The translations under genes and the position numbers were made by a program. The notes below the pieces were generated by a model. It was not told the origin of the DNA. It saw only the letters and a list, made by a program, of their open reading frames with translations, and did not search any database. Of a DNA stretch of 64,000 nt, positions 1 through 64,000 are shown in pieces; the first letter of the stretch is position 1, and every line of letters begins with the position of its first letter. The stretch is taken from positions 128,001 through 192,000 of IMG/VR virus record IMGVR_UViG_3300021978_000001, one strand, 5' to 3'. The DNA comes from a virus (Duplodnaviria > Caudoviricetes).

Positions 1-9
1 CCGATCCAG

Positions 10-86
10 AGCAGCCAGTGGGAATCGAACCCACAACCTCCTCGGGACCATCACCACAGATGTGGTGAAAATTGAGCCATGGCTGC
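10..86 (-). ncRNA. tRNA-like RNA without anticodon arm; 25-nt hairpin motif inserted in the D region
   Basis: Perfect acceptor stem GCAGCCA/TGGCTGC, T-arm GTGGG-TTCGATT-CCCAC, D 5' strand GCTC; centre replaced by TTCACCACATCTGTGGTGATGGTCC. Confidence 0.7.
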
Positions 87-165
87 TTGCTCGTGAAGGG
101 CGTTGCCGTTCACGAGAGACACAACTAGGTGACGTGGAGAGTTATTCCACACCACCACGCGCGTG

Positions 166-771
166 TCAAACGTTCTGTGGGAATTGAGCCAGGAGATCCT
201 GATCCTGACCTGCAACACGCTGAACAGGGATGGCCGTAAACGTGGACCGCAGGCTCGCCGCGTAAGGCGTCTCGACCAGGAATTGGTATGCAGGCGCACA
301 CTTGATCGACTTCTGATCGCCCACACGTTGGCATTCGATCACGATGTCCTTTCCGACGCGGTTGGTGACCGAGGCGACACGCTCGACCTTCCCGACCTGC
401 AACCCCGCACCCATCACGCGATCATCCGTCACGACCTTGCGCGCGATCTTGGTGACGTAGAACAACCCTTCAGCGTCGAGGAAGAGCGCCGCCATGCGGT
501 CCTCGAAAGCGCTCTTACAGGAACTCTTGCGGTGATGGGAAAACGCACATTCGAGCTTGCGCAAACCATACACCACACCAAAGCCATCACCTTGGTGCGC
601 GTACTTGACGAGGATGGCGCACGCTTCCTGAATAGCCTTGCGGGTCTCTCCCGCCGAAGAGGAGACCCACGCGTCTACTTGCGTGGCAAGGGTATGTGCC
701 TGGAGAAAGTAGGAGAGCGCGGTTTGGGGAACGATGATCGCGGACATGATAGACACCTCGTGGTCAGTCAA
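166..771 (-). CDS. hypothetical protein
   Basis: 201-aa ORF on the coding strand, downstream of a sigma70-like promoter. Confidence 0.7.
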   Translation of the reverse strand: MTDHEVSIMSAIIVPQTALSYFLQAHTLATQVDAWVSSSAGETRKAIQEACAILVKYAHQGDGFGVVYGLRKLECAFSHHRKSSCKSAFEDRMAALFLDAEGLFYVTKIARKVVTDDRVMGAGLQVGKVERVASVTNRVGKDIVIECQRVGDQKSIKCAPAYQFLVETPYAASLRSTFTAIPVQRVAGQDQDLLAQFPQNV

Positions 772-804
772 AGATTGAGTGCGCGTTGCTCGCGCCGACA
801 GATC

Positions 805-833
805 TGTATACCACGAAGTAGGGTAGGCGTAAA
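805..833 (-). promoter_or_regulatory. sigma70-like promoter
   Basis: TTTACG-N17-TATACA with TGG before -10. Confidence 0.55.
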
Positions 834-841
834 AGGGAAAA

Positions 842-1342
842 TCAATTCAAGTGCGCAGATACCGCAAAAAGGTCCACGTGGAAAAACGAACGAAGATTTT
901 CCGTGAACGCTTCGAGTTCGGCCTCGACCCCCGCCAGGGTCGCCTCGCTCGGTGTCATGATCGGAATGCGCAAGTGGATGTGCACATGCGGCATCTCACG
1001 CAGCTCGTCCCACACCAGGCTCTCGATGTAGGGTAGACCACGCCCGAGGAAATCCCCGTGAGCCTGGCAAAACGAGCGCAAGGTTTGCTCCAGCTCCAAC
1101 ACCGAGATGTCCGGCTCCCAACACACAGGGCGCGTTGAAGGTTCGTCGAGGGAATGGTAAGGTGTGCCCTCGTAAGTCGTGCGTTTGACGCGAGGCTTGG
1201 AAGGGGCAGGAAGGTTTTCGTAATACTCTGGAGGGAAGGGAATCGGCTGCGGGAGCATGGGCGTGAAGGCTTCGTCAGCTTCCTCAAGCGCGTCGCTCTC
1301 CTCCGTTGAGAGAATAGGGGGCTGGTGATCATGCTCGGACAT
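842..1342 (-). CDS. hypothetical protein
   Basis: 166-aa ORF, SD-like spacing, fits operon. Confidence 0.7.
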   Translation of the reverse strand: MSEHDHQPPILSTEESDALEEADEAFTPMLPQPIPFPPEYYENLPAPSKPRVKRTTYEGTPYHSLDEPSTRPVCWEPDISVLELEQTLRSFCQAHGDFLGRGLPYIESLVWDELREMPHVHIHLRIPIMTPSEATLAGVEAELEAFTENLRSFFHVDLFAVSAHLN

Positions 1343-1357
1343 GAGGAAGCTCTATAG

Positions 1358-1654
1358 TCAATGCTCCTCAAGGAACTCCACGACATGCTCAAGGAGCTTT
1401 TCGCGACCACCAGGGGAGAGGTTCACATGATCGAGACGCCAGAGCCTTAGACGTTCCGTAGGCGTCAACAGCTCCTTGAGCGTCTCTTCCTGAAGGACAT
1501 GCTCCAGGGCAGCATCAAAGACTTTGGAGAGCCCACGGATGTCTTCATCATAGAGAGGCAACGTGCTCTCCCCGAAGAACTCCTTGAGCGTCTCTTTGTG
1601 GGCACACTGGAGCCGCTCACGCCACTGCTGATACAAACGCTCTCGATGACTCAT
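1358..1654 (-). CDS. hypothetical protein
   Basis: 98-aa ORF with GGAAG/AAGG upstream. Confidence 0.7.
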   Translation of the reverse strand: MSHRERLYQQWRERLQCAHKETLKEFFGESTLPLYDEDIRGLSKVFDAALEHVLQEETLKELLTPTERLRLWRLDHVNLSPGGREKLLEHVVEFLEEH

Positions 1655-1687
1655 CTTACTTCCTTGCCTTAGCGTCTTGCCTTGTCA

Positions 1688-2671
1688 TCAAGGCGTGACG
1701 GGATCTCCGAGGTCTGTTGCCCAGGGATGCAGGTAGCCCCGCAAAATGAACGTGAACACCTCTTCTGGCGCGCCTCCGAGGAACCGCCTACCATAAGGCG
1801 TCAGGAGGTTTGGCCACTCGCGCATGAACCGTTGATCGAAGTTGATGAACTGCCCATAGTCTGGTCCATCCTGTGGGATGACAATCGCAAGAGGCATCCT
1901 ACGCGAGCTGTAATCCCCTGCAATAGGGAAATGCGCATCATCAATGCCTGTGATCGCTCCGAAGAACCCGGGATACTGCTCGCCCTGGTAAGGACCATCC
2001 AGTTTCTCGGGAGCAAAGACCCACTGGTACGTCCTGCTCGCAGAAGGCACCCCGCTCGTGATCACGCCAGGATCGAACGCCGCGACACCTTGTGTTTGCC
2101 AGGTAAACTCGGGCGTCACCGCGAGCGGAGTCCTGGTCAAATCGAAGCAGTTCTCCGAGAACGCCCACATGCTCGGATAAACCGTACCTGAAGAGACCAT
2201 GAAGATCAACTCGGGGTAGTCATCATTCTCGATCAGATACAGGTTCAAGGTACCCGCGCCTGTATCGTAATCGTCGATGGTCTTCATGGGCGTCGAATCG
2301 GTCGGAAAGAACGCGGCATCAGCAGAGGGATCGAGCCCCCCGACAAACGAAGCAGCATATCCTCCGCCGTTGGCGTACCCGAAGCTAAGAGCGCCGTTCC
2401 CTTCGGTGTCATTGGTCACCCGAGCGCTCACCTCGATCTGGTCCGCGTAGCTTTGCTGGTAACCATTCGGAATCGCCACGAGGATCTCGTGAGCCCCTTG
2501 CGTCAACACGAAGTAGTTGTTCTCCGTGTTGCCTGTACCAAACGACTCCAGCGCGGAGACCGTCCATGTGGTGAGGTTCGTTGCAAAGAAGTTTTGCATG
2601 AACGTCCCCTCACCATTGGTGGTACCTGCGCCATACGGATCTCGCGTTGTCGTGTATCCAATACGTGGCAT
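1688..2671 (-). CDS. putative virion structural/tail-associated protein
   Basis: 327 aa, G/T/S/Y-rich beta-type composition, coupled (ATGA-like overlap) to the upstream gene. Confidence 0.55.
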   Translation of the reverse strand: MPRIGYTTTRDPYGAGTTNGEGTFMQNFFATNLTTWTVSALESFGTGNTENNYFVLTQGAHEILVAIPNGYQQSYADQIEVSARVTNDTEGNGALSFGYANGGGYAASFVGGLDPSADAAFFPTDSTPMKTIDDYDTGAGTLNLYLIENDDYPELIFMVSSGTVYPSMWAFSENCFDLTRTPLAVTPEFTWQTQGVAAFDPGVITSGVPSASRTYQWVFAPEKLDGPYQGEQYPGFFGAITGIDDAHFPIAGDYSSRRMPLAIVIPQDGPDYGQFINFDQRFMREWPNLLTPYGRRFLGGAPEEVFTFILRGYLHPWATDLGDPVTP

Positions 2672-3753
2672 CAGGGGAGTCCTGTAGGATCAGGGTAAGG
2701 GAACGACGGTTGATTGAGCGCATAGGGGAAGCAGAGCTGATCGTGGAGCTTGATGAACAAGCCACCATCGAACTGGGTATAGAGCTGACGCTCCGTCGCA
2801 CCCATCACGCGCACCACATCCGAATCCAGGTAACCCTTGTAGTACGTCGCGGAAGCGAGCGTCACGACATCCCAGGGGTAGCGTCCGTCCTCGAAGGGCA
2901 CGTTGAATTGCGTGAAATCCTGGTCGAAGTTGTCTTCCATGAGAAGCACCACACCGCCGTCATCCATCACGTAGTGCGTATCCGCGATAAGAGCAGCCGA
3001 AGTATTAAACCCGATACCAAACGACCCTGTGGTGAAGGTGTCTCCAGCACGATAAGGCACGACCACCTCACCGAGACCCATGATCCCACCGATCACATTC
3101 ACCTCTCCGAGCGACATGTAGGCAACCACGAAAGGCTTCACATCATCGAAGATGTACACCATACGTGAGCCCAAAACCTGGTTCGATGTACCCCCATATG
3201 CACCATCCGCGACGTAGCCATACACCGACCCTGCCGAGATAAACGCTGCGATGCCCGAAACCCATGGGTTTACCGCAGGCGTATCGAGGTCCCCACCAGG
3301 GAGCGAGCCATCAGCGTTCAAGCCTGCGCCATAAGGACTGACCGTGCCCCCTGTGGGGTGATAATGGATCGACACACCACCATCGGTGCCGAAGGTCGTA
3401 CCTCCGTCGATGTTGCGGTAGAAATCAGAGATCGTACCCGAGAACATATCCTCGTGCTCGGTCTCCGAGGTGCTGATCGCATACCCAGGGTAGGTGAACA
3501 ACCAGGCTGGACCCACGCGTGACGAAGGCGCGCCCCCATCCATCAGGAACACGATGAAGCCATATCCCTTATAGTTGGAACGACCCGGCCAACGGAACAC
3601 ATCCGAGACTTGCCAGTTGGTCTGGTTGGTATCAGGATCGAGCACATCACGGAAACGATCACGAATACGCACGACCTCGACGTCTGCGTCCGCATCACTC
3701 GAACAACGGCTGTTCGGGTCCCAAAGTCCAATGTCCACAAGATAACGCGCCAT
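2671..3753 (-). CDS. putative virion structural/tail-associated protein
   Basis: 360 aa, G/D/Y-rich; follows Ig-domain genes. Confidence 0.55.
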   Translation of the reverse strand: MARYLVDIGLWDPNSRCSSDADADVEVVRIRDRFRDVLDPDTNQTNWQVSDVFRWPGRSNYKGYGFIVFLMDGGAPSSRVGPAWLFTYPGYAISTSETEHEDMFSGTISDFYRNIDGGTTFGTDGGVSIHYHPTGGTVSPYGAGLNADGSLPGGDLDTPAVNPWVSGIAAFISAGSVYGYVADGAYGGTSNQVLGSRMVYIFDDVKPFVVAYMSLGEVNVIGGIMGLGEVVVPYRAGDTFTTGSFGIGFNTSAALIADTHYVMDDGGVVLLMEDNFDQDFTQFNVPFEDGRYPWDVVTLASATYYKGYLDSDVVRVMGATERQLYTQFDGGLFIKLHDQLCFPYALNQPSFPYPDPTGLP

Positions 3754-3809
3754 GGTATCCTCATCTTTGATGTGACAACGTTTGCCAAAGACACCAGGCT
3801 ACAAACAGA

Positions 3810-4325
3810 TTACGGGATCAACGTTACCGTAAGCTCATCCCGAAGCTCGAACGCGTTCGAGTCTGGAGAACCATCAGGCGTTACCTCCTCCACAGGTGTC
3901 AACACCACCGTATCGCGAGGCGAAAAGAACCTCGGATGGGACAGCGTATCGGTGTTCGCAGGGGTGCTCTCCAGGTACACGATCGGGAGGGAGTTGAACC
4001 CATAAAGCACGTTCAGATCTCCCTGAATCGTGATCGGGCCATCAGGGGAGTTATCCGCGAACAGGTTGAAGTTATCCGCCTTGTTGTCGAGCACCAGAAA
4101 CGAAGCCTCACCATTGACCAGGGTCTTCTGGTTGTCGATCAAGGTAAACGTCCCATCCTCGTCCGCGTCGAACAGGAGATCGAGATCTGCGCTGGTCAGC
4201 TCGACCACGGTCGTGTTGTCATCCGTGATCACGTTCCCGAGCGCATCGAGCGCGCGCACGATCACCGTGAAGGTCTCTCCTACTTGCACCGAGGAGGGCA
4301 CCAGGACTTGAAAGCTGTCAATCAT
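3810..4325 (-). CDS. Ig-like domain protein with conserved C-terminal HPRFF...PDGSPDSNAFELRDELTVT motif
   Basis: N-half aligns with the C-terminus of the 4670 protein; C-half aligns with the 4337 protein. Confidence 0.7.
   Translation of the reverse strand: MIDSFQVLVPSSVQVGETFTVIVRALDALGNVITDDNTTVVELTSADLDLLFDADEDGTFTLIDNQKTLVNGEASFLVLDNKADNFNLFADNSPDGPITIQGDLNVLYGFNSLPIVYLESTPANTDTLSHPRFFSPRDTVVLTPVEEVTPDGSPDSNAFELRDELTVTLIP
3813..3950. repeat. duplicated C-terminal coding module, copy 1 (copy 2 at 4340-4471)
   Basis: Near-identical peptide TLxHPRFFxxRDTVVxTPVxExTPDGSPDSNAFELRDELTVT; 28-nt identical DNA core catcccgaagctcgaacgcgttcgagtc. Confidence 0.85.
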
Positions 4326-4336
4326 GGTCGTGTCTC

Positions 4337-4660
4337 TTAGATGATGGTCACGGTGAGTTCATCCCGAAGCTCGAACGCGTTCGAGTCCGGGGAACCATCA
4401 GGCGTCGCTTCATCGACAGGCGTGAACACCACCGTATCTCTCGCCTCGAAGAACCTTGGGTGGTCGAGCGTCTCGGTGTCGATCGGCGTACTGTCCTCAT
4501 ACCGCAACGCGGCCCCTGCGACTCGCTGGAAGGTCCTGGAGTCTGTGGAGGGGGTACCCCCGGGGGCAACCGCTGCGGTGACCACCAGGTTGCCGTTGGA
4601 GGCATCACGCGCGCGAATCGTTACCTCCCCCTGAACCAATGTCTTTACATTATCAGGCAT
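4337..4660 (-). CDS. second half of a split Ig-like domain plus conserved C-terminal motif
   Basis: In frame with 4670-8494 after TGA-GAG-GTA-GTT; PDNVKTLVQG aligns with IDNQKTLVNG of the 3810 protein. Confidence 0.75.
   Translation of the reverse strand: MPDNVKTLVQGEVTIRARDASNGNLVVTAAVAPGGTPSTDSRTFQRVAGAALRYEDSTPIDTETLDHPRFFEARDTVVFTPVDEATPDGSPDSNAFELRDELTVTII
4340..4471. repeat. duplicated C-terminal coding module, copy 2
   Basis: See copy 1; same 16-bp palindrome CTCGAACGCGTTCGAG. Confidence 0.85.
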
Positions 4661-4669
4661 AACTACCTC

Positions 4670-7600
4670 TCAAGGTTCATCGAAGATGCCGTCATTGTCC
4701 CCATCGAACTCGATGTCATCATCCGAGGTCAGGAGCACCTGCGTCGTATTATCCGTCTTGACCGTCTTCCCGGTCACATCACGCGCCTGCACGCGGACAT
4801 CAAACTCATCCCCCGCCTGAATCCCCTCGGGGGCTGAAAGCTCGAAGTAAGAGACCGGCCCGAGCGCTTCGAGATAATGAGATTGAATCGTCACGGGGTC
4901 GAGCGCGCGGTCATAAATCGCGAGGTTCGCCACCGCGCCCTGCATCCCCTGCCCCACGCCGATCGAGAAGGGAAGCTGGACATCACCTGTGTAGGGCGTC
5001 GAAGCCACGACCTCACTGTCAATGTAAGCGCGCATCCAGGAGCCGTCATACGTGAGCACGATGTGGTAGAACTCTCCGATCTCACGATCAGGCAAGAGCA
5101 AGGTCTTCTGTCCCGTGCCCGTGGTCAAGGTCCACTGATACACCGTCGCATTGTTTGCTACCGTGAGGATGTCCGGGATGATCGCGGTCGCGGTATCAAA
5201 CCTCACGCGCGCCCACAGCTCAAGGGTAAATCCATTTGTGATCAAACCCGCGAGCGCATTGGTCGGTACGCGGACGTACCCCGCATCCACGTTAGCAGCA
5301 TTCTCCAGGTCCTTGGCGAGCGGTCCCAGGATATTGCGTGGTGCGTTCCCGAGGTAGGTGCCGTTGATCTGGAGCGGTCGCACATCATACGCCACCACAC
5401 CGCTCGCCTCGTTGAGCGGGTAGTACACCAACGGGGTATCATCGTAGACAAGCGCGGGATAGAACTGCCCGAAGACGCTCACGGTCACTTGTGAGGTGTC
5501 AGGGTTCGCGAAGGTATCCTCGATCGTATAATCGAACGTCGAGACTCCCAGGAAGGAAGTCGCGGGGGTAAACTGCAAGACGTTGTTTGGCCCTGCCCCC
5601 ACGATCGTGACCGCGCCTTCTGTGGGATTCGGCGCCACGAAACTCACCACCGTGAGGTCATCACCCTCGGGGTCTGTCGCATCTGCCAGGACATCGACCA
5701 CGGTCGCGCGCTCGAAGACGGTAGGCTGAAACACCGCCGCCGCTTGAGGAGGCTGGTTTGCCTCGATCGTCACTGTGACCGTGGCGGTGTCCTTGAGACC
5801 AAACTCATCCGAGATCTCATAGTCGAACGTGTCCACGAAAGGCGTGGGCAACAAGGGGTGCACGTAGGTGATGAAATCGTCGTAGACATCACCCGGGGTA
5901 CCCGCGTTGTTGATCGCGACCGTGCCCCCAAACTGACTCGTAGCATCCGCGTCCGAGATGAAGATCTGATCCCCATCCGGGTCACTGTCATTGACCCTCG
6001 GGTCCACGTTCAAGACCTGACCTTCTGCGACCGTCGCGGCGAAGTTATTCGCCACAGGGCGTTGGTTGGCGCCTACCTGGACACTGACTTGCGCGGACTC
6101 CACCTGGCCATACGAATCACGCGTGGTGCATGTCACGAGGAATGTCCCCACCCCTGTGAATTGATATACTCCAGACGCCGCCGTCGAGGTACCATCACCG
6201 CCAAAGTCCCAGAAGTATTCGTAGGACTTGTCAAAGCCGCTCTGCGCCGTGACCGTCGCAGAATACGAGATCTGCTCCGTGACGGGCAACACGAGGGGCG
6301 TCACCGAGATCGCCAGCTCGTAGCTCACCGCGACCTGAATCGTGTAGTCCCGTTGATTGCCGAAGGTGTCCTCGATCGTATACGAGAACGATGCAATGCC
6401 CACAAAGCCCGGCGAAGGCGTGAAGAGCAACGTATCATCCGTGAGATCACCAGGCGTGCCATTCTCGACGCGCGTAACCGTTCCGCCCGATGCGGGTTGA
6501 GTAAACGACACCAGCGAGATGGCCTCGCCTTCGGGATCACTCGCGAGTGCCAGCGGGTCCACCTCACGCGGTGTATCGAGCGGGGTCGAGACACGAAGGT
6601 TCGCGGCGCTCGGGCCAAAGTTGTTCACCGTGACGGTCACGGTACCTGTGTCAGTGCGCGTCCCGTCTTCGAGCGTGTACGTGAACGAAGTCGTCCCGGC
6701 AAAGCCTACATCCGCCGTGTACGTGATCGTGTTGTCTGCTTCGAGCACGACCGTCCCTTCTCCCACGGGCGGTTGTGTCACCGCTGTCACATCAAGGGGA
6801 TCAGGAAACGGCGTGGTGTCATTGGCGAGGACATTGATGTTGGTTGTCCCCTCGAACGGACATACCGCGTTGTCTGCGATGGCCGCGAACGCTTCCTGTT
6901 GCACGAGGATCGAGATCGACGCAGACGCGAAGAGACCATCCTCATCCTGGACCTGGTAAACGAACGTATCGGTCCCCAGGAAATCCGTGGGAGGAGTATA
7001 CTGCACCTGATTTGCGATAATAACCGCAGAGCCTCCCTGGTCCGTAGGCGTCTGCACATCGGTCAAGGTGAGCAGTTGGCTTGGGGGATCGGGGCGGTCA
7101 TTGGCTTGCGGAGAAAACGTCAGTGGCGTATTCGGCTCTGTCGTTCTGAAATCATTGACGGCCTGGATAGGCTGCTTGGGCGCGACCACCACCGTGACCA
7201 GAGCTTCATCCGTGGCTCCCGCGCCGTTGGTGATCTCGTAGGTGAAGGTGTCTTCGGCATCCTGAAAGTCATCGTCAGGCGTGTAGAGAAACGTCGCTGC
7301 CTCTCCTGCACCCTGAATCACCACAGTACCATTCGCAGGCTGCGTGAACGCACTGATCGACCCTGAGCCCCCAGGAGGGAAGCTGTCGTTGGCCAGCACT
7401 GTCAACGTTCGTGGGGTCTGGTAGGTCGTGGTATACAGATCATTGAACGCCACGAGATCCGGCACAGGGTCCACATTCACCGTCGCGAACGGCGTCGAGC
7501 GATTCGCAGTTCCATCAGTCACGAAGCCCACCGGCTGGAAGATGCCAACCTCGGTGTACTGATAGGTCGTACTGTTCGCGAGCTGCGGGCCAATCGAGGG

Positions 7601-8494
7601 GATGAACCCATCCGGGCTGAACGAATACTGGAGCGTGTCGTTATCGGGATCGGTGGCCGTGATCTCGAAGGTCACCGTCTCACCCTCGAAGATATTCAGG
7701 GTGCTCGACGGGCCGATGCCATTGGCGGTCGCGTTCTGAATCTCGGGGGGACGATTGTTGTTGGTGTTGAACGTCGAGCGCTGCTCACCATCAACCTCCA
7801 CGCCGTCCCCATACAATGCCACCTCGTCGATCAAACCATCGAAGCGCTGTGCGTTGTTGTACGCACCAACCTGAACATTCTCTGTACCGAGCGCGGGCGC
7901 AGGTGCGTTCGCGACCACAACCCCTTGCTCCCCGTTCAAGAAGACCGCGTTGGTCGTACCATCCCAGTTCCCCAGGACGTAGTAGTACGTGTTGGGCGTG
8001 ATCACCGAGGGACTGAAGGCGAGCTTGGCAGCAGCGGAGTCATTGTACCAGAATTTGATGCGACCATCAGGCAACAGGGAGAGCTGGAAGTTGTTAGCGC
8101 CCACGTTGTCTCCGCGCGACACCAACGTCTCCTCAGAGACGGGGAGCGCATCGACCTTGATCCAACATTCGACCGCGAATTGACTGAATGCCTGGTTGAG
8201 TGCGGCATTCGCGGTCACGTTAACAAAGCCATCGACACCATCGAGTTCGATCGCCGTGTCGAGCTGATCATTGGTCAGCGGGCTCTCGGCTTCGAGCGTG
8301 ATCCCTTGAGCAGTGAAGGTTCCGTTCGTTCCGTTCGGGGAGGAATCGAACGCCGTCAGCCCCTCAGTTTCCTGGAAACGAAGGTACATCAACGGATTGT
8401 CCCGCAACACAAAGGACGAGTAACGCAACCCACCCGGAACGAGTCGGTTGAAGTCAAACACCAGGTTGGGGTTCAGGTTGTTGAAATCGGCCAT
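4670..8494 (-). CDS. large adhesin/tail-fibre-like protein: LamG - cadherin-like/Ig (Big_9-type) repeats - PKD - LamG - half Ig
   Basis: Two LamG-type regions (F(S/T)vE.W, HIVLTYDG, FDGLIDEVALY), repeated A.ND...V..LAND...D...TFTYTI.D units, PKD WDFGGDG; start placed at MADFNN. Confidence 0.8.
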   Translation of the reverse strand: MADFNNLNPNLVFDFNRLVPGGLRYSSFVLRDNPLMYLRFQETEGLTAFDSSPNGTNGTFTAQGITLEAESPLTNDQLDTAIELDGVDGFVNVTANAALNQAFSQFAVECWIKVDALPVSEETLVSRGDNVGANNFQLSLLPDGRIKFWYNDSAAAKLAFSPSVITPNTYYYVLGNWDGTTNAVFLNGEQGVVVANAPAPALGTENVQVGAYNNAQRFDGLIDEVALYGDGVEVDGEQRSTFNTNNNRPPEIQNATANGIGPSSTLNIFEGETVTFEITATDPDNDTLQYSFSPDGFIPSIGPQLANSTTYQYTEVGIFQPVGFVTDGTANRSTPFATVNVDPVPDLVAFNDLYTTTYQTPRTLTVLANDSFPPGGSGSISAFTQPANGTVVIQGAGEAATFLYTPDDDFQDAEDTFTYEITNGAGATDEALVTVVVAPKQPIQAVNDFRTTEPNTPLTFSPQANDRPDPPSQLLTLTDVQTPTDQGGSAVIIANQVQYTPPTDFLGTDTFVYQVQDEDGLFASASISILVQQEAFAAIADNAVCPFEGTTNINVLANDTTPFPDPLDVTAVTQPPVGEGTVVLEADNTITYTADVGFAGTTSFTYTLEDGTRTDTGTVTVTVNNFGPSAANLRVSTPLDTPREVDPLALASDPEGEAISLVSFTQPASGGTVTRVENGTPGDLTDDTLLFTPSPGFVGIASFSYTIEDTFGNQRDYTIQVAVSYELAISVTPLVLPVTEQISYSATVTAQSGFDKSYEYFWDFGGDGTSTAASGVYQFTGVGTFLVTCTTRDSYGQVESAQVSVQVGANQRPVANNFAATVAEGQVLNVDPRVNDSDPDGDQIFISDADATSQFGGTVAINNAGTPGDVYDDFITYVHPLLPTPFVDTFDYEISDEFGLKDTATVTVTIEANQPPQAAAVFQPTVFERATVVDVLADATDPEGDDLTVVSFVAPNPTEGAVTIVGAGPNNVLQFTPATSFLGVSTFDYTIEDTFANPDTSQVTVSVFGQFYPALVYDDTPLVYYPLNEASGVVAYDVRPLQINGTYLGNAPRNILGPLAKDLENAANVDAGYVRVPTNALAGLITNGFTLELWARVRFDTATAIIPDILTVANNATVYQWTLTTGTGQKTLLLPDREIGEFYHIVLTYDGSWMRAYIDSEVVASTPYTGDVQLPFSIGVGQGMQGAVANLAIYDRALDPVTIQSHYLEALGPVSYFELSAPEGIQAGDEFDVRVQARDVTGKTVKTDNTTQVLLTSDDDIEFDGDNDGIFDEP

Positions 8495-8519
8495 GGCACC
8501 ATCTCGGGTGGAAAGGGTC

Positions 8520-9029
8520 TCACGCCCCTGTGAATATAGATGCACTATGGAGCGCGAGCACTACCGAAGCGAGGACAATCGAGAAGCCCATGAGCCGGAA
8601 CCACCACACTGACCAACCAAGCGTCTCCGAGGCTCGCATGAGGTCTGACCGAGGGGTGATAGCAATAGAGTTCGTGATCATATCCACCACACCACCCCCC
8701 ATAAGCACGAGCCACAACAAGAGCAGGTAACCCTGCAACCCGAGCACAACACCCACCGGCAAGAGCACACAAGCAAGGAGGCTCGGAAGGCGTGGTGCGC
8801 ACAGGATCGCGACGCGTTGCCACTTCGTGGGTGGGCGGATCATGTAGTAGCGCGTATGCGCCCACTGGAACCCGCCAGGGATACGGCGAGGGCGCAAGTC
8901 AATCGTGTAATGCACCACACCGACCAGACGGTCTGCGGTCCACACATGCGAATACTCGTGCACGAAAGCCCACAACAAGTAGACCAACGGTGCGAGATAG
9001 AAAAGATGCAAGAGAAGCCAGGGGGACAT
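8520..9029 (-). CDS. membrane zinc metalloprotease-like protein (M50/zincin-like)
   Basis: HEYSH motif in a TM helix, several hydrophobic segments, later D-containing motif (GVVDM..SDL); SD AGGAGG. Confidence 0.6.
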   Translation of the reverse strand: MSPWLLLHLFYLAPLVYLLWAFVHEYSHVWTADRLVGVVHYTIDLRPRRIPGGFQWAHTRYYMIRPPTKWQRVAILCAPRLPSLLACVLLPVGVVLGLQGYLLLLWLVLMGGGVVDMITNSIAITPRSDLMRASETLGWSVWWFRLMGFSIVLASVVLALHSASIFTGA

Positions 9030-9087
9030 ACGCGCCTCCTTGTAAGGTCGTCCATAGGACAAGGTTTACAAGGAGGCTATGCGAGAG

Positions 9088-9312
9088 TCACTGGAGCGTG
9101 ACCTCATCGACCAGCGTGATTTGCATGGTCAGACGGTAGGGGATCGTGAGCGCGATATGGCAATGGGCACACAAGCAGTAAAACTCGTTGGTCTCGTTGA
9201 TCTCGGGGTACGAAAGATGTTGCTCGCTGAAATCAATCTCGAAGTCTTGTTTGCACACAGGACACGTCACTGTGCGCTGCTCATCGAGGTATACGCGTTT
9301 GCCAAGTTCCAT
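9088..9312 (-). CDS. small zinc-ribbon protein
   Basis: CPVC ... CLCAHC; SD AAGGAG before MELGK. Confidence 0.6.
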   Translation of the reverse strand: MELGKRVYLDEQRTVTCPVCKQDFEIDFSEQHLSYPEINETNEFYCLCAHCHIALTIPYRLTMQITLVDEVTLQ

Positions 9313-9389
9313 GAGGTTCTCCTTGTGATACAGGTGAAGTGAACGAACCATTCACACTTCCTATACCACAAGAAAGACTTGACGTAAAC

Positions 9390-9908
9390 TCAAAGTCGGC
9401 ATACCTGCCAGTGCAAGGGAGATGCCTCGAACAAACGCGCGGCGCCTTCCTCATCGTAAACAGGGTCCCGCTCCCAACCCAACCCACCGAGACCACACCC
9501 TACAGGGACCGTCACGTAATGATCGTATTCGAGACCATCCTTGACCAGGAGGCGCTGGAGCTGCAAGAGCGCCTTTTCGATCGCCTCATACGACGCATGC
9601 TGTGTCCCTGGCATACTAGCACGTGTCGCGTAGCGGTGTTGCGTGATCGCATTGACCACCGTGAGCTGTGGTGTCACTGGCACGAGTTGCACATCCCCGA
9701 CAAACATCTCGCGGAGCTTTTGGTTGGTGACCCCATCGAAGAGCTGTTGGTAGACGCGAAAGGCTTTCGGCCAGCGCTGCTTGACGATCTTTGCCACGCC
9801 CGCGCCCATAACACCTTGGGCGTTGCAGCCATGCATGAAGAGGATGTTCCCCTCCAATCCATTCATGTACTCGAAGACATCGGTGTTCTCGTGCAGCGTA
9901 AAAGGCAT
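9390..9908 (-). CDS. macrodomain protein (ADP-ribose/O-acetyl-ADPr hydrolase-like)
   Basis: HGCNAQGVMGAGVAK and GCGLGG macro motifs; SD GAGGAG before MPFTL. Confidence 0.9.
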   Translation of the reverse strand: MPFTLHENTDVFEYMNGLEGNILFMHGCNAQGVMGAGVAKIVKQRWPKAFRVYQQLFDGVTNQKLREMFVGDVQLVPVTPQLTVVNAITQHRYATRASMPGTQHASYEAIEKALLQLQRLLVKDGLEYDHYVTVPVGCGLGGLGWERDPVYDEEGAARLFEASPLHWQVCRL

Positions 9909-9964
9909 GGCCTCTCCTCTCCGTATGTAAGCCGGGGCTTTCTGTGTAGTAAGACAGCTCAAAG

Positions 9965-10012
9965 CAAAATATCCTATCCTATATCAGTGATGACAAGGGA
10001 TAGGATATTTTG
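9965..10012. terminator. 15-bp perfect inverted repeat, bidirectional terminator-like
   Basis: caaaatatcctatcc / ggataggatattttg with T-rich flanks on both strands. Confidence 0.6.
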
Positions 10013-10070
10013 TTGTGTACGATGGAAGTTGTGTACCACACGAACCTCGCAACGCCCATATATCGTGCAC

Positions 10071-10100
10071 AGATTACAGTTGTGATGCATAGGTTGTCAA
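10071..10100 (-). promoter_or_regulatory. sigma70-like promoter
   Basis: TTGACA-N18-TAATCT. Confidence 0.55.
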
Positions 10101-10109
10101 GAAGAAAAA

Positions 10110-10185
10110 TCGTGGTGGTGGGGGTCGAACCCACGACGGACCGGCTTTATGAGAGCCGCGCTCTAGCCATCTGAGCTACACCACG
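10110..10185 (-). tRNA. tRNA with CAT anticodon (elongator Met or Ile2)
   Basis: Cloverleaf, loop CTCATAA; C1-G72 paired so not initiator; 7-nt variable loop. Confidence 0.85.
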
Positions 10186-10199
10186 TCGGGAACTGGGGT

Positions 10200-10751
10200 T
10201 CAAGAAGAGAGCTTCCTGAGTCGTCTTACGAACGACCCCCAGGGTGCCCATAATTCCCTCGGTGCCACATAAAAATCAGTCGTGAACCCGCGCAAGCGAT
10301 CATGTCGCTTCTCGATACCCCAATGCTCCTGGGTCCCGCTGGACAAAACCATGACCTGGTGTGTGAACTGACTGACGCAGATCACAGCAGCAGGGCGCGG
10401 GTTCTTCGCATCCCAACCGGACACTGTATCGACGAAGATATGCTCGTAGGGAAAGTCACGAGGCGTGCGGAACATCACCTTGCGTGATTTGACCTCGAAG
10501 CTCAATTCGCGCTCCCAGGGATTCCCCTGATCATCCACGCTAGGGAGCTTCACGATCACATCCGAGTCTTCGAGGTATTCAGGAGCTTCGCTGACATGCT
10601 CGCGGAGCGTTTGCTTGGGCGTGTCCGCGTCAAAGCCCTCACGCCGCAAAAGCCCTGCAATGTAGCGCTCCCAGCGATGCCCCTCCGCGCATTCACGCAA
10701 GAACAGCTCATCGTTCTCGAACCAATCAGGTTGTTCCGCTGAATCCGACAT
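10200..10751 (-). CDS. PD-(D/E)xK nuclease-like protein
   Basis: E..GH.WE helix, DSDV and FEVKSR catalytic-type motifs. Confidence 0.6.
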   Translation of the reverse strand: MSDSAEQPDWFENDELFLRECAEGHRWERYIAGLLRREGFDADTPKQTLREHVSEAPEYLEDSDVIVKLPSVDDQGNPWERELSFEVKSRKVMFRTPRDFPYEHIFVDTVSGWDAKNPRPAAVICVSQFTHQVMVLSSGTQEHWGIEKRHDRLRGFTTDFYVAPRELWAPWGSFVRRLRKLSS

Positions 10752-11140
10752 CAGGACTCCCCGTCCTGTTGGCCCGATTGACCAGAGGACGCGCGACGAC
10801 CGAGGAGATCACGCTCGCGAATCAAGAGGTACTTGGCGCCCTCAAGTTCGATTTCGGTGCCGGAGCGCGGGCGGAACAGCACCACATCCCCAGCCTTGGT
10901 CATGAGCGGATCGTACTTGGGACCACAAGGCACCTCGATGACCGTCGAAGCGGACTCTTCGTAACGGATCTTCTGGCCTTCACGCTGGTGACCAGGACCC
11001 ACGGCGAGCACTTCCCCGAAGTACGCGGCGTTGGGGTCTTCCGTGATATTCACGACGAGACCTGAAGCAGTAGAGGTCTCGGGATCAGGGCGTTCGACCA
11101 GGACGTAATCGTGCATCGGCTCGAAGTTCAACTCAGACAT
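10751..11140 (-). CDS. groES: co-chaperonin GroES (Cpn10) with insertion
   Basis: PMHDYVLVE, TASGLV, GEVLAVGPG, GDVVLF...G.E.....YLLIRE.D. Confidence 0.9.
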   Translation of the reverse strand: MSELNFEPMHDYVLVERPDPETSTASGLVVNITEDPNAAYFGEVLAVGPGHQREGQKIRYEESASTVIEVPCGPKYDPLMTKAGDVVLFRPRSGTEIELEGAKYLLIRERDLLGRRASSGQSGQQDGES

Positions 11141-11155
11141 CTCTTCCTTCCTTTG

Positions 11156-11467
11156 TTAGTTCTGTTGGTTCTTGCGAGCGAGCGCGCTAGACAGGGCGCA
11201 CGCCGTTTCAGGGTAAGTCCCACCAAGCGTTTCCTGCATCACAAACAGGTCCTCGCGTCGGATACCAACACCGTTGTCCTGTCCTGCACAGGTGTCACGA
11301 GCGCGAGCCTTTTCCAACTCGACCTGGAGAGCTTTCGCATGATCACGAATACCAGGACTGATCGCGTCCCCGAGCATGAAAAACACATCCTCGAACGCGT
11401 TGGGATCATCGACGATGATATTGACAAGCGTCTGGAGCTGATTGTGCGTTTTGGAATCCATCATCAA
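11156..11467 (-). CDS. hypothetical protein
   Basis: 103-aa ORF in operon. Confidence 0.65.
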   Translation of the reverse strand: MMMDSKTHNQLQTLVNIIVDDPNAFEDVFFMLGDAISPGIRDHAKALQVELEKARARDTCAGQDNGVGIRREDLFVMQETLGGTYPETACALSSALARKNQQN

Positions 11468-11488
11468 AGCCTCTTGGTGGGTGTCGGA

Positions 11489-11743
11489 CTATAACAGCTC
11501 GACCTCTTCAGGTAAACACATCGAAGCGGTACCTGTCAAGTCAAAGCGTATGGTAGGCAAGATCGCACCATCATGGTAGTGCCCCACGTATACCACCGTA
11601 CCCGTATCCCCGGCCAACGCATGTACCCACCCCGACTCTCCAGGGGAGGCCAGGGGGTCAATAGGCACATCCTGCTCTACAATCGCACAGACAGCACGCA
11701 CACGCTGTCCCTCTTCCCACGCTCGCATATTCGTCTCTCTCAT
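11489..11743 (-). CDS. hypothetical SH3-like small protein
   Basis: GQRVRA...GDTGTVV...IRFD pattern. Confidence 0.6.
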   Translation of the reverse strand: MRETNMRAWEEGQRVRAVCAIVEQDVPIDPLASPGESGWVHALAGDTGTVVYVGHYHDGAILPTIRFDLTGTASMCLPEEVELL

Positions 11744-11806
11744 CCGTTGGGTAAATCTATAAGACCAGGATAAGAATAATGCGAAAAGCCGTCAAGAAAG
11801 AAGTGG

Positions 11807-12283
11807 TCATACCAGGCGCCATTTCTGAAGAAACAGAAGATCGTCTTGCCTCATCAAGACCACAAACGGGTCCCGCATATAGCACATCATAACATGCGTC
11901 TCCCAGCACTGCACCTCGTGACCACAGTGCAGCTCCATGGATTGCCCATGGGTATCCATCCAGGTATTCACCACGTAGGGCATAAACGAGTTGATGATGG
12001 ACTGGGACTCCGCGTAAGGGCACAGGATATGCGTGACCGCGAGATCCTCAAGCATCTTCACCGTGTCAGGAGCATACGTGAGGAAATCACCCATGCAAGG
12101 CGCCTCGCCTTGTGTCCGGTATAGAGCATCGACAACTTGAGACAGGGGCGAGATCTCGGGGTCCAACCCATGTTGCATCTTGAGACGACACTCGAAGGTC
12201 CCGAAGTAATTCTCGATGGCCACTACAAGGCCCTCCAACGTAGCAAGAACTGAGGCTCCTCTTTCGTACCCGTGCGCTGGCAA
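11807..12283 (-). CDS. hypothetical protein (start uncertain)
   Basis: ORF fills the gap; overlaps the next gene by 60 nt. Confidence 0.5.
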   Translation of the reverse strand: MPAHGYERGASVLATLEGLVVAIENYFGTFECRLKMQHGLDPEISPLSQVVDALYRTQGEAPCMGDFLTYAPDTVKMLEDLAVTHILCPYAESQSIINSFMPYVVNTWMDTHGQSMELHCGHEVQCWETHVMMCYMRDPFVVLMRQDDLLFLQKWRLV

Positions 12284-12732
12284 TAGCTGCGCCAGACCTT
12301 TTCTTTCCAGGAAGCGATCTCGATGTCATCGAGGTCGCCCTCATGCTGTCCCACGCACCCGATGGCGGTTCCGAAGAAGACAGTGTTCTCATCGTCGGGA
12401 TACAAGAAGCGGAGCTTCATACCAGGAAAGAGTTCTTCATCCTGTGCATTATCAAGGAAGTTGTCCTTGTACACCCTGCCATCAGGAACTCCGAGGTTTT
12501 CACGCAGGCTTGTCTGTAGGAGGGAGGGGAAAGGAGCCAGATCGAGGTAGATCTTGACCTTGGCGATCGACATTCCACAGAAGGAACAGAAACGTTCGGC
12601 GTCAGTGGGTGTCCGCTCGGGGAGCACACAGACGGCCTTACCACATCGCTTGATGTGGTGGTGTACTTCCTCACACCAGTGCAGTTTCAGGGGGATGCCT
12701 GCATAGACCAGGGCGCTGTATCGGGTACTCAT
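12223..12732 (-). CDS. hypothetical zinc-binding protein
   Basis: C..C and FCSFCG motifs. Confidence 0.65.
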   Translation of the reverse strand: MSTRYSALVYAGIPLKLHWCEEVHHHIKRCGKAVCVLPERTPTDAERFCSFCGMSIAKVKIYLDLAPFPSLLQTSLRENLGVPDGRVYKDNFLDNAQDEELFPGMKLRFLYPDDENTVFFGTAIGCVGQHEGDLDDIEIASWKEKVWRSYCQRTGTKEEPQFLLRWRAL

Positions 12733-12750
12733 GATCGACTCTACGGGAAG

Positions 12751-12823
12751 CCGGGGCGACAGGACTCGAACCTGCGACCTCTTGATTCGGAATCAAGTGC
12801 TCATCCAACTGAGCTACGCCCCG
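12751..12823 (-). tRNA. trnR: tRNA-Arg(CCG)
   Basis: Cloverleaf, loop TTCCGAA. Confidence 0.95.
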
Positions 12824-12826
12824 AAG

Positions 12827-12900
12827 CGAGGGTGGCAGGACTCGAACCCGCACCGCCGTGGTTAGAAGCCACGCATCCTATCCGGTTGGACCACACCCTC
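12827..12900 (-). tRNA. trnR: tRNA-Arg(TCT)
   Basis: Cloverleaf, loop CTTCTAA. Confidence 0.95.
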
Positions 12901-12925
12901 GGGATAGAAACGCGGCGCGATTGCT

Positions 12926-13657
12926 TTACATTTCCCCGCTGCCACCACACGCGCGACAGGGGCTTACTTCGACGAGACCAACATACTTGCCACTGCCCTT
13001 GCAATCCCCACATCGCTGGTAAGTGGAGGGGATGAGTTCGGAAGTCTCCGGGAGAGAGGGAAACACCACCTTATTCACCAACCCATAAGGGTCAACCGCC
13101 AAAGCGTAGCGTCCCGTTCTACCTAGCGCGTGAGAGGCATACATCCAACCCATAGCCCTGGAGCCTAGATCATTGCCAAAAGGTGTACCGTTGAGATGCA
13201 CCACATACGCTACATTGTGAGGACACTCGATGGCCAGATGTCGTTCCACATCGAGCGAGATGCCCTGAGCTTCCAATTCAGAGCGCAACCCTTCGGACAA
13301 GATGATCGCATGGTCAGCATGAGCCGTCAGGTGTGCGAGGATATTGTCAGGTTCCCACTCCCATGCATCTCGTCCACGTTGGTTAGCCACCACTTGAAAG
13401 CACCCTTCCATCACTCCCTCAGAGAGAAGCGACTTCAGCATATGCGGTCTTTCTCTAAATGGGCGGTCACGGTCCGGCGCCAGGTAGGGCGCGTCACGCA
13501 AGGTCAACTGCAACTCCTGGATACCATTACAATCCATGTGAAGGTGGCAACCATTGGCATCACATGTCACCAACGCCTCGGGATAAGGCGACTTCACAGA
13601 AACGATGATGTCAGCGGACAGAGTGAAACACGTTTTTCCGTTAAGCAAAGAACCCAT
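12926..13657 (-). CDS. hypothetical protein with C-terminal DnaJ-type CxxCxGxG zinc finger
   Basis: CGDCKGSGKYVGLV...CRACGGSG. Confidence 0.75.
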   Translation of the reverse strand: MGSLLNGKTCFTLSADIIVSVKSPYPEALVTCDANGCHLHMDCNGIQELQLTLRDAPYLAPDRDRPFRERPHMLKSLLSEGVMEGCFQVVANQRGRDAWEWEPDNILAHLTAHADHAIILSEGLRSELEAQGISLDVERHLAIECPHNVAYVVHLNGTPFGNDLGSRAMGWMYASHALGRTGRYALAVDPYGLVNKVVFPSLPETSELIPSTYQRCGDCKGSGKYVGLVEVSPCRACGGSGEM

Positions 13658-13697
13658 ACCAGAACCTCTCGTGTGGTTTGTTCATGAGACACAAGAG

Positions 13698-13727
13698 GCT
13701 ATAACACTAGGTAGGATCATTCGTCAA
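13698..13727 (-). promoter_or_regulatory. sigma70-like promoter overlapping an SD-pairing inverted repeat
   Basis: TTGACG-N18-TATAGC; IR cctctcgtgt/acacaagagg at 13665-13698. Confidence 0.5.
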
Positions 13728-14235
13728 GTAAATAAAGGATAGAAGACTGCTGCGGCGCGGTGAGGTCTCGGTTTTTTGTACAGACAAGAGCAAACCCACG
13801 AAGAGGTGTGGGGAGGTCCACCTTGACCAGCCACAAGGCGGCGCCCCACCATGTACCCTCGGTATATCGAGAAGCAGGCGCTTGGGAGGCGTGGAGGCTC
13901 TCAAGACAGGGAGCGGCAGCGCCTATGTGCACACCAATCGTGCTCTCCTCACACCAGGAACAGCTCATAATGACATGAGTAACGCGCTGGTCATGTTGCT
14001 CCACATCGGAAAAGAGGTCCGCCAGCATGCCCAGACCGGCTGTATAACGGAAGCGGTCTGCTGAACGAATATGAGAAGGAAGGTTAGGAGTGAAAGAGAA
14101 GGGACGCGCGCGCGTCTCCCGGGTCTGGTTGAGCGCATGCACACAGTCTGTCAGCACAGAAGGGAGCCAGGTGTCCAAGGCTTGTCCGAGGCGAATGATC
14201 TTCGCCTCCTCTTCGGTCACCCAATACAAGGGCAT
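13717..14235 (-). CDS. hypothetical protein
   Basis: 172-aa ORF, SD GGAG. Confidence 0.65.
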   Translation of the reverse strand: MPLYWVTEEEAKIIRLGQALDTWLPSVLTDCVHALNQTRETRARPFSFTPNLPSHIRSADRFRYTAGLGMLADLFSDVEQHDQRVTHVIMSCSWCEESTIGVHIGAAAPCLESLHASQAPASRYTEGTWWGAALWLVKVDLPTPLRGFALVCTKNRDLTAPQQSSILYLLDE

Positions 14236-14266
14236 AACTCTACTCCTGTACGTTACTCAGGAAAAG

Positions 14267-14341
14267 GGTGACTGACGGGGATCGAACCCGCGACCTCTGG
14301 TACCACAAACCAGCGCTCTAACCAACTGAGCTACAGCCACC
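14267..14341 (-). tRNA. trnH: tRNA-His(GTG)
   Basis: Cloverleaf with G-1:C73, loop TTGTGGT. Confidence 0.95.
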
Positions 14342-14372
14342 ATGTGATCAGACAATACCGACCATCGAGACT

Positions 14373-14828
14373 TTATGCCTCATCTTCGAGAGCCGGACCT
14401 TCGAGAAGTTGAACAAAAGCGTCCCAATCATTCACGTCGCGCTTGTGCTTCTGGATAAGCGTGGCGGTCCTGGCCCGCTCACGCGGCGACACAAGAGACG
14501 CAGGGTGAGCACCTCTCCATTTCCTCACGACCAGATGCATGGGGATCGTGAACCACAGATACTCTTCCGAGTCCTGCGAGAATTGAACAGAGAATCCAAT
14601 TCTGTTCCAACCAGGGTGATCAGCCGACAGGAGGATATAAGGTGCAGTCGGATGACAAGTGTAGATACCCTCGAATAGCTCTAATACCGAAGTGCATAAC
14701 ACCTCATGAGCGTCCATGAACGGAAGACCCAGGCCCGGATCAATGGACAACCCTTCCCTGGCCGCCCGACACCGTACCTGCACGTCAGATGCATCTGCAT
14801 CCCAATAGCGAAACGCGTTGATAAGCAT
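14373..14828 (-). CDS. hypothetical protein, MLINAF paralog 1
   Basis: Shares N-terminus and G.YTC..RIGF.VQ motifs with the next gene. Confidence 0.75.
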   Translation of the reverse strand: MLINAFRYWDADASDVQVRCRAAREGLSIDPGLGLPFMDAHEVLCTSVLELFEGIYTCHPTAPYILLSADHPGWNRIGFSVQFSQDSEEYLWFTIPMHLVVRKWRGAHPASLVSPRERARTATLIQKHKRDVNDWDAFVQLLEGPALEDEA

Positions 14829-15271
14829 CAGGTAGTCTCCTCTGGGTTCTCCAACCCCAACATCCTCGCGAACAGCACCCAGGAGTTGTGATTCTTCTTA
14901 TGCTCCAAGATCATCTGCGCAAACTGTTGACGTCCATCTGCCGTGCGAAACTGCACCGCGCGTCCATGACCCCAAGCCTTGAGCACGGTGAGAGGCACCT
15001 GAAACGTCATCTCGTGATCTTGTGTATGAGAGAGCTGTACGTGAAAACCGATGCGACGTGCGCGCGGATCATCACGCGACTCGACACTCACAAAGTGCCC
15101 ATCCTGGCACGTATAGACGCCCTGGAACAACTCGTGCATCGCCTGACAAACGATAGTGACGCCTGATCCTTCACGATTCAGGGCAAAGTAATCCGGGTGC
15201 CAGCGATGCGGAGTGTTTTCGTGAGCATACTCTTCGGGGTAGCCCCACCGACGAAACGCGTTGATAAGCAT
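14828..15271 (-). CDS. hypothetical protein, MLINAF paralog 2
   Basis: Start placed at MLINAFRR (the longer ORF runs through tRNA-Cys). Confidence 0.75.
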   Translation of the reverse strand: MLINAFRRWGYPEEYAHENTPHRWHPDYFALNREGSGVTIVCQAMHELFQGVYTCQDGHFVSVESRDDPRARRIGFHVQLSHTQDHEMTFQVPLTVLKAWGHGRAVQFRTADGRQQFAQMILEHKKNHNSWVLFARMLGLENPEETT

Positions 15272-15330
15272 GCAGGAACCCTGTGCTATTGGACCTTGTA
15301 ATACTGGACCGTGTGATCTGTGATTTAGAG

Positions 15331-15404
15331 AGGTGAAGGTGGGAGTCGAACCCACAACAAACCAGGGTTGCAATCTGGCGCCCCGCCACCGGGACATCTT
15401 CACC
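15331..15404 (-). tRNA. trnC: tRNA-Cys(GCA)
   Basis: Cloverleaf, loop TTGCAAC, U73. Confidence 0.9.
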
Positions 15405-15437
15405 TCAGCATGGCGTGATCAGGAAAACCAGCCAAAG

Positions 15438-15510
15438 TATCGCCACGGGGACTCGAACCCCGACCTTGAACGTGAAAGGCTCATGTCCTGACCAGTTAGA
15501 CGATGGCGAC
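15438..15510 (-). tRNA. trnE: tRNA-Glu(TTC)
   Basis: Cloverleaf, loop CTTTCAC. Confidence 0.9.
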
Positions 15511-15541
15511 GTCGAGGTCTACAACACGAGCAAAGCCACCC

Positions 15542-15949
15542 TCATTCCCCCGCGTCGGGGGATGTGCCCTTGATCTTGACGGGGCGAAGCTCCAAGGTCG
15601 TATGCACATAGGGTCTGTAATCGAAAGGCGCAAGGCTCGTGTTCGGAGTCTGCACCATGAGACGCAGGGTAGGTGTCTTTCCAGGGTCCGATAAAGCATG
15701 ATCACACAGCTCGCGCAACTTCCTTGCATCAAACCCTACCTCATCCCAGGCAGAAGAGTCTGTCCTGGATACAAACGCGTTCGCGGTAAAGAACACCCGC
15801 ACGTCTTTCCCTTCCATTTCAGGAATCGCACAACGATCTCGGAGTCGATTGAGATACGCTTCGAGCGCCTCGAACGCAGACCACCACACCTCACAGGGAT
15901 ATGCAGGGTGTTTGGGTTGAATAAACGCTTCGACGAGCCAGGCCATCAT
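15542..15949 (-). CDS. hypothetical protein
   Basis: Start at MMAWL with ATGA overlap to the upstream gene. Confidence 0.65.
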   Translation of the reverse strand: MMAWLVEAFIQPKHPAYPCEVWWSAFEALEAYLNRLRDRCAIPEMEGKDVRVFFTANAFVSRTDSSAWDEVGFDARKLRELCDHALSDPGKTPTLRLMVQTPNTSLAPFDYRPYVHTTLELRPVKIKGTSPDAGE

Positions 15950-16257
15950 GCTTTTCCCCGATCGTCTGTGTCTTCTGTATGGAGCGTGCGACTCGTGCGG
16001 CCCTGGTACCAATCCTCAAGGATCATGTATGTGAACCCACCGACCAGCATGGGCATCGTCAAGGTGACCGCACATGCCGTAGCAACGCTCTCGCCCGCAT
16101 CGAGACACTTGGCCTTGATATGAGGGCGCAAGGGCTTGGGAGAAATCGCTGCGGCGCCTATGGCCATGAGCTTCGAGGTCTCCTGGATGAGGTAGGGGAC
16201 CGTGGTGTAGAACTTCTCCGAGAAGGCCGTATCATCGAAGGGTGACCTGAACTTCAT
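15946..16257 (-). CDS. small membrane protein
   Basis: C-terminal hydrophobic helix; coupled overlaps. Confidence 0.6.
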   Translation of the reverse strand: MKFRSPFDDTAFSEKFYTTVPYLIQETSKLMAIGAAAISPKPLRPHIKAKCLDAGESVATACAVTLTMPMLVGGFTYMILEDWYQGRTSRTLHTEDTDDRGKA

Positions 16258-16616
16258 AATTCTTCCTGATTTGCAGGGTTAGGGTTGCGAGGGCTTCGGA
16301 TACGATCACGCTCGCGTCTATGACGGTTGCCGATCTTGTCAAGCACTGTAGCATACCCGTACATCCCGACCCCCACAGGGATCATCGTGGCACAGTACAC
16401 CGACAAGGCCAGTCCCGTCCCTAGACCGAGCGCCGCGAAATCCACGACATACCCGAACTCATCTTTGGTGGCCTTGTTGAAACCATAAGCGGCCATCGCA
16501 AAACCGCGTTGGATGCAGAAGGGTACAAACGAAGTGACCGCATCGAGCGGTCCGTTCGCCTCTTTGGGAGAAGGAAAGAAGACAAGCATGAACACCTCTC
16601 GTGATGAACAGTTCAA
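16254..16616 (-). CDS. small membrane protein
   Basis: Gly-rich hydrophobic hairpin. Confidence 0.6.
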   Translation of the reverse strand: MNCSSREVFMLVFFPSPKEANGPLDAVTSFVPFCIQRGFAMAAYGFNKATKDEFGYVVDFAALGLGTGLALSVYCATMIPVGVGMYGYATVLDKIGNRHRRERDRIRSPRNPNPANQEEL

Positions 16617-16867
16617 TCACGTACTGCGTCATACACCATCACTGCGGTCATCGCAGGAAAGGCACAGACACCGTATGCTATCACAGAGAGGGTACCTCCC
16701 ACAAACGAAACCGTAAAGCCCAGTGCCTCTCCTACGATAGGCACTGGGTCGAGCTGTTTGGCAGCGGCCTTGCTCACGCTCCCGATCACCCAGGAAGGCG
16801 CAGGTGCAATGTGATCGAGATAGAAACGCAGACCTGCATCCACGCAATCGTCCAACTTCTCTGCCAT
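16613..16867 (-). CDS. small membrane protein
   Basis: Gly-rich hydrophobic hairpin; SD AGGAG. Confidence 0.65.
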   Translation of the reverse strand: MAEKLDDCVDAGLRFYLDHIAPAPSWVIGSVSKAAAKQLDPVPIVGEALGFTVSFVGGTLSVIAYGVCAFPAMTAVMVYDAVRD

Positions 16868-16895
16868 AGCTCTTTACTCCTCATGGATATGCTGC

Positions 16896-18431
16896 TTACG
16901 CGCCCGCATCACGAGTGATGGTCGCGCCACCAAGCGAGTTATCTACCGTGCCACCATACACCGTACCACCCAGGACGTTGACCGTCGCGGCGCCGTTGAC
17001 GATGAGCCCTCCCATGATCTCACAACCACGGAAGTTTACGGTGCCATCGGTATCCAGGGTCACCGATCCCACAAAGACGACCCCGTTGAAGTCCGCGTTC
17101 CCATCTGTGATGACTGTATCACCGCGCACGGTGCCCCCGTTCACAGTAAGGGTCGTCCCTTCCTTGGTGAGATCATTACACTGCAAGGTATCGACAACGA
17201 AGCGGTTACCCCCAAAGATCGTGAGGTTGCCCCCAACGTTCAAGTGCTGGAAGCGCACGGGATAGTTGGGGCTATCCATCTTGAAGTAACGGAAGAACGC
17301 ATCACGATGAACATCAAGTCGCTGCGGGCTGAACAACGCAGTGCTGTTCCCCGCGTGCCCATCAAAAGCAAGGGTACCTGGAATCACACGAGGGCCTGAA
17401 TCCAGCAACCCCCAACCCGAATTTGACGATGCAGGTCCGAGAGTTGCGTCGTTTTTATTTGCAATCACCCAAACATCACGATCGCTGGCATCTACCGTCG
17501 AAGCGATCTGGCACTCAGCATCCCAATCCACACGAGACTCTGCAAAGGCAAAGCCCTTGGCCTGAGGAATCACCGTCACATCCTTCCCAAAGTAAGCGGA
17601 ATCCACGCTCTGGAACCAGACGTTACGCAAGAGGCACGCATCGATCTCCAGATCTTCTACATCCTCCCCGAGCACGCCAAAGGCATACAGCTCGTTCGGG
17701 TAAAGGTTGCGCAGATAAACCTCTTCTACTGGAGACAGCGAATCATCGGTGAACACCGTGAAGTCTTCTCCCGTGTACGTGTAAACGCCATCTCCATCCA
17801 CATCCCAAGTAGGCCCGCCTGCGGTATACCAGGCAAAGGCTTCTGCCTGTGTTGCGTTGGTGATCAGTATCGCCGTAAACAGGTTGAAGGTGCTCTTGTG
17901 TACGGGAAGCTCGGCACCGATCACGCGGGTATTGGAGCGGTTTACCACCAAAACCGAATCCTCCAGCGTATCTCCGTAAACAGGTGACCACCCATTGTTC
18001 ACACTGAGAGGGGGACCCACATCGACGACCTGCTTACCAATCACCACTTCAAGCGTGATCACAGGGTCGAGCACCTCTCTACCCCAGTCGATTGCAGCTT
18101 GCGGGTGAGCAAACAGGGTATTCAAGGGGTCGAGGACCGCAGCTTCGTTATCCCCCAACATCTTGTCCACGTTCACGCGGACCACATTGTACATGTTGGA
18201 GTCTTGCTCCTGGACGGTCAGGAAGCCCGCTTCGAGGAAGCCACGCAGGGTACCCTGAGAGTAGGAGTAGTACACCACAGGATCGTTGAGGTCGAACGCG
18301 ACGCTCTCACCAGGTGCAATATAACGCGGCGTCTCAGGGTTCGCGTCCTTTTGCTCGTCATCGCGATCGAGATCATTGACATAGAGAGTAGAATCAACCG
18401 TGGACGTGTGCTTTACAAGAATCATCGACAT
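16896..18431 (-). CDS. putative virion protein with C-terminal beta-helix
   Basis: 511 aa; C-terminal repeating G/V/T/N strands (GGTVRGDTVITDG...GGTVYGGTV). Confidence 0.65.
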   Translation of the reverse strand: MSMILVKHTSTVDSTLYVNDLDRDDEQKDANPETPRYIAPGESVAFDLNDPVVYYSYSQGTLRGFLEAGFLTVQEQDSNMYNVVRVNVDKMLGDNEAAVLDPLNTLFAHPQAAIDWGREVLDPVITLEVVIGKQVVDVGPPLSVNNGWSPVYGDTLEDSVLVVNRSNTRVIGAELPVHKSTFNLFTAILITNATQAEAFAWYTAGGPTWDVDGDGVYTYTGEDFTVFTDDSLSPVEEVYLRNLYPNELYAFGVLGEDVEDLEIDACLLRNVWFQSVDSAYFGKDVTVIPQAKGFAFAESRVDWDAECQIASTVDASDRDVWVIANKNDATLGPASSNSGWGLLDSGPRVIPGTLAFDGHAGNSTALFSPQRLDVHRDAFFRYFKMDSPNYPVRFQHLNVGGNLTIFGGNRFVVDTLQCNDLTKEGTTLTVNGGTVRGDTVITDGNADFNGVVFVGSVTLDTDGTVNFRGCEIMGGLIVNGAATVNVLGGTVYGGTVDNSLGGATITRDAGA

Positions 18432-18500
18432 GATGGTGCCTCATTTGGGAAGTAGGAAGGACATCAACTCCCACCTTTACACCACTGCGACTATATAAAT

Positions 18501-18562
18501 AAAAAAAGCCCGGCGAAGCGTGTAGCTTCAGTGCAAGACCAAAACCAAACGCATCACCGGGC
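18501..18562 (-). terminator. long-stem intrinsic terminator after tRNA-Pro
   Basis: GCCCGGTGA/TCGCCGGGC plus GCGT/ACGC, followed by T7. Confidence 0.65.
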
Positions 18563-18571
18563 GGGTTAGAA

Positions 18572-18643
18572 TCTGGATGGCAGGAATCGAACCTGCGTGG
18601 ACGTGCTCCCAAAGCACGTGGACAACCATTATCCCACATCCAG
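18572..18643 (-). tRNA. trnP: tRNA-Pro(TGG)
   Basis: Cloverleaf, loop TTTGGGA. Confidence 0.9.
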
Positions 18644-18648
18644 TTATG

Positions 18649-18799
18649 TGGTCGCGGACACTGCCTGTTGATTCAGGTGCTCGACCAGGTTCGATCGCAG
18701 TGAGGTTAGAAGCCTGTGCGCGTCGTCTTTGCCAAGAGTTGAAGAGTGATGAAGTCCTCAACGTGGCCCCGGTCATCACTCCGGGACTCCAGATCCGCG
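18649..18799 (-). ncRNA. candidate structured tRNA/tmRNA-like ncRNA
   Basis: Terminal stem CGCGGAT/GTCCGCG + ACCA; pseudoknot CCCGG/CCGGG with AGTGATGA/TCATCACT; AGG-CTTCTAA-CCT hairpin; CCTG/CAGG hairpin. Confidence 0.55.
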
Positions 18800-18801
18800 A
18801 G

Positions 18802-18875
18802 TCGGGATAACAGGATTTGAACCTGCGACCTCTGGTCCCCCAGACCAGCGCGCTGCCAAGCTGCGCCATATCCCG
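18802..18875 (-). tRNA. trnP: tRNA-Pro(GGG)
   Basis: Cloverleaf, loop CTGGGGG. Confidence 0.95.
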
Positions 18876-18906
18876 ATCGAGAGGTACAACCACCTCTCAT
18901 AGTCGT

Positions 18907-19584
18907 CTATTCCGCGTCCGCCGCAAGAAGTCCCAGCACGCGCGATAGCATGACAGCTTCAGGTATACGCACCTGATTGAACATCCTGAGCCAGAGGTGC
19001 ATGTATCCTTCGGCATGCAACGCGATAAGAAGTGCTGCCAGTGCCGCTTGCTTCGGGAGCTGATAACCTTCCTCATGCTCCACGAAGACTTCACGCAACC
19101 AGATCTCAGCGTCATGCATCGTCAAGTCACCTGATTGCAAGGCTTGACGAAGCTCAGACACATACTCAGAACGCTGGAGCGCCACCAGGATGCCGCGCGG
19201 CGAAGAAAGGTAGATGAAGGTGCTCGTGAGATCGTTGAGGCTCTCACAAGCCGCGTCAAGACGTTGCAAGCACTTTGGGGTCTCATAGCCGAGACGCCTT
19301 CGGTGCTGTGTGTTGATGGGAAAAGGCGTAAGCTCTTCCAAGGCTACGGAACGTCCGAGCCTCTCCTCGAAACATCCCAGGCAAATGATACCTCCCAGAC
19401 GGTCCGCAGGTTGCATGACTTCGAGCCACAGGTCATTGCGGACCATGAACTCGTCTTCGATCTCGGTATCTCGCTGACACACCTGACAACAGAACACATA
19501 CTCGTCATCCTCACCTGCATCACGTCGCCAAACACCAGGTCGGACGCGCTCCCAACCCTGAGCTTCTCTTTCTTCTGCACGCAT
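18907..19584 (-). CDS. hypothetical protein with N-terminal Zn-binding motif
   Basis: CQVC ... ICLGCFEERLGR; SD GGAGGT. Confidence 0.75.
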   Translation of the reverse strand: MRAEEREAQGWERVRPGVWRRDAGEDDEYVFCCQVCQRDTEIEDEFMVRNDLWLEVMQPADRLGGIICLGCFEERLGRSVALEELTPFPINTQHRRRLGYETPKCLQRLDAACESLNDLTSTFIYLSSPRGILVALQRSEYVSELRQALQSGDLTMHDAEIWLREVFVEHEEGYQLPKQAALAALLIALHAEGYMHLWLRMFNQVRIPEAVMLSRVLGLLAADAE

Positions 19585-19624
19585 CGCTTACCTCCGAGCG
19601 TCGGTTCCCTCATGTTATAGAGGA

Positions 19625-19653
19625 TGCATACCACAAAAGCAAGACCGTGTAAA
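19625..19653 (-). promoter_or_regulatory. sigma70-like promoter
   Basis: TTTACA-N17-TATGCA, TGG before -10. Confidence 0.5.
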
Positions 19654-19658
19654 AGGAG

Positions 19659-20102
19659 TTATTCGGTATCGAGATCTGGATTGAGATCAGTCTCGGGGAG
19701 GGACTCGACCGTGAAGAGGCGACGCCCGATAGAGTGATAGTCCATGCGCCTACGAAGGGGCTCGACCATGCGCTCTGCAATATGCTCACGTCCATGGTGA
19801 TTCGCGATCATGCGACTTAACCAGCTCTGCCATTCATGATCGCGACGCTCTGCTTGAGGCAATGTGCCGATGCCTTGCGCGAGCGCGTCTCCGAGCACGG
19901 TGCGCACGTACACATCCCGAACGTAATGCCTATGCCGTGACATCGCAGGAGAGTCGAAAGGCTCATCGCTGTCGAGCCAGATCGCCTCATCCAAAATACC
20001 CGCAAGCGTCAGAGCTTGATCCCACAAGCCTCGGTTCATCATCGAACGCAGATCCCCGAAAGTCAGCGCACGCACGTCTTCGGCTGACCAGAGGTCACTC
20101 AT
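19659..20102 (-). CDS. hypothetical protein
   Basis: Start placed at MSDLW. Confidence 0.65.
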   Translation of the reverse strand: MSDLWSAEDVRALTFGDLRSMMNRGLWDQALTLAGILDEAIWLDSDEPFDSPAMSRHRHYVRDVYVRTVLGDALAQGIGTLPQAERRDHEWQSWLSRMIANHHGREHIAERMVEPLRRRMDYHSIGRRLFTVESLPETDLNPDLDTE

Positions 20103-20775
20103 CGCTTCCGTCGCTTTCCGTAATCTCGAAGAGAGGAGCAAAGACGCGATGAAACTTAACTGGTTGCTCTTGTAGGGACTGCTTCGTGACTTGGCGTAGA
20201 CGATCGGCCTCCCTCATTTCAGCGTTGGCGCGAATGCGTTGCTGCACGGTGAGCACTTCTGAGGGAGCAGGGATGCAAACCGCGTCGGGATACCTCTCGG
20301 AGCGCCAACGTGCGAGCGCCTCGCGCAACCCAGTGACGTAATCCTCCATATCCTCGGGAGAAACGTTCGTCACGCAAGAGGTGCTTGGGATACGCGAAGT
20401 CGTCACGTTCTTACACGTCACGTTCTCAGCAAGCCAACACTTGCGCGCTTTCTGTTGCCTTTCCACGTAGGAAAGCTCCTTGCTTGCTTTCTCGCTGGTC
20501 TCATCGTTGACTTCCGCACACGTATCCGAGAGCTTCGCAGAGAAAGCCTTTGTGGCCTCGGTCGCACCCGAAAACGAAAAACCCCAGCATTCCATGGCAC
20601 GTGTTGCGATCTCTAGCGATAAACGCCTGACCGCTTCAGGGTTTGAGACCTTGCCCTCACCTTCGCAACCCGTGCAAGGATTCTCGACGGTCACCAAGCC
20701 CACATACTTACCCTGACCATCGCAACGGTCACAACGTTTATACAGATCCTCAAGCTCCCAACTACCCTTACCCAT
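20095..20775 (-). CDS. hypothetical protein with N-terminal DnaJ-type zinc finger
   Basis: CDRCDGQGKYVGLV...CTGCEGEG; SD GGAGG. Confidence 0.75.
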   Translation of the reverse strand: MGKGSWELEDLYKRCDRCDGQGKYVGLVTVENPCTGCEGEGKVSNPEAVRRLSLEIATRAMECWGFSFSGATEATKAFSAKLSDTCAEVNDETSEKASKELSYVERQQKARKCWLAENVTCKNVTTSRIPSTSCVTNVSPEDMEDYVTGLREALARWRSERYPDAVCIPAPSEVLTVQQRIRANAEMREADRLRQVTKQSLQEQPVKFHRVFAPLFEITESDGSDE

Positions 20776-20806
20776 AACTATCCTCCGCGTTTCATGTGAT
20801 CAAAAA

Positions 20807-20898
20807 GAGCCGGGTGGGACTCGAACCCACGACATACCGCTTAAAAGGCGGATAGGACCATCCCCGCATGTGCGAGGAACAATAGCCCCACCCGGCAG
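20807..20898 (-). ncRNA. tRNA-Lys(TTT)-like RNA with 25-nt hairpin motif inserted in the D-loop
   Basis: Anticodon arm CCGC-CTTTTAA-GCGG, T-arm GTGGG-TTCGAGT-CCCAC, D-stem GGGC/GTCC around an expanded loop, imperfect acceptor stem. Confidence 0.7.
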
Positions 20899-20922
20899 CG
20901 TGCCTCACAAAGAGGCACCACC

Positions 20923-21315
20923 TTAGATGCTCGTTTCTGTGCTTCGCTCAAGGCGCCAGGGGTGATTGTCCCTGCGCAACAGAGGATACCCTGTCCCCGC
21001 TTCATCCTGCAACCAGAAGTGAGCATAAGGCACAGACACCATGTCGAACGTCAACCAAAGCGGACCCGACACAGGTTCTTCGCCCGTTGCCTCGTGGCGT
21101 GAAATCCCGCATTCGAGATCCCGTCGCGCCTTGATGCCCATACGCCCGAGGTCTGTCGAGGCTGTGCGGGCCAGCCAGATCACTGCAAGATCCTGTGCGT
21201 CTTCGAGTGTGGCACATTCTCCCAGCGCGTGAACAGGACGATGCCGCTTGCGCTCGGAGCGCTTGGCGCCCTCGGTCGTGTCACGGCGGGAGAGATCGAC
21301 GATGTGATACTTCAT
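20923..21315 (-). CDS. hypothetical protein
   Basis: 130-aa ORF. Confidence 0.65.
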   Translation of the reverse strand: MKYHIVDLSRRDTTEGAKRSERKRHRPVHALGECATLEDAQDLAVIWLARTASTDLGRMGIKARRDLECGISRHEATGEEPVSGPLWLTFDMVSVPYAHFWLQDEAGTGYPLLRRDNHPWRLERSTETSI

Positions 21316-21367
21316 GGTGATGTTGTGCTAGAAGGTGAGAAAAGTGAGCGCGCTCCTCGCCGCAATT

Positions 21368-21586
21368 TCAAGGTGCATACACACCAGGAAACCTGTAGAC
21401 CGCTTCAAGGTCGTCGGAAGCCACACCGGCGTACTGTCGATCAAACAAGTAACGCAGGCTATCTAGGAGAACCAGGTTACTCACCTGGGGGCTTTCCCGA
21501 CGAGGAGCAAACGCTCGGTGTCTCCTGATCAATGGAGACACTACCTGTATACCAGAAGAGGCGCAGACCGTAAAAGGAAAGTTCAA
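21368..21586 (-). CDS. possible small hypothetical protein (true start likely downstream of the 21546 promoter)
   Basis: Only ORF filling the gap. Confidence 0.3.
   Translation of the reverse strand: MNFPFTVCASSGIQVVSPLIRRHRAFAPRRESPQVSNLVLLDSLRYLFDRQYAGVASDDLEAVYRFPGVYAP
21546..21574 (-). promoter_or_regulatory. sigma70-like promoter
   Basis: TTTACG-N17-TATACA, TGG before -10. Confidence 0.55.
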
Positions 21587-21909
21587 CCTTTCTTGAAAAA
21601 ACCTGCGAACATGCTCGCGTGTGCCAGGTTCTTCCCCACGAGCGTCACCTCGCGTGGATCTCCCCCACGGTCCACATCGCGATCATCGTAGAGACAGATC
21701 AGGGCCTCTTCCATGCTCTCGATCACACCGAGCTGGTCGAGCGTCTCGCGATCCTTGCCCGTGCGATACGCGAAGCTCACGAACATGCCGTCATCCTCGA
21801 ACTCACACGAGACCACAGCGGCGGGCCAGAGCGTGCGCACGAAGGCGACCCACTCGCGGACCGTGTAGTCTCTCGGGTCTGAGATGACGTAATCGAAGCC
21901 TCCGATCAT
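21583..21909 (-). CDS. hypothetical protein
   Basis: 108 aa, coupled overlap. Confidence 0.7.
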   Translation of the reverse strand: MIGGFDYVISDPRDYTVREWVAFVRTLWPAAVVSCEFEDDGMFVSFAYRTGKDRETLDQLGVIESMEEALICLYDDRDVDRGGDPREVTLVGKNLAHASMFAGFFKKG

Positions 21910-22475
21910 TCCTCTTCTCCGTGTAACTCATCCCATAACTCGGGGAGCTGTCGATTCAGTTCGTAATGCATGAGCGCCTCGCGCCCCGCCAGGGTGATGT
22001 ACTGGAAGTTGTCGTTTCGGATCTCACTCAACCCCGCCTGGAGCAGCTCACCCACCACATGGTGGATAGGCTTGAGCGGGAACCCCGCCGCCGCGTTGTA
22101 GAACGCCCACTGCCCATCCTCATAGACATGAACATGCTGCTTGTGCTCCGTCTCCTCGACGAGGGCACACAGCGTCTCGCTATCCAAGCCTCCATGCTGA
22201 TAAAGGAAGCCAAGGACCTTGTAATGTACAGGGAGAGGATCACGAAGCCCGTCTTGTCCCTCGGGTTTGGACTCGTCTTGAGGCTCGATCAAGGTCATAT
22301 CTCCCGCGTCCGCAGGAGGATCGTCATTGGGATCGAGCAGCGTGAGCTTACCCTTGTCCCAGTTGAGCTGGCGGACACGCTTCACGAAGCGCTGGCGCGT
22401 CCTGGGCATGTAAATCCCCATCCCCACCGCGACAAGGAAGATCAGCAATACGGCACATGCCAGGATAGGCGTCAC
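21906..22475 (-). CDS. membrane-anchored hypothetical protein, possible C-terminal wHTH
   Basis: N-terminal TM; ELLQAGL...YITLAGREAL wing-like motif. Confidence 0.7.
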   Translation of the reverse strand: MTPILACAVLLIFLVAVGMGIYMPRTRQRFVKRVRQLNWDKGKLTLLDPNDDPPADAGDMTLIEPQDESKPEGQDGLRDPLPVHYKVLGFLYQHGGLDSETLCALVEETEHKQHVHVYEDGQWAFYNAAAGFPLKPIHHVVGELLQAGLSEIRNDNFQYITLAGREALMHYELNRQLPELWDELHGEEE

Positions 22476-22490
22476 GATCGCACCTCTAAA

Positions 22491-22922
22491 TCAGAACGAG
22501 CACTCAAAGCGATAATGCTTGACCTCACCCTCATGACTGACAAAGGTACAGAACGTACCTGACGCTGCTTCAGCTCCGAAATACGCGAGGTATACCTCCG
22601 CATCACCGTAACCATCCTCCTCATAAAAGCGGTTCTTCAGTTCCACATAAGGGTCTCCGCTTTTGCGATCTGGGTCCGATGAGGGCACCAGGATCAAGGT
22701 GTTGCGCCCCAAACGCCTTATCCAAGCGTATTGCGCGACCGAAACCAGAATCAGATAAGGAGGACAGCTTCGGATTTCTTCGAGAAACCCAGAGAGCGTC
22801 ACCAACTCAGGAAGCGCCTCGGGATTTTCGGCAGTCATCAAAAGACGAGCAAACTCCAGATCGGAGTACACCCTCCCTTGCGCGTTCTCTACGTTGGACT
22901 TGTGTAGCTGAAAATGGTTCAT
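22491..22922 (-). CDS. hypothetical protein
   Basis: SD CAGGAG before MNHFQ. Confidence 0.7.
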   Translation of the reverse strand: MNHFQLHKSNVENAQGRVYSDLEFARLLMTAENPEALPELVTLSGFLEEIRSCPPYLILVSVAQYAWIRRLGRNTLILVPSSDPDRKSGDPYVELKNRFYEEDGYGDAEVYLAYFGAEAASGTFCTFVSHEGEVKHYRFECSF

Positions 22923-22965
22923 ATTGAACTCCTGTAATATGCCCACCCTTCCGAGGGGCGATGTA

Positions 22966-23040
22966 TGGGCTAGGTGGGAATCGAACCCACAACCTTCGGA
23001 TTAAGAATCCGCTGCTCTGACCTAATTGAGCTACCAGCCC
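22966..23040 (-). tRNA. trnK: tRNA-Lys(CTT)
   Basis: Cloverleaf, loop TTCTTAA. Confidence 0.95.
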
Positions 23041-23047
23041 TCGGGGA

Positions 23048-23077
23048 AATGTACCATACCAATCGGCATGGCGTCAA
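23048..23077 (-). promoter_or_regulatory. sigma70-like promoter for tRNA-Lys
   Basis: TTGACG-N18-TACATT. Confidence 0.6.
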
Positions 23078-23141
23078 GCGGTATCGAACTTATAAGCAAC
23101 CTCATTAACCAGCAAGGTTAACTCATAGTAAGAGGTTCGAG

Positions 23142-23762
23142 ATGCCAAGCAAAAACAATACACAACATGTCGCTGAATGGCGCCGTCGCACAAAAGAGAA
23201 AGCAACCATCTACAAAGGAGGCGCTTGTATCGTGTGCAACTACAATCGTTGCCCCGCAGCAATGGATTTTCACCATCTGGATGAGGCTCAAAAATCCTTT
23301 TCGATAAGTCGCTCCGGCTTGTGCCGGGCCTGGCTCACCACAAAGGCCGAACTCGACAAGTGCGTCTTGCTTTGTAACCGCTGTCACGCCGAACATCACC
23401 ATGGTGATTTAGACTTGAGCGAACACCTCCACAAATCACCAACCATCGAAGAGGGAGATCAGGCGCTCCGTGACGCAGGGTATGACCCTTATTATGCCCT
23501 TGGCATGAAAGTCAGCTTCCACGAAGGGACTCTTCATGTGGCCCCAAAAGGGCCGAACACCTGTGTGGACTGCTCGGTGAGCATCACGAAGGGTTCTACC
23601 CGATGTCGAACATGCGCAAGCTACAAGCAACCCACAAAGATCACCTGGCCTTCCATCAGCGAATTGAAAAGCCGCCTCGCTTCTACCTCTTACAGCGCGC
23701 TCGCGCGTGAGTTGGGAGTGAGTGACAATGCTATACGCAAGCGTCTCAAGAATCATCAGTAG
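23142..23762 (+). CDS. free-standing HNH homing endonuclease with Zn finger and C-terminal HTH
   Basis: GGACIVC..MDFHH..KCVLLCNRCHAEHH; CVDC..CRTC; SYSALARELGVSDNAIRKRL. Confidence 0.9.
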   Translation: MPSKNNTQHVAEWRRRTKEKATIYKGGACIVCNYNRCPAAMDFHHLDEAQKSFSISRSGLCRAWLTTKAELDKCVLLCNRCHAEHHHGDLDLSEHLHKSPTIEEGDQALRDAGYDPYYALGMKVSFHEGTLHVAPKGPNTCVDCSVSITKGSTRCRTCASYKQPTKITWPSISELKSRLASTSYSALARELGVSDNAIRKRLKNHQ

Positions 23763-23835
23763 CTCTGGGAGCAGGACTCGAACCTGCAACCTCTGTGTTA
23801 ACGGCACAGCACTCTACCAGTTGAGTTATCCCAGA
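23763..23835 (-). tRNA. trnN: tRNA-Asn(GTT), C33 variant
   Basis: Cloverleaf, loop CCGTTAA, G73. Confidence 0.9.
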
Positions 23836-23843
23836 ATAAAACA

Positions 23844-23926
23844 TGCGCCGGGCAGGACTCGAACCTGCACGCTCCTAAGAGACCTGATTTACAGTCAGGG
23901 GGGCCAGCCGATTGCCCAACCGACGC
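23844..23926 (-). tRNA. trnY: tRNA-Tyr(GTA)
   Basis: Class II cloverleaf, loop CTGTAAA. Confidence 0.9.
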
Positions 23927-24478
23927 TCAAGCGCTAACCACGTTGCTCGCGACGTTACCCGCGACCTCGCTCTCTTCCTGAGCAGGCGCCACATGTTGCC
24001 GAATGACCTCGATCAATCGAACCTGTGATGCCGTCAGGATGCGGTTGTCCTCCAGGTACTTGAGGATGACCCGCGTCGATTCCTTGTAGGACTCGGTGGG
24101 CGCATCCATCACATTGGAGAGACGATCTGCGAGCTTGATGGTTAACGCATACTTGCTCATCGCGGCCATCTTCTTGCAGAGATACGGCGTCTTGCCAATC
24201 TCCTTGATCTCCTCCGGGTCACTCGTCAACTCCGCCACGAGTTGCGCCACGAGGGGTGTAAACTCCCTCGCGAGTTCCTCGATCGTCGTATCCGTGTCCT
24301 CGACCGTATCGTGGAGCAGGCACGCGGCCATCAGCTCCTCGATGCGTTTCGAGGTCTTGTGCTCCTGGAGAAGAAACGCCACGGTGGTGGGATGCACGAC
24401 ATAGGGCAAGCCTGTGACCTTGCGTACCTGGCCATCGTGACGTTCTGCTGCGAATTGAAGCGCTTTGAGCAAGAGCAT
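23927..24478 (-). CDS. HD-domain (p)ppGpp hydrolase-like protein (small alarmone hydrolase/Mesh1-like)
   Basis: FAAERHDGQVRK..PYVVHP, LLHDTVEDT, IKLADRLSN RSH hydrolase motifs. Confidence 0.9.
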   Translation of the reverse strand: MLLLKALQFAAERHDGQVRKVTGLPYVVHPTTVAFLLQEHKTSKRIEELMAACLLHDTVEDTDTTIEELAREFTPLVAQLVAELTSDPEEIKEIGKTPYLCKKMAAMSKYALTIKLADRLSNVMDAPTESYKESTRVILKYLEDNRILTASQVRLIEVIRQHVAPAQEESEVAGNVASNVVSA

Positions 24479-24543
24479 GTCTTATCCTCCGTTGAAAGGG
24501 TTCAAGACCTGCTCTCGATGCGTCAGGTCCACCTACATTCATA

Positions 24544-24572
24544 GGTGTACCGTATTACTATTAACTTGTCAA
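24544..24572 (-). promoter_or_regulatory. sigma70-like promoter
   Basis: TTGACA-N17-TACACC. Confidence 0.45.
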
Positions 24573-24596
24573 AGAACATTCTTACAAAGAATGCAG

Positions 24597-24668
24597 TGCC
24601 CTCTCGGGGAGTCGAACCCCGTCCTCAAGCTCTTCAGGCAAGCGCTCTTCCAGTTAAGCTAAGAGGGC
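24597..24668 (-). tRNA. trnF: tRNA-Phe(GAA) with two U-U mismatches in the anticodon stem
   Basis: Cloverleaf, CTTGC-CTGAAGA-GCTTG. Confidence 0.85.
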
Positions 24669-24671
24669 ATG

Positions 24672-24726
24672 AAAAAACCCGGGCCACCTTGTTCCTCTTC
24701 TGTAGAGAGGTTGGGGTGGCCCGGGT
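24672..24726 (-). terminator. intrinsic terminator
   Basis: 12-bp stem acccgggccacc/ggtggcccgggt followed by T6. Confidence 0.7.
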
Positions 24727-24760
24727 CTAAACACGCTGTGCAACATCGTACAACAAGGCG

Positions 24761-24814
24761 TCAGGAGATCGGGCCTCCCGTAAAGTATACCTTATTGTAT
24801 TTATAGCTGCGCAT
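24761..24814 (-). CDS. possible 17-aa micropeptide MRSYKYNKVYFTGGPIS
   Basis: Strong purine-rich SD AAAGGAAGG upstream; sits before a terminator. Confidence 0.35.
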   Translation of the reverse strand: MRSYKYNKVYFTGGPIS

Positions 24815-24905
24815 GACTTGTGTTCCTTCCTTTGCAGGATACGTTCGTGAATCGAAAGGTATAACGCGCCCTACCCAGGGTCTATTCCGTGGACTCGAAC
24901 TTTTT

Positions 24906-25640
24906 TCAGTCTGTCGAATCTTCAGACGTATCTTCGGGCGTGTCTTCGGGTAAGGGCATGTCCGCGACCGCGTTGCAGTGCATGACGTAACCAAGCTCCC
25001 AACGCGCGGCATCTGCCGTGGCCCCGTGGCCCGACAACCAACCAGACTTCGCGACGTAGCACTGGTCTTCCTCGCTCCACCCGCACTCATGGTCGCCCAG
25101 CATCTCGATGTACTCGGGGCGGACCGAGGTTTTGGGGAAGCATTGCGAGTCACCACAGAAGTCGCAGGATTCCATCAGCTCGAACCACGCCACACGACGA
25201 CGCACCTCCCAGGCATCCGGTCCTGTGAGCGAGATGAGGCTTGCAGGGAAATTCTCCGCCTGCGCGCGGAACGCGATCTCTTCGCCGGGCACCTCAGAGA
25301 CATCGACACCGATCTCATCCGCCAGCGCGTCGAGGTAGTCATCGGAGACCATCTCACGGGTGAGCTGCGGACCGAGATACGTGAAGCGCCATCCCGTATA
25401 CAGCTCGCCGTTCTCCAGCTCCTTGTCTTCCAGGTGCTCGTACCACATGTGAACAGGGCGGACCCACAGCGTGTCCAGCTCATCGAAAGGGCGGTAAGCC
25501 ACCAGGGGCGTCTGGTCTTCGCTGTGCTTGCCTACCCCCTCGCTCCAGTAGAGCTGCCCCTTGAAGTGGCGGTAGTAACCGCGTGGGATATTCTCGGGAC
25601 ATTGCGGGGTCAACTCATCAAGTGCCTTGTACTCGGTCAT
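24906..25640 (-). CDS. DUF1653-domain protein with C-terminal extension
   Basis: YYRHFKG.LY...KHSED..LVAY..WVRP..MW; start at MTEYK. Confidence 0.8.
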   Translation of the reverse strand: MTEYKALDELTPQCPENIPRGYYRHFKGQLYWSEGVGKHSEDQTPLVAYRPFDELDTLWVRPVHMWYEHLEDKELENGELYTGWRFTYLGPQLTREMVSDDYLDALADEIGVDVSEVPGEEIAFRAQAENFPASLISLTGPDAWEVRRRVAWFELMESCDFCGDSQCFPKTSVRPEYIEMLGDHECGWSEEDQCYVAKSGWLSGHGATADAARWELGYVMHCNAVADMPLPEDTPEDTSEDSTD

Positions 25641-25669
25641 GATCTTCCTCTTTTCCTCTGTCAGGGTCG

Positions 25670-26092
25670 TCACTCTTTCCAATCGTCGTAGAACTCGAAC
25701 GTGTAGTACATGTTCCCTTCGGGGTCGTAGACGGGCGCCGGGTCGAAGATCACGCGATACAAGCCCGCGAGCTGTACCAGATCCTCCAGGGTGTTGATCT
25801 CCACGTAATGCGTCCCATGTGACTCGGGCCACTCGTGCAGTCTGCGTGGGTTTCCCGTGGCAGGATCAGGTGTCTCCTCGACATCACCCTTTTTGGCCCA
25901 CTGTTTGTAGTAGGTGCTGTTCGGCCTGTAGGGTCTGAAGTCCCCGAACTTGGAAACGCCATACACATCATAGTAGTAACACCCCGCAGGGAGCGCGTGA
26001 CGCTCCAGGGGCAGGCTGTCCAGATGCTCGAACGACGCTGCGGTGGGCGTGCCAGAGAGAATGAGACGGACGGGGGGCTTGGATGCAGACAT
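25670..26092 (-). CDS. hypothetical protein
   Basis: 140 aa, SD GAGGT. Confidence 0.7.
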   Translation of the reverse strand: MSASKPPVRLILSGTPTAASFEHLDSLPLERHALPAGCYYYDVYGVSKFGDFRPYRPNSTYYKQWAKKGDVEETPDPATGNPRRLHEWPESHGTHYVEINTLEDLVQLAGLYRVIFDPAPVYDPEGNMYYTFEFYDDWKE

Positions 26093-26101
26093 GGGGCCAC
26101 C

Positions 26102-26527
26102 TCACGTAAAGGGCGCAGAGAATGAAACAGGGTGGTAGACCTCTCCGTCTGGCCCATAAAGGCGCACGAACCAGAAGTCCACCGAAGTGTAAGGGGGCAT
26201 ATTGGACATGAAGGTCTCGAAGTCTTCGACCTTGCTATACAAAAAGCTATGCCGAGAGGAGGGTGAGGCAATCACATAAGGAATCCCCCACTGCTCACAG
26301 ATCTCGATCTTGCGACCTTCCTTTTCCGCCTCTTCAACCCAACGACGGTAAAGGCGTACCGACTTCGCATCGGCATCTTCGCGATAACCCGAACCCGCAT
26401 GATAGTCCTTGCGGGTCAGCGTCGAAAGGTCCAGCTTCTCGACCGGGAACGGCCAGGGCACATCCCCTGCATAGTCCTTCCAATATTCGGGTCCTTCCTC
26501 GGAATCAAAGTACACGTAAAACATCAC
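26102..26527 (-). CDS. hypothetical protein
   Basis: 141 aa, aromatic-rich. Confidence 0.7.
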   Translation of the reverse strand: MMFYVYFDSEEGPEYWKDYAGDVPWPFPVEKLDLSTLTRKDYHAGSGYREDADAKSVRLYRRWVEEAEKEGRKIEICEQWGIPYVIASPSSRHSFLYSKVEDFETFMSNMPPYTSVDFWFVRLYGPDGEVYHPVSFSAPFT

Positions 26528-26569
26528 TGCCTCTTGTTCGTTATGCGGATTCGTTATGCGGGGTGCGGC

Positions 26570-27052
26570 TTATTCACCGGGTTCCTTGACCCTACCGAGG
26601 GGGCGATCGACAACGCGTCGGATTGCACGTGTCTCCTCATTCTCGGCTTTGTTCGCCTGGATCTCAGGGCTGAAATCCAGGGCACGGTTCCCGCCCGCGA
26701 GGAACGCCTCCAGAGGGTCCCATCCCAGGACCTCGATCGAGTAGGGTCCTCCCGGTTCACCCTTGGTCACATCGAAGACGTGCAAATCAGGGTCTTGTTG
26801 AGGGGTCACCTGAACCTCGGTCCCGTCCTCATCAGAGGTCCAGATGTGCGTCCCTGGCGTGGGTCCAGGCGCCCATGTCGCGCCCGGGAAACCGAAGTCG
26901 ATCTCGGGAGGAAGGGGCTTGCACTGGTCGATCGCGCGCATCAAGGATACGAACTTGGCATCATCCCAGTCAATGTCAGGGTTGGTGAATGCCACGAAGC
27001 GTTTGAAGTGATCGAACTGCTCGGGCGTGGGGAGCTTGGCTTGTTTGGTCAT
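26570..27052 (-). CDS. hypothetical protein
   Basis: SD AAAGAGGT before MTKQA. Confidence 0.7.
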   Translation of the reverse strand: MTKQAKLPTPEQFDHFKRFVAFTNPDIDWDDAKFVSLMRAIDQCKPLPPEIDFGFPGATWAPGPTPGTHIWTSDEDGTEVQVTPQQDPDLHVFDVTKGEPGGPYSIEVLGWDPLEAFLAGGNRALDFSPEIQANKAENEETRAIRRVVDRPLGRVKEPGE

Positions 27053-27055
27053 GAT

Positions 27056-27118
27056 GTACCTCTTTGGGGTCAATGTAGGTCACAGGGGACCCTACCCCAA
27101 AGAGGTACAAGGTGTCAA
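27056..27118 (-). promoter_or_regulatory. promoter plus 15-bp inverted repeat covering the promoter spacer and the SD
   Basis: TTGACA-N18-TAGGGT; gtacctctttggggt / accccaaagaggtac. Confidence 0.65.
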
Positions 27119-27423
27119 GTGAGCGGGAAGTATTTTGCCGAGTCGCGAAGTGTCCCCAGCAAATCCAGGAAGCAAGCGAACAGCGTCACCTGAAACACAC
27201 AGGTCTGCATCGCCTTCCCCGCCTCCGTCTCCAGGTCTTCGCGCTCGAACGTGACACCATAGAGAAGATGCGTGACCTCGGTGGCACCCGAATCGAAGGC
27301 TTCCTCGGGGCTGCTGTAGAGACCATTCTCGCACAGATAGTAACGATGCAAGCCGTGGCTCGTCCCCGTAAGAAGGAACACTTGCTGGGGGGTGTAGCGA
27401 TCGAGGTTTGCTTGCTTGAACAT
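27115..27423 (-). CDS. hypothetical protein
   Basis: 102 aa, SD GGAG. Confidence 0.6.
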   Translation of the reverse strand: MFKQANLDRYTPQQVFLLTGTSHGLHRYYLCENGLYSSPEEAFDSGATEVTHLLYGVTFEREDLETEAGKAMQTCVFQVTLFACFLDLLGTLRDSAKYFPLT

Positions 27424-27507
27424 GAGACTCTCCTTCCCATAGGGGGTTTAAAGGTTGCCTCTTTGTCTACCACAAGCCTGGTGGGGTGTAAAAGGAAAGT
27501 GCGTTTT

Positions 27508-27843
27508 TTACTCGAAAAGATCAGGATCGAACGACGGGACATCACGCTCTACGGGGCCGATCCTGCGCCAGCCCAGGCCCGCGCGCGAGGTAGGAGGGAG
27601 GCGTTGATCACCGGGTTCCATGGTTACTTGACGGTAGGGCATCGAAGCGAACCCATCCGAGGTGACTTCGGCGTACTCACCAGGAAGGCGCGGGACTTCA
27701 CCAGGCTTTTGCACGAGCCATACATTCTCTTCAGTCATGATCGCTTCGAGCGCATCATTCTCCATATGTTCGAGCCATGCCCAACGCGCGACATAGACGC
27801 ACACGAGCGCGAGAATCATCAACAAAAAGATCAAGCCTGTCAT
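27508..27843 (-). CDS. membrane-anchored hypothetical protein
   Basis: N-terminal TM helix. Confidence 0.65.
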   Translation of the reverse strand: MTGLIFLLMILALVCVYVARWAWLEHMENDALEAIMTEENVWLVQKPGEVPRLPGEYAEVTSDGFASMPYRQVTMEPGDQRLPPTSRAGLGWRRIGPVERDVPSFDPDLFE

Positions 27844-28925
27844 GAGAGCACCTCGTGCGCCTCGGAGATTTGACGAAAGGCTTGCGCTTCGAGCTTGTCT
27901 TGCGATACTGCTTCCAGCTCATACGCGCATGCCAGCAACTCCTCACTCCCAATACCCTGCTCATCGGTCAACAATTCCAGAACCTTGAGAGGCATTTGAG
28001 CGCTCCCATTGTGGATACCGCTCAGGGCACCTGCAAGCGCCGCGATGGAATCCACATCACCCCCAGGCAGGAGCGCGCACTGAATCGTTGCCCAGAAGTT
28101 GTACGGCGTCTTCAGGAAAGCATACAATGCCCACAAGGTACTCGATACACAGTACGGACTGATACCAGGCCAACCCTCTGTATCCGATTGGACCTCTTCC
28201 AGGAGATACTGCATGCACCTGTGATCACTGTCGAGCATCTCCCTGACGTCCTTGCGAAGATACCCTGCCACTTTACGCAAATGTGCAGCCATCTCCTCGT
28301 CCTCATCCTCGATGTGCACCGAGAGACGCTGCATAAATTGATACGCGCTCATGTCCACGTCGAGCAGCACACGCGAAGCGTAAAAGCTCGCAAGCCCCAC
28401 GACCACAGAGCATATTTGAGACACATGGGAAGCATGCGTAATCACCGATTGCAGCTTCGACGCCGCAGCAACCTCTTCACTCGACCCGTACACGAGGCCC
28501 ATCCAGGTCGCGCGTGTACATGCGCCGTTCCCTGCCGAGTACAGATCTCCCGAGTCTCGCCACGAGCTACCCGCAGAGAGACGACCCAACGCAGTATGCG
28601 TGGTACCACCCATGCCCGAAAGCTGATCACGTCGGTACAAGTCCAGGAGACGGTCGGCATAGTCCTGTACGTCGAAATGAGCACCCGTCGAAACCAGAGA
28701 CAGCGCGAGCTGGTACATGAACTGTGTGTCGTCCGTGTAATGCCCAAAAGGTCTCTCACCGTAGAAGGTAGGTGGTGCGTCATCGAACTCCAGTGGACGC
28801 ACATAAGCCTCGACATATGCGCGCGCAACATGGGCAGGTTGCTTCTCGACAGGAGCACCTACAGCGTCTCCCACCGCACAACCCAACATGCACCCCTGGT
28901 AAGTGCCTGGTTTCTTGTCGGTCAT
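27840..28925 (-). CDS. ADP-ribosylglycohydrolase (DraG/ARH family)
   Basis: GCAVGDAVG, YTDDTQ, GNGACTR, GGDVDSIAALAGALSG. Confidence 0.92.
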   Translation of the reverse strand: MTDKKPGTYQGCMLGCAVGDAVGAPVEKQPAHVARAYVEAYVRPLEFDDAPPTFYGERPFGHYTDDTQFMYQLALSLVSTGAHFDVQDYADRLLDLYRRDQLSGMGGTTHTALGRLSAGSSWRDSGDLYSAGNGACTRATWMGLVYGSSEEVAAASKLQSVITHASHVSQICSVVVGLASFYASRVLLDVDMSAYQFMQRLSVHIEDEDEEMAAHLRKVAGYLRKDVREMLDSDHRCMQYLLEEVQSDTEGWPGISPYCVSSTLWALYAFLKTPYNFWATIQCALLPGGDVDSIAALAGALSGIHNGSAQMPLKVLELLTDEQGIGSEELLACAYELEAVSQDKLEAQAFRQISEAHEVLS

Positions 28926-29254
28926 GAACATGACTCTTTGTCCGAAAGAAGTGCAGCCAGAGACATGCGCATGACCTCCTGGAGAGCTTTCTCGAAGGCG
29001 CGCCAATCATAGGTGATGTCAAGCTCCCCGTCCGAATCTTCCGACACCTCCACGACGATCTCAGGGAAGTACGGGATCATGGTCAAGGCGAGGTGGTGCG
29101 CCCACTCGACACCTCCAACACGATCGGGCAAGCGCTTCGCACCCAGGCCCGCGCCAAAAATCTGGATAAGCCACTCCTGTGCAGAAGCAGGCAACCCCTC
29201 GTCCTCGAAGGATGCCCGAAGCCAGGCATGGATCTGTTCTTTTCGAGAAGACAT
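28922..29254 (-). CDS. hypothetical protein
   Basis: SD GAGGT before MSSRK. Confidence 0.65.
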   Translation of the reverse strand: MSSRKEQIHAWLRASFEDEGLPASAQEWLIQIFGAGLGAKRLPDRVGGVEWAHHLALTMIPYFPEIVVEVSEDSDGELDITYDWRAFEKALQEVMRMSLAALLSDKESCS

Positions 29255-29264
29255 GGTTTTGACC

Positions 29265-29594
29265 TCAAGGTTGGAGCTGTTGTACGAGGACCACGGCGCC
29301 ACGCGTTGCATTCGACCAACGCATCATCGGAGACGCGTGATCAGACAACAGATGTTCTCCGTGTTGAAAGGACCACGCGTACACCTGGTGCCCTTCTACA
29401 CGCAACATAAGTCCATATGCACGCAAGTAGTTTTCCAACTCCCGACGCGTTCGCCACACAAACCTCGAATCCTCGGGCCAGGCAAGATCTCTCAAGCGCC
29501 AATGCCTCTCGCGGCCCCACGCTCCCATACGCCAAAACATCCACGATGTCACATAATACAACAACCGCCATGACCAGAGTTTCACGCATTGCAT
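29265..29594 (-). CDS. hypothetical protein
   Basis: 109 aa, SD GGAGGT. Confidence 0.55.
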   Translation of the reverse strand: MQCVKLWSWRLLYYVTSWMFWRMGAWGRERHWRLRDLAWPEDSRFVWRTRRELENYLRAYGLMLRVEGHQVYAWSFQHGEHLLSDHASPMMRWSNATRGAVVLVQQLQP

Positions 29595-29644
29595 GACCTC
29601 CCCCTGGGCACCTAGACACTCTGTCTGCTATATCAATGAAGTAT

Positions 29645-30382
29645 TCAAGGAGCGAGCAAGTTCAAGGGCTCCCCTGGTGATTCGATGTCGTAAGCGTCGG
29701 TATCAATGATGTGACAAAGGAGATCCTGGTACCCCCCGAGAGCATGCTCTTTCGTGAGGCCCATCCTGCGCAGGGTTGCCCAGACGTGCTTCTCCTCCCT
29801 CGAATAGGGATTCACGCTGCCTCGCGTGATGAGACCTTGCTCGGCATAGTGGCGCGCCGCTAACAGCGTCAGATACACGTAGATCACGAGGTCCTGCGGG
29901 CTTAGATGCTCACTGAAGGTGTCCGAGTAATAGTCCGTATACGCATAACCAACGAGCGTCGCACGGGTGCGTTGATACTCATCTATCATGCGTGGGTTGA
30001 AGTGGAAGTAAGTGTCGATAGCCTCGCGAATCTCCTCCTCGGTTAATGCCATACGCTGCTTGTGAGACATGTTCAAGAACCGAGGAAAGTACCTGTAGAC
30101 CTGGTGGAAGATCTCGACCTCGCTCATCTCGCTCGGGTCAGTGACGCACCACCCACGCGTGGCTTTGTAGTGCAAGACCGTCGAATTGTACCGCTCCCAT
30201 GACTCCTCAGTCACGAAGCTCATTTTGAGCTTGTAGCGCATGGTGGAGGGAGAGCCATCGTAGCGAGTACCCCTGTGCATGTACAACGTCTCAGTCTGGT
30301 AGCCCTTGTTCCAACCCAGGGAATCGACCCCCACAGGGTCCCAGCAGAAGACATGATCACGAGGCGCTTCGATAAGCATCAA
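29645..30382 (-). CDS. hypothetical protein
   Basis: 245 aa, coupled overlap. Confidence 0.7.
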   Translation of the reverse strand: MMLIEAPRDHVFCWDPVGVDSLGWNKGYQTETLYMHRGTRYDGSPSTMRYKLKMSFVTEESWERYNSTVLHYKATRGWCVTDPSEMSEVEIFHQVYRYFPRFLNMSHKQRMALTEEEIREAIDTYFHFNPRMIDEYQRTRATLVGYAYTDYYSDTFSEHLSPQDLVIYVYLTLLAARHYAEQGLITRGSVNPYSREEKHVWATLRRMGLTKEHALGGYQDLLCHIIDTDAYDIESPGEPLNLLAP

Positions 30383-30861
30383 GAGTCCCCCTGAGAGTTG
30401 AGAGTCCAGGACACCTGTATATCACGCTGCACCCACTCCCCTGAAGGGTCCTCGAACTCCACCAGCCCGACCCGACGCCCCTGCGCGCAATCGGGGTCCT
30501 CATGCGCCTCCTCCCTGATCCAGTTGTTCACGATATGCGCGCCCTCTTTCCAGCAAGGGAAAGACTTTCCGGGGAAATACGCGAAGAACCACCACCCGCC
30601 CGCCAACTTGCGAAAGGGTGCGCTCAATGCGAGGATTTCCGCGAGGCACTCAAACACCACCGACAGCATAAACAAAGGGAGTACGACAATCAACCCCACC
30701 AACACCCCCAGTGCATACCGAATAACCTGTGGCAGCACGCGCGAATCGGTCATCCAATCCATGAGCGCAGACGCTAGGTTTACTGGGATGTACTCCATAT
30801 ACCTCAAACCATGATACAGCTTGAGATACATGTTCCGGGATTCTTTCTTCTCCTCTGCCAT
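30379..30861 (-). CDS. membrane protein
   Basis: Long hydrophobic segment. Confidence 0.7.
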   Translation of the reverse strand: MAEEKKESRNMYLKLYHGLRYMEYIPVNLASALMDWMTDSRVLPQVIRYALGVLVGLIVVLPLFMLSVVFECLAEILALSAPFRKLAGGWWFFAYFPGKSFPCWKEGAHIVNNWIREEAHEDPDCAQGRRVGLVEFEDPSGEWVQRDIQVSWTLNSQGDS

Positions 30862-30863
30862 GC

Positions 30864-31136
30864 TTATTCGTGCTCCCGGGCTGTTTTGTGTTGGAGGCGT
30901 ACTTGCGACAACAACACGCGCTTGCGTTGTGACACCACATGCGTTCGGACCATGTAGTGTCCCTCACGCATGCGCTGCTGCGCGCGTAAGAAGCGCTGGT
31001 AAACATCCTCGGGAGCTTGAGACTCTTGGTCGGGCGCCGGTACTATCGTCGTGTTCATTAGACTTCCTCGTATTCGTTCGTACCACGTTCGGTTGTGCAG
31101 GCTACCACAGGGAAAGGGTTGCGTCCAGAAGGTCAT
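30864..31136 (-). CDS. hypothetical protein
   Basis: 90 aa, coupled to orn. Confidence 0.5.
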   Translation of the reverse strand: MTFWTQPFPCGSLHNRTWYERIRGSLMNTTIVPAPDQESQAPEDVYQRFLRAQQRMREGHYMVRTHVVSQRKRVLLSQVRLQHKTAREHE

Positions 31137-31687
31137 ACCTTGAAATAGTGATCTCGGAAAAAAGACAGCTCTCGTATGGTGTTACGCAAGTCCCCCAACA
31201 CCCTGTGATCTGGGTCTTTCTCGTGTTCGAGGATAGGCAGTCCCCACACCTTGCACGTCTCTCGCATCGAAGAGACGTCGATGTTCCTGAAATGGAAGAG
31301 GCTGTTGAGCCTGGGCATCTTCTCCTGGATGAACTGGCGATCGAAATGCACCGAGGACCCTCCCATGCAATACAACCCTAGCCTCGCCTCGGGGTCAGGC
31401 TTGAGCAAGGGTTGGTAGAGCGTACAGATCTCTTCCTCCACTTCCGCCATCGTCTGCGTCGCTTCGAGGCTTGCCTGAGTCAAGCCGCTCTCTGCATGCA
31501 CCCGGATACACCATTCATCCATGGCGTCCAGCACCTCTTTCGGGTGGTGAATCACCCAGGAACGCGCGGATTGCTCCTGGAGATCATCGTCTGTGATCAC
31601 GATCCCAATCTCCAGGATCGGGATCTCATGAATGGGGCGGTTGGTCGGGAGATCCCCCGTCTCAATATCCACGAAGACAAACATCAC
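31133..31687 (-). CDS. orn: oligoribonuclease
   Basis: VDIETG..ILEIGIVITD, MDEWC...H..SGL, GSSVHFDR.F, HFRNIDVSS, HRVLGD. Confidence 0.92.
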   Translation of the reverse strand: MMFVFVDIETGDLPTNRPIHEIPILEIGIVITDDDLQEQSARSWVIHHPKEVLDAMDEWCIRVHAESGLTQASLEATQTMAEVEEEICTLYQPLLKPDPEARLGLYCMGGSSVHFDRQFIQEKMPRLNSLFHFRNIDVSSMRETCKVWGLPILEHEKDPDHRVLGDLRNTIRELSFFRDHYFKV

Positions 31688-32388
31688 GCCTCCTCTTCAG
31701 GTAGAGCGGAAACGTAAGCCATCTCCTCCAGCTTGTGATCGACCAGAGAGATGAGCTGCGCGCGCGCGTGATCCAGATTGTCGTTGACAATGATGGCGTC
31801 GAAAGCGTCCCACGTCGAATACATCTCCTCCTGCGCAGTCTCGATGCGCTTGAGCGCTTCCTCCTGTGTACGGTCTTTGAGCAAGCGATCCTGGAGCGTC
31901 TGCTTATTGGGGGGCAACAAGAGCACCGCGAAGATCTCGACCCCTGCATACTTCCCTCGTGGGAAGCTGCGTGTGGTAGGGAAACGATACTTGCGAAACT
32001 GTTCGAGGCCGTGTCTCTCGATCACCGCGACCGCGTGCTTTCCCTGATCGAAGATGTCGTAGATGGTGCGGTTGTGGAACCCGTAGAGGTTCCCATGATA
32101 CTGCACATACTCGATATACTGACCCAGGGCCATGTCACCGCGCATCTTCGTTACATCAGTCTCGAAGTGATAATGCACACCATCAATCTCGCCTTCACGT
32201 GGGGCGCGTGAGGTGGTCGAGACAGCAGGAAGCAGGCGATCATCTTCCGTCAACGCAGCCGCCAATGTCGTCTTACCTACTCCAGAAGGCCCAACAAGGG
32301 CCACGATGAGGCGTTTGGGGGGAGTGCCACGTAGCACCCGCGTCTCTTGACCTGGCCTTCGAGGATTTAGCTTTTTCTCTTGCGTCAT
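31684..32388 (-). CDS. gmk: guanylate kinase
   Basis: GPSGVGKTT, STTSRAPREGEIDGVHYHF, EYVQYHGNLYG. Confidence 0.9.
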   Translation of the reverse strand: MTQEKKLNPRRPGQETRVLRGTPPKRLIVALVGPSGVGKTTLAAALTEDDRLLPAVSTTSRAPREGEIDGVHYHFETDVTKMRGDMALGQYIEYVQYHGNLYGFHNRTIYDIFDQGKHAVAVIERHGLEQFRKYRFPTTRSFPRGKYAGVEIFAVLLLPPNKQTLQDRLLKDRTQEEALKRIETAQEEMYSTWDAFDAIIVNDNLDHARAQLISLVDHKLEEMAYVSALPEEEA

Positions 32389-32434
32389 AATTCACACGCT
32401 CCGAGAGGCACCTTTGGGGAGGGTTCTCGGTGTG

Positions 32435-32463
32435 ATCTTACGTCGAAGCGAAGAGAGCGTCAA
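32435..32463 (-). promoter_or_regulatory. sigma70-like promoter
   Basis: TTGACG-N17-TAAGAT. Confidence 0.6.
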
Positions 32464-32488
32464 CCAGATGAGATGATCGCATGGCGAT

Positions 32489-32522
32489 AAAAAAGCCCGC
32501 AGATACGCCATCTGCGGGCTTC
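32489..32522 (-). terminator. intrinsic terminator
   Basis: aagcccgcagat/atctgcgggctt stem with T6. Confidence 0.75.
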
Positions 32523-32541
32523 AAGGCGTAAATAAAAGAAC

Positions 32542-32934
32542 TCAGGGAATCCAGATCGCGCCGTCTACAAACATCACGAAAAGCGCTTCGTGGACAGGTT
32601 GCTCGGTCTCTGCGTCGATAAAGAGCCCCTCGGTCTCGAACGCGTTGTAGCGCACGCGACGCTCACAAATCACGTCCTCCGGGAGCGCTTCGATCAGCTC
32701 ACCATAGACCCTGGCATGAACATTACGGCGTTTCTGCGCTACCGCACGCTTCCACCCCTTCTGGCCCACGCGAAACTCTGCTCCCTTGAGATACACCTGG
32801 GAAACGTGCGCCTTCACCAAGCCCTTGTGCGTCACAGAAAAGCACTTCTTGGTCAGGTGCCAGTGCACGCTAACACGCTCACCCACGAGAGCAGTCGTGT
32901 GTGCTGCCTTGGGGATCTTTCTTCGAGTTGTCAT
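32542..32934 (-). CDS. conserved phage-type hypothetical protein
   Basis: VHWHL.K.CFSV...RRNVHA motif; start at MTTRR. Confidence 0.7.
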   Translation of the reverse strand: MTTRRKIPKAAHTTALVGERVSVHWHLTKKCFSVTHKGLVKAHVSQVYLKGAEFRVGQKGWKRAVAQKRRNVHARVYGELIEALPEDVICERRVRYNAFETEGLFIDAETEQPVHEALFVMFVDGAIWIP

Positions 32935-32947
32935 GGTTACTCTTGTA

Positions 32948-33030
32948 TGCACGAGGAGGGGGTCGAACCCTCACGGCCTTTCGCCACCGGATTCTTAGTC
33001 CGGCCCGTCTACCAATTCCAGCACTCGCGC
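32948..33030 (-). tRNA. trnL: tRNA-Leu(AAG)
   Basis: Class II Leu-type cloverleaf, CCGGA-CTAAGAA-TCCGG. Confidence 0.9.
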
Positions 33031-33075
33031 GTGCGGTAAGGATAGCAACCGTGAGGGCGCTCTTATTCCTGGGAT

Positions 33076-33513
33076 TTAGTTGAGCTGCGTGACGTCGAGC
33101 GTCTGGATGAGCCAGGACAACTGCTCGAACTGCTCCTCAGTAAGATCCGAATCCGACAGACCCATGCGCGCGCTCTTCACGAGGTTGCCCATCAGATGCT
33201 CGGGCGTGAGATTCATGTGCGACACGACCGTCTCGATGTTCTCAGGGACCTCCGCGCCCGCCTCCTCAAGATGTGACGAGAGCAGGTCCTTCATCATGGG
33301 GTTGGTGAGCAGGGTGGTCATCATCGAACGTGCCATGGATAACGAGTTCTCGAAGAACTGGCGCGGCTCCTTCCCAGAGGAAGCACAAGCCGCCCTCACC
33401 ATCTGCGCGAGCGAGGTCAACAACTCGACCTCGATCTTCCCTTCCTCTGCACCTTCCACCATCGCACCCGACTCTTGAAGAGCCCCCAACAGCGCGAACA
33501 TATTCGAGTCCAT
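33076..33513 (-). CDS. hypothetical protein
   Basis: 145 aa, SD AAGGAGG. Confidence 0.75.
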   Translation of the reverse strand: MDSNMFALLGALQESGAMVEGAEEGKIEVELLTSLAQMVRAACASSGKEPRQFFENSLSMARSMMTTLLTNPMMKDLLSSHLEEAGAEVPENIETVVSHMNLTPEHLMGNLVKSARMGLSDSDLTEEQFEQLSWLIQTLDVTQLN

Positions 33514-33554
33514 GTTTTGCCTCCTTTATGGCGTTTGGACAAGTACCTCACCAG

Positions 33555-33583
33555 GGTTTACCGCAAAACAAGAGAGCTGTCAA
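33555..33583 (-). promoter_or_regulatory. sigma70-like promoter
   Basis: TTGACA-N17-TAAACC. Confidence 0.45.
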
Positions 33584-33597
33584 GAGTATATCGTCAA

Positions 33598-33625
33598 GCA
33601 CTCACGTCAGGCACTCACGTCAGGC
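33598..33625. repeat. 13-bp tandem direct repeat
   Basis: gcactcacgtcag x2, next to two TTGAC boxes. Confidence 0.8.
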
Positions 33626-34023
33626 GCGCGTCCCTGGTGCAGGTCAACCACCTCCTCAGAAGAGTGTTCGATATAATCATCGAACGAGAAGGTGTGATGA
33701 AAGCGGGTAACATCCGCGCCCCTACAGAAGCGCACCTCCTGATCGTAGGGATCGACCAGGATCAAAGCGTTGTTCAGATCCCCCGCGAGATCACCAGGGA
33801 AGACCCCGAGACCATAACCCGTCTCTGCCATGACGTCCTTCTTGATGAACTCGGAAAACAGCATGCGCGCGAGATAAGAAGGATCACGCCAACGCGCCTT
33901 CCTACTCAGGCATGCGTGAACAGTCGCCGCCATCTGATCACCATACCAATGGGTATACAACAGCACACCACTCACGTCCTCAGAACGATTCGTGCGCACC
34001 AACACCTGTCCACGATCTCCCAT
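33607..34023 (-). CDS. conserved phage-type hypothetical protein
   Basis: MGDRGQV..LYTHWYG..RWRDPSYLARMLF; SD AGGAG. Confidence 0.75.
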   Translation of the reverse strand: MGDRGQVLVRTNRSEDVSGVLLYTHWYGDQMAATVHACLSRKARWRDPSYLARMLFSEFIKKDVMAETGYGLGVFPGDLAGDLNNALILVDPYDQEVRFCRGADVTRFHHTFSFDDYIEHSSEEVVDLHQGRAPDVSA

Positions 34024-34062
34024 ACGAGACTCCTGATCACAACCCGGGGAGGGGTGCGCAGA

Positions 34063-34091
34063 AGCATAGCACAAGAGCTGTAGCAGGTAAA
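34063..34091 (-). promoter_or_regulatory. sigma70-like promoter
   Basis: TTTACC-N17-TATGCT, TG extension. Confidence 0.5.
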
Positions 34092-34108
34092 ACAAATTGT
34101 GAATGGAA

Positions 34109-34197
34109 AGGAGGGTAGGGGGATCGAACCCCTGTATCACACTCAAGTGATGCCTCAGATTAGCAGTCTGGCCGTTTACCAACTCACGCAACCCTCC
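34109..34197 (-). tRNA. trnS: tRNA-Ser(GCT)
   Basis: Class II cloverleaf, loop CTGCTAA, U73. Confidence 0.9.
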
Positions 34198-34227
34198 GGG
34201 GAGAGAAGAACCCCCGAGGAGACGGCG

Positions 34228-34587
34228 CTATTCCAGGACAAGGCGAGAGAGGAGGTGATGCAACGTGAGCTGGAGATCACCACGCGGAATGTCAACCCAA
34301 CGGGGCTCCAAGCATCGCAAGACCCCCCGTTGCGTCAAGCAAAACTCAGTGAGGTCGTCGAGTTCATTGAAGTCGAGCGCCATGACCGTGTTGTAGAACC
34401 GGATCACTTCGGCTGCGATCTCCTTAGAAGACGTCCCCGGGAACGCGCGCTGAATCCTGCGTACCGGGCGCGTTACGATGAACCTGAACGCTCGATCTCG
34501 CGTATCCAACAGCAACACTCCCACATTGACTGCTTCGGCGCGCTCTGGGTCAGGCATGTACTGTACCAGGGAGTAATAGCCGCTCAT
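34228..34587 (-). CDS. DUF3037-domain protein
   Basis: YSLVQYMPDPERAEAVNVGVLL signature. Confidence 0.8.
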   Translation of the reverse strand: MSGYYSLVQYMPDPERAEAVNVGVLLLDTRDRAFRFIVTRPVRRIQRAFPGTSSKEIAAEVIRFYNTVMALDFNELDDLTEFCLTQRGVLRCLEPRWVDIPRGDLQLTLHHLLSRLVLE

Positions 34588-34811
34588 GTGTCTTGCTCCT
34601 GATTCCTGGCAAACGTATCCAGGTTTGCCAGGCGCCACGCCGCACACAAGCACGCCACAATCATGAGCACTGCATACAAGCCAGAGAACTGCTCAAGCTG
34701 ACCCCACAAAGTTTTATCAGGGAGGCGCGCGGTCCATCCCAACACGAGCGTGATCCCCAAAGACAACACACCCGCCTCACGGAAGGTCACAACGATAGCA
34801 TCCCATGCCAT
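34584..34811 (-). CDS. small two-TM membrane protein
   Basis: Two hydrophobic helices; SD AAGGAG. Confidence 0.65.
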   Translation of the reverse strand: MAWDAIVVTFREAGVLSLGITLVLGWTARLPDKTLWGQLEQFSGLYAVLMIVACLCAAWRLANLDTFARNQEQDT

Positions 34812-34824
34812 ATCCTACTCCTTG

Positions 34825-34851
34825 AAAAAGTCCTGTGGTTTGTCCACAGGA
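34825..34851 (-). terminator. intrinsic terminator after tRNA-Ser
   Basis: tcctgtgg/ccacagga plus T5. Confidence 0.65.
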
Positions 34852-34884
34852 TCTACCAAAGGTAGGGAATCACAAATGAATTAG

Positions 34885-34972
34885 AAGAGCAGGTGGGAGT
34901 CGAACCCACAGACCGCTTACACAGCGACCCACCGTTTTCGAGACGGTTTGCCTTGCCAATGACGACTGCTCC
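34885..34972 (-). tRNA. trnS: tRNA-Ser(CGA)
   Basis: Class II cloverleaf, loop CTCGAAA, U73. Confidence 0.9.
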
Positions 34973-35012
34973 TGGCAGGGAACTCAACATCCCCTGTCAC
35001 GTGCGCATTCCC

Positions 35013-35585
35013 TCAGAGATTGCTGGGAGGTAGTACGAGCTTACGTCCGCCGATGTGTGCCTGGAGCTTTGCCCACAACACCCAGGCGAGACCGTCCACG
35101 CATGCCATGAGCATATCACACCACACCGAGCGTGCATAAGGCTCGAAGGGGCCGCCATCTCCCGGGGGCTCCTCCGAGGACATGCCCGTGACATCGACCG
35201 CATACAGGAACACCTTACCTTCGAGCACTTTCGAGACGCGGACGTAACCCAGAGGGATCATATCCTGGTCATCGACCTGGTACCCCGCCTCTTCGTACAG
35301 CTCACGCACCGCAGCCTTAAAGGGGCTCTCCCCTGCATCGACCATCCCTGTCAATGAGGAGAGCACGCGTTCGTGTGGGTCCAGGGACTCCGTGAGCCAT
35401 GGCGGGGTGATTTCCTCACGCAAGAGCACACGAATCGTCCCATCACCCTGGCGCTGAAACGGCAAGACCGCGATCGACGCGCCCGACCCATCAAGGACCG
35501 AGGTGTATTTGGCTTCCTCGCCTCCAGGCAAGGTCACATCGAGTTCGCGCACATGCAGCCATCTGTTCTTGAAAAGCGTCTTCAT
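35013..35585 (-). CDS. Nudix hydrolase (ADP-ribose pyrophosphatase-like)
   Basis: Nudix box GMVDAGESPFKAAVRELYEEAGY. Confidence 0.9.
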   Translation of the reverse strand: MKTLFKNRWLHVRELDVTLPGGEEAKYTSVLDGSGASIAVLPFQRQGDGTIRVLLREEITPPWLTESLDPHERVLSSLTGMVDAGESPFKAAVRELYEEAGYQVDDQDMIPLGYVRVSKVLEGKVFLYAVDVTGMSSEEPPGDGGPFEPYARSVWCDMLMACVDGLAWVLWAKLQAHIGGRKLVLPPSNL

Positions 35586-36622
35586 TCCTTCCTCTTGTTT
35601 GCATACTGCCCCCAGGTAAACGTGACCGTAGCCTCCACTGCGTGGTGGTCACTCAAATAAGGGACACCTGTTACCGGCTCAGAGTAAGACAAATGACGAA
35701 CTGCGTCAAGCTGCCAGGAAGGTAAGGAGCGCACAAAGATGTAATCCAGGCGTTCCGCGAGATACAAGGTTGTGTTGGGGGAGTGCTCGCACCAGATCGT
35801 CGTGTCGCAGTTTAGAGTGTTGCGAGGATCAGAAGAACGCAGACCCGCGTCCCAATACCCAGGCAAAACACGCGCGAGGGTTCGGTACTCGCGTGCATCG
35901 AGACGCATCCCATCCACGTTGGTATCTCCACCAAAGATCACGGGCGCCTGTGGAGGAAAAGAAGTCAGCAACCCTTCGAGCTGTTCGAGCTGGCGCGCGC
36001 GTGCCCGCTCGTTAGCCGCGCCCCGACCTGAGTCCATATGCGTGTTCACGACCCACACGAAGCCCTGGGGCGTGTTGAGCTTGAGCCACAGCAACCCCTT
36101 GTTCGCGAGGCAGTCCACGCGCGCGCACGCATCAAACTCGATCACCCCCCAATCGACGATGGGGTGACGACTGAACACAGAAAGACCTCCGTTGATCCGC
36201 CAGGAGGTTCTGGGAGGCATACTGACGCGCTGGTAAGGGTGCGTATGGCGTAGCCCCTCTCCGAGCTGTGCGGCAATCGTGGGATCGAAAGTCTCCGAGA
36301 GCATCACCACATCCACGCCACGCCGCTGCACCTGTTCTACTAGCACACGCGCTCGCGCGCTTGCATGAGAGCCCCAGTGCGCGGGCGCGGGAAGAAAGAA
36401 GCTATTGAGCACGAACACTTTGAGCTTGCGTCGCTCGAAGGGCTCCACAGCAAAACGCCCCGGCTCACCAAAAGAAAGCCGGGGCGCGCTGTGACTGTGC
36501 AACCACATTTGCCATGTCCCTACGAGGACGACGCAGAGGCAGAGCAGGAAAAGCAGGAAAGCGAGAGCACGTTTCATGATGATGTGGGGGCAAGAGGTGG
36601 ACAAACTCTCCAACGCACCCAC
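35582..36622 (-). CDS. membrane-anchored EEP-family phosphodiesterase (sphingomyelinase C-like)
   Basis: N-terminal TM; SETFD, GGL..FSRHPI, DCLANKG, NTHMD, GGDTN, LDYIF, SDH. Confidence 0.85.
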   Translation of the reverse strand: MGALESLSTSCPHIIMKRALAFLLFLLCLCVVLVGTWQMWLHSHSAPRLSFGEPGRFAVEPFERRKLKVFVLNSFFLPAPAHWGSHASARARVLVEQVQRRGVDVVMLSETFDPTIAAQLGEGLRHTHPYQRVSMPPRTSWRINGGLSVFSRHPIVDWGVIEFDACARVDCLANKGLLWLKLNTPQGFVWVVNTHMDSGRGAANERARARQLEQLEGLLTSFPPQAPVIFGGDTNVDGMRLDAREYRTLARVLPGYWDAGLRSSDPRNTLNCDTTIWCEHSPNTTLYLAERLDYIFVRSLPSWQLDAVRHLSYSEPVTGVPYLSDHHAVEATVTFTWGQYANKRKE

Positions 36623-36634
36623 GCCACAAACACA

Positions 36635-37765
36635 TTACAGGGTGAGCATCATACCTTTTCGCCCCGTGATGCTCAACGCATACACACGATAACCTGCCAC
36701 GGAGTCTGTGGTCAGGTCGAAGCATTCACTCGCAAACTTGACCTCTTCTCTGTAATAGTTCTTCTCGGTGAACGTCCTGTAAGTGAAACAGGATGCACCT
36801 TCCTCGGGGGTTTCGATCCCCATCATGTACAGGGTAAGACCCCCCGTGGTGTTTAGCAACCACCACTTCCCCGCATACGCTACCAGGTAGTGCCTCTGCT
36901 CGGGAGTACCATCGACCTTCCACCGAAGCCATTCCTCTCTCGGGATCAAATCCCAATGCAAGACCAGATCTTGTAGAGGCTGCTTATCGAGCATGAAACG
37001 CTGGATAGTGCGCATACTGCGCTCTTCACGATAAGTGTGGTAGGGTGCCTCATTTACGAGGGCCAGCGCCTCCTCATCCGTGAGTAGGGGGTCCGCTTCC
37101 TCGATGCGTCCGCTCACATGAAGCGACGACGACACAGAGTAGATCACGCGGTCACCCCCGCGTTCTTTAGAGACCACATAACGGCGCTTGTCCCAGCAGA
37201 CAGACCAATCCAGGTCATCCTCGTTCACGCGTTTGAAGCGATGCTTTGCTGTTGTCTCGCGCACATAAAACCCCCCGTAGTACGTGACCTCGGAGCCGTC
37301 TTTCAACTGGACGAGATCCCCCCGGTTCAATTCACGCAAGCCTACACGAGTCAAGCGACGTTCCGTGGCCTTGAGCGCGCGCTTATACAGGTCAGACCCC
37401 TCGACCGCCAGGTAGTTGTTGCCATCACCGCCACGAAGCCAGATACACCGCTCCTGGATCATACCCTGGACCACGGTGCAGTGGGTAAGGATGTGATTGA
37501 CCACAGAAGGGTCAACACTTTGCCAGAATCCTCGGGGGTCCTTGACCGAAGCAGCGCGCAACTCGAACCCTGAGACCAACTCGTTATCCAAGATGAACGC
37601 CTCGTCCTGGTTTGCCCACCGATCAGCGGTCGCCTTCGTGCTGGCGAAGTTGGGGACCTCCTTGTGCTCGCCCTCCTGGTAGGGGACGGCATAACCCCAA
37701 CACCCCGCCGAATTATGTTCCTTGAACTTCACGTAATACGTTTTGGGTATGTAATGCATGTTCAC
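36635..37765 (-). CDS. hypothetical phage protein, paralog A
   Basis: Shares IPKTYYV, TERRLTRV.LRELNRGD, LHVSGRIEEADP blocks with the next gene. Confidence 0.8.
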   Translation of the reverse strand: MNMHYIPKTYYVKFKEHNSAGCWGYAVPYQEGEHKEVPNFASTKATADRWANQDEAFILDNELVSGFELRAASVKDPRGFWQSVDPSVVNHILTHCTVVQGMIQERCIWLRGGDGNNYLAVEGSDLYKRALKATERRLTRVGLRELNRGDLVQLKDGSEVTYYGGFYVRETTAKHRFKRVNEDDLDWSVCWDKRRYVVSKERGGDRVIYSVSSSLHVSGRIEEADPLLTDEEALALVNEAPYHTYREERSMRTIQRFMLDKQPLQDLVLHWDLIPREEWLRWKVDGTPEQRHYLVAYAGKWWLLNTTGGLTLYMMGIETPEEGASCFTYRTFTEKNYYREEVKFASECFDLTTDSVAGYRVYALSITGRKGMMLTL

Positions 37766-38979
37766 CTGTAGTTAGAAGCGACGCGCAACATGGCGCCCTT
37801 GCGTCCCTTGAAACGTACTCGATAGAACGTCAGTTTTCCAGGGTCCTGCACGACTTGACGCCATGAAATGTCGCGCGTGGACAGCTCCATACGAGGAGAG
37901 TAGCCCCAACGGTAACCCCCCGCCCGTTCTACCAGGGTGCGGACATACTTGAAGCTGCTATGAGGCGTGGTCCTGGGGTCCTCGATCCGAACACAATGCG
38001 CGCTCATGTCTTCCCAATCACGCTCACGAAGCGTCAAGACCCACCACTTTTGTTGGCCACGATCATGCATCACCCACAGATCGGGCGCCTCGGGCAAGTC
38101 CGAAAAATCTCCAAACTCTTCTGCGAGATCGAGAGGTTCGAGGACCTTTTCGAGTTGATCCCAGGTGTTCTTGACCAGAGTATACACATCGCGACCTTTG
38201 GGGTCCCAGGCATACCTCTCCGCAGGGAGCGCGAGCACTTCTCGGACCGCTGCGAGCGCTTCCTCGTCAGTGAGCGCGGGATCGGCCTCTTCGATACGTC
38301 CGCTCACATGCAGGGTCGAAATCTCACTCACACGACGCTCTGGAGGTACGTTCCCGTCTGCATCGAGGACGACCTCATACACGTAGCGACGCTTGGCCCA
38401 TTCGTAAGCATGAAGATCGTTGTTATCCGAAGGCGTGGTCGAATCAAAACGGTAGAAGCCCCCATAGTAGATAACCTCTGCACCCTCCTTGAGAAGCACT
38501 CTGTCGCCCCTGTTCAGCTCTCGCAGGCTCACGCGGGTCAGACGTCGCTCCGTGTAAGAGAGCGCCTCCTCGTACTCAGGAGAGCCTTCTGAGATGAGGT
38601 AGTTCTGACCATCATCCCCACGCGCCCATAAACAACGCTCCTGAATCACACCCTTGTCGATGCAGCACTGAGCCAAAAGTGTGGCGAGGTTGTGACTGGG
38701 CACCTCCAGCTCGAACCCTCGCGGGTCCGTGATGCGCCACACTTTGTTGGAGGTTCGCCACCGGGAGATCACATCTCCAATGCTGTAGCCAGACGCGAGT
38801 TCATTATCGAGAATGAAACCCTCCTCAGACGTGCTCCAATGCTCCAACGTGCTGCGTGTGGTCTGGAAGTTCTTGGCTTCCTTGTGCTCGCTATCCTGGT
38901 AGGGGATCGCAAACCCCAGGACAGTATCACCGCGCTCCTGGAACCTCACATAATAAGTTTTCGGGATATGCAACTTCAT
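37762..38979 (-). CDS. hypothetical phage protein, paralog B
   Basis: As above; WRITDPRGFELEV. Confidence 0.8.
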   Translation of the reverse strand: MKLHIPKTYYVRFQERGDTVLGFAIPYQDSEHKEAKNFQTTRSTLEHWSTSEEGFILDNELASGYSIGDVISRWRTSNKVWRITDPRGFELEVPSHNLATLLAQCCIDKGVIQERCLWARGDDGQNYLISEGSPEYEEALSYTERRLTRVSLRELNRGDRVLLKEGAEVIYYGGFYRFDSTTPSDNNDLHAYEWAKRRYVYEVVLDADGNVPPERRVSEISTLHVSGRIEEADPALTDEEALAAVREVLALPAERYAWDPKGRDVYTLVKNTWDQLEKVLEPLDLAEEFGDFSDLPEAPDLWVMHDRGQQKWWVLTLRERDWEDMSAHCVRIEDPRTTPHSSFKYVRTLVERAGGYRWGYSPRMELSTRDISWRQVVQDPGKLTFYRVRFKGRKGAMLRVASNYR

Positions 38980-39009
38980 GACAGTACCTCTTATACTCGT
39001 GGCTCAGGC

Positions 39010-39921
39010 TCAAACTTCAAACAGTTCGTTGCCCTGACGCTTCTTGTTATCCTTGACGATTTGAGCGAAGCGAATAGCCTGCAAGGGGTACAAGATCTCC
39101 TCTCCTGATTCGATCGCCTCCTCGTACCACGCTCGATGCATATCGACCGCTCGATCGACGTCACCCCCATCCACCAACGCATGCATCTCTTGCATGTGCT
39201 CCTCGACCTCGCGCCAACACTCCGACCAGATGTTGAACCACTGAACGTTCTGCTCCGCGTAGTATTTGATTTGCAAACCACACAGGTCGAAGGGAGAAGG
39301 CGCCTTCATGGTCTGGACACGATTCGCGAGCAAGAAAAGGAAGACCTGATCGCGGCGCTGGATATGCCGAGTATCACGTCCCAAGTTGAACGAGGTATCA
39401 TGCATCTGAATATCAGGACGTTCGAGCAGCGTCATGATCTCATAATTCGGCACGGTCGTTCCGTCCTCTTGACGGCGCAGGTACCGATCGACCCAGATGT
39501 CAAAGGGGAAGGACTGCGTGCGCAGTTCAGGGAACACGAAGTACACGAAAGATTCCGAGTGTAGAGAGGCGAGCGTCTCGTTCTCCGTCATCTTGCGGAA
39601 CCAGGTCGCAGACGACACCTTCGCATCATACTTCATCGTGGCGGCATGCCAGAACTCGTGCAGATAATACAGATCGTGGATGACGGGGTTATCGTAGCTC
39701 TCCTCTCGGAGCGCGATACCGCCCATCCATGTCGTGAAGTGGCTCCACTCGACCTCGGGTGCGCTCATCTCGAACACAGCCAGGGGATACTTGGCGAGCT
39801 TCTGGATCAGGTGGTAGATATACCCCTTCTTGCTCTGTGAATCCCGGAACGTCTCCGTCTTCCATAACCCCAACACCCATTCCTCGACCTCGGAGGGCGC
39901 GAGCACCTTTACGTTTTGCAT
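39010..39921 (-). CDS. putative zincin-like metalloprotein
   Basis: HEFWH followed by ENE about 20 aa later. Confidence 0.6.
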   Translation of the reverse strand: MQNVKVLAPSEVEEWVLGLWKTETFRDSQSKKGYIYHLIQKLAKYPLAVFEMSAPEVEWSHFTTWMGGIALREESYDNPVIHDLYYLHEFWHAATMKYDAKVSSATWFRKMTENETLASLHSESFVYFVFPELRTQSFPFDIWVDRYLRRQEDGTTVPNYEIMTLLERPDIQMHDTSFNLGRDTRHIQRRDQVFLFLLANRVQTMKAPSPFDLCGLQIKYYAEQNVQWFNIWSECWREVEEHMQEMHALVDGGDVDRAVDMHRAWYEEAIESGEEILYPLQAIRFAQIVKDNKKRQGNELFEV

Positions 39922-39956
39922 GAACTACCTCTACTCTCTTGACTCATACCGTGGAA

Positions 39957-39985
39957 TCTATACCATAAACTACAGGAAGCGTCAA
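39957..39985 (-). promoter_or_regulatory. sigma70-like promoter
   Basis: TTGACG-N17-TATAGA, TGG. Confidence 0.5.
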
Positions 39986-39990
39986 GCTCT

Positions 39991-40197
39991 TTAGTCTTTA
40001 CTCGACGCGACGATCGTCCCCGTCACCTCGACCACCACAGGAACTCCCTTGTACTGCTCAGGGAACATATCGAGAAGAGCAGCACTCTCCACGTAAACCC
40101 GCAGGGTATCCTCCCCGAGCCCAAAACCGACCACACCAGGTTGCTGTAAGTCTACCTTGGCTTGTTTCTTGACGGCGCGTAATTCGTCTCGTGTCAT
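39991..40197 (-). CDS. small protein resembling a protease N-terminal pro-domain
   Basis: PGVVGFG..LRVYV..FPEQYKGVPVVVEVTG.I.A. Confidence 0.55.
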   Translation of the reverse strand: MTRDELRAVKKQAKVDLQQPGVVGFGLGEDTLRVYVESAALLDMFPEQYKGVPVVVEVTGTIVASSKD

Positions 40198-40221
40198 GTG
40201 TAGTACCTCTCAGTCCTGTTC

Positions 40222-40440
40222 TCAGTCCAGCGAAAACGGCCAGGGGTGATAATTCGCCATCCAGTCCGCATACGCTGCGTTCGTTTCCTCTTCCCTGGCC
40301 TGCGTGTAACGCGTAGCCTCCAGATCACGGTCTGTGATCGTATCGGGCACCTCGCCCTCACCCTCACATGTCGCGCAGGGGTCTTCGATCGTAACCAGAA
40401 GCAAGATGTGTCCTTTCCCTTTGCAATCAGGGCATATCAT
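40222..40440 (-). CDS. small DnaJ-type zinc-finger protein
   Basis: CPDCKGKG...CATCEGEG. Confidence 0.7.
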   Translation of the reverse strand: MICPDCKGKGHILLLVTIEDPCATCEGEGEVPDTITDRDLEATRYTQAREEETNAAYADWMANYHPWPFSLD

Positions 40441-41509
40441 AGAGTCCTCGTTTCCGAGCCTCCTCATCCATAAGCTGTGTCAAGCAGTAACGCGCGATCC
40501 CTTTCGTGCGTTGGTAAGACGAGCAGTACACCGGGTTCCGGGCATGGGGAAGTTGGTTCGCGAGCAAGAATACATCTGCACAATGGAAAGACAGATTATT
40601 CGGTATACCCTGGTGCAGCGTGGACGTCACTGTTTGTTGCAACTCACGATAGCGATCCGGCAACTCGAATACGCCATGAGCGGACATGAGCTGCTGACCC
40701 AGATACAACGAACGCAAGTTCTTGAACCACCGATTGCCCCAGAGACCTGGCATCGGACGCGAGGAGAACACCCCACCAATGCGGTGGTAGTACACCCCGA
40801 ACACCTTGGAGAGCGAGAAAAAGATCATGTCCACGTCTTCTGGGACCGTGCGCGCCGCGAGGAAAGGCAGGGTTCCCGAAGACACGCAACCTACATAACA
40901 CAGATCCAAGCGAAGACGCATCGGGTGACGAGACAGGTAGGCGACGAAATCATCGAACTCACCCCACCACTCTCCATCAATGCTCGACGGTTGTGACAGG
41001 TAGAACACATGCCCAGCTCCGAGGTCCCCTTCATAGGGCTTGAGAGACTCTCGCCACTGTGCGCGATCATGTTTGATCACACGCAAGCCCATGGGACGCC
41101 CCAACGCCTCGTAGCCCTCATACTCGCCCTCGAAGATGTGGATGGTAGGAGGACCCACCGTCAAGCTGTAGGATGAGATCTGAGCCAGCTCGTGCAAGGA
41201 CTCACGGATCGCTTCGCTCGATCCTGCGGTGGGATAGAAGTGCCAGGGGGTCGTGGGTACCGTCAAGTCACATTCGAGCAAGGACATGGGCAAGTTGATC
41301 GCGGGTGAAACCCACTCACGCCATTGTTCAGCAAAGGCGTAGTGCACCGGGTCCTGTCTTTTGGTCCAGGCGGCGCGCTCCAACTCCCGCATGGCGGTTT
41401 GGTGCTCGGGACTTGTCGCAAGCTCAGTCAAGAGCCTCTCGGTCTCGGGCATCACCCAGGAGTACACGGTGGTCGAGGTTTTGGAAATGGGCGGGGTGGT
41501 CTCTGACAT
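40427..41509 (-). CDS. PLP-dependent fold-type-I (aminotransferase class I/II-like) enzyme
   Basis: TAGSSEAI, SQPSSIDG, DLCY, FSLSKVFG..RIG. Confidence 0.75.
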   Translation of the reverse strand: MSETTPPISKTSTTVYSWVMPETERLLTELATSPEHQTAMRELERAAWTKRQDPVHYAFAEQWREWVSPAINLPMSLLECDLTVPTTPWHFYPTAGSSEAIRESLHELAQISSYSLTVGPPTIHIFEGEYEGYEALGRPMGLRVIKHDRAQWRESLKPYEGDLGAGHVFYLSQPSSIDGEWWGEFDDFVAYLSRHPMRLRLDLCYVGCVSSGTLPFLAARTVPEDVDMIFFSLSKVFGVYYHRIGGVFSSRPMPGLWGNRWFKNLRSLYLGQQLMSAHGVFELPDRYRELQQTVTSTLHQGIPNNLSFHCADVFLLANQLPHARNPVYCSSYQRTKGIARYCLTQLMDEEARKRGLYDMP

Positions 41510-41853
41510 AACTTCCTCATTTTCAAGGGGGGTGTTAACCCCGGGCACGTTCGTACAGGTAGAACAGAAGCGCGCTACAACTCACCGCGCTGATACGGTA
41601 AAGGGTGGCCAGGGGTTCTCCGCTGTACAGCTCGTAACCCCCAATGAGAAAAATGGCACATGCCAGAATCCCCAAGCCCCGCGACATCTTGACTGTGTTC
41701 CCTGAAATCATTGCACGTCTCTTCTGTGATAGAATGGTTACCTTAACTGCTGTCTCACGTCAAGCACCTAAGCGTAGGGTACCCCCATCACCAAAATCTA
41801 TCAATACTTCATTTGTGTTTGACGTGGTAAGAGCTTCCCGGAGTGAGACAGGT

Positions 41854-42474
41854 ATGGACCTCGACAGCTTGACATACGGTGCGCTTGATCGGAAGCAGCT
41901 CGAACTGCTCAAGAAACCCACACACTTTTTTACCTGTGATGTGGGTGATCTTCCTTTGGTCAAGCCCATGCGCAACAGCGACCCCAGGGTAGCGCAGGAG
42001 ATCCGTTTCCTTATGCACCTCATGGAACGCGCGCCCCTGGCCGAACACTTCATCGAGATGGCAGACCGTGATCTGCTCCAACCATTCGAGCAGCGCTTGC
42101 AACAGATTGGAGCCCCGAAGCCTGTGTGGCTGGCGCCGTTGGTCAAGCAAGTCTCGACGTATGTCCTGTATCTCAAGGATCACTACCAGCGTCCTCGACC
42201 CAACCAGCTCGCGCCGCACCTGGGGCTCGAACTTCACCCTTATCCCACGATCACGGGGCACTCCCCCGCGTACCCCTCGGGACATTCAGCACAGGCTATC
42301 GTGGTGGGGCTCGCGTTGCGTCAAACCTTTGGCAAGCACGGGTTCATGGCGATTGCAAAGGGCATCTCACTGTCCAGGCTTCAGCTCGGGGTACACTACC
42401 CATCCGACAAGAAGTATGGGGAGTATCTCGGGTACTGGCTCTTCCAACGCTGTCAGATTGCGTTCAAGCCTTGA
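41854..42474 (+). CDS. PAP2 / acid phosphatase-haloperoxidase superfamily protein (ORF open from 41644)
   Basis: K...QRPRP, PAYPSGHS, SRLQLGVHYPSD. Confidence 0.88.
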   Translation: MDLDSLTYGALDRKQLELLKKPTHFFTCDVGDLPLVKPMRNSDPRVAQEIRFLMHLMERAPLAEHFIEMADRDLLQPFEQRLQQIGAPKPVWLAPLVKQVSTYVLYLKDHYQRPRPNQLAPHLGLELHPYPTITGHSPAYPSGHSAQAIVVGLALRQTFGKHGFMAIAKGISLSRLQLGVHYPSDKKYGEYLGYWLFQRCQIAFKP

Positions 42475-42490
42475 ATACCTTCGAGTACCC

Positions 42491-43183
42491 TCACAGGTAG
42501 TTGGTCGGATCTTCCCACCACAAGCGATCGTACTCCTCATCTTCGTCAATCGAAACGCGGTCACGTTCGCTAATCTTGGCTGCGAACTCGGCCAAGATGA
42601 CCATCATCTCTTCTTCTCCCCTGGAGAAGCTATGCTCTTCAGCATCGGAGAGGCTCTGGTCTTCGTCCTCCTCTCCGGGACCCTCCAACAAGGATTGAGG
42701 CTCGAACTCCTCATCCCACACCAACGAGAGCACAAGTTTCTGCTCTCGCGCATGTCCATCAAGGTAACGAGCCAGCTCACGCAAGCCTTCATCAATATCC
42801 CGCTCCAGAAGCGGGAAGTGGTCACGCACACCCTTCACGTAACGTGCAAGGCGTACTTTCCACACGCGAAGCGCCAACACGCGCAGCTTCGCGTCGTCAC
42901 TACCAGGTAAGGGGACATCGGGTCCCAGATCCCGAACCACATCCAACTGCGTGGGTACCCAGGTCAAATAGTGCTCGAAGATACGTGTGGCGCGCGCCTC
43001 CAACTCGAAACCGCGTTCCAGGTGCGAGGGTGGAAAATGATTGCGCAAGAGGCGACGCACATCCTCCCACGCATACCGCATCTGCGTCCCATAAGCCTTC
43101 GCGTTCACACCCTCATCGCGGCTCTTGAGAGATACCACCCAGAGGAGAAGCGATAGCACGACCAATAGGATAACAAAACTCAT
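42491..43183 (-). CDS. membrane-anchored hypothetical protein
   Basis: N-terminal TM, acidic C-terminus. Confidence 0.7.
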   Translation of the reverse strand: MSFVILLVVLSLLLWVVSLKSRDEGVNAKAYGTQMRYAWEDVRRLLRNHFPPSHLERGFELEARATRIFEHYLTWVPTQLDVVRDLGPDVPLPGSDDAKLRVLALRVWKVRLARYVKGVRDHFPLLERDIDEGLRELARYLDGHAREQKLVLSLVWDEEFEPQSLLEGPGEEDEDQSLSDAEEHSFSRGEEEMMVILAEFAAKISERDRVSIDEDEEYDRLWWEDPTNYL

Positions 43184-43371
43184 GGTTCCACCTCCCCGTC
43201 ACAACCATCATGAGGTAACATGGGCTTGATATGACGAGACAAAAAAAGAGCGCGACGAAGATCCCAGAACCCCACCCGCCCGTAAGTCAGTGCCCAACCC
43301 ACTGCCGATAACGAAAGAAAGGCATAAAGTGGACCGGCAATCCATACAAGGGCTGCGGTTTCCGTGACCAT
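43180..43371 (-). CDS. small membrane protein
   Basis: TM helix, coupled overlap. Confidence 0.55.
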   Translation of the reverse strand: MVTETAALVWIAGPLYAFLSLSAVGWALTYGRVGFWDLRRALFLSRHIKPMLPHDGCDGEVEP

Positions 43372-43408
43372 CGCGCGCTCCTAGAGTACGCTCCTGTGTA
43401 AGTGAGAC

Positions 43409-45286
43409 TCAGCCCTCCAGCTCGTCGGGAGCAACAACGAAGCTGACGGTACGCGTGCCGTCGAGGCCCACATTGATGCTGATCTTTCCGTCATCCAGGG
43501 CTTGTTGTACCACAGCAGCCAGGGCCGTGTCCACTACACGCCGCACAATAACCTCTTGCTTGCCAGGTGCCAGATCTTGCGGCACCTCTTGCGTAGTCTC
43601 GTCAGAAACATCGGAGACATCCGCAGCAGCGACTTCCTGGACTTCTTGCTGACCCGCATCCTGAGTCTGTACCTCTTCCTTGGTTTTCACCTCTTGAGGC
43701 TGTTCGGTCGAGCCCGACTGAACCGTTCCCTTGGAAGCGCGGCTCCCGCGCGCGCCCATGGCGGCTTCTGCCCAGAAGCGGTTCAACTGCTCCCCTTCCG
43801 AAAGCGGCTGCTCATCTTCGGACGTCTCAGTAACCTGCGGCTCAGAGGCAAGGGGTGCGGACAGGGGAATCTCCTGTTGCGCCGATTCCAACTCGGACTC
43901 ATCCAGAGTCTCCGCCTGTTCAAGCAACCAAGAAGGCTCAGGCATAAATACATCATCTGCGCCGGGCTGACGCGAAACCACGCGACGGATCAACGGGCGC
44001 GCCGTTTCACTCGCCTCATCGAACGCCGTGGTGAGGTCGAAGCCATCATCGACGATGCGGTACCCGTAAGGCCGCATGTCCTTCGAGATCTCGATCACGC
44101 CACGCGCTTCGAGCGCATGCAACGGCGTCGCCACGAGCGCACCCGAGGTGGACTGGTAGATCCCACGGAACGCAGGCGCTACGAGCTGTGCTTGCGTAAC
44201 CTGGACCGTGCCCTCGCGCGCGCCATAGTGATCGAGCACCGCGAGCAAGAGCAAGGACTGCGCCTCAAGCTCTCCCCCTTCGAGCGGCTCGTTGTTCAAG
44301 TAGGACTGCTCCCACTCTTCCAGCTCTTCCTGACCGACCTCCGGGAAGAGGCGCAGCCCCTCACGGATCGAGGCGTAGTTGTTGTTCTTGCGGCGCAAGA
44401 TCGCACGGTCCACCATGGAGTTCACCGTAGTCGCGATGTCCGAGTAGGAGAGGCCCGTCAATGCGTGCAGCTTGCGGATGCTCAGGGAGTCGTTCGAGCC
44501 TTGCAACCCGCGCATGTTGTACAGCGCGAAGAAGTTGTACAACGCGCGCTCATCCTCAGAAAGGTCGAGGTACACGCGCTTGTCCTTGGCCTGCCTCACT
44601 GCGTCTTCCAAGCGGTACGTGACCTCGAACTCGGTCTGAATCTGCTTGAGGCGCGAGCGCACGAGCGCGTTGAACGCAGCCTTGAATTTCCACTGCCCGG
44701 TGAGCGTTGTACTATGACGCTCGTTGTAGAGCTTCGTCAGGTGATCGACGCCTTTCCTGTAGGCTTCTACCTCCTGATATGCCTCCAGAGCCTCGTCTAC
44801 CGTCTCCATGATGCGAAGGAAGACTTCCTTGCACGCCTTGAGCTGATCGACGTACACGTTGGCCGTGCGGATCTTGAGCGAGGGCTTCTTGAGCGTCGTG
44901 TACAGTTCCTCGATCGAGAAACCTGCAAGCTCGTAGGGCGTGAGGTACTGATTCTCCGCTTGTTGGATGTTGGTGTGATCATAGTCCCAACCAAACATCT
45001 TCTCCCCGAGCAACGGCACCTTCGCATGCGCGAAGAACCGCACCTCGAAGTTATGCACGATCACCGCAGCATACGCGACGAGATCGAGGAGGATATGACT
45101 GTGCAATCCCTCGTCGATGCGTTTCACAGCATCGGGGCCGAACATCTCGGCAAACGCAGACTGGTGTGGGACAGGATGTGCAGACAGCAGGCGCGCTGCG
45201 GGAATCTCGGGCGCCTCCGAGGTGGAGATGAGATTGGGCGTGATGTCGGGCGTGTTGGAGGTCGTGTCGGTCGTACTCGTGGTCAT
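43409..45286 (-). CDS. large coiled-coil protein with two wHTH-like regions and an acidic linker
   Basis: IRKLHALTGLSYSDIATTVNSMVDRAIL; LHALEARGVIEI..RPYGYRI; SD AGGAG. Confidence 0.75.
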   Translation of the reverse strand: MTTSTTDTTSNTPDITPNLISTSEAPEIPAARLLSAHPVPHQSAFAEMFGPDAVKRIDEGLHSHILLDLVAYAAVIVHNFEVRFFAHAKVPLLGEKMFGWDYDHTNIQQAENQYLTPYELAGFSIEELYTTLKKPSLKIRTANVYVDQLKACKEVFLRIMETVDEALEAYQEVEAYRKGVDHLTKLYNERHSTTLTGQWKFKAAFNALVRSRLKQIQTEFEVTYRLEDAVRQAKDKRVYLDLSEDERALYNFFALYNMRGLQGSNDSLSIRKLHALTGLSYSDIATTVNSMVDRAILRRKNNNYASIREGLRLFPEVGQEELEEWEQSYLNNEPLEGGELEAQSLLLLAVLDHYGAREGTVQVTQAQLVAPAFRGIYQSTSGALVATPLHALEARGVIEISKDMRPYGYRIVDDGFDLTTAFDEASETARPLIRRVVSRQPGADDVFMPEPSWLLEQAETLDESELESAQQEIPLSAPLASEPQVTETSEDEQPLSEGEQLNRFWAEAAMGARGSRASKGTVQSGSTEQPQEVKTKEEVQTQDAGQQEVQEVAAADVSDVSDETTQEVPQDLAPGKQEVIVRRVVDTALAAVVQQALDDGKISINVGLDGTRTVSFVVAPDELEG

Positions 45287-45335
45287 GTTTCTACTCCTAT
45301 ACTGGAAGGATTCACCACTGAACCCTTGACCAGAA

Positions 45336-45364
45336 ATAATAGAGCAGACCTGGGATCACGTCAA
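45336..45364 (-). promoter_or_regulatory. sigma70-like promoter
   Basis: TTGACG-N17-TATTAT. Confidence 0.65.
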
Positions 45365-45411
45365 GAAGACTTGAGGTTTTGCGTGATCGTATCACGATCA
45401 TTGAAATGAAA

Positions 45412-45493
45412 TGCGGATGGAGGGAGTCGAACCCTCACGGCTTTTCGCCACAGGTATCTGAAACCTGCGTGTCTACCATTCCACCACATCCGC
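45412..45493 (-). tRNA. trnL: tRNA-Leu(CAG)
   Basis: Class II cloverleaf, loop TTCAGAT. Confidence 0.95.
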
Positions 45494-45514
45494 GTCGTAT
45501 TGTACTCTTGAACA

Positions 45515-45587
45515 TGCCCGCAGAGGGACTTGAACCCCCAACCCCTCGCTTACAAAACGAGTGCTCTACCAGTTGAGCTATACGGGC
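45515..45587 (-). tRNA. trnT: tRNA-Thr(TGT)
   Basis: Cloverleaf, loop TTTGTAA. Confidence 0.95.
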
Positions 45588-45596
45588 TTGGTGTAC

Positions 45597-46232
45597 TCAC
45601 CACTGTGCAGCTTGAAGCGCTGCGATCACGTCCGCTTCCGCGACGTTGGGAGAAGGCGTGATACCCTGGTAGAGCTTGCGCGCGATGGCTTCATATAAGC
45701 GGTGCAAGCTCTCTTCGCGCGTACCTGCCTCTCCTCGAACCTTCTGCGTCGTCGAAAGCGTGTACAACCAATCGGGAGCCAGGCTTACCCAGCGCTCACC
45801 TTCCTTGAGGGTGAGCGTTGCATACTCTCGCGCTTGCTCAAGGTGTTCGGGGTCATACATGAACACCTCGACCACAGTGGCCAGAGGTCCCATGTAATCG
45901 AGAGGCATTTCTGCGTCGGTATCATACAAGAAGACCGCGAGGGGGCGCTCGTGTCCAAAAGCAAGGACACGAGCCGTACCCACAAAAGGCTCACCCGAGC
46001 TGTTGTAGGACACTCGCGTCTTCCATTCAGGATAAAAACGATCATGAACCTGCGTCGAGAGCAACAAGCGTCCGACAGGTAAGCCTGACGCTGCATGGAG
46101 ATCGACAACATCGACCAGCGATTGCAAGGAGAAAACACCCTGGAGCGCATCCATGCGTAGAATCTGCTCGTCCGCAGGAGCCGTCCCGAGCAATGAAGCC
46201 AAAAGTTCTCGCGTATCTGTCAAGCTCAACAT
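45597..46232 (-). CDS. hypothetical protein
   Basis: 211-aa ORF between Thr tRNAs. Confidence 0.7.
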   Translation of the reverse strand: MLSLTDTRELLASLLGTAPADEQILRMDALQGVFSLQSLVDVVDLHAASGLPVGRLLLSTQVHDRFYPEWKTRVSYNSSGEPFVGTARVLAFGHERPLAVFLYDTDAEMPLDYMGPLATVVEVFMYDPEHLEQAREYATLTLKEGERWVSLAPDWLYTLSTTQKVRGEAGTREESLHRLYEAIARKLYQGITPSPNVAEADVIAALQAAQW

Positions 46233-46251
46233 TCCTGAAACCTCACAATGA

Positions 46252-46324
46252 AGCCATCGGCGGGAATCGAACCCGCGATTTCTTTCTTACCAAGAAAGTA
46301 TCGTAACCACTAGACCACGATGGC
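46252..46324 (-). tRNA. trnT: tRNA-Thr(GGT)
   Basis: Cloverleaf, CTTTC-TTGGTAA-GAAAG. Confidence 0.9.
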
Positions 46325-46327
46325 ACA

Positions 46328-46399
46328 AGCCCCACGGGAGACTCGAACTCCCCTCTCAGCATTACGAGCGCTGCGCGTCGCCATCTACGCTTGCAGGGC
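46328..46399 (-). tRNA. trnT: tRNA-Thr(CGT)
   Basis: Cloverleaf, loop CTCGTAA; A at position 8. Confidence 0.85.
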
Positions 46400-46481
46400 A
46401 TGCACGTGTACAAGCATCTCTAGCGTGATGCCTATTCCCCGTCCAAGCACCCATACACTCAAGAGCACACGTTCGAGCCCG

Positions 46482-47045
46482 TCAAGGGGCAGCGAGGCGC
46501 ATCTTCAAGATGATGTGCCGCACGTCCCTCTTCGTGGTCACCGCCACCATACCCCTGTGACGCATACGCGTCAAGCATGCCGACAGCGCTGACGAGTTCA
46601 AACCAGGGATCTGAGCCTCGAACTGTTCAACCAGTTCCGTGTTGGAACCCTCGATGCTCAACACACGCGCCTTTCTCGGGTGCGCGTGTCCCTGATCACG
46701 GAGCGTCTTCTCTGCGGTGAGTTGCATCACGCGCAGGATAGAGAGTTCTCTTGGAGGCAACGAGGCAGGGTCCACCCAAAGCACGCCTTCCTGTTCTTCT
46801 GCATCAGGAAGGCGGTAACACGCTGCGGTATCACCCTGGAGCAGATCAGCGCCCATACGCTCCAATTCATCCATGAACAGAGCTACTTCACGCTCGCGCG
46901 CTTCCAATAAAGCCTCGCGCTCATCCAACTCCCGAGCAATAGCATCCAGGGCTTGATACGCAGGCGCCAGGGTATCCGACAATTCCTCGTCCAACACCCT
47001 GGCGACTGCGAGCCTCAAGCGTTCTTGGGCCTTGTCTTCCATCAC
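46482..47045 (-). CDS. coiled-coil plus wHTH-like protein
   Basis: N-terminal E/R coiled coil; LSACLTRMRHRGMV. Confidence 0.7.
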   Translation of the reverse strand: MMEDKAQERLRLAVARVLDEELSDTLAPAYQALDAIARELDEREALLEAREREVALFMDELERMGADLLQGDTAACYRLPDAEEQEGVLWVDPASLPPRELSILRVMQLTAEKTLRDQGHAHPRKARVLSIEGSNTELVEQFEAQIPGLNSSALSACLTRMRHRGMVAVTTKRDVRHIILKMRLAAP

Positions 47046-47914
47046 CCGCGCTCGTCCTGGGGGACTGCGCGCAACGCAGCGCGACGCTTGGGACCGGGCT
47101 TCGCGTACACCAGGAACGTCTCGGGATTCGAGACGCGCGTGGTCAGGCGCACACGATACGGGCGCGCGCCGGGGTTGACTTCTTCGAGAAAGCCCTCCAG
47201 CGCCAACTGCGACAGGGCCGCGTAATAACTGCCATAGGGGTACGCGGTGGCGTTGACTTCAGGGTACAACTCATCCACCTTGAGCAAGATGGTATCGAAA
47301 TCATCGCGCGAAGACGTGACCTCGAAAACATCACAATCGCGCGCGAGAACGCACAGGATGCCCAGGAGTTGGGAGGTGCGGTTGAACGTATGCACCGCCT
47401 CGGTGGAGACCGGCAAGGCTTGGTACGAGGTCTCCGTAGGCGGACCAGACGAGAAAGCTCCCGCAGGGGGCGTGCCACGCTCGCCGTAGAGCGGCGAAGT
47501 GTCCTGCACACGCGCGTCGAGGGAGGCGAGGCGCTTCGTAATGATCGAAGCGTCTGCATCGCTCTCGCTCGTGAGCGTCGCCAGGACTTCAGCGAGCTTG
47601 TTGTCGAGATGCAGGCGGCGCTTGCGAATATCCTGTTCGTTGCGGATCAGGACCTCACGCTCCTCCTGGATCGCCTGGACCGTGGTCACCAGCGCGTTGA
47701 ACTGTTCAGCGTCTTGCTGGAGACGCGCTTCGCGGCGCTGGACTTCCTGCTCACGCTGGGAGACCTCGCGGAGCTTCTCCTGAACAAAGAGGTTCTGCTC
47801 CTCCTCTTGCGCCTTGATACGCTCCGTCTCTTCGGCCACCAATCCCATCACGCTTTCGAGAATCCGCTCTCGAAGCTCGGGGTGGATGTTGGGGGTGGAT
47901 TGATTCTCTGCCAT
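47042..47914 (-). CDS. coiled-coil plus wHTH-like protein
   Basis: Q/E coiled coil; YAALSQLALEGFLEEV..RPYRVRL; SD GAGGA. Confidence 0.72.
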   Translation of the reverse strand: MAENQSTPNIHPELRERILESVMGLVAEETERIKAQEEEQNLFVQEKLREVSQREQEVQRREARLQQDAEQFNALVTTVQAIQEEREVLIRNEQDIRKRRLHLDNKLAEVLATLTSESDADASIITKRLASLDARVQDTSPLYGERGTPPAGAFSSGPPTETSYQALPVSTEAVHTFNRTSQLLGILCVLARDCDVFEVTSSRDDFDTILLKVDELYPEVNATAYPYGSYYAALSQLALEGFLEEVNPGARPYRVRLTTRVSNPETFLVYAKPGPKRRAALRAVPQDERG

Positions 47915-48023
47915 AACTTCCTCGTTTGTACTCGTTGACTGTACTCGTTGATCTTTGTTCGTAGGTATCTGATCTGCCACACACATCAACCCAAGCAAGG
48001 CATGTATCCCGGCAGTGGTGTAT

Positions 48024-48053
48024 GTGATACCTTATGTGAAGCCTTTACGTCAA
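48024..48053 (-). promoter_or_regulatory. sigma70-like promoter
   Basis: TTGACG-N18-TATCAC. Confidence 0.45.
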
Positions 48054-48078
48054 GGCATTTTTTGTGGAAAGGATAACA

Positions 48079-48393
48079 TCAGGGGTGGACATCATCGTAC
48101 CAGGGATGAGGCACCCAACCTGTGCCGCGACATTCCTCACAGCGTGGGTGATACTCTCGTGTGCCTTGCCCTTGACACACGCCACACTCGACGTCATAGA
48201 TCACGCCTTCATGCATACAGTAGTCACAACCCTGTGTCCCTCTTTCGAGGCACGCGGGGCACGGCACCTCATCGAGAATACCGTGCCCCTCACAGGAAGA
48301 GCACGGCTCCTCGATAAGCCTGGCGAAATCGAGCCCTTCCATCTTACAGACGGGACACTCGACCATCATAACAGGGGGCATGCGATGCTTCAT
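48079..48393 (-). CDS. Cys-rich DnaJ-type zinc-finger protein (six CxxCxxxG repeats)
   Basis: CPVC, CSSC, CPAC, CDYC, CGVC, CEEC, each followed by xxxG. Confidence 0.8.
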   Translation of the reverse strand: MKHRMPPVMMVECPVCKMEGLDFARLIEEPCSSCEGHGILDEVPCPACLERGTQGCDYCMHEGVIYDVECGVCQGQGTREYHPRCEECRGTGWVPHPWYDDVHP

Positions 48394-50810
48394 GCCGTAG
48401 CATCCGGGGCCACATCACCCTCTCCCACAGAAGCAGAAGGCGCTTCCCATCCCCGGAACACCAGGGGCGGGATCTCTTCAACGCGCTTGACCGGATAAAA
48501 CGTCATCTCCTCGCGCACGGAATCCTCCACATCCACGAGATCCTTGACACACAGCGCAGGCAAGACCACCTCACGGATACCCGCACGGTGCGCAGCGATG
48601 ACCTTCTCCTTGATGCCGCCCACAGGAAGGACATGACCTGAAAGGGTGATTTCACCTGTCATGGCCACGTCCTTCTTGATGGCGATGCCCGCCAGACGCG
48701 ACAGAATCGCGCTGAACATCGTGATGCCCGCAGACGGACCATCCTTGGGGATGGCGCCCGCAGGGACGTGAATGTGCAGGTCATACTTCTTGATGTCTGC
48801 ACCGTCGATACCATACGCCTTCGCGTGCGCACGGATATAACTCAGAGCCGCACGCACCGACTCTTTCATGACATCACCGAGTTGGCCAGTGAGCGTGACC
48901 TCACCCTTGCCGCCCTCCATGGCCTGGACTTCGATAAAGAGGATGTCCCCACCCACCGAAGTCCACGCGAGTCCTGTCGCCACGCCTTCCTGGTCTTCAC
49001 GTTGCGCGACCTCGGACACATAACGAATAGGACCGAGCGCTTTCTTGACGCGCTCCTCATCCACCGTAATCGAGGCTTCTGCGCGCTCTTCTGGCGTCAT
49101 CTTGACCACCTCGACCGCGACCGAACGGCAGAGGTCCCCGAGGCGACGGTTCAAGTTACGCACGCCCGCTTCACGAGTGTAGTTGCCGATGATGTAGGGC
49201 ACCACGTCATCTGCCAGGAGCGCTTGCGTTTCCAACAAGCCGTGGTCTTCGATTTGCTTGGGGAAGAGGTAGCGTCGGGCAATCTCGGACTTCTCGAAGA
49301 TCGTGTAGCTCGGCACATCGAGCACCTCCATACGATCCTTGAGCGGCGGAGACAGCGTATCCATCCGGTTGGCGGTCGCGATGAAGAGCACATTCGAGAG
49401 GTCGAGGTCCACTTCGAGGTAGTGGTCGTTGAAGGTGTGGTTCTGGTTGGGGTCCAGCACTTCGAGCAAGGCCGCAGAGGGGTCCCCACGGAAGTCTGCA
49501 CCCACCTTGTCAATCTCATCGAGCAGGATCACGGGGTTCATTGTCCCTGCTTTCTGCAACGCGCGAACGAGACGACCAGGGAGCGCGCCCACATACGTGC
49601 GGCGGTGCCCACGGATCTCGGATTCATCACGCACACCCCCGAGGGAGATGCGGACAAACTTGCGCCCCAGAGCGCGAGCCAGAGACTTCGCGATCGAGGT
49701 CTTCCCGACTCCGGGAGGTCCGTGCAGGCACAGGATGGGACTCTTCATATCCTCCTTGAGCGAACGCACCGCGAGGAACTCGATGATGCGGTCCTTGACC
49801 TTATCGAGTCCGTAGTGGTCTGCGTCGAGGATCTCTTGCGCACGGTCGAGGTCGAGGTTATCCTCGCTCAACACAGCCCAGGGCACGTCAAGCATTTGCT
49901 GAATGTAGGTGAGCGTCACCGAGAACTCGGAACTCGACGGCTGCATCATCGAGAGGCGACCGTGTTGCTTGATACAAGCATCATAGGCTTCCTCGGGCAT
50001 ATCCGACTCCTCGATCTGTTCGAGAAGCTCGTCCAGCTCACTGTTCTCCTCTCCCAACTGATCGCGAATCACACGGAGCTGTTGACGCAGCAAATACTCA
50101 CGTTGTTGGTTGTCGTTCTGCTCGCGCATCCGTTGCTTGATGTCATCCGCGAGGTTTGCCTGGAGGCGTTGGTTGTTGAGCCACTGCATCAACAGCATGG
50201 CACGCTTGACAACATCATGCTCGTTGCTCAACGCCAGGAGATCTTCCGGGTCAGGAGACAGCTCGACCGCCAAACGATCCACAAGCTCTCCCAGGTCGCG
50301 TGACCTCTTGAGCATCTCCGAGGCTTCGGTAGGAGCATCGACCATGGTCTCCAGGAAGGTCAGTGCCTCTTCCAGCAGAGCTTGTTGTTGTGCCTTGAGC
50401 GTGGTGGCATCCCCCTCGAAGGTTTCCTCGAAAGGCTCGAAGATACCGACCAAAGGGGCGTCTGCATCCTCGGGCACCTGAAGCTCGACCAACACGAGGC
50501 GCTCGATGCCCTCGATCATCGCGACCTTCCCTTCCTTCCCCTCTCGCATCTGGGAGATGAGCTTGACGCAGCGCACACGCGTCGCGACCACATGCACATC
50601 ATCCATGCCCTGAATTTGATCGAGACTCAGGCTGTCCTCGACTTGCGTCACAGTCGCGAAAGTAAACTCGGGATCTTCGACATCGAACGCGTCGAACATC
50701 GCGAGGGACTGAGGACGACCGATACCCACAGGCAACAGTTGGTAGGGGAAGATGATGTGCTCACGGAGCGCGAGCACAGGGAGTTCGATTCGAGTAGGCG
50801 AATCTGCCAT
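48390..50810 (-). CDS. lon: ATP-dependent Lon protease
   Basis: N-domain, [24 protein letters not shown] catalytic Ser, GGIKEK catalytic Lys. Confidence 0.97.
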
Positions 50811-50937
50811 GTTTTCCTCACTTTACTTCAAGAGCTTGTTTTTCAAGCCCTGTTCTGGTCTCTGTTCTGTTTGTACGATAGGTCCATGTGATACATTTAC
50901 CCGAGGTGTTCTCTTTACCCGAACGGGGGCGAATCTC

Positions 50938-51489
50938 ATGACCCTATTGGTGCTTGACCTGGAGTATAACCAACCCACCCGGCGCATCATCCAGGTGGGT
51001 GTTGTACGCGTGGATACAACACAAGGCAACATTGAACCATTGTTCGATTCTCTTGTCAACCCGGAAGAACCGCTTGACGCCTATATCACAAGGCTAACAG
51101 GGATCTCCCAGGAAGACGTAGATGCCGCGCCTACACAGGGTACCGTACTTGACGCCTTCTGGCAAGTAGTAAAAGATCTACCAGGACCCGTGACCTTGGG
51201 AGGATGGGGAGACGACACCGCCAAGTTGCTCAGGGAAACCCAGAGAAGCAAGGTCACACCGCTACCCATCATCGAAGCCAATTTCATGACCATGTGGGAC
51301 GTCTTCAGACTTCAGGGAGAGCACAAGACATCACCCAAAACACGTGGACTGAAAGCCGTCATGAAGCATTATGGCGTTACGTTCCGGGGCAACCACCACC
51401 ACGCCTTGACAGATGCTTGGGCCACCGCAGAGGTCTTGCTCAAGATGCGCCAGGAGATGCTGGCACTTCTTGGGATCGAGCAAGGTTGA
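50938..51489 (+). CDS. DEDDh 3'-5' exonuclease
   Basis: VLDLEYN, IQVGVV, WGDD, HHALTDA; start at MTLLV. Confidence 0.85.
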   Translation: MTLLVLDLEYNQPTRRIIQVGVVRVDTTQGNIEPLFDSLVNPEEPLDAYITRLTGISQEDVDAAPTQGTVLDAFWQVVKDLPGPVTLGGWGDDTAKLLRETQRSKVTPLPIIEANFMTMWDVFRLQGEHKTSPKTRGLKAVMKHYGVTFRGNHHHALTDAWATAEVLLKMRQEMLALLGIEQG

Positions 51490-52015
51490 TGTTGTAGTAG
51501 CGCGCATCACGCGACACCTCCTCGACCACCCAGGGCGGGAGCTGGACAATCTCTCCCGTGTGTTCCAGCTCCACTTCGGCAAGCACCAGCCCTTCGAGCG
51601 CCCCCTCGAACACATCGACAGACCAGACCTTTCCTGCATAGGAGAAGTTGTATCGCATCTTCACCAGGGTCGCGTCACAATCTGCCCAGAGCTTCTCGAA
51701 CAGCTCCAGGGGTATGTCATGCTCGATCTCTGCGCGCGAGAGCTTCGCATCCGCAGGCCCCTTGATAGTGAGAAGGCAGCGATCATGGTACGCATGATTC
51801 ATCAGCTCTTTGCCGACCTCGTTCACATGAGACGGCACCTCGCGCACCTGGCTGTAGCGCACTCGAACCGTCTTCTCGGGACATACCGAGGCAAGGATAT
51901 ACCCCTGCTCGAACTTGAGTGCAAACACCGACCCCGCTTGAAAATCACTGGAGGCTTTCCACATTTCGACGTCCACGAGAAACTTGCGCTCGATCTCGAC
52001 CTTGGAGTCACCCAT
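51440..52015 (-). CDS. CYTH-domain (triphosphate tunnel) protein
   Basis: EIERKFLV, EQGY, VRVR, LTIKG, EIEHDI, WSVDVF..LAEVEL. Confidence 0.9.
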   Translation of the reverse strand: MGDSKVEIERKFLVDVEMWKASSDFQAGSVFALKFEQGYILASVCPEKTVRVRYSQVREVPSHVNEVGKELMNHAYHDRCLLTIKGPADAKLSRAEIEHDIPLELFEKLWADCDATLVKMRYNFSYAGKVWSVDVFEGALEGLVLAEVELEHTGEIVQLPPWVVEEVSRDARYYNINLARSQEVPASPGAS

Positions 52016-53911
52016 TCACTTCTCCTTTGCCATGTGTTGTACGATCATCTCTTTGCGCACAGTCGCAGACCGCCCCATAACGTCCTCGACGACCTGGTTT
52101 GCCTTATCCTCATCAGGGACCCCGATCGGTAGAAGCGTGCGTGAGGAAGGCGTCAGCGCGGTCTGACGCAACTCATCACGCTGCATCTCCCCCAATCCCT
52201 TGAAACGTGCAATCTCGGGCGTCCTCTTCGTTTTCTTGAGGAACGCGGCGAGCGCTTTGTCATCTTCGAGCCACTGTGAACGCGAGCCCACCGTGACTTT
52301 ATACAGAGGCGGCTTGGCCATGTAGACATGCCCCTGACGAATCAGCTCGGGCATATAGCGCCAGAAAAACGTCAAGAGCAAGGTCGCGATGTGCGCGCCG
52401 TCACTATCCGCATCCATCAGGAGGATGACCTTGTGATAACGCAGCGAAGAGATGTCGAAGTGCTCTCCGACACCACACCCGAGCGCTTCCACGATGTCCC
52501 CGAGTTCCTTGTTCTTCAAGACTTGCTTGGCGGTCGCGCTCTCCGCGTTCAGCACCTTACCACGCAAGGGAAGAATCGCCTGTGTGCGTCGCTCACGCGC
52601 TTGCTTGGCGTTACCTCCAGCAGAGTCTCCCTCCACAATGAACAGCTCACATTCGGCAGGGTTGGTCGAGGTACAATCCGCGAGCTTTCCAGGCAATGCG
52701 AGCTTCTTGCTCGTGGGTTTCTTGCGCTTGACCAGCTTCGATGCCGAACGCGAGGCTTGACGCGCCTTGGCCGCCTGGATGATGCGCTGTGCGATAGCCG
52801 TGGCCGTTTCTGAATGTGCCAGCAAGAAGCTCTCCATGCCTGACCGCACGATCGAAGCGACCGCCGCCTGCACATCACTCGTGAGCTTGTCCTTTGTCTG
52901 GCTCTGGAAAGACAGGTCTCCACCCCAGAACACGCTCACGATGGCTTTGGTGCCCTCATGGATGTCTTCCGAGGTGATTTGCAAACTCTTGGGCACGAGC
53001 CCGGACGCATCGAGGTAGGCACGAATAGCCTGACGAATCCCCTGCTTCAAGCCATTCGCGTGAGTGCCACCAAATGCATTGGGGATCGTGTTGGCGAACG
53101 CGAACAACTCCTCGTTAGTATCCTCGGTCCACTTGAGCGCCCAACGCACCAAGAGGTCAGGCGCTTCGCCTTCCCCGAGGATGGTTTGCGTATGCACCGG
53201 AACCGAGCACGCCGCGCGTTCAATCGCATCCATGTAGTCCGACAGGCCACCCTCATGCTCGAAGACCTCTTCCTTCCCTTCTGCGCGAAAGACGAGCTTG
53301 AGACCCGGGTTGAGATAGGTCTTGATCTCCAGGCGCTCTCGCAACAGATCAATGTCGAAGGTCCTCGCCCCGAAGATCTCCTCATCCGGCGTGAACACGA
53401 TCCGCGTCCCTGTCTGACGCTTGGGCACGGTACCCACAGCCTTGACTGCTGCTTCCGGGATACCCCGAACATACACCTGGTGGTGTTCCTTACCCTCGCG
53501 CCATACCGTCGCTTCTAACCGGGAAGAGAGAAAGTTGACCACCGACGCGCCGACGCCGTGCAGTCCGCCCGAGGTCTTGTACGAGCCCCCCTCCTGGAAC
53601 TTTGCTCCCGAGTGAAGAATGGTCAAAACCACCTGAAGCGTGGACACCTTCCGCTTGGAGTGCTTGCTCACAGGAATGCCACGGCCATTGTCTGCCACGG
53701 TCACGGTCTTCCCGTCCGCAGACAGCTCGACCTCGATCAAGGAAGCATGACCGTTCATCGCTTCATCGACCGCGTTATCGACCACTTCCCATACGAGGTG
53801 GTGATAACCTGCCTTCCCCGTATCTCCAATATACATCCCGGGACGCTTACGCACAGCCTCGCGATCATCGAGCACTTCAATCGCGTCGCCATCATATTCG
53901 TTCTTGCTCAA
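52016..53911 (-). CDS. gyrB: type IIA topoisomerase B subunit (GyrB/ParE-like)
   Basis: VRKRPGMYIG, EVVDNAVDE, DNGRGIP, GGLHGVG, EGDSAGG, PLRGKVLN, DADSDG, RFKGLGEM; TTG start with SD GGAGGT. Confidence 0.93.
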   Translation of the reverse strand: MSKNEYDGDAIEVLDDREAVRKRPGMYIGDTGKAGYHHLVWEVVDNAVDEAMNGHASLIEVELSADGKTVTVADNGRGIPVSKHSKRKVSTLQVVLTILHSGAKFQEGGSYKTSGGLHGVGASVVNFLSSRLEATVWREGKEHHQVYVRGIPEAAVKAVGTVPKRQTGTRIVFTPDEEIFGARTFDIDLLRERLEIKTYLNPGLKLVFRAEGKEEVFEHEGGLSDYMDAIERAACSVPVHTQTILGEGEAPDLLVRWALKWTEDTNEELFAFANTIPNAFGGTHANGLKQGIRQAIRAYLDASGLVPKSLQITSEDIHEGTKAIVSVFWGGDLSFQSQTKDKLTSDVQAAVASIVRSGMESFLLAHSETATAIAQRIIQAAKARQASRSASKLVKRKKPTSKKLALPGKLADCTSTNPAECELFIVEGDSAGGNAKQARERRTQAILPLRGKVLNAESATAKQVLKNKELGDIVEALGCGVGEHFDISSLRYHKVILLMDADSDGAHIATLLLTFFWRYMPELIRQGHVYMAKPPLYKVTVGSRSQWLEDDKALAAFLKKTKRTPEIARFKGLGEMQRDELRQTALTPSSRTLLPIGVPDEDKANQVVEDVMGRSATVRKEMIVQHMAKEK

Positions 53912-53941
53912 AGCCTTACCTCCACGTTGAGTGTGCGAGAG

Positions 53942-53970
53942 TTTGTAGCACAAAACCTCTTTTCCGTCAA
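53942..53970 (-). promoter_or_regulatory. sigma70-like promoter for gyrB
   Basis: TTGACG-N17-TACAAA, TG extension. Confidence 0.5.
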
Positions 53971-54023
53971 CAATCCTTTTATATCACGTCGTCATGACCC
54001 CGCGTGTAAAAGGGGTACACCCC

Positions 54024-54119
54024 TTAGAGAAGAGTGATCAGTGCAACAAGCCACGACCAAAACCCAAACAACCTACCAGGGCGCCGCCCTTGGATGGTTG
54101 GGTTGCGCCGTGTCGCCAT
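54024..54119 (-). CDS. possible 31-aa membrane peptide
   Basis: Basic N-terminus plus hydrophobic C-terminus (LFGFWSWLVALITLL). Confidence 0.3.
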   Translation of the reverse strand: MATRRNPTIQGRRPGRLFGFWSWLVALITLL

Positions 54120-54266
54120 CTGCTCTGACCTTTGTCCTCGTGCGTCGTCGCGCAGATATTGCGAGCAACCCCGAAGGACACATGTAAGCTCTCTCAAGGC
54201 CCACATACACGCCAACCAAGGGAAGAGAGCTTTTCACCAAAGAAGCCTCTTCCCTTTTTTATTTGC

Positions 54267-54296
54267 TTGACGCTGTGCCTTACTTCAAGGTACACT
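54267..54296 (+). promoter_or_regulatory. sigma70-like promoter for the sigma gene
   Basis: TTGACG-N18-TACACT with upstream T-tract. Confidence 0.65.
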
Positions 54297-54325
54297 TGGT
54301 CGAGTAAACAAGGAGGAGATACGCC

Positions 54326-54874
54326 ATGACCGAAGTGACTCAAGACAATCTCAGCTTTGATGATGAACTCTGCATGTTGGTTCCCGCGCTCCAGAGCAAC
54401 GCGCGACGTTACTGCAAGAGCGATGCGGACCTGCAAGACCTCGTACAGCAGACGGTCGAGAAGGCGTTGGTGTATCGGACCAGTTACACCCCTGGTACCA
54501 ACATGAAGGCGTGGCTCAGTACGATCATGCGCAACCTCTATATCAACAAGTACCGTAGCATCCAACGCCGGTACGCGTTGATGGAAAAGATCGAAATGGA
54601 GCCCGAGCGTCCCGTCGCTGTCCAACCCGACCACCGCGACGGCTTGAACGATGCCAACACCATCCTGGAGACCCTCAAGGAGGGCTTGTCGGAGTGTTAC
54701 TTCGAGACGCTCAAGCAGTGCGACTATGATGACAAGAGCTATCGCGAGATCGCAGAAGACATGGATGTCCCTATCGGAACCGTGATGTCGCGCCTGTTCC
54801 GCGCGCGCCGCGCAGCTCGAAACCTCATCCTCGAACACTACACGCAAGAGGCTCTCGACTACGTTGGGGAATGA
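54326..54874 (+). CDS. ECF-type sigma-70 factor
   Basis: DLQDLVQQTVEKA, AWLSTIMRNLYIN (region 2); SYREIAEDMDVPIGTVMSRLFRAR (region 4). Confidence 0.93.
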   Translation: MTEVTQDNLSFDDELCMLVPALQSNARRYCKSDADLQDLVQQTVEKALVYRTSYTPGTNMKAWLSTIMRNLYINKYRSIQRRYALMEKIEMEPERPVAVQPDHRDGLNDANTILETLKEGLSECYFETLKQCDYDDKSYREIAEDMDVPIGTVMSRLFRARRAARNLILEHYTQEALDYVGE

Positions 54875-54897
54875 TCTGCGAACAGTCGGAAAACAAC

Positions 54898-54935
54898 TTG
54901 ACGGCGGTCTAGCTTTACGCTAAGATCGCCGTCAA
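54898..54935. promoter_or_regulatory. palindromic bidirectional promoter candidate
   Basis: ttgacggcg/cgccgtcaa IR; + strand TTGACG-N17-TAAGAT, - strand TTGACG-N18-TAGACC. Confidence 0.55.
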
Positions 54936-55071
54936 TGCTTCGAGAGACAAGCCGTGTCCCCCTGCCCATCTAACTTTTGAGGATTCAAGAGGAACGGTGG
55001 GTGTCCCACAGGACAGAAAATCAGAGCTGCTCAAGCGCTGATCCGAGGTTCTCCTACCTCATATCTCCCAA

Positions 55072-55815
55072 TCACTTTCCGGTACTACCATACCCCCCAC
55101 GGCTGGTCTCTCGGAGCAGGTCTTGTGTGACCTGAATCAGTGAAGGTCTCGCGGCGGGCAAGAAGAGCATCTGCACCATCTTCTCCCCTTCGGCATACAA
55201 GAGATCCGGTTCTTCTACCGAAGTAAAGACATCGTACACCCCATACCCGTCATCAGACACCTTGACGTGGCGAGTCGAACTCGCGTCCATGGGTGTCCCA
55301 AAAGCATCGAAGCACTGAGCCGACAGAGGCTTGTGCCCGAGCGGTGCATCGAGCGCGAGGCGGCCTACAAACTCCATCTTGGGTAGGCTACGTTCCAACC
55401 ACACGCTCATCGTATCCTCACGACCACAATATCTCGGGTCGATCACGCCTACCGTGTTGCAGATGCGCACGCTCTTGGCGTACTTGGTCCCAAAGCTCGA
55501 CCGGGGTGTCAAGAGCACGAAGAGAGGCTCGGGTGTCTCGATCACAACCTGCATATCGACTTCACGACGGCAACCATGAGGGAGCCACACGTCTTGGGGT
55601 GCGCAAAGATCATAACCCACATCTCCTGGCTTGGGAGAGATGGGCGCGTGATCATGCCCGACACATGCGAAGCGAATCTCACAAGACACGTCCATGGCAA
55701 GCAACGAGAGCGCCTCGCTGACTTCTTCGGATGTGGCGTCCTGGGGTTGCGCGGCTAACTCCTGTAGGCGCGCTTCGACCTCGTTCATGCGTTGGGTCAG
55801 GGTCTTCTTACTCAT
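55072..55815 (-). CDS. dut: trimeric dUTPase with N-terminal extension and internal insertion
   Basis: GDVGYDL, PRSS, NTVGVIDPRY.G, GEKMVQ, RGGYGSTG. Confidence 0.9.
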   Translation of the reverse strand: MSKKTLTQRMNEVEARLQELAAQPQDATSEEVSEALSLLAMDVSCEIRFACVGHDHAPISPKPGDVGYDLCAPQDVWLPHGCRREVDMQVVIETPEPLFVLLTPRSSFGTKYAKSVRICNTVGVIDPRYCGREDTMSVWLERSLPKMEFVGRLALDAPLGHKPLSAQCFDAFGTPMDASSTRHVKVSDDGYGVYDVFTSVEEPDLLYAEGEKMVQMLFLPAARPSLIQVTQDLLRETSRGGYGSTGK

Positions 55816-56243
55816 GAAAATTTCTCCAATACCTGAGCAGCGATCACTTCCGCTACCTGTTGATAATACGATGAGGGGGATGGCACGGGCTCATCCTCTC
55901 CCCAATCCTTGATGTACTCGTAATAAGGGGTGTAGTCGATCGAGAGTGTGTGCTCATCACACGCACCTTCGGTACCCACATACACCACTCCCTTGTACAT
56001 GTGCGCCTGGTAACCATGCCGCAAGTTACGATGCATGGTGGCCAGTCCTTCATGAGATACCATACGAGCGGCGCGAGCAGAAGCAGCTTCCGAATGATCG
56101 TTGCACACAAAGAGGATCGTCTTCACAAACGAAGGCATACCCTCGTGAGAACTTCCAGGACCACCAGGCCGCATCACCCTACGGCGGGCGCGTCGCTTGG
56201 CCACCCGAGCCTTACGTGCCCTGAGAATCTTATGCTGTGTCAT
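55812..56243 (-). CDS. hypothetical protein with basic N-terminus
   Basis: 143 aa, coupled overlaps. Confidence 0.65.
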   Translation of the reverse strand: MTQHKILRARKARVAKRRARRRVMRPGGPGSSHEGMPSFVKTILFVCNDHSEAASARAARMVSHEGLATMHRNLRHGYQAHMYKGVVYVGTEGACDEHTLSIDYTPYYEYIKDWGEDEPVPSPSSYYQQVAEVIAAQVLEKFS

Positions 56244-56581
56244 TCTTCCTCCGCAAAGAGATCGTCATCGTAGACACCACGTAGCTTCGCAGGTATATCC
56301 AACGCTTCACCCTCGTAACCAGAAAGCACCATCACCCTGTCCAACACCCCATCCCGGGTGTAAGAAGCCAGCGTCACACAACGCTCCGGCCCCAGGAAAC
56401 CTCCCAGGGTCCACTGATCAACTGTGAAGTAATCGCAATGGACACGTTGGATGCCCATATCTTCGAGGCGGGTACTCAACTCATGCTTGACACACCGTTC
56501 CGCGCGGTCGCGCGTACCAAACGCTGCAACCGGGGTACGGGTTCCATCGAGCCAGACTTGTACTACAAAAACATGGGTCAT
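56240..56581 (-). CDS. hypothetical protein
   Basis: 113 aa, coupled. Confidence 0.7.
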   Translation of the reverse strand: MTHVFVVQVWLDGTRTPVAAFGTRDRAERCVKHELSTRLEDMGIQRVHCDYFTVDQWTLGGFLGPERCVTLASYTRDGVLDRVMVLSGYEGEALDIPAKLRGVYDDDLFAEEE

Positions 56582-56832
56582 TTAAGCCACTCCTGATATG
56601 CCTCTTCCACCAAGGACGCCGCCCTCATGCGATCAGACCAGTGGTAGATCACGCTGAATATGTAAGCCATGGCGGGATAGAGAGATGCGAGCAAGCGCGA
56701 AAGCATGACGTCACACAATTCCCCTACAGGGTTCGCGTGGACTTCGACCCGGATACCCTCCGGGGCTTGCGCAAATTCAACCCTCCAGACAGAGGGGAAC
56801 GCTTGCTGAATATCAGGGGTCGGGTCCTTCAC
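56578..56832 (-). CDS. hypothetical protein
   Basis: 84 aa, coupled. Confidence 0.65.
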   Translation of the reverse strand: MKDPTPDIQQAFPSVWRVEFAQAPEGIRVEVHANPVGELCDVMLSRLLASLYPAMAYIFSVIYHWSDRMRAASLVEEAYQEWLK

Positions 56833-57056
56833 GCGCTTCCCTCCAAAGCAGGGGGAAATTCGCGGTCGAGATCAACACGGGTCAAGATACTGAGACGACG
56901 CAACGCCGTCTCGGGGTCTTTGGACCAATGCCTGAGATCACGGAGTCTCGGGTCTTTGCTCGCGCGTGCGCGCGCCAGAGCATCCTTGTACAGGAGGTCC
57001 CAGCGGCTCTGAGACTTCTTGCGTTGCTTGACATGATGTGCGAGTGGCTTGGGCAT
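56829..57056 (-). CDS. hypothetical basic protein
   Basis: SD GAGGA before MPKPL. Confidence 0.6.
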   Translation of the reverse strand: MPKPLAHHVKQRKKSQSRWDLLYKDALARARASKDPRLRDLRHWSKDPETALRRLSILTRVDLDREFPPALEGSA

Positions 57057-57057
57057 G

Positions 57058-57492
57058 TTATTCCTCGGACAGTACGTCTCCGTTGCGAATAGACATGACC
57101 TCCTTGCCTTTGACACCTGGCATGATCAGGCGTTGGAACTCCGGGCTGATCGAAGCCAGGGCAATATCCCAGATCAGGTCGATCACCGTCCCCGCTGTGA
57201 TCATCAAGGGTTTCCAGTTTTGATAGGTAGACTTGACATCTCGAAAGATCTCACGCCCCTCCCTGGTCTTTAGCACCAGGGTGAACGAAGAGACAGGCAC
57301 ATACACGCCCTCGGGCTTCGTGAACTTCATGGGGAAGCGCACCTGCACGCGCTTGTCTCCTGCCGTGATCTCAGGAGAGGTATGGTAGCCCCAACCCTCG
57401 ATCTCGACATAAACGTTCTGACCCTCGATCATCCTGAGCAAGACTTCCTGCTCGTTATCCTTCAAGGGTTTGTACTTGATATTGGCAGACAC
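57058..57492 (-). CDS. hypothetical protein
   Basis: 144 aa, SD GAGGTG. Confidence 0.7.
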   Translation of the reverse strand: MSANIKYKPLKDNEQEVLLRMIEGQNVYVEIEGWGYHTSPEITAGDKRVQVRFPMKFTKPEGVYVPVSSFTLVLKTREGREIFRDVKSTYQNWKPLMITAGTVIDLIWDIALASISPEFQRLIMPGVKGKEVMSIRNGDVLSEE

Positions 57493-57545
57493 TTACACAC
57501 CTCTTACTTTTCTACGACGAAACCTTTGCCTGAACCACACGGGTA

Positions 57546-57971
57546 TCAGGGAGTCTCCAGCACGTGAATCTTGTACGCGCGGGCTCGACCCCCGCGACCT
57601 GATCTCACCTGGAAGCGGACGACCATACCTTGCACGAGGAGATCGTGATCTGCATCCACAATATCCGTAAAGTGTGCAAACGCATCGGCCTTTCCTTGAC
57701 GCTCAATAAAGCCGTAGCCTTTCTCCGCGTTGAAGAATTTGACCGCGCCTTCCTCCTCATCCAGGGAAGGGGGGCTCACACGCTCTACCTCGATTGCCTG
57801 CCACCCACGACGACCTTCTACAGGTTTGAACTCGACCTCTTCCCCTTCCAGGAGAAGATCGCCATCATTGAGATCAGTGACGTGGACAAAATAATCCACC
57901 TCATCACGCTCGATGAAGCCAAACCCTTTGGTGTAATTGAAAAACTTGACCTTGCCTCGAATCATTTCCAC
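57546..57971 (-). CDS. tandem cold-shock-domain protein
   Basis: Two copies of G.VKFFN..KG(F/Y)GFIER ... F(V/A)H. Confidence 0.92.
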   Translation of the reverse strand: MEMIRGKVKFFNYTKGFGFIERDEVDYFVHVTDLNDGDLLLEGEEVEFKPVEGRRGWQAIEVERVSPPSLDEEEGAVKFFNAEKGYGFIERQGKADAFAHFTDIVDADHDLLVQGMVVRFQVRSGRGGRARAYKIHVLETP

Positions 57972-58090
57972 AACAGCACCTCACTCCTCCATTGGCTGGC
58001 GCCCTTTCAACTGTTCCGAGGACCCACAATATAAACGCGTAATCATGACATCTCGAAAAGCATCAAGGGATTGGTATCAGAGGGTTGGCA

Positions 58091-58441
58091 TCAAGCATCC
58101 CGAGGGTCAGGAGGGGTATCAGGCTCCCACGCTCCGAGGCCGGACAGGAACGCTTCGATCGCCACACAAGCCAGGAACTCCTCACGCAGCCCTCGCAGGT
58201 GCTCGGAATATGCATCCCAATCCCCGAGATGGTCGTTCAGCTCTCGCGTGCGCGCCAGGCGACGCTCGATCCAGAAATTCATCTCGACCGCTGTCTCCAG
58301 CACGGCAATAGCCTCGAACACTCGCTCCGACTGCTCACCGATCTCTCGGGCTGCCTGGGTGATCGCGCTCAGGGCCTTGAGCCCCTCGAAGGTAGCCTGC
58401 TCCACAGGTTCGGCATTGGCACGGCGTCTACGGCGCTTCAT
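58091..58441 (-). CDS. hypothetical coiled-coil protein
   Basis: 116 aa, coupled. Confidence 0.65.
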   Translation of the reverse strand: MKRRRRRANAEPVEQATFEGLKALSAITQAAREIGEQSERVFEAIAVLETAVEMNFWIERRLARTRELNDHLGDWDAYSEHLRGLREEFLACVAIEAFLSGLGAWEPDTPPDPRDA

Positions 58442-58746
58442 GTGTTATCTCCCGGTGGGATCACAGGCAGTTGAGGCTGCTGGCGATTGGCCTGCTCGGT
58501 ACGGTCTGTATACTTGTTCACGAGAGACATGAACGCCTCATTCTGTTCGATGAGATCTTGTACCAGCGTCTCATCGCGCAAGGCAAAATCAATGTACTCC
58601 TGGGGAATGTTATCACATTGCCCTCCCGCAGCACATTTGAGCAACCCTGTCCTTGCATCAGGCACCCTGGCCAGGATGTCGAAGACAAGCTCCGCGTAGA
58701 AGTGCTCGAAGGCGCAACGCCCCTGTTGGAACCAATAGCAGCTCAT
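58438..58746 (-). CDS. hypothetical protein (CCCH-like N-terminus)
   Basis: CYWFQQGRCAFEH. Confidence 0.65.
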   Translation of the reverse strand: MSCYWFQQGRCAFEHFYAELVFDILARVPDARTGLLKCAAGGQCDNIPQEYIDFALRDETLVQDLIEQNEAFMSLVNKYTDRTEQANRQQPQLPVIPPGDNT

Positions 58747-60284
58747 GCTTCCTCCAATTCACCGTCGTACTCGAAATCGTCCTCGAAATCATCCTCGAAG
58801 TCATCATCCTCGAAGTCAATGACGTCCGGTTCATTCTCGAAATCAATGACGTCGGGTACGAGGTCTTGCTTCGATTCAGGTTTATCCCCGAACACCGCGA
58901 CACCCGTGGGCTTGTAGCCTCGTGGACGCCACTTCTCACTGAAAGTAATATCCCGTTCATCGAACTTCAAGTCTTCCCGGGACCAGTCCTTGGGCAAGTT
59001 GTCGAGCTTGATGCGTCGAATCAACTCACGCACATGCGCTCCCGAGAGGCTCGCCTCGACCGCAAAGTGCGAAATGGCAAGGATCTGGTCCTTGGTCACC
59101 GGGAGTCCTTCGAGCGTCGCGAGGTAGCCGATCACGCGCCCCATAACATGAGGGGGTGGCGGCTTGATGCGCCAGATCTCATCGAAGCGGCCAGGGCGCT
59201 TGAGCGCGTCCGGGAGCTTGTCGAGTTCGTTGGTTGTCGCCAGGAGCAACGGGATCTTGGTCTCGGTCTCCTCGAACAACGCCAACAGATCGTTGAGCTT
59301 GCTGCCCATGCGGTCGATGTCATCCATGATCACGATGTCAGGCGCACACAGCAAGAGCGTATCCATGAAATACTTGATGCTGTTGGCCTTCATGATCACG
59401 TCTGTGGGGACATACAAGACCCTGCACCCGGTCGCGACCATACCGAGGTGACGCGCGAGCGTGCTCTTGCCCATCCCGGGATCACCATCGAGGATGATGA
59501 AACGGCGCATCTGAATTTCGAGCGCGCGTAGCCACCGTTGGATGAGCTTGAGACCGAACTCCCCTTCATACATCCAGAGGGGTTCTTCCTTGGTACGGAA
59601 AGCAAACTCGCGGTTCACGCCCCATTCCATCTCGATCTGGCGACCCTTGTGATCCCACAAAAGCGCGCTCAAGGCACGACGTACTTCCTGTACATCATGT
59701 CCTTGCTCACACACCAGCTCGGAGTAATCGAAGTTCTCTCGAAACCAGTAGACCTTGACAGGGCTACCATCACGAAGCGTCAACATGTAGGAGTAGAGTG
59801 TTGGCCCCTTGCGCTTGCCATCCGAAGATGCAGAGGTCTCCTCTTCTTTGATGCGCTCCTGGTCCAACAAGCTCACAAACAGGTGGGTGACGCTATCCTG
59901 CGTCAGTTCCACCCCTGCTTCCTTGATGGCTTTGAACATGGCGAGCGCGGGAGCGACCGAGACCCTATCGAAGTCATAGAGTGTCTCTGCGGTCTTGAAT
60001 GCCGCGTGGACCCAGGTCAAGGGGTTCTCTTTCTTGATGCCTGCGCCGATCTTGAACAGACGCTCACCCTTGCGAACGGTCTCACGCACCTCTCGCCTGT
60101 TATAAAAATCACGCGCCTCCTTGACCCCCTGGCGCACCTGATCACGCGTTTTCTGCACCGCTTGAGCCAGGGGACTCGAAGGGAAAGTCGCGTCGGGAGG
60201 AGTGAAAGACCGAGAGGACTCTTCCTCGGGGGATGAATCCGCTTCCGGCCCAATCTCCTCAAACCCGTTTTTCTTTTGCGTCAT
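58743..60284 (-). CDS. AAA+ ATPase with acidic repeat tail
   Basis: GDPGMGKS, IVIMDDIDR, TTNELDKLPDALKRPGRFD; start at MTQKK. Confidence 0.9.
   Translation of the reverse strand: MTQKKNGFEEIGPEADSSPEEESSRSFTPPDATFPSSPLAQAVQKTRDQVRQGVKEARDFYNRREVRETVRKGERLFKIGAGIKKENPLTWVHAAFKTAETLYDFDRVSVAPALAMFKAIKEAGVELTQDSVTHLFVSLLDQERIKEEETSASSDGKRKGPTLYSYMLTLRDGSPVKVYWFRENFDYSELVCEQGHDVQEVRRALSALLWDHKGRQIEMEWGVNREFAFRTKEEPLWMYEGEFGLKLIQRWLRALEIQMRRFIILDGDPGMGKSTLARHLGMVATGCRVLYVPTDVIMKANSIKYFMDTLLLCAPDIVIMDDIDRMGSKLNDLLALFEETETKIPLLLATTNELDKLPDALKRPGRFDEIWRIKPPPPHVMGRVIGYLATLEGLPVTKDQILAISHFAVEASLSGAHVRELIRRIKLDNLPKDWSREDLKFDERDITFSEKWRPRGYKPTGVAVFGDKPESKQDLVPDVIDFENEPDVIDFEDDDFEDDFEDDFEYDGELEEA
58770..58860. 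repeat. coding tandem repeats (PDVIDFE x2; EDDF x3)
   Basis: tcgaaatcgtcc/tcgaaatcatcc/tcgaagtcatcatcc; caatgacgtc x2. Confidence 0.7.
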
Positions 60285-60298
60285 AAAGAACCTGTCGC

Positions 60299-61162
60299 TT
60301 ACTTGGGAATTTTGGTGAACGGAACGTAACAGTACCGACAAGCCGATGCACAACCAAACTGCTGACCCTGACATGGATCAATCGAAAGCTGACATGTACA
60401 CCCATGTTCGGGGACACCTGCGGTATCCAGTTGGAATACACGATCCAGCCTAGCACGGTCAACACATGAAGTCGAGAAACAATCCTGTGCCTCCTCGGAG
60501 GCCAGCGCATGCATCAAAGCCAGATCATCCGCACATACCCCCACGCGCACGCCACAAGAGGAAGCAATGCGCACGAGCGCTGCCAGAACCTCGATGCGCG
60601 TGGCTTTCTCACCAGGGAGGTCACTGTCCGGGTTCTGGTAGCCTTCCTTCCAGTGAGGAGAAGGCTGCAACAGGCTCACATCGACCTCATCGTAACCCAC
60701 CTGCGCCATGGTATGACACAGGCGCTCGAAATGCTCTTGACGTGCCGTGTTGTAGTGGAAATCGTTGGGAACAGGGGAGTAGCGCCACCGGGTCTTCTCG
60801 ATACCCAGGACATCGACCAAAGCCTTGGCCGCGTCGAGCTGCTTGTCTAGGGAGGGCACGCGCGTCTCGACCTCTTCCCAACCCGTAATGGTCAGCGCCA
60901 CGAAGACACGCCAATCCGCGATCCAGCCTTCCTTGAGCGCGGTCGTGAGGTGTTCGGGATACTTGGTCCAGAAATACAAGCTGTGTACATGCTCGGGGCG
61001 CGCGTCCCACATACTGAGCGTGAGAGACTCAGGGTCAGTGGCGAAGATGATCTTCTTGTTGAGCAGCACATCCTTGAGCCACGGCATATACCAGTGCGCG
61101 ACATCTGTCCAACGTGACAGGGAAACAGGGAGCCCGCGCTCCAGGGTACTCTTGATTTTCAT
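60299..61162 (-). CDS. DUF1848 family (radical-SAM-like) protein
   Basis: SLSRWTD..WYMPW, FWTKYP, LTITG, VPSL, RWRYSP, C-terminal GCTC..SID..C...CRYCY. Confidence 0.8.
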   Translation of the reverse strand: MKIKSTLERGLPVSLSRWTDVAHWYMPWLKDVLLNKKIIFATDPESLTLSMWDARPEHVHSLYFWTKYPEHLTTALKEGWIADWRVFVALTITGWEEVETRVPSLDKQLDAAKALVDVLGIEKTRWRYSPVPNDFHYNTARQEHFERLCHTMAQVGYDEVDVSLLQPSPHWKEGYQNPDSDLPGEKATRIEVLAALVRIASSCGVRVGVCADDLALMHALASEEAQDCFSTSCVDRARLDRVFQLDTAGVPEHGCTCQLSIDPCQGQQFGCASACRYCYVPFTKIPK

Positions 61163-61198
61163 TCCATAACCTCTTTCACTTCGAGTGATACCTGATAA

Positions 61199-61227
61199 CA
61201 GGTACCACAAGATTGACAAGGCGTCAA
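61199..61227 (-). promoter_or_regulatory. sigma70-like promoter
   Basis: TTGACG-N17-TACCTG, TGG. Confidence 0.45.
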
Positions 61228-62696
61228 CCTCGACCGCGCTGTTTCCGCCTCTTTCTCTGAAGCTGACGCTTGCGCTTGGTCCCGGGCAAGCGCTCGTAGC
61301 GCTTCTGGGTACGTCGCTTGTCCCTACGATAACTCGGGTTCTGACGGTACTTGCGACGGCGCTCACGGTTCTTGCGACGGTTATTCGGGTTGACGGGACG
61401 CGGACCGTAGTAACGGTACTTGTCACGCCCTGCATCCACCTCGCCATCATCCTCCCAGGAACTATCCCGGTCTGCCATATCATCCTCATACCCGGGCACC
61501 GGCGTGATCGGTTCGTACAGGAGCCGTTCTTCGTACCCACGCTGATACAGCGCGCTCGGGTCATTCAAGGGGCCTTCATAATAGGCATCAAGATAGTTGT
61601 CTTCGACATCAGGGTCATCAGGAATGATGTAAGGTTCGTCGAGGGGGATATACCTGTCCTTGGCAACGCGAGCCTCCAGCGCATCCACCAGATAAGCCAC
61701 ACGCTCCATTGTATACCCGAGGATCGCGGGACGATCGAAGGTACGGTCCCTGTCCAGGTAAGGAATGAACTCACACTGTCCAGGTGATGGACGCGGGGTC
61801 TTTGGCGCATCTGTCCACCAACAGGATACGAGGCGCGCTTCCTTGCGACGCTGATCGACCGCGAACACGATCGTGAGCCCGATGCGGTTGGCAGAGAAGC
61901 GTACAGGATCACCATAAGCGAGATCCATCAGGAGCTTCTGATCCTGGGGCTTCAAGTTGTCCGAGCGCTTGCGAGCCAAATACCACCGCTCGAACTCATC
62001 GAACGCCGATTGAAGCTCCGTGGTGGTCACCGACCGCAGGTTCATACGATACTGTGCATGCGAAGTCAAAAAGATGGATCGAAAGAGGTCGATCTTTTTG
62101 GCGGGGATACGCTGTGGCTTGTAGATCTTATCCGCGTCTGCGTTGGAGAGATCACGCCCCTTCTCGATGTCCTCGACGAGTTCTGCTTTTAGCTTGTCCG
62201 GGAGTCCTTCCATTTCGATGTCACGGATGATGTGACACGGACCACCAGGCAACCCAAGCGATTGAGGCCGTGCAGCGTTCACAGCGCGCTGTACAGGCGA
62301 TGTAGGAGAGAGCCCCCACCTGGCCCTCGCGTCACGCCCAAACGTGGCATACGCGACCATGTGCGCGTCCGTATGCGAAGGAAGCTCGACGCACGTAGTG
62401 GGAACATTGCGCGCGTAGACCTCGCGCAGGTTTGCCTGAATCGAACGGTACATGTCCGTCTTTACAGGACCGAGAGGCTCTTCCGGCAAGTAGACGTGAA
62501 GATGGTGATGGCTCGTGCGCTCCACCACAGATGCACAAACCCCGACCGCCTCCCAGTTTGGCGCGTACCGATGTTTTGTCTCCAGGACAGGCATGCATAC
62601 GTCGTCGAGCGCCAACCTCTCCGCGCTGCGCTGCAAGAGAGAAACCTCCCCGTCCATGATCAGGAAGTAATAATACGTCTTGTCACCAAAGTACAT
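61224..62696 (-). CDS. hypothetical protein with acidic region and extremely basic C-terminal tail
   Basis: 490 aa; tail RRKNRERRRKY...KRKRQLQRKRRKQRGRG. Confidence 0.75.
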   Translation of the reverse strand: MYFGDKTYYYFLIMDGEVSLLQRSAERLALDDVCMPVLETKHRYAPNWEAVGVCASVVERTSHHHLHVYLPEEPLGPVKTDMYRSIQANLREVYARNVPTTCVELPSHTDAHMVAYATFGRDARARWGLSPTSPVQRAVNAARPQSLGLPGGPCHIIRDIEMEGLPDKLKAELVEDIEKGRDLSNADADKIYKPQRIPAKKIDLFRSIFLTSHAQYRMNLRSVTTTELQSAFDEFERWYLARKRSDNLKPQDQKLLMDLAYGDPVRFSANRIGLTIVFAVDQRRKEARLVSCWWTDAPKTPRPSPGQCEFIPYLDRDRTFDRPAILGYTMERVAYLVDALEARVAKDRYIPLDEPYIIPDDPDVEDNYLDAYYEGPLNDPSALYQRGYEERLLYEPITPVPGYEDDMADRDSSWEDDGEVDAGRDKYRYYGPRPVNPNNRRKNRERRRKYRQNPSYRRDKRRTQKRYERLPGTKRKRQLQRKRRKQRGRG

Positions 62697-62712
62697 GCTG
62701 TTGCCCCAAAGT

Positions 62713-62749
62713 AAAAGTCCCAGGAAGCCTCCATAGAAGCACCTGGGAC
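62713..62749 (-). terminator. intrinsic terminator candidate
   Basis: gtcccagg/cctgggac followed by TTTTACTTT. Confidence 0.5.
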
Positions 62750-62773
62750 AAATAGATTAGAGATGTAAAGACT

Positions 62774-63292
62774 TCAGACCGTGACGTAGTTGCTCCACGA
62801 CTCCGGGAACTGACGTCCCTTCAAGCGGAGCAGAACCGGGTTGCCATACCGAGGAACCCGAGGAGTCTTGCGCAAAGGCATCCCCGCCTGCTCGGGGGAA
62901 CGATCCGCCTTGAACCTGTTGCACCGACCGCATGAGGTGACGATGTTGGTCCAGCTCGTGGCGCCACCGTGCGAGCGAGGCACCACGTGGTCGAATGTCA
63001 GATCACGCAAGCTCACTTCACCCTTGAGCATCGACACGCCACAATACTGACACTCGAAGCCATCACGAGAGTACACGTTGGCGCGCGAAAAGCGAATGGT
63101 AGGCTTGTGCTTTTGGTAACGATTCAACACCATGACCGATGGTACCTTGATCGTAAGCGAAGGCGAGGACACCTCACGGTCCTCATACTCCGCTTCGACA
63201 CGGGCCTTGTCACGGAAAAGCAGCGACAAAGCGTCAGTCCAGCTCAGGATGTCCAGGGGTTGATAATCGGCATTCAACAGTAGCGTATCCAT
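62774..63292 (-). CDS. HNH endonuclease (McrA-like)
   Basis: LLLNADYQPL, RDGFECQYCG, TFDHVVPRSHGG..W.NIVTSC..CN..K. Confidence 0.92.
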   Translation of the reverse strand: MDTLLLNADYQPLDILSWTDALSLLFRDKARVEAEYEDREVSSPSLTIKVPSVMVLNRYQKHKPTIRFSRANVYSRDGFECQYCGVSMLKGEVSLRDLTFDHVVPRSHGGATSWTNIVTSCGRCNRFKADRSPEQAGMPLRKTPRVPRYGNPVLLRLKGRQFPESWSNYVTV

Positions 63293-63406
63293 GTCGCTCC
63301 TCACATGGTTAATACGAGATGACCTACCAGTAACACAGCACACGGGCAAAAAACTTCCCAGTCGCGCTTTGCTCTACTACACACCGTATAAGAGCATCCT
63401 CCAGCG

Positions 63407-63982
63407 CTACTCCTCGAAGCAACAATCATAGAGCATACGTTCGAGCACCTCGGAGAGATCCCTGGCGCGGTTGAATCCAGGCGCCACTTCTCCCGCCAAT
63501 CCGAGCTTATGGACCGCAAGAGCCGTGCGTGAGAAAGGTCTGTCCTTGCGGGTAGGATCAGGTGCCCAAATCCGATTGGTCGCACAACAAAACGTCCACG
63601 CCTTACGTGGCCAAACATCACCCACATACCAGGTCACGCCATTTTCGAGGCGCGTGTAAATCAACTCGCGCACCCCAACTTGCTGATAAGCAAGACCCTC
63701 CACACCTTCGAGACGCAGGTACGCATTATGCTCGAAGTCTTCGGGGCGGTCCACGTAACTACCGAACCATGGCCAATCGAAAAGATCCAGCACATGCCCG
63801 AGCATCGCCCAACGCATGTGCGTATCTGCTACAGGGATCGCAACCTGGAGAAAGTGGTGCGTCTTTCCCAAATGACCCGGGCGACCGCACTGCAAATAAT
63901 GCAAAGGACGATGGGAGGTAAACCCCGCATCCTTGAGCGTGGCATCCAACAAGTCCTGATAGAAGGCGTTGACCAACATCAC
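63407..63982 (-). CDS. hypothetical protein with MLVNAF N-terminus
   Basis: 191-aa ORF; N-terminus matches the 14.4-15.3 kb pair. Confidence 0.7.
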   Translation of the reverse strand: MMLVNAFYQDLLDATLKDAGFTSHRPLHYLQCGRPGHLGKTHHFLQVAIPVADTHMRWAMLGHVLDLFDWPWFGSYVDRPEDFEHNAYLRLEGVEGLAYQQVGVRELIYTRLENGVTWYVGDVWPRKAWTFCCATNRIWAPDPTRKDRPFSRTALAVHKLGLAGEVAPGFNRARDLSEVLERMLYDCCFEE

Positions 63983-64000
63983 TCAATCCAGGTGCAAGAT

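What the first reader, a model, noticed from the sequence alone, without database searches (positions are those of the whole stretch)
18649..18799. 151-nt structured RNA between two tRNA-Pro genes with tRNA- and tmRNA-like features
The ends pair as a 7-bp stem CGCGGAT/GTCCGCG followed by A-CCA. This is the only encoded CCA among the window's tRNA-type genes, and C1-G72/A73 matches the Pro acceptor pattern. The 5' domain can form an H-type pseudoknot (CCCGG 18785-81 with CCGGG 18772-68; loop AGTGATGA with TCATCACT 18752-45; alternative AGTCC/GGACT). Twelve nt later a GCA-initiated frame AKTTRTGF-TAA (18732-18706) begins, similar to the PK1-to-resume-codon spacing of tmRNA. Its stop lies in AGG-CTTCTAA-CCT, a canonical anticodon-like loop (UCU, Arg). 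CACTG/CAGTG could stack on the terminal stem. It lacks G3-U70 and a TTCRA T-loop, so it is not a canonical tmRNA.
Basis: partly seen in the sequence, partly recalled or inferred. Interest (0 to 1): 0.8.

Follow-up and report, generated by a model that had tools for sequence, protein, structure and literature searches.

The report
tRNA-shaped RNA between phage tRNA genes
A conserved, folded RNA of about 150 bases with tRNA-like ends sits between two proline tRNA genes of a 437-kb marine phage; it is probably cut out like a tRNA, it is not a tmRNA, and its job is unknown.

Summary
The 151-nt stretch (18799..18649, minus strand) is real and under selection. It lies in a 437-kb phage genome, 2 nt after tRNA-Pro(GGG) and 6 nt before tRNA-Pro(UGG). 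Two related phages from other metagenomes carry it at the same place. Its first 39 nt are identical in all three, while four-fold sites of the flanking genes are only 44-60% identical.

RNAalifold and a manual model agree on a five-arm cloverleaf: a 7-bp terminal stem plus A-CC, two hairpins with complementary loops, a long variable arm, and a short arm stacked under the terminal stem. Seven base pairs show changes on both sides that keep the pair.

The tmRNA-like details fail:
- The "tag" frame is broken by indels.
- The GCA resume codon and the TAA stop are not conserved.
- The "anticodon" loop varies (7 nt with one base changed, or 5 nt).
- CCA is encoded only here; relatives read ACC-U.
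- There is no G3-U70 and no T-loop, the phage has no SmpB, and ARAGORN and Rfam find nothing.

Best reading: a new tRNA-operon RNA matured by tRNA-processing enzymes, the same kind as T4 RNAC/RNAD, whose roles are still unknown. The genome also encodes Ro60 and YrlA-like RNAs, but the element lacks their shared handle. Expression is untested.

The parts
18649..18799 (-). The whole element, 151 nt. Element position p corresponds to window coordinate 18800-p.
   Evidence: Model R1 scores 169-186 bits in the window, L002 and L003. There is one copy in the 437-kb genome. No Rfam family matches at E<=10.
18793..18799 (-). P1 5' strand (p1-7, CGCGGAU). It is preceded by a conserved CU, with U at position -1.
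   Evidence: All 7 pairs are kept in 3 sequences. U7-G141 becomes U7-A141 in the relatives. In run X8, C143 becomes U, which keeps G5-U.
18649..18659 (-). P1 3' strand (p141-147), then A148, C149, C150 and A151.
   Evidence: ACC is invariant. Position 151 is A here and U in L002 and L003. A spacer of variable length (6, 10 or 22 nt) begins right after ACC.
18789..18791 (-). P1a 5' strand (p9-11), pairing with p137-139 (18661-18663).
   Evidence: Predicted by RNAalifold. It forms 3 bp in L002 and L003. G10-A138 is a mismatch in the window. It makes P6 continuous with the terminal stem.
18766..18787 (-). P2 hairpin (p13-34): 7-bp stem and 8-nt loop L2, AGUGAUGA (p20-27).
   Evidence: Invariant in all sequences, so covariation neither supports nor refutes it. 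It appears in the minimum-free-energy folds of L002 and L003.
18738..18762 (-). P3 hairpin (p38-62): 7-8 bp stem, loop L3 of 9-11 nt holding the invariant UUCAUCAC (p47-54).
   Evidence: Three pairs changed on both sides: 40-60 U-A/G-C, 41-59 G-C/A-U, 42-58 A-U/G-C. In X8, A42 becomes G, which keeps G-U58.
18680..18736 (-). Long arm: P4 (p64-69 with p115-120), a conserved internal loop (AAAG / A.CUG), P5 (p74-83 with p101-109, and p85-87 with p95-97), and a variable terminal loop (p88-94).
   Evidence: Pair 68-116 has three pair types and 69-115 changes C-G/G-U. Pair 77-106 has three types and 80-104 changes C-G/G-C. The terminal loop reads CUUCUAA, CUUGUAA or GAAAA.
18664..18677 (-). P6 hairpin (p123-136): 4-bp stem CCUG/CAGG and 6-nt loop AAUCAA (AAUCGA in L002).
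   Evidence: The stem is invariant. The loop is not a UUCRA-type T-loop. Four nt of the loop are complementary to L2 (UGAU/AUCA), which is not above chance (P=0.13).
18802..18875 (-). tRNA-Pro(GGG), immediately upstream.
   Evidence: ARAGORN and Rfam, 63.3 bits.
18572..18643 (-). tRNA-Pro(UGG), immediately downstream.
   Evidence: ARAGORN and Rfam, 57.7 bits.
18501..18562 (-). Terminator-like structure after tRNA-Pro(UGG): GCCCGG ... CCGGGC followed by seven T.
   Evidence: Read by eye. Both arms and the T run are conserved in L002 and L003. The simple terminator scan did not report it; its loop is longer than the 3-8 nt the scan allows.

Best explanation
The stretch encodes a small, independently folding, tRNA-shaped non-coding RNA of a family not in Rfam.

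How it is probably made:
- It is transcribed in one unit with tRNA-Pro(GGG) and tRNA-Pro(UGG), ending at the terminator-like structure after tRNA-Pro(UGG).
- RNase P is inferred to cut 5' of C1.
- The enzymes that trim the neighbouring tRNAs then trim the 3' side to A-C-C, and the host CCA-adding enzyme completes CCA.

The product has the helix order of a class II tRNA. This consists of a 7-bp acceptor-like stem, a D-position hairpin (P2), an anticodon-position hairpin (P3), a long variable arm (P4-P5), and a short T-position hairpin (P6) stacked under the acceptor stem. None of the arms has canonical tRNA dimensions, so it cannot decode.

I take it to act in trans as a stable tRNA mimic or scaffold. 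The invariant parts would be the working surfaces. These are the first 39 nt including loop L2, loop L3, and the internal loop of the long arm. They would engage a protein that handles tRNA-like RNA, or another RNA.

What is shown and what is inferred:
- Shown: conservation, the secondary structure, and the exact boundaries.
- Inferred: co-transcription, RNase P and CCA processing, stability, and action in trans.
- The molecular partner is unknown.
For: Selection:
- The first 39 nt are 39/39 identical and the whole element 79-84%.
- Neighbouring spacers are 64-69% identical. Four-fold sites of the two flanking genes are 44-60% identical.

Structure:
- RNAalifold gives the same fold as the manual model.
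- On the model as counted, which included a loop-loop helix written one column out of register, 85% of cells pair; leaving that helix out, about 97% of the 43 secondary-structure pairs pair.
- Seven pairs changed on both sides, against 3.0 +/- 1.2 in shuffles (1 of 500 reach it) and 0-1 when partners are slid.
- The consensus fold is the minimum-free-energy fold of L003 and lies within 3 kcal/mol of that of L002.
- Six listed changes in a fourth variant (run X8) are either unpaired or G-C/A-U to G-U.

Boundaries:
- Conservation starts 2 nt after the upstream tRNA, with U at -1.
- It ends at ACC, where a spacer of variable length (6, 10 or 22 nt) begins.
- Most of the phage's tRNAs read discriminator, C, then U; a minority go straight from the discriminator to U or A. 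The relatives' element ends A-C-C-U, the same pattern with a second C.

Precedent:
- T4 RNAC and RNAD lie flush with tRNA-Arg in the T4 tRNA cluster.

Not coding: the 1-nt and 2-nt indels shift any frame that crosses them, and L002 has stop codons in all six frames.
Against: - Only three full sequences are available. Two of them are 91% alike, so covariation rests on few branches.
- No RNA data exist, so expression, ends and stability are unproven.
- The window's own minimum-free-energy fold differs from the consensus by 8 kcal/mol.
- P2, P6 and most of P1 never vary, so they are untested.
- There is no T-loop or D-loop, so recognition of the tRNA elbow by RNase P and the CCA enzyme is not assured.
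- The phage encodes no CCA-adding enzyme.
- The family is confined to one small clade. More distant relatives (L004, L006) lack it at this locus.
- No partner or target was found.
Confidence: 0.6

Rival explanations
1. It is a structured spacer acting in cis, or a remodelled third tRNA-Pro gene, with no function in trans. It would fold so that the two flanking pre-tRNAs are held apart and presented correctly to processing enzymes. After cleavage it would be degraded.
For: - It lies exactly between two tRNA-Pro isoacceptor genes, where a third (CGG) isoacceptor might once have stood.
- Its stem has C1-G72 and A73 like both neighbours, and reads like the tRNA-Pro(GGG) stem with one extra C-G pair.
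- Other isoacceptors of this phage are clustered: Thr x3 and Arg x2.
- It is restricted to a small clade.
Against: - Perfect conservation of 39 nt and of loop L3 asks for more than a spacer needs, while stems covary and four-fold sites are 44-60% identical.
- Other tRNA pairs of this phage are separated by only 2-3 nt, so no structured spacer is needed for processing.
Confidence: 0.18
2. It is a Y-RNA-like partner of the phage's own Ro60 protein. It would be a tRNA-order version of YrlA. The acceptor stem carries the true ends, and the stem that binds Ro60 (P4-P5) is closed by a variable loop.
For: - The genome encodes a full Ro60 (TROVE plus Ro60 vWA domain).
- No RNA family matched within about 1.5 kb of that gene.
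- The phage's YrlA-like RNAs lie in the tRNA region about 170 kb from Ro60, so distance is no objection here.
- P4 carries an invariant CGAG/CUUG with a conserved G-U wobble, on the strand just 5' of the T-position arm. This is where YrlA has GNCGAA (PMC4201824), and the phage's own best YrlA-like RNA reads GCCGAG.
- M. smegmatis YrlA is cut by RNase P and receives CCA.
Against: - The motif has only 4-5 specified bases, so a chance occurrence is likely.
- The element lacks the conserved T and D arms that define YrlA.
- It gives no RF02553 hit even at E<=10.
- It lacks the shared handle of the phage's six cassettes, UG(C/A)(C/A)G..GGRUUAU.
- Model R1 finds nothing in those cassettes.
Confidence: 0.12
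3. It works through its two complementary loops. Either L3 (UUCAUCAC) pairs with another RNA while L2 acts as an internal mimic or competitor. Or L2 and L3 of different molecules pair hand in hand to build dimers or rings, as the loops of phi29 packaging RNA do (the phi29 comparison is from my own knowledge).
For: - There are eight contiguous complementary bases between two hairpin loops; random loops reach 7 or more with P=6.5e-4.
- Both loops are invariant while the P3 stem covaries.
- The two hairpins are joined by only 3 nt. A 7-bp loop-loop helix within one molecule is therefore sterically hard. This is an inference from A-form geometry.
- The isolated duplex is worth -9.5 kcal/mol.
Against: - No variation exists to test the pairing.
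- No enriched or well-placed GUGAUGAA target was found in the phage genome: 23 sites, within the range of permuted 8-mers.
- Forcing L2-L3 as an ordinary helix costs 3-10 kcal/mol.
Confidence: 0.08
4. It is a miniature tmRNA-like RNA. It would be charged at its CCA end and add the tag AKTTRTGF to stalled proteins.
For: In this window alone there is a 7-bp stem plus ACCA, a possible pseudoknot, and then a GCA-started 8-codon frame ending in TAA.
Against: - From the same alignment column, L002 reads GKLGAQGKPHCPLNCPST* and L003 has no stop within the element.
- The GCA codon is absent in both relatives.
- CCA is ACC-U in the relatives.
- Position 3 pairs as C3-G145, not G-U, and there is no T-loop.
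- ARAGORN finds no tmRNA in the window or the genome, and Rfam finds no tmRNA match at the element at E<=10.
- The phage has no SmpB.
Confidence: 0.02

Closest known systems
Phage T4 small stable RNAs RNAC (species 1, 139 nt) and RNAD (species 2, 119 nt)
   Same: - They are non-tRNA RNAs of similar size inside a phage tRNA cluster.
- They lie flush with a tRNA: RNAD starts 1 nt after tRNA-Arg, and RNAC starts 6 nt after RNAD.
- The annotated RNAD ends in ACC and the next encoded base is A.
- Their roles are still unknown (PMC3014915, PMC9697503).
   Different: - There is no sequence or structure similarity: model R1 finds nothing in the T4 region.
- RNAC has a canonical T arm (GGGUUCGAAUCCC), and the element has none.
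- The element has a five-way junction and two complementary loops.
YrlA / bacterial and phage Y RNAs with Ro60 (Rfam RF02553; PMC4201824; Thermus phage phiLo Yrl1/2, PMC12135203)
   Same: - Both are tRNA-mimicking non-coding RNAs, and they are found in phages that encode Ro60.
- This genome encodes Ro60 and YrlA-like RNAs in its tRNA region.
- M. smegmatis YrlA has a 7-bp acceptor-like stem, is cut by RNase P, and gains CCA.
   Different: - YrlA is a permuted tRNA (T arm, closed acceptor stem, D arm) whose ends lie in the Ro60-binding stem. The element has tRNA order and open acceptor ends.
- It lacks the conserved T and D arms and gives no RF02553 hit.
tmRNA (SsrA)
   Same: It has a terminal 7-bp stem with an A-CC(A) tail. 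In this one genome, a short frame follows a possible pseudoknot.
   Different: - There is no G3-U70 and no T arm.
- The frame, its start codon and its stop are not conserved.
- ARAGORN and Rfam do not detect it, and the phage has no SmpB.
Class II tRNAs (long variable arm)
   Same: - The order of five helices around one junction is the same.
- It has a 7-bp acceptor stem, a discriminator A and CC.
- The last hairpin is directly continuous with the 3' strand of the terminal stem.
   Different: - Stem lengths are 7, 7-8 and 4 bp, where a tRNA has 4, 5 and 5 bp.
- Loops are 8, 9-11 and 6 nt.
- There are no GG/UUC elbow sequences.
- The variable arm is 57 nt.
- ARAGORN and the Rfam tRNA model do not call it.
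RNAs released from tRNA precursors (E. coli RtT RNA, the 3' external spacer of the leuZ transcript that acts as a sponge; mascRNA of MALAT1). Named from my own knowledge, not tested here.
   Same: They are functional or stable by-products of tRNA-type processing. mascRNA is a tRNA-like RNA cut by RNase P and given CCA.
   Different: They are unrelated in sequence and belong to cellular operons or a eukaryotic long non-coding RNA. None has the five-arm fold with complementary loops.

Membership tests
tmRNA | tRNA-like domain with G3-U70 (alanine identity) and a canonical T arm | tested here: not met
   Position 3 pairs as C3-G145 in all sequences. The only hairpin next to the 3' strand has a 4-bp stem and loop AAUCAA.
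tmRNA | Conserved tag reading frame with a resume codon and an in-frame stop | tested here: not met
   Indels of 1 and 2 nt shift the frame. GCA is replaced by GGA or AGA. The stop is lost or moved.
tmRNA | Detected by tmRNA models, with an SmpB partner | tested here: not met
   ARAGORN finds no tmRNA in the window or the genome. In the 341-nt scan at E<=10, the only tmRNA-type match (tmRNA_permuted, 10.1 bits, E 5.7) lies on tRNA-Pro(UGG), not on the element. The phage has no SmpB; a host SmpB cannot be excluded.
YrlA / Y RNA | Match to the YrlA covariance model, with conserved T-like and D-like arms around a closed acceptor-like stem | tested here: not met
   RF02553 does not hit the element at E<=10. 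It does hit other RNAs of the genome at 32 and 25 bits.
YrlA / Y RNA | Stem carrying the Ro60-binding motif GNCGAA(N)G, or GGUCCGA/UUGACC in animals | tested here: inconclusive
   P4 has GUCGAG, UCCGAG or UUCGAG paired to CUUG with an invariant G-U. The motif is short, has G instead of A, and lies in a permuted position.
YrlA / Y RNA | Ro60 gene in the same genome, usually within 4 kb on the same strand | tested here: inconclusive
   Ro60 is present, but about 149 kb away and on the other strand. The phage's YrlA-like RNAs are equally far from it.
Canonical tRNA | 7-bp acceptor stem, discriminator base, 3' CCA encoded or added | tested here: met
   All 7 pairs are kept and A-C-C is invariant.
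Canonical tRNA | D arm, 5-bp anticodon stem with 7-nt loop, T arm with a UUCRA loop | tested here: not met
   ARAGORN and Rfam RF00005 do not call it. Arm sizes are given.
T4 RNAC/RNAD-type stable RNAs of tRNA clusters | A non-tRNA RNA lying flush with tRNAs inside a phage tRNA cluster | tested here: met
   It starts 2 nt after tRNA-Pro(GGG) and ends 5-6 nt before tRNA-Pro(UGG). The T4 layout is shown.
T4 RNAC/RNAD-type stable RNAs of tRNA clusters | Sequence or structure homology to RNAC or RNAD | tested here: not met
   Model R1 finds nothing in the T4 region L016.
RNase P substrates | Acceptor-like helix of 7 bp or more, U at -1, 3' RCC(A) | tested here: met
   These sequence features are present and conserved.
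RNase P substrates | Actual cleavage at C1 | not testable with these tools
   No RNA run holds the stretch. This needs an in vitro assay.

The most novel reading that the evidence does not exclude
The element is a tRNA-order tRNA mimic that the cell's own tRNA machinery releases and finishes with CCA. It then serves as a dedicated partner or decoy. One possibility is a non-permuted Y RNA for the phage Ro60. Another is bait for host enzymes that attack or modify tRNA ends. In either case its two complementary loops would act as a switch or an assembly interface. That would be a new class of phage tRNA mimic built in the natural tRNA strand order.
Probability: 0.12. Interest if true: 0.75.

Novelty: new variant of a known kind. 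Interest (0 to 1): 0.45.

Why it matters
Small stable RNAs hidden in phage tRNA clusters have been known since T4 RNAC and RNAD, and their role is still unknown. This is a new example in a giant marine phage with clear boundaries, a structure supported by covariation, and two invariant complementary loops. That gives a defined molecule for testing what such RNAs do. The same genome also carries Ro60, several YrlA-like RNAs and tRNA/CRISPR-repeat chimeras, so its tRNA region is a dense set of tRNA-derived RNAs. For annotation, the result corrects a tempting tmRNA call.

Tried and rejected
- Rfam at gathering score and at E<=10 gave nothing at the element.
- Close relatives in IMG/VR were sought through three proteins and a 19-mer: none found.
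- GenBank phages matched only the tRNAs.
- A metagenome scan with the P2 20-mer gave five hits. Two lie in what I read as phosphate-permease-like coding sequence. Three are unrelated terminator-like hairpins. Model R1 matched only the 20-22-nt hairpin in four of them. In L010 it gave a weak, gapped full-length alignment (20.7 bits) without P3 or P6. I take these as chance.
- Model R1 found no copy in the more distant relatives L004-L007, and no second copy in the genome. In L006, the stretch upstream of tRNA-Pro(UGG) holds an 84-codon Cys/His-rich ORF instead.
- L014, L015 and L026 are identical to sequences already held.
- Whole Logan records could not be searched by handle.
- No RNA holder was listed in either run search. 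Reads were laid on DNA runs.
- The long-range stems of the window's own minimum-free-energy fold (p25-36 with p66-69 and p111-118) are broken in the relatives.
- CACUG/CAGUG stacking is broken by C138 and A141 in the relatives.
- A K-turn or C/D-box reading of GUGAUGA plus CUGA fails: the flanks cannot form the required stem and sheared G-A pairs (by inspection).
- CGAA at p107-110 is not conserved.
- The search for GUGAUGAA targets showed no enrichment or pattern.
- The L2-L6 four-base complementarity is not above chance (P=0.13).
- The Ro60 co-occurrence search and complex prediction were not run. Neither could have decided the question.

Full report
**Where it lies.** The window is bases 128001-192000 of a 437,490-bp virus record with direct terminal repeats. 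On the minus strand, ARAGORN and Rfam place tRNA-Pro(GGG) at 18875-18802 and tRNA-Pro(UGG) at 18643-18572. The finding fills the gap between them. It starts at 18799, two bases (CU) after the discriminator of the first tRNA. It ends at 18649, five bases before the second tRNA. I number the element p1-p151, where the window coordinate is 18800-p.

**Checking the observation.** These are:
- the 7-bp stem CGCGGAU/GUCCGCG followed by ACCA;
- CCCGG/CCGGG;
- the complementary AGUGAUGA and UCAUCACU;
- the frame AKTTRTGF-stop;
- AGG-CUUCUAA-CCU.

None of the genome's 33 tRNAs is followed by CCA. No Rfam family matches the element even at E<=10. The single-sequence fold is only modestly better than shuffles (z=-2.18).

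**Relatives.** IMG/VR and GenBank phages gave nothing beyond tRNA matches. The neighbouring 511-aa protein has homologues at 87, 75, 65 and 62% identity in other assemblies. The two closest contigs, L002 and L003, keep the same layout: 225-aa gene, tRNA-Pro(GGG), element, tRNA-Pro(UGG), 511-aa gene. Run listings place the phage group in hydrothermal-vent and marine or seawater metagenomes of several studies.

**Conservation.**
- The first 39 nt are identical in all three sequences.
- The whole element is 79-84% identical to the relatives.
- The terminator and promoter spacers are 64-81% identical.
- Four-fold degenerate sites of the two flanking genes are only 44-60% identical.

Conservation ends exactly at A-C-C. 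The next base is A here and U in the relatives. A spacer of 6, 10 or 22 nt follows. The encoded CCA is therefore particular to this genome. The conserved feature is discriminator A plus CC, followed by U in the relatives. Most of the phage's tRNAs end in the same way, with discriminator, C, then U.

**Structure.** RNAalifold on the three sequences and a manual model agree on these helices:

| Helix | Positions | Notes |
|---|---|---|
| P1 | p1-7 / p141-147 | terminal stem |
| P1a | p9-11 / p137-139 | short extension |
| P2 | p13-19 / p28-34 | loop L2, AGUGAUGA |
| P3 | p38-44 / p56-62 | loop L3 with invariant UUCAUCAC |
| P4 | p64-69 / p115-120 | base of the long arm |
| P5 | p74-83 / p101-109 and p85-87 / p95-97 | variable end loop |
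| P6 | p123-126 / p133-136 | short hairpin |

- Seven pairs changed on both sides while staying paired: three in P3, two in P4 and two in P5.
- Shuffled controls give 3.0 +/- 1.2 such pairs (1 of 500 reach seven). Sliding the partners gives 0-1.
- The consensus fold is the minimum-free-energy fold of L003 and lies within 3 kcal/mol of that of L002.
- A fourth variant was seen only as differences in a 69-kb contig of run X8. Two of its changes convert G-C or A-U pairs to G-U (C143U, A42G). Its four other listed changes lie in unpaired positions.

The helix order around the single junction matches a class II tRNA: acceptor, D position, anticodon position, long variable arm, T position. P6 is directly continuous with the 3' strand of the terminal helix. 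No arm has canonical size, and there are no D-loop or T-loop sequences.

**What fails.**
- The proposed tag frame does not survive comparison. A 1-nt indel at p78, and a 2-nt indel in the end loop of L002, shift the frame.
- From the same alignment column, L002 starts with GGA and L003 with AGA instead of GCA.
- L002 stops elsewhere, and L003 does not stop within the element.
- The "anticodon" loop is the least conserved part: CUUCUAA, CUUGUAA or GAAAA.
- CACUG/CAGUG is broken in both relatives.
- ARAGORN finds no tmRNA in the whole genome, and the phage has no SmpB.

The tmRNA reading is rejected. The pseudoknot partners are real, and their complementarity is unlikely by chance (P=6.5e-4). 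But the downstream partner lies in the loop of P3, a hairpin proven by three compensatory pairs. The contact would be loop-loop. With only 3 nt between P2 and P3, I infer from helix geometry that it is hard to form within one molecule. Both loops are invariant, so covariation cannot test it.

**Context found on the way.**
- The genome encodes a complete Ro60 protein (TROVE plus Ro60 vWA domain) at G000:295346-296269.
- The YrlA model RF02553 gives sub-threshold but convincing matches in the tRNA region just upstream of the window. The best is G000:124242-124375 at 32 bits, with a T arm, a closed acceptor-like stem and a D arm.
- Six such cassettes share a 5' handle.
- The element is not among these hits, lacks the handle, and model R1 finds nothing in the cassettes.
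- P4 does carry an invariant CGAG/CUUG with a conserved G-U, at the place where YrlA has GNCGAA (PMC4201824). With only 4-5 specified bases, this is a lead and not evidence.

**Comparison with what is known.** The closest known kind is the pair of T4 small stable RNAs, RNAC and RNAD. They lie flush with tRNA-Arg in the T4 tRNA cluster. Their roles remain unknown (PMC3014915, PMC9697503). There is no homology to them, and RNAC has a canonical T arm that the element lacks. [quoted passage not shown]

**Verdict.** The element is a real, selected, structured RNA with tRNA-type ends. It belongs to a family absent from Rfam and has been seen so far only in one small clade of marine giant phages. The best-supported mechanism is release and end-maturation by the tRNA-processing machinery, followed by a role in trans as a tRNA mimic or scaffold (confidence 0.6). 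Its partner is unknown. The other readings I weighed are:
- a cis-acting spacer or remodelled tRNA-Pro (0.18);
- a Ro60 partner (0.12);
- an RNA that pairs or assembles through its loops (0.08);
- a tmRNA-like RNA (0.02).

Expression and processing could not be tested, because no RNA run holding the stretch was listed.

Noticed in passing
L017:1315-3066 (G000:C1 about 295160-296911, plus strand; outside the window): The phage encodes a complete Ro60 orthologue of 583 aa (TROVE 2.8e-41, Ro60 vWA domain 3.4e-60). A perfect 17-bp hairpin follows the gene at L017:3091-3130. No Y RNA model hits within about 1.5 kb.
   Followed up: partly
L018:1501-1634 (G000:C1:124242-124375, minus); also G000 127420-127528, 125210-125281, 126045-126102: YrlA-like RNAs lie in the tRNA region upstream of the window, about 170 kb from Ro60. 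RF02553 scores 32.3 bits against a cut-off of 69. The best match has a T arm, a closed acceptor-like stem, a D arm and a GCCGAG motif. Six cassettes share the handle UG(C/A)(C/A)G-N5/6-GGRUUAU. ARAGORN calls part of one a tRNA-Cys.
   Followed up: partly
G000:C1:120038-120110, minus (outside the window): ARAGORN reports a tRNA with anticodon CUA, labelled Pyl. This is an amber-suppressor-type tRNA in the phage genome.
   Followed up: no
window 20806-20864, minus: Rfam calls a weak tRNA here (30.5 bits) that ARAGORN does not. In L002 and L003, ARAGORN finds a tRNA-Lys(UUU) at what looks like the corresponding place (L002:3544-3618, L003:3512-3586).
   Followed up: no
All 33 tRNA genes of G000 (list): No tRNA gene encodes CCA. 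In most of them the discriminator is followed by C and then U, or directly by U. This suggests a shared signal for 3' processing.
   Followed up: no
window 18879-18898, minus: A largely conserved 7-bp hairpin (GAGAGGU-GGUUGU-ACCUCUC; its top pair is a mismatch in L002) lies 3 nt upstream of tRNA-Pro(GGG), between the 225-aa gene and the tRNA.
   Followed up: no
L010:1234-1255, L011:1062-1083, L012:850-869: The exact P2 hairpin, including its 8-nt loop, occurs as a terminator-like hairpin in three unrelated metagenome contigs. It also occurs inside what I read as phosphate-permease-like coding sequence in L008 and L009. I judge this to be chance.
   Followed up: partly
L006:4706-4960: In a more distant relative, the stretch upstream of tRNA-Pro(UGG) holds an 84-codon Cys/His-rich ORF (a possible small zinc-finger protein) instead of the RNA element.
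   Followed up: no
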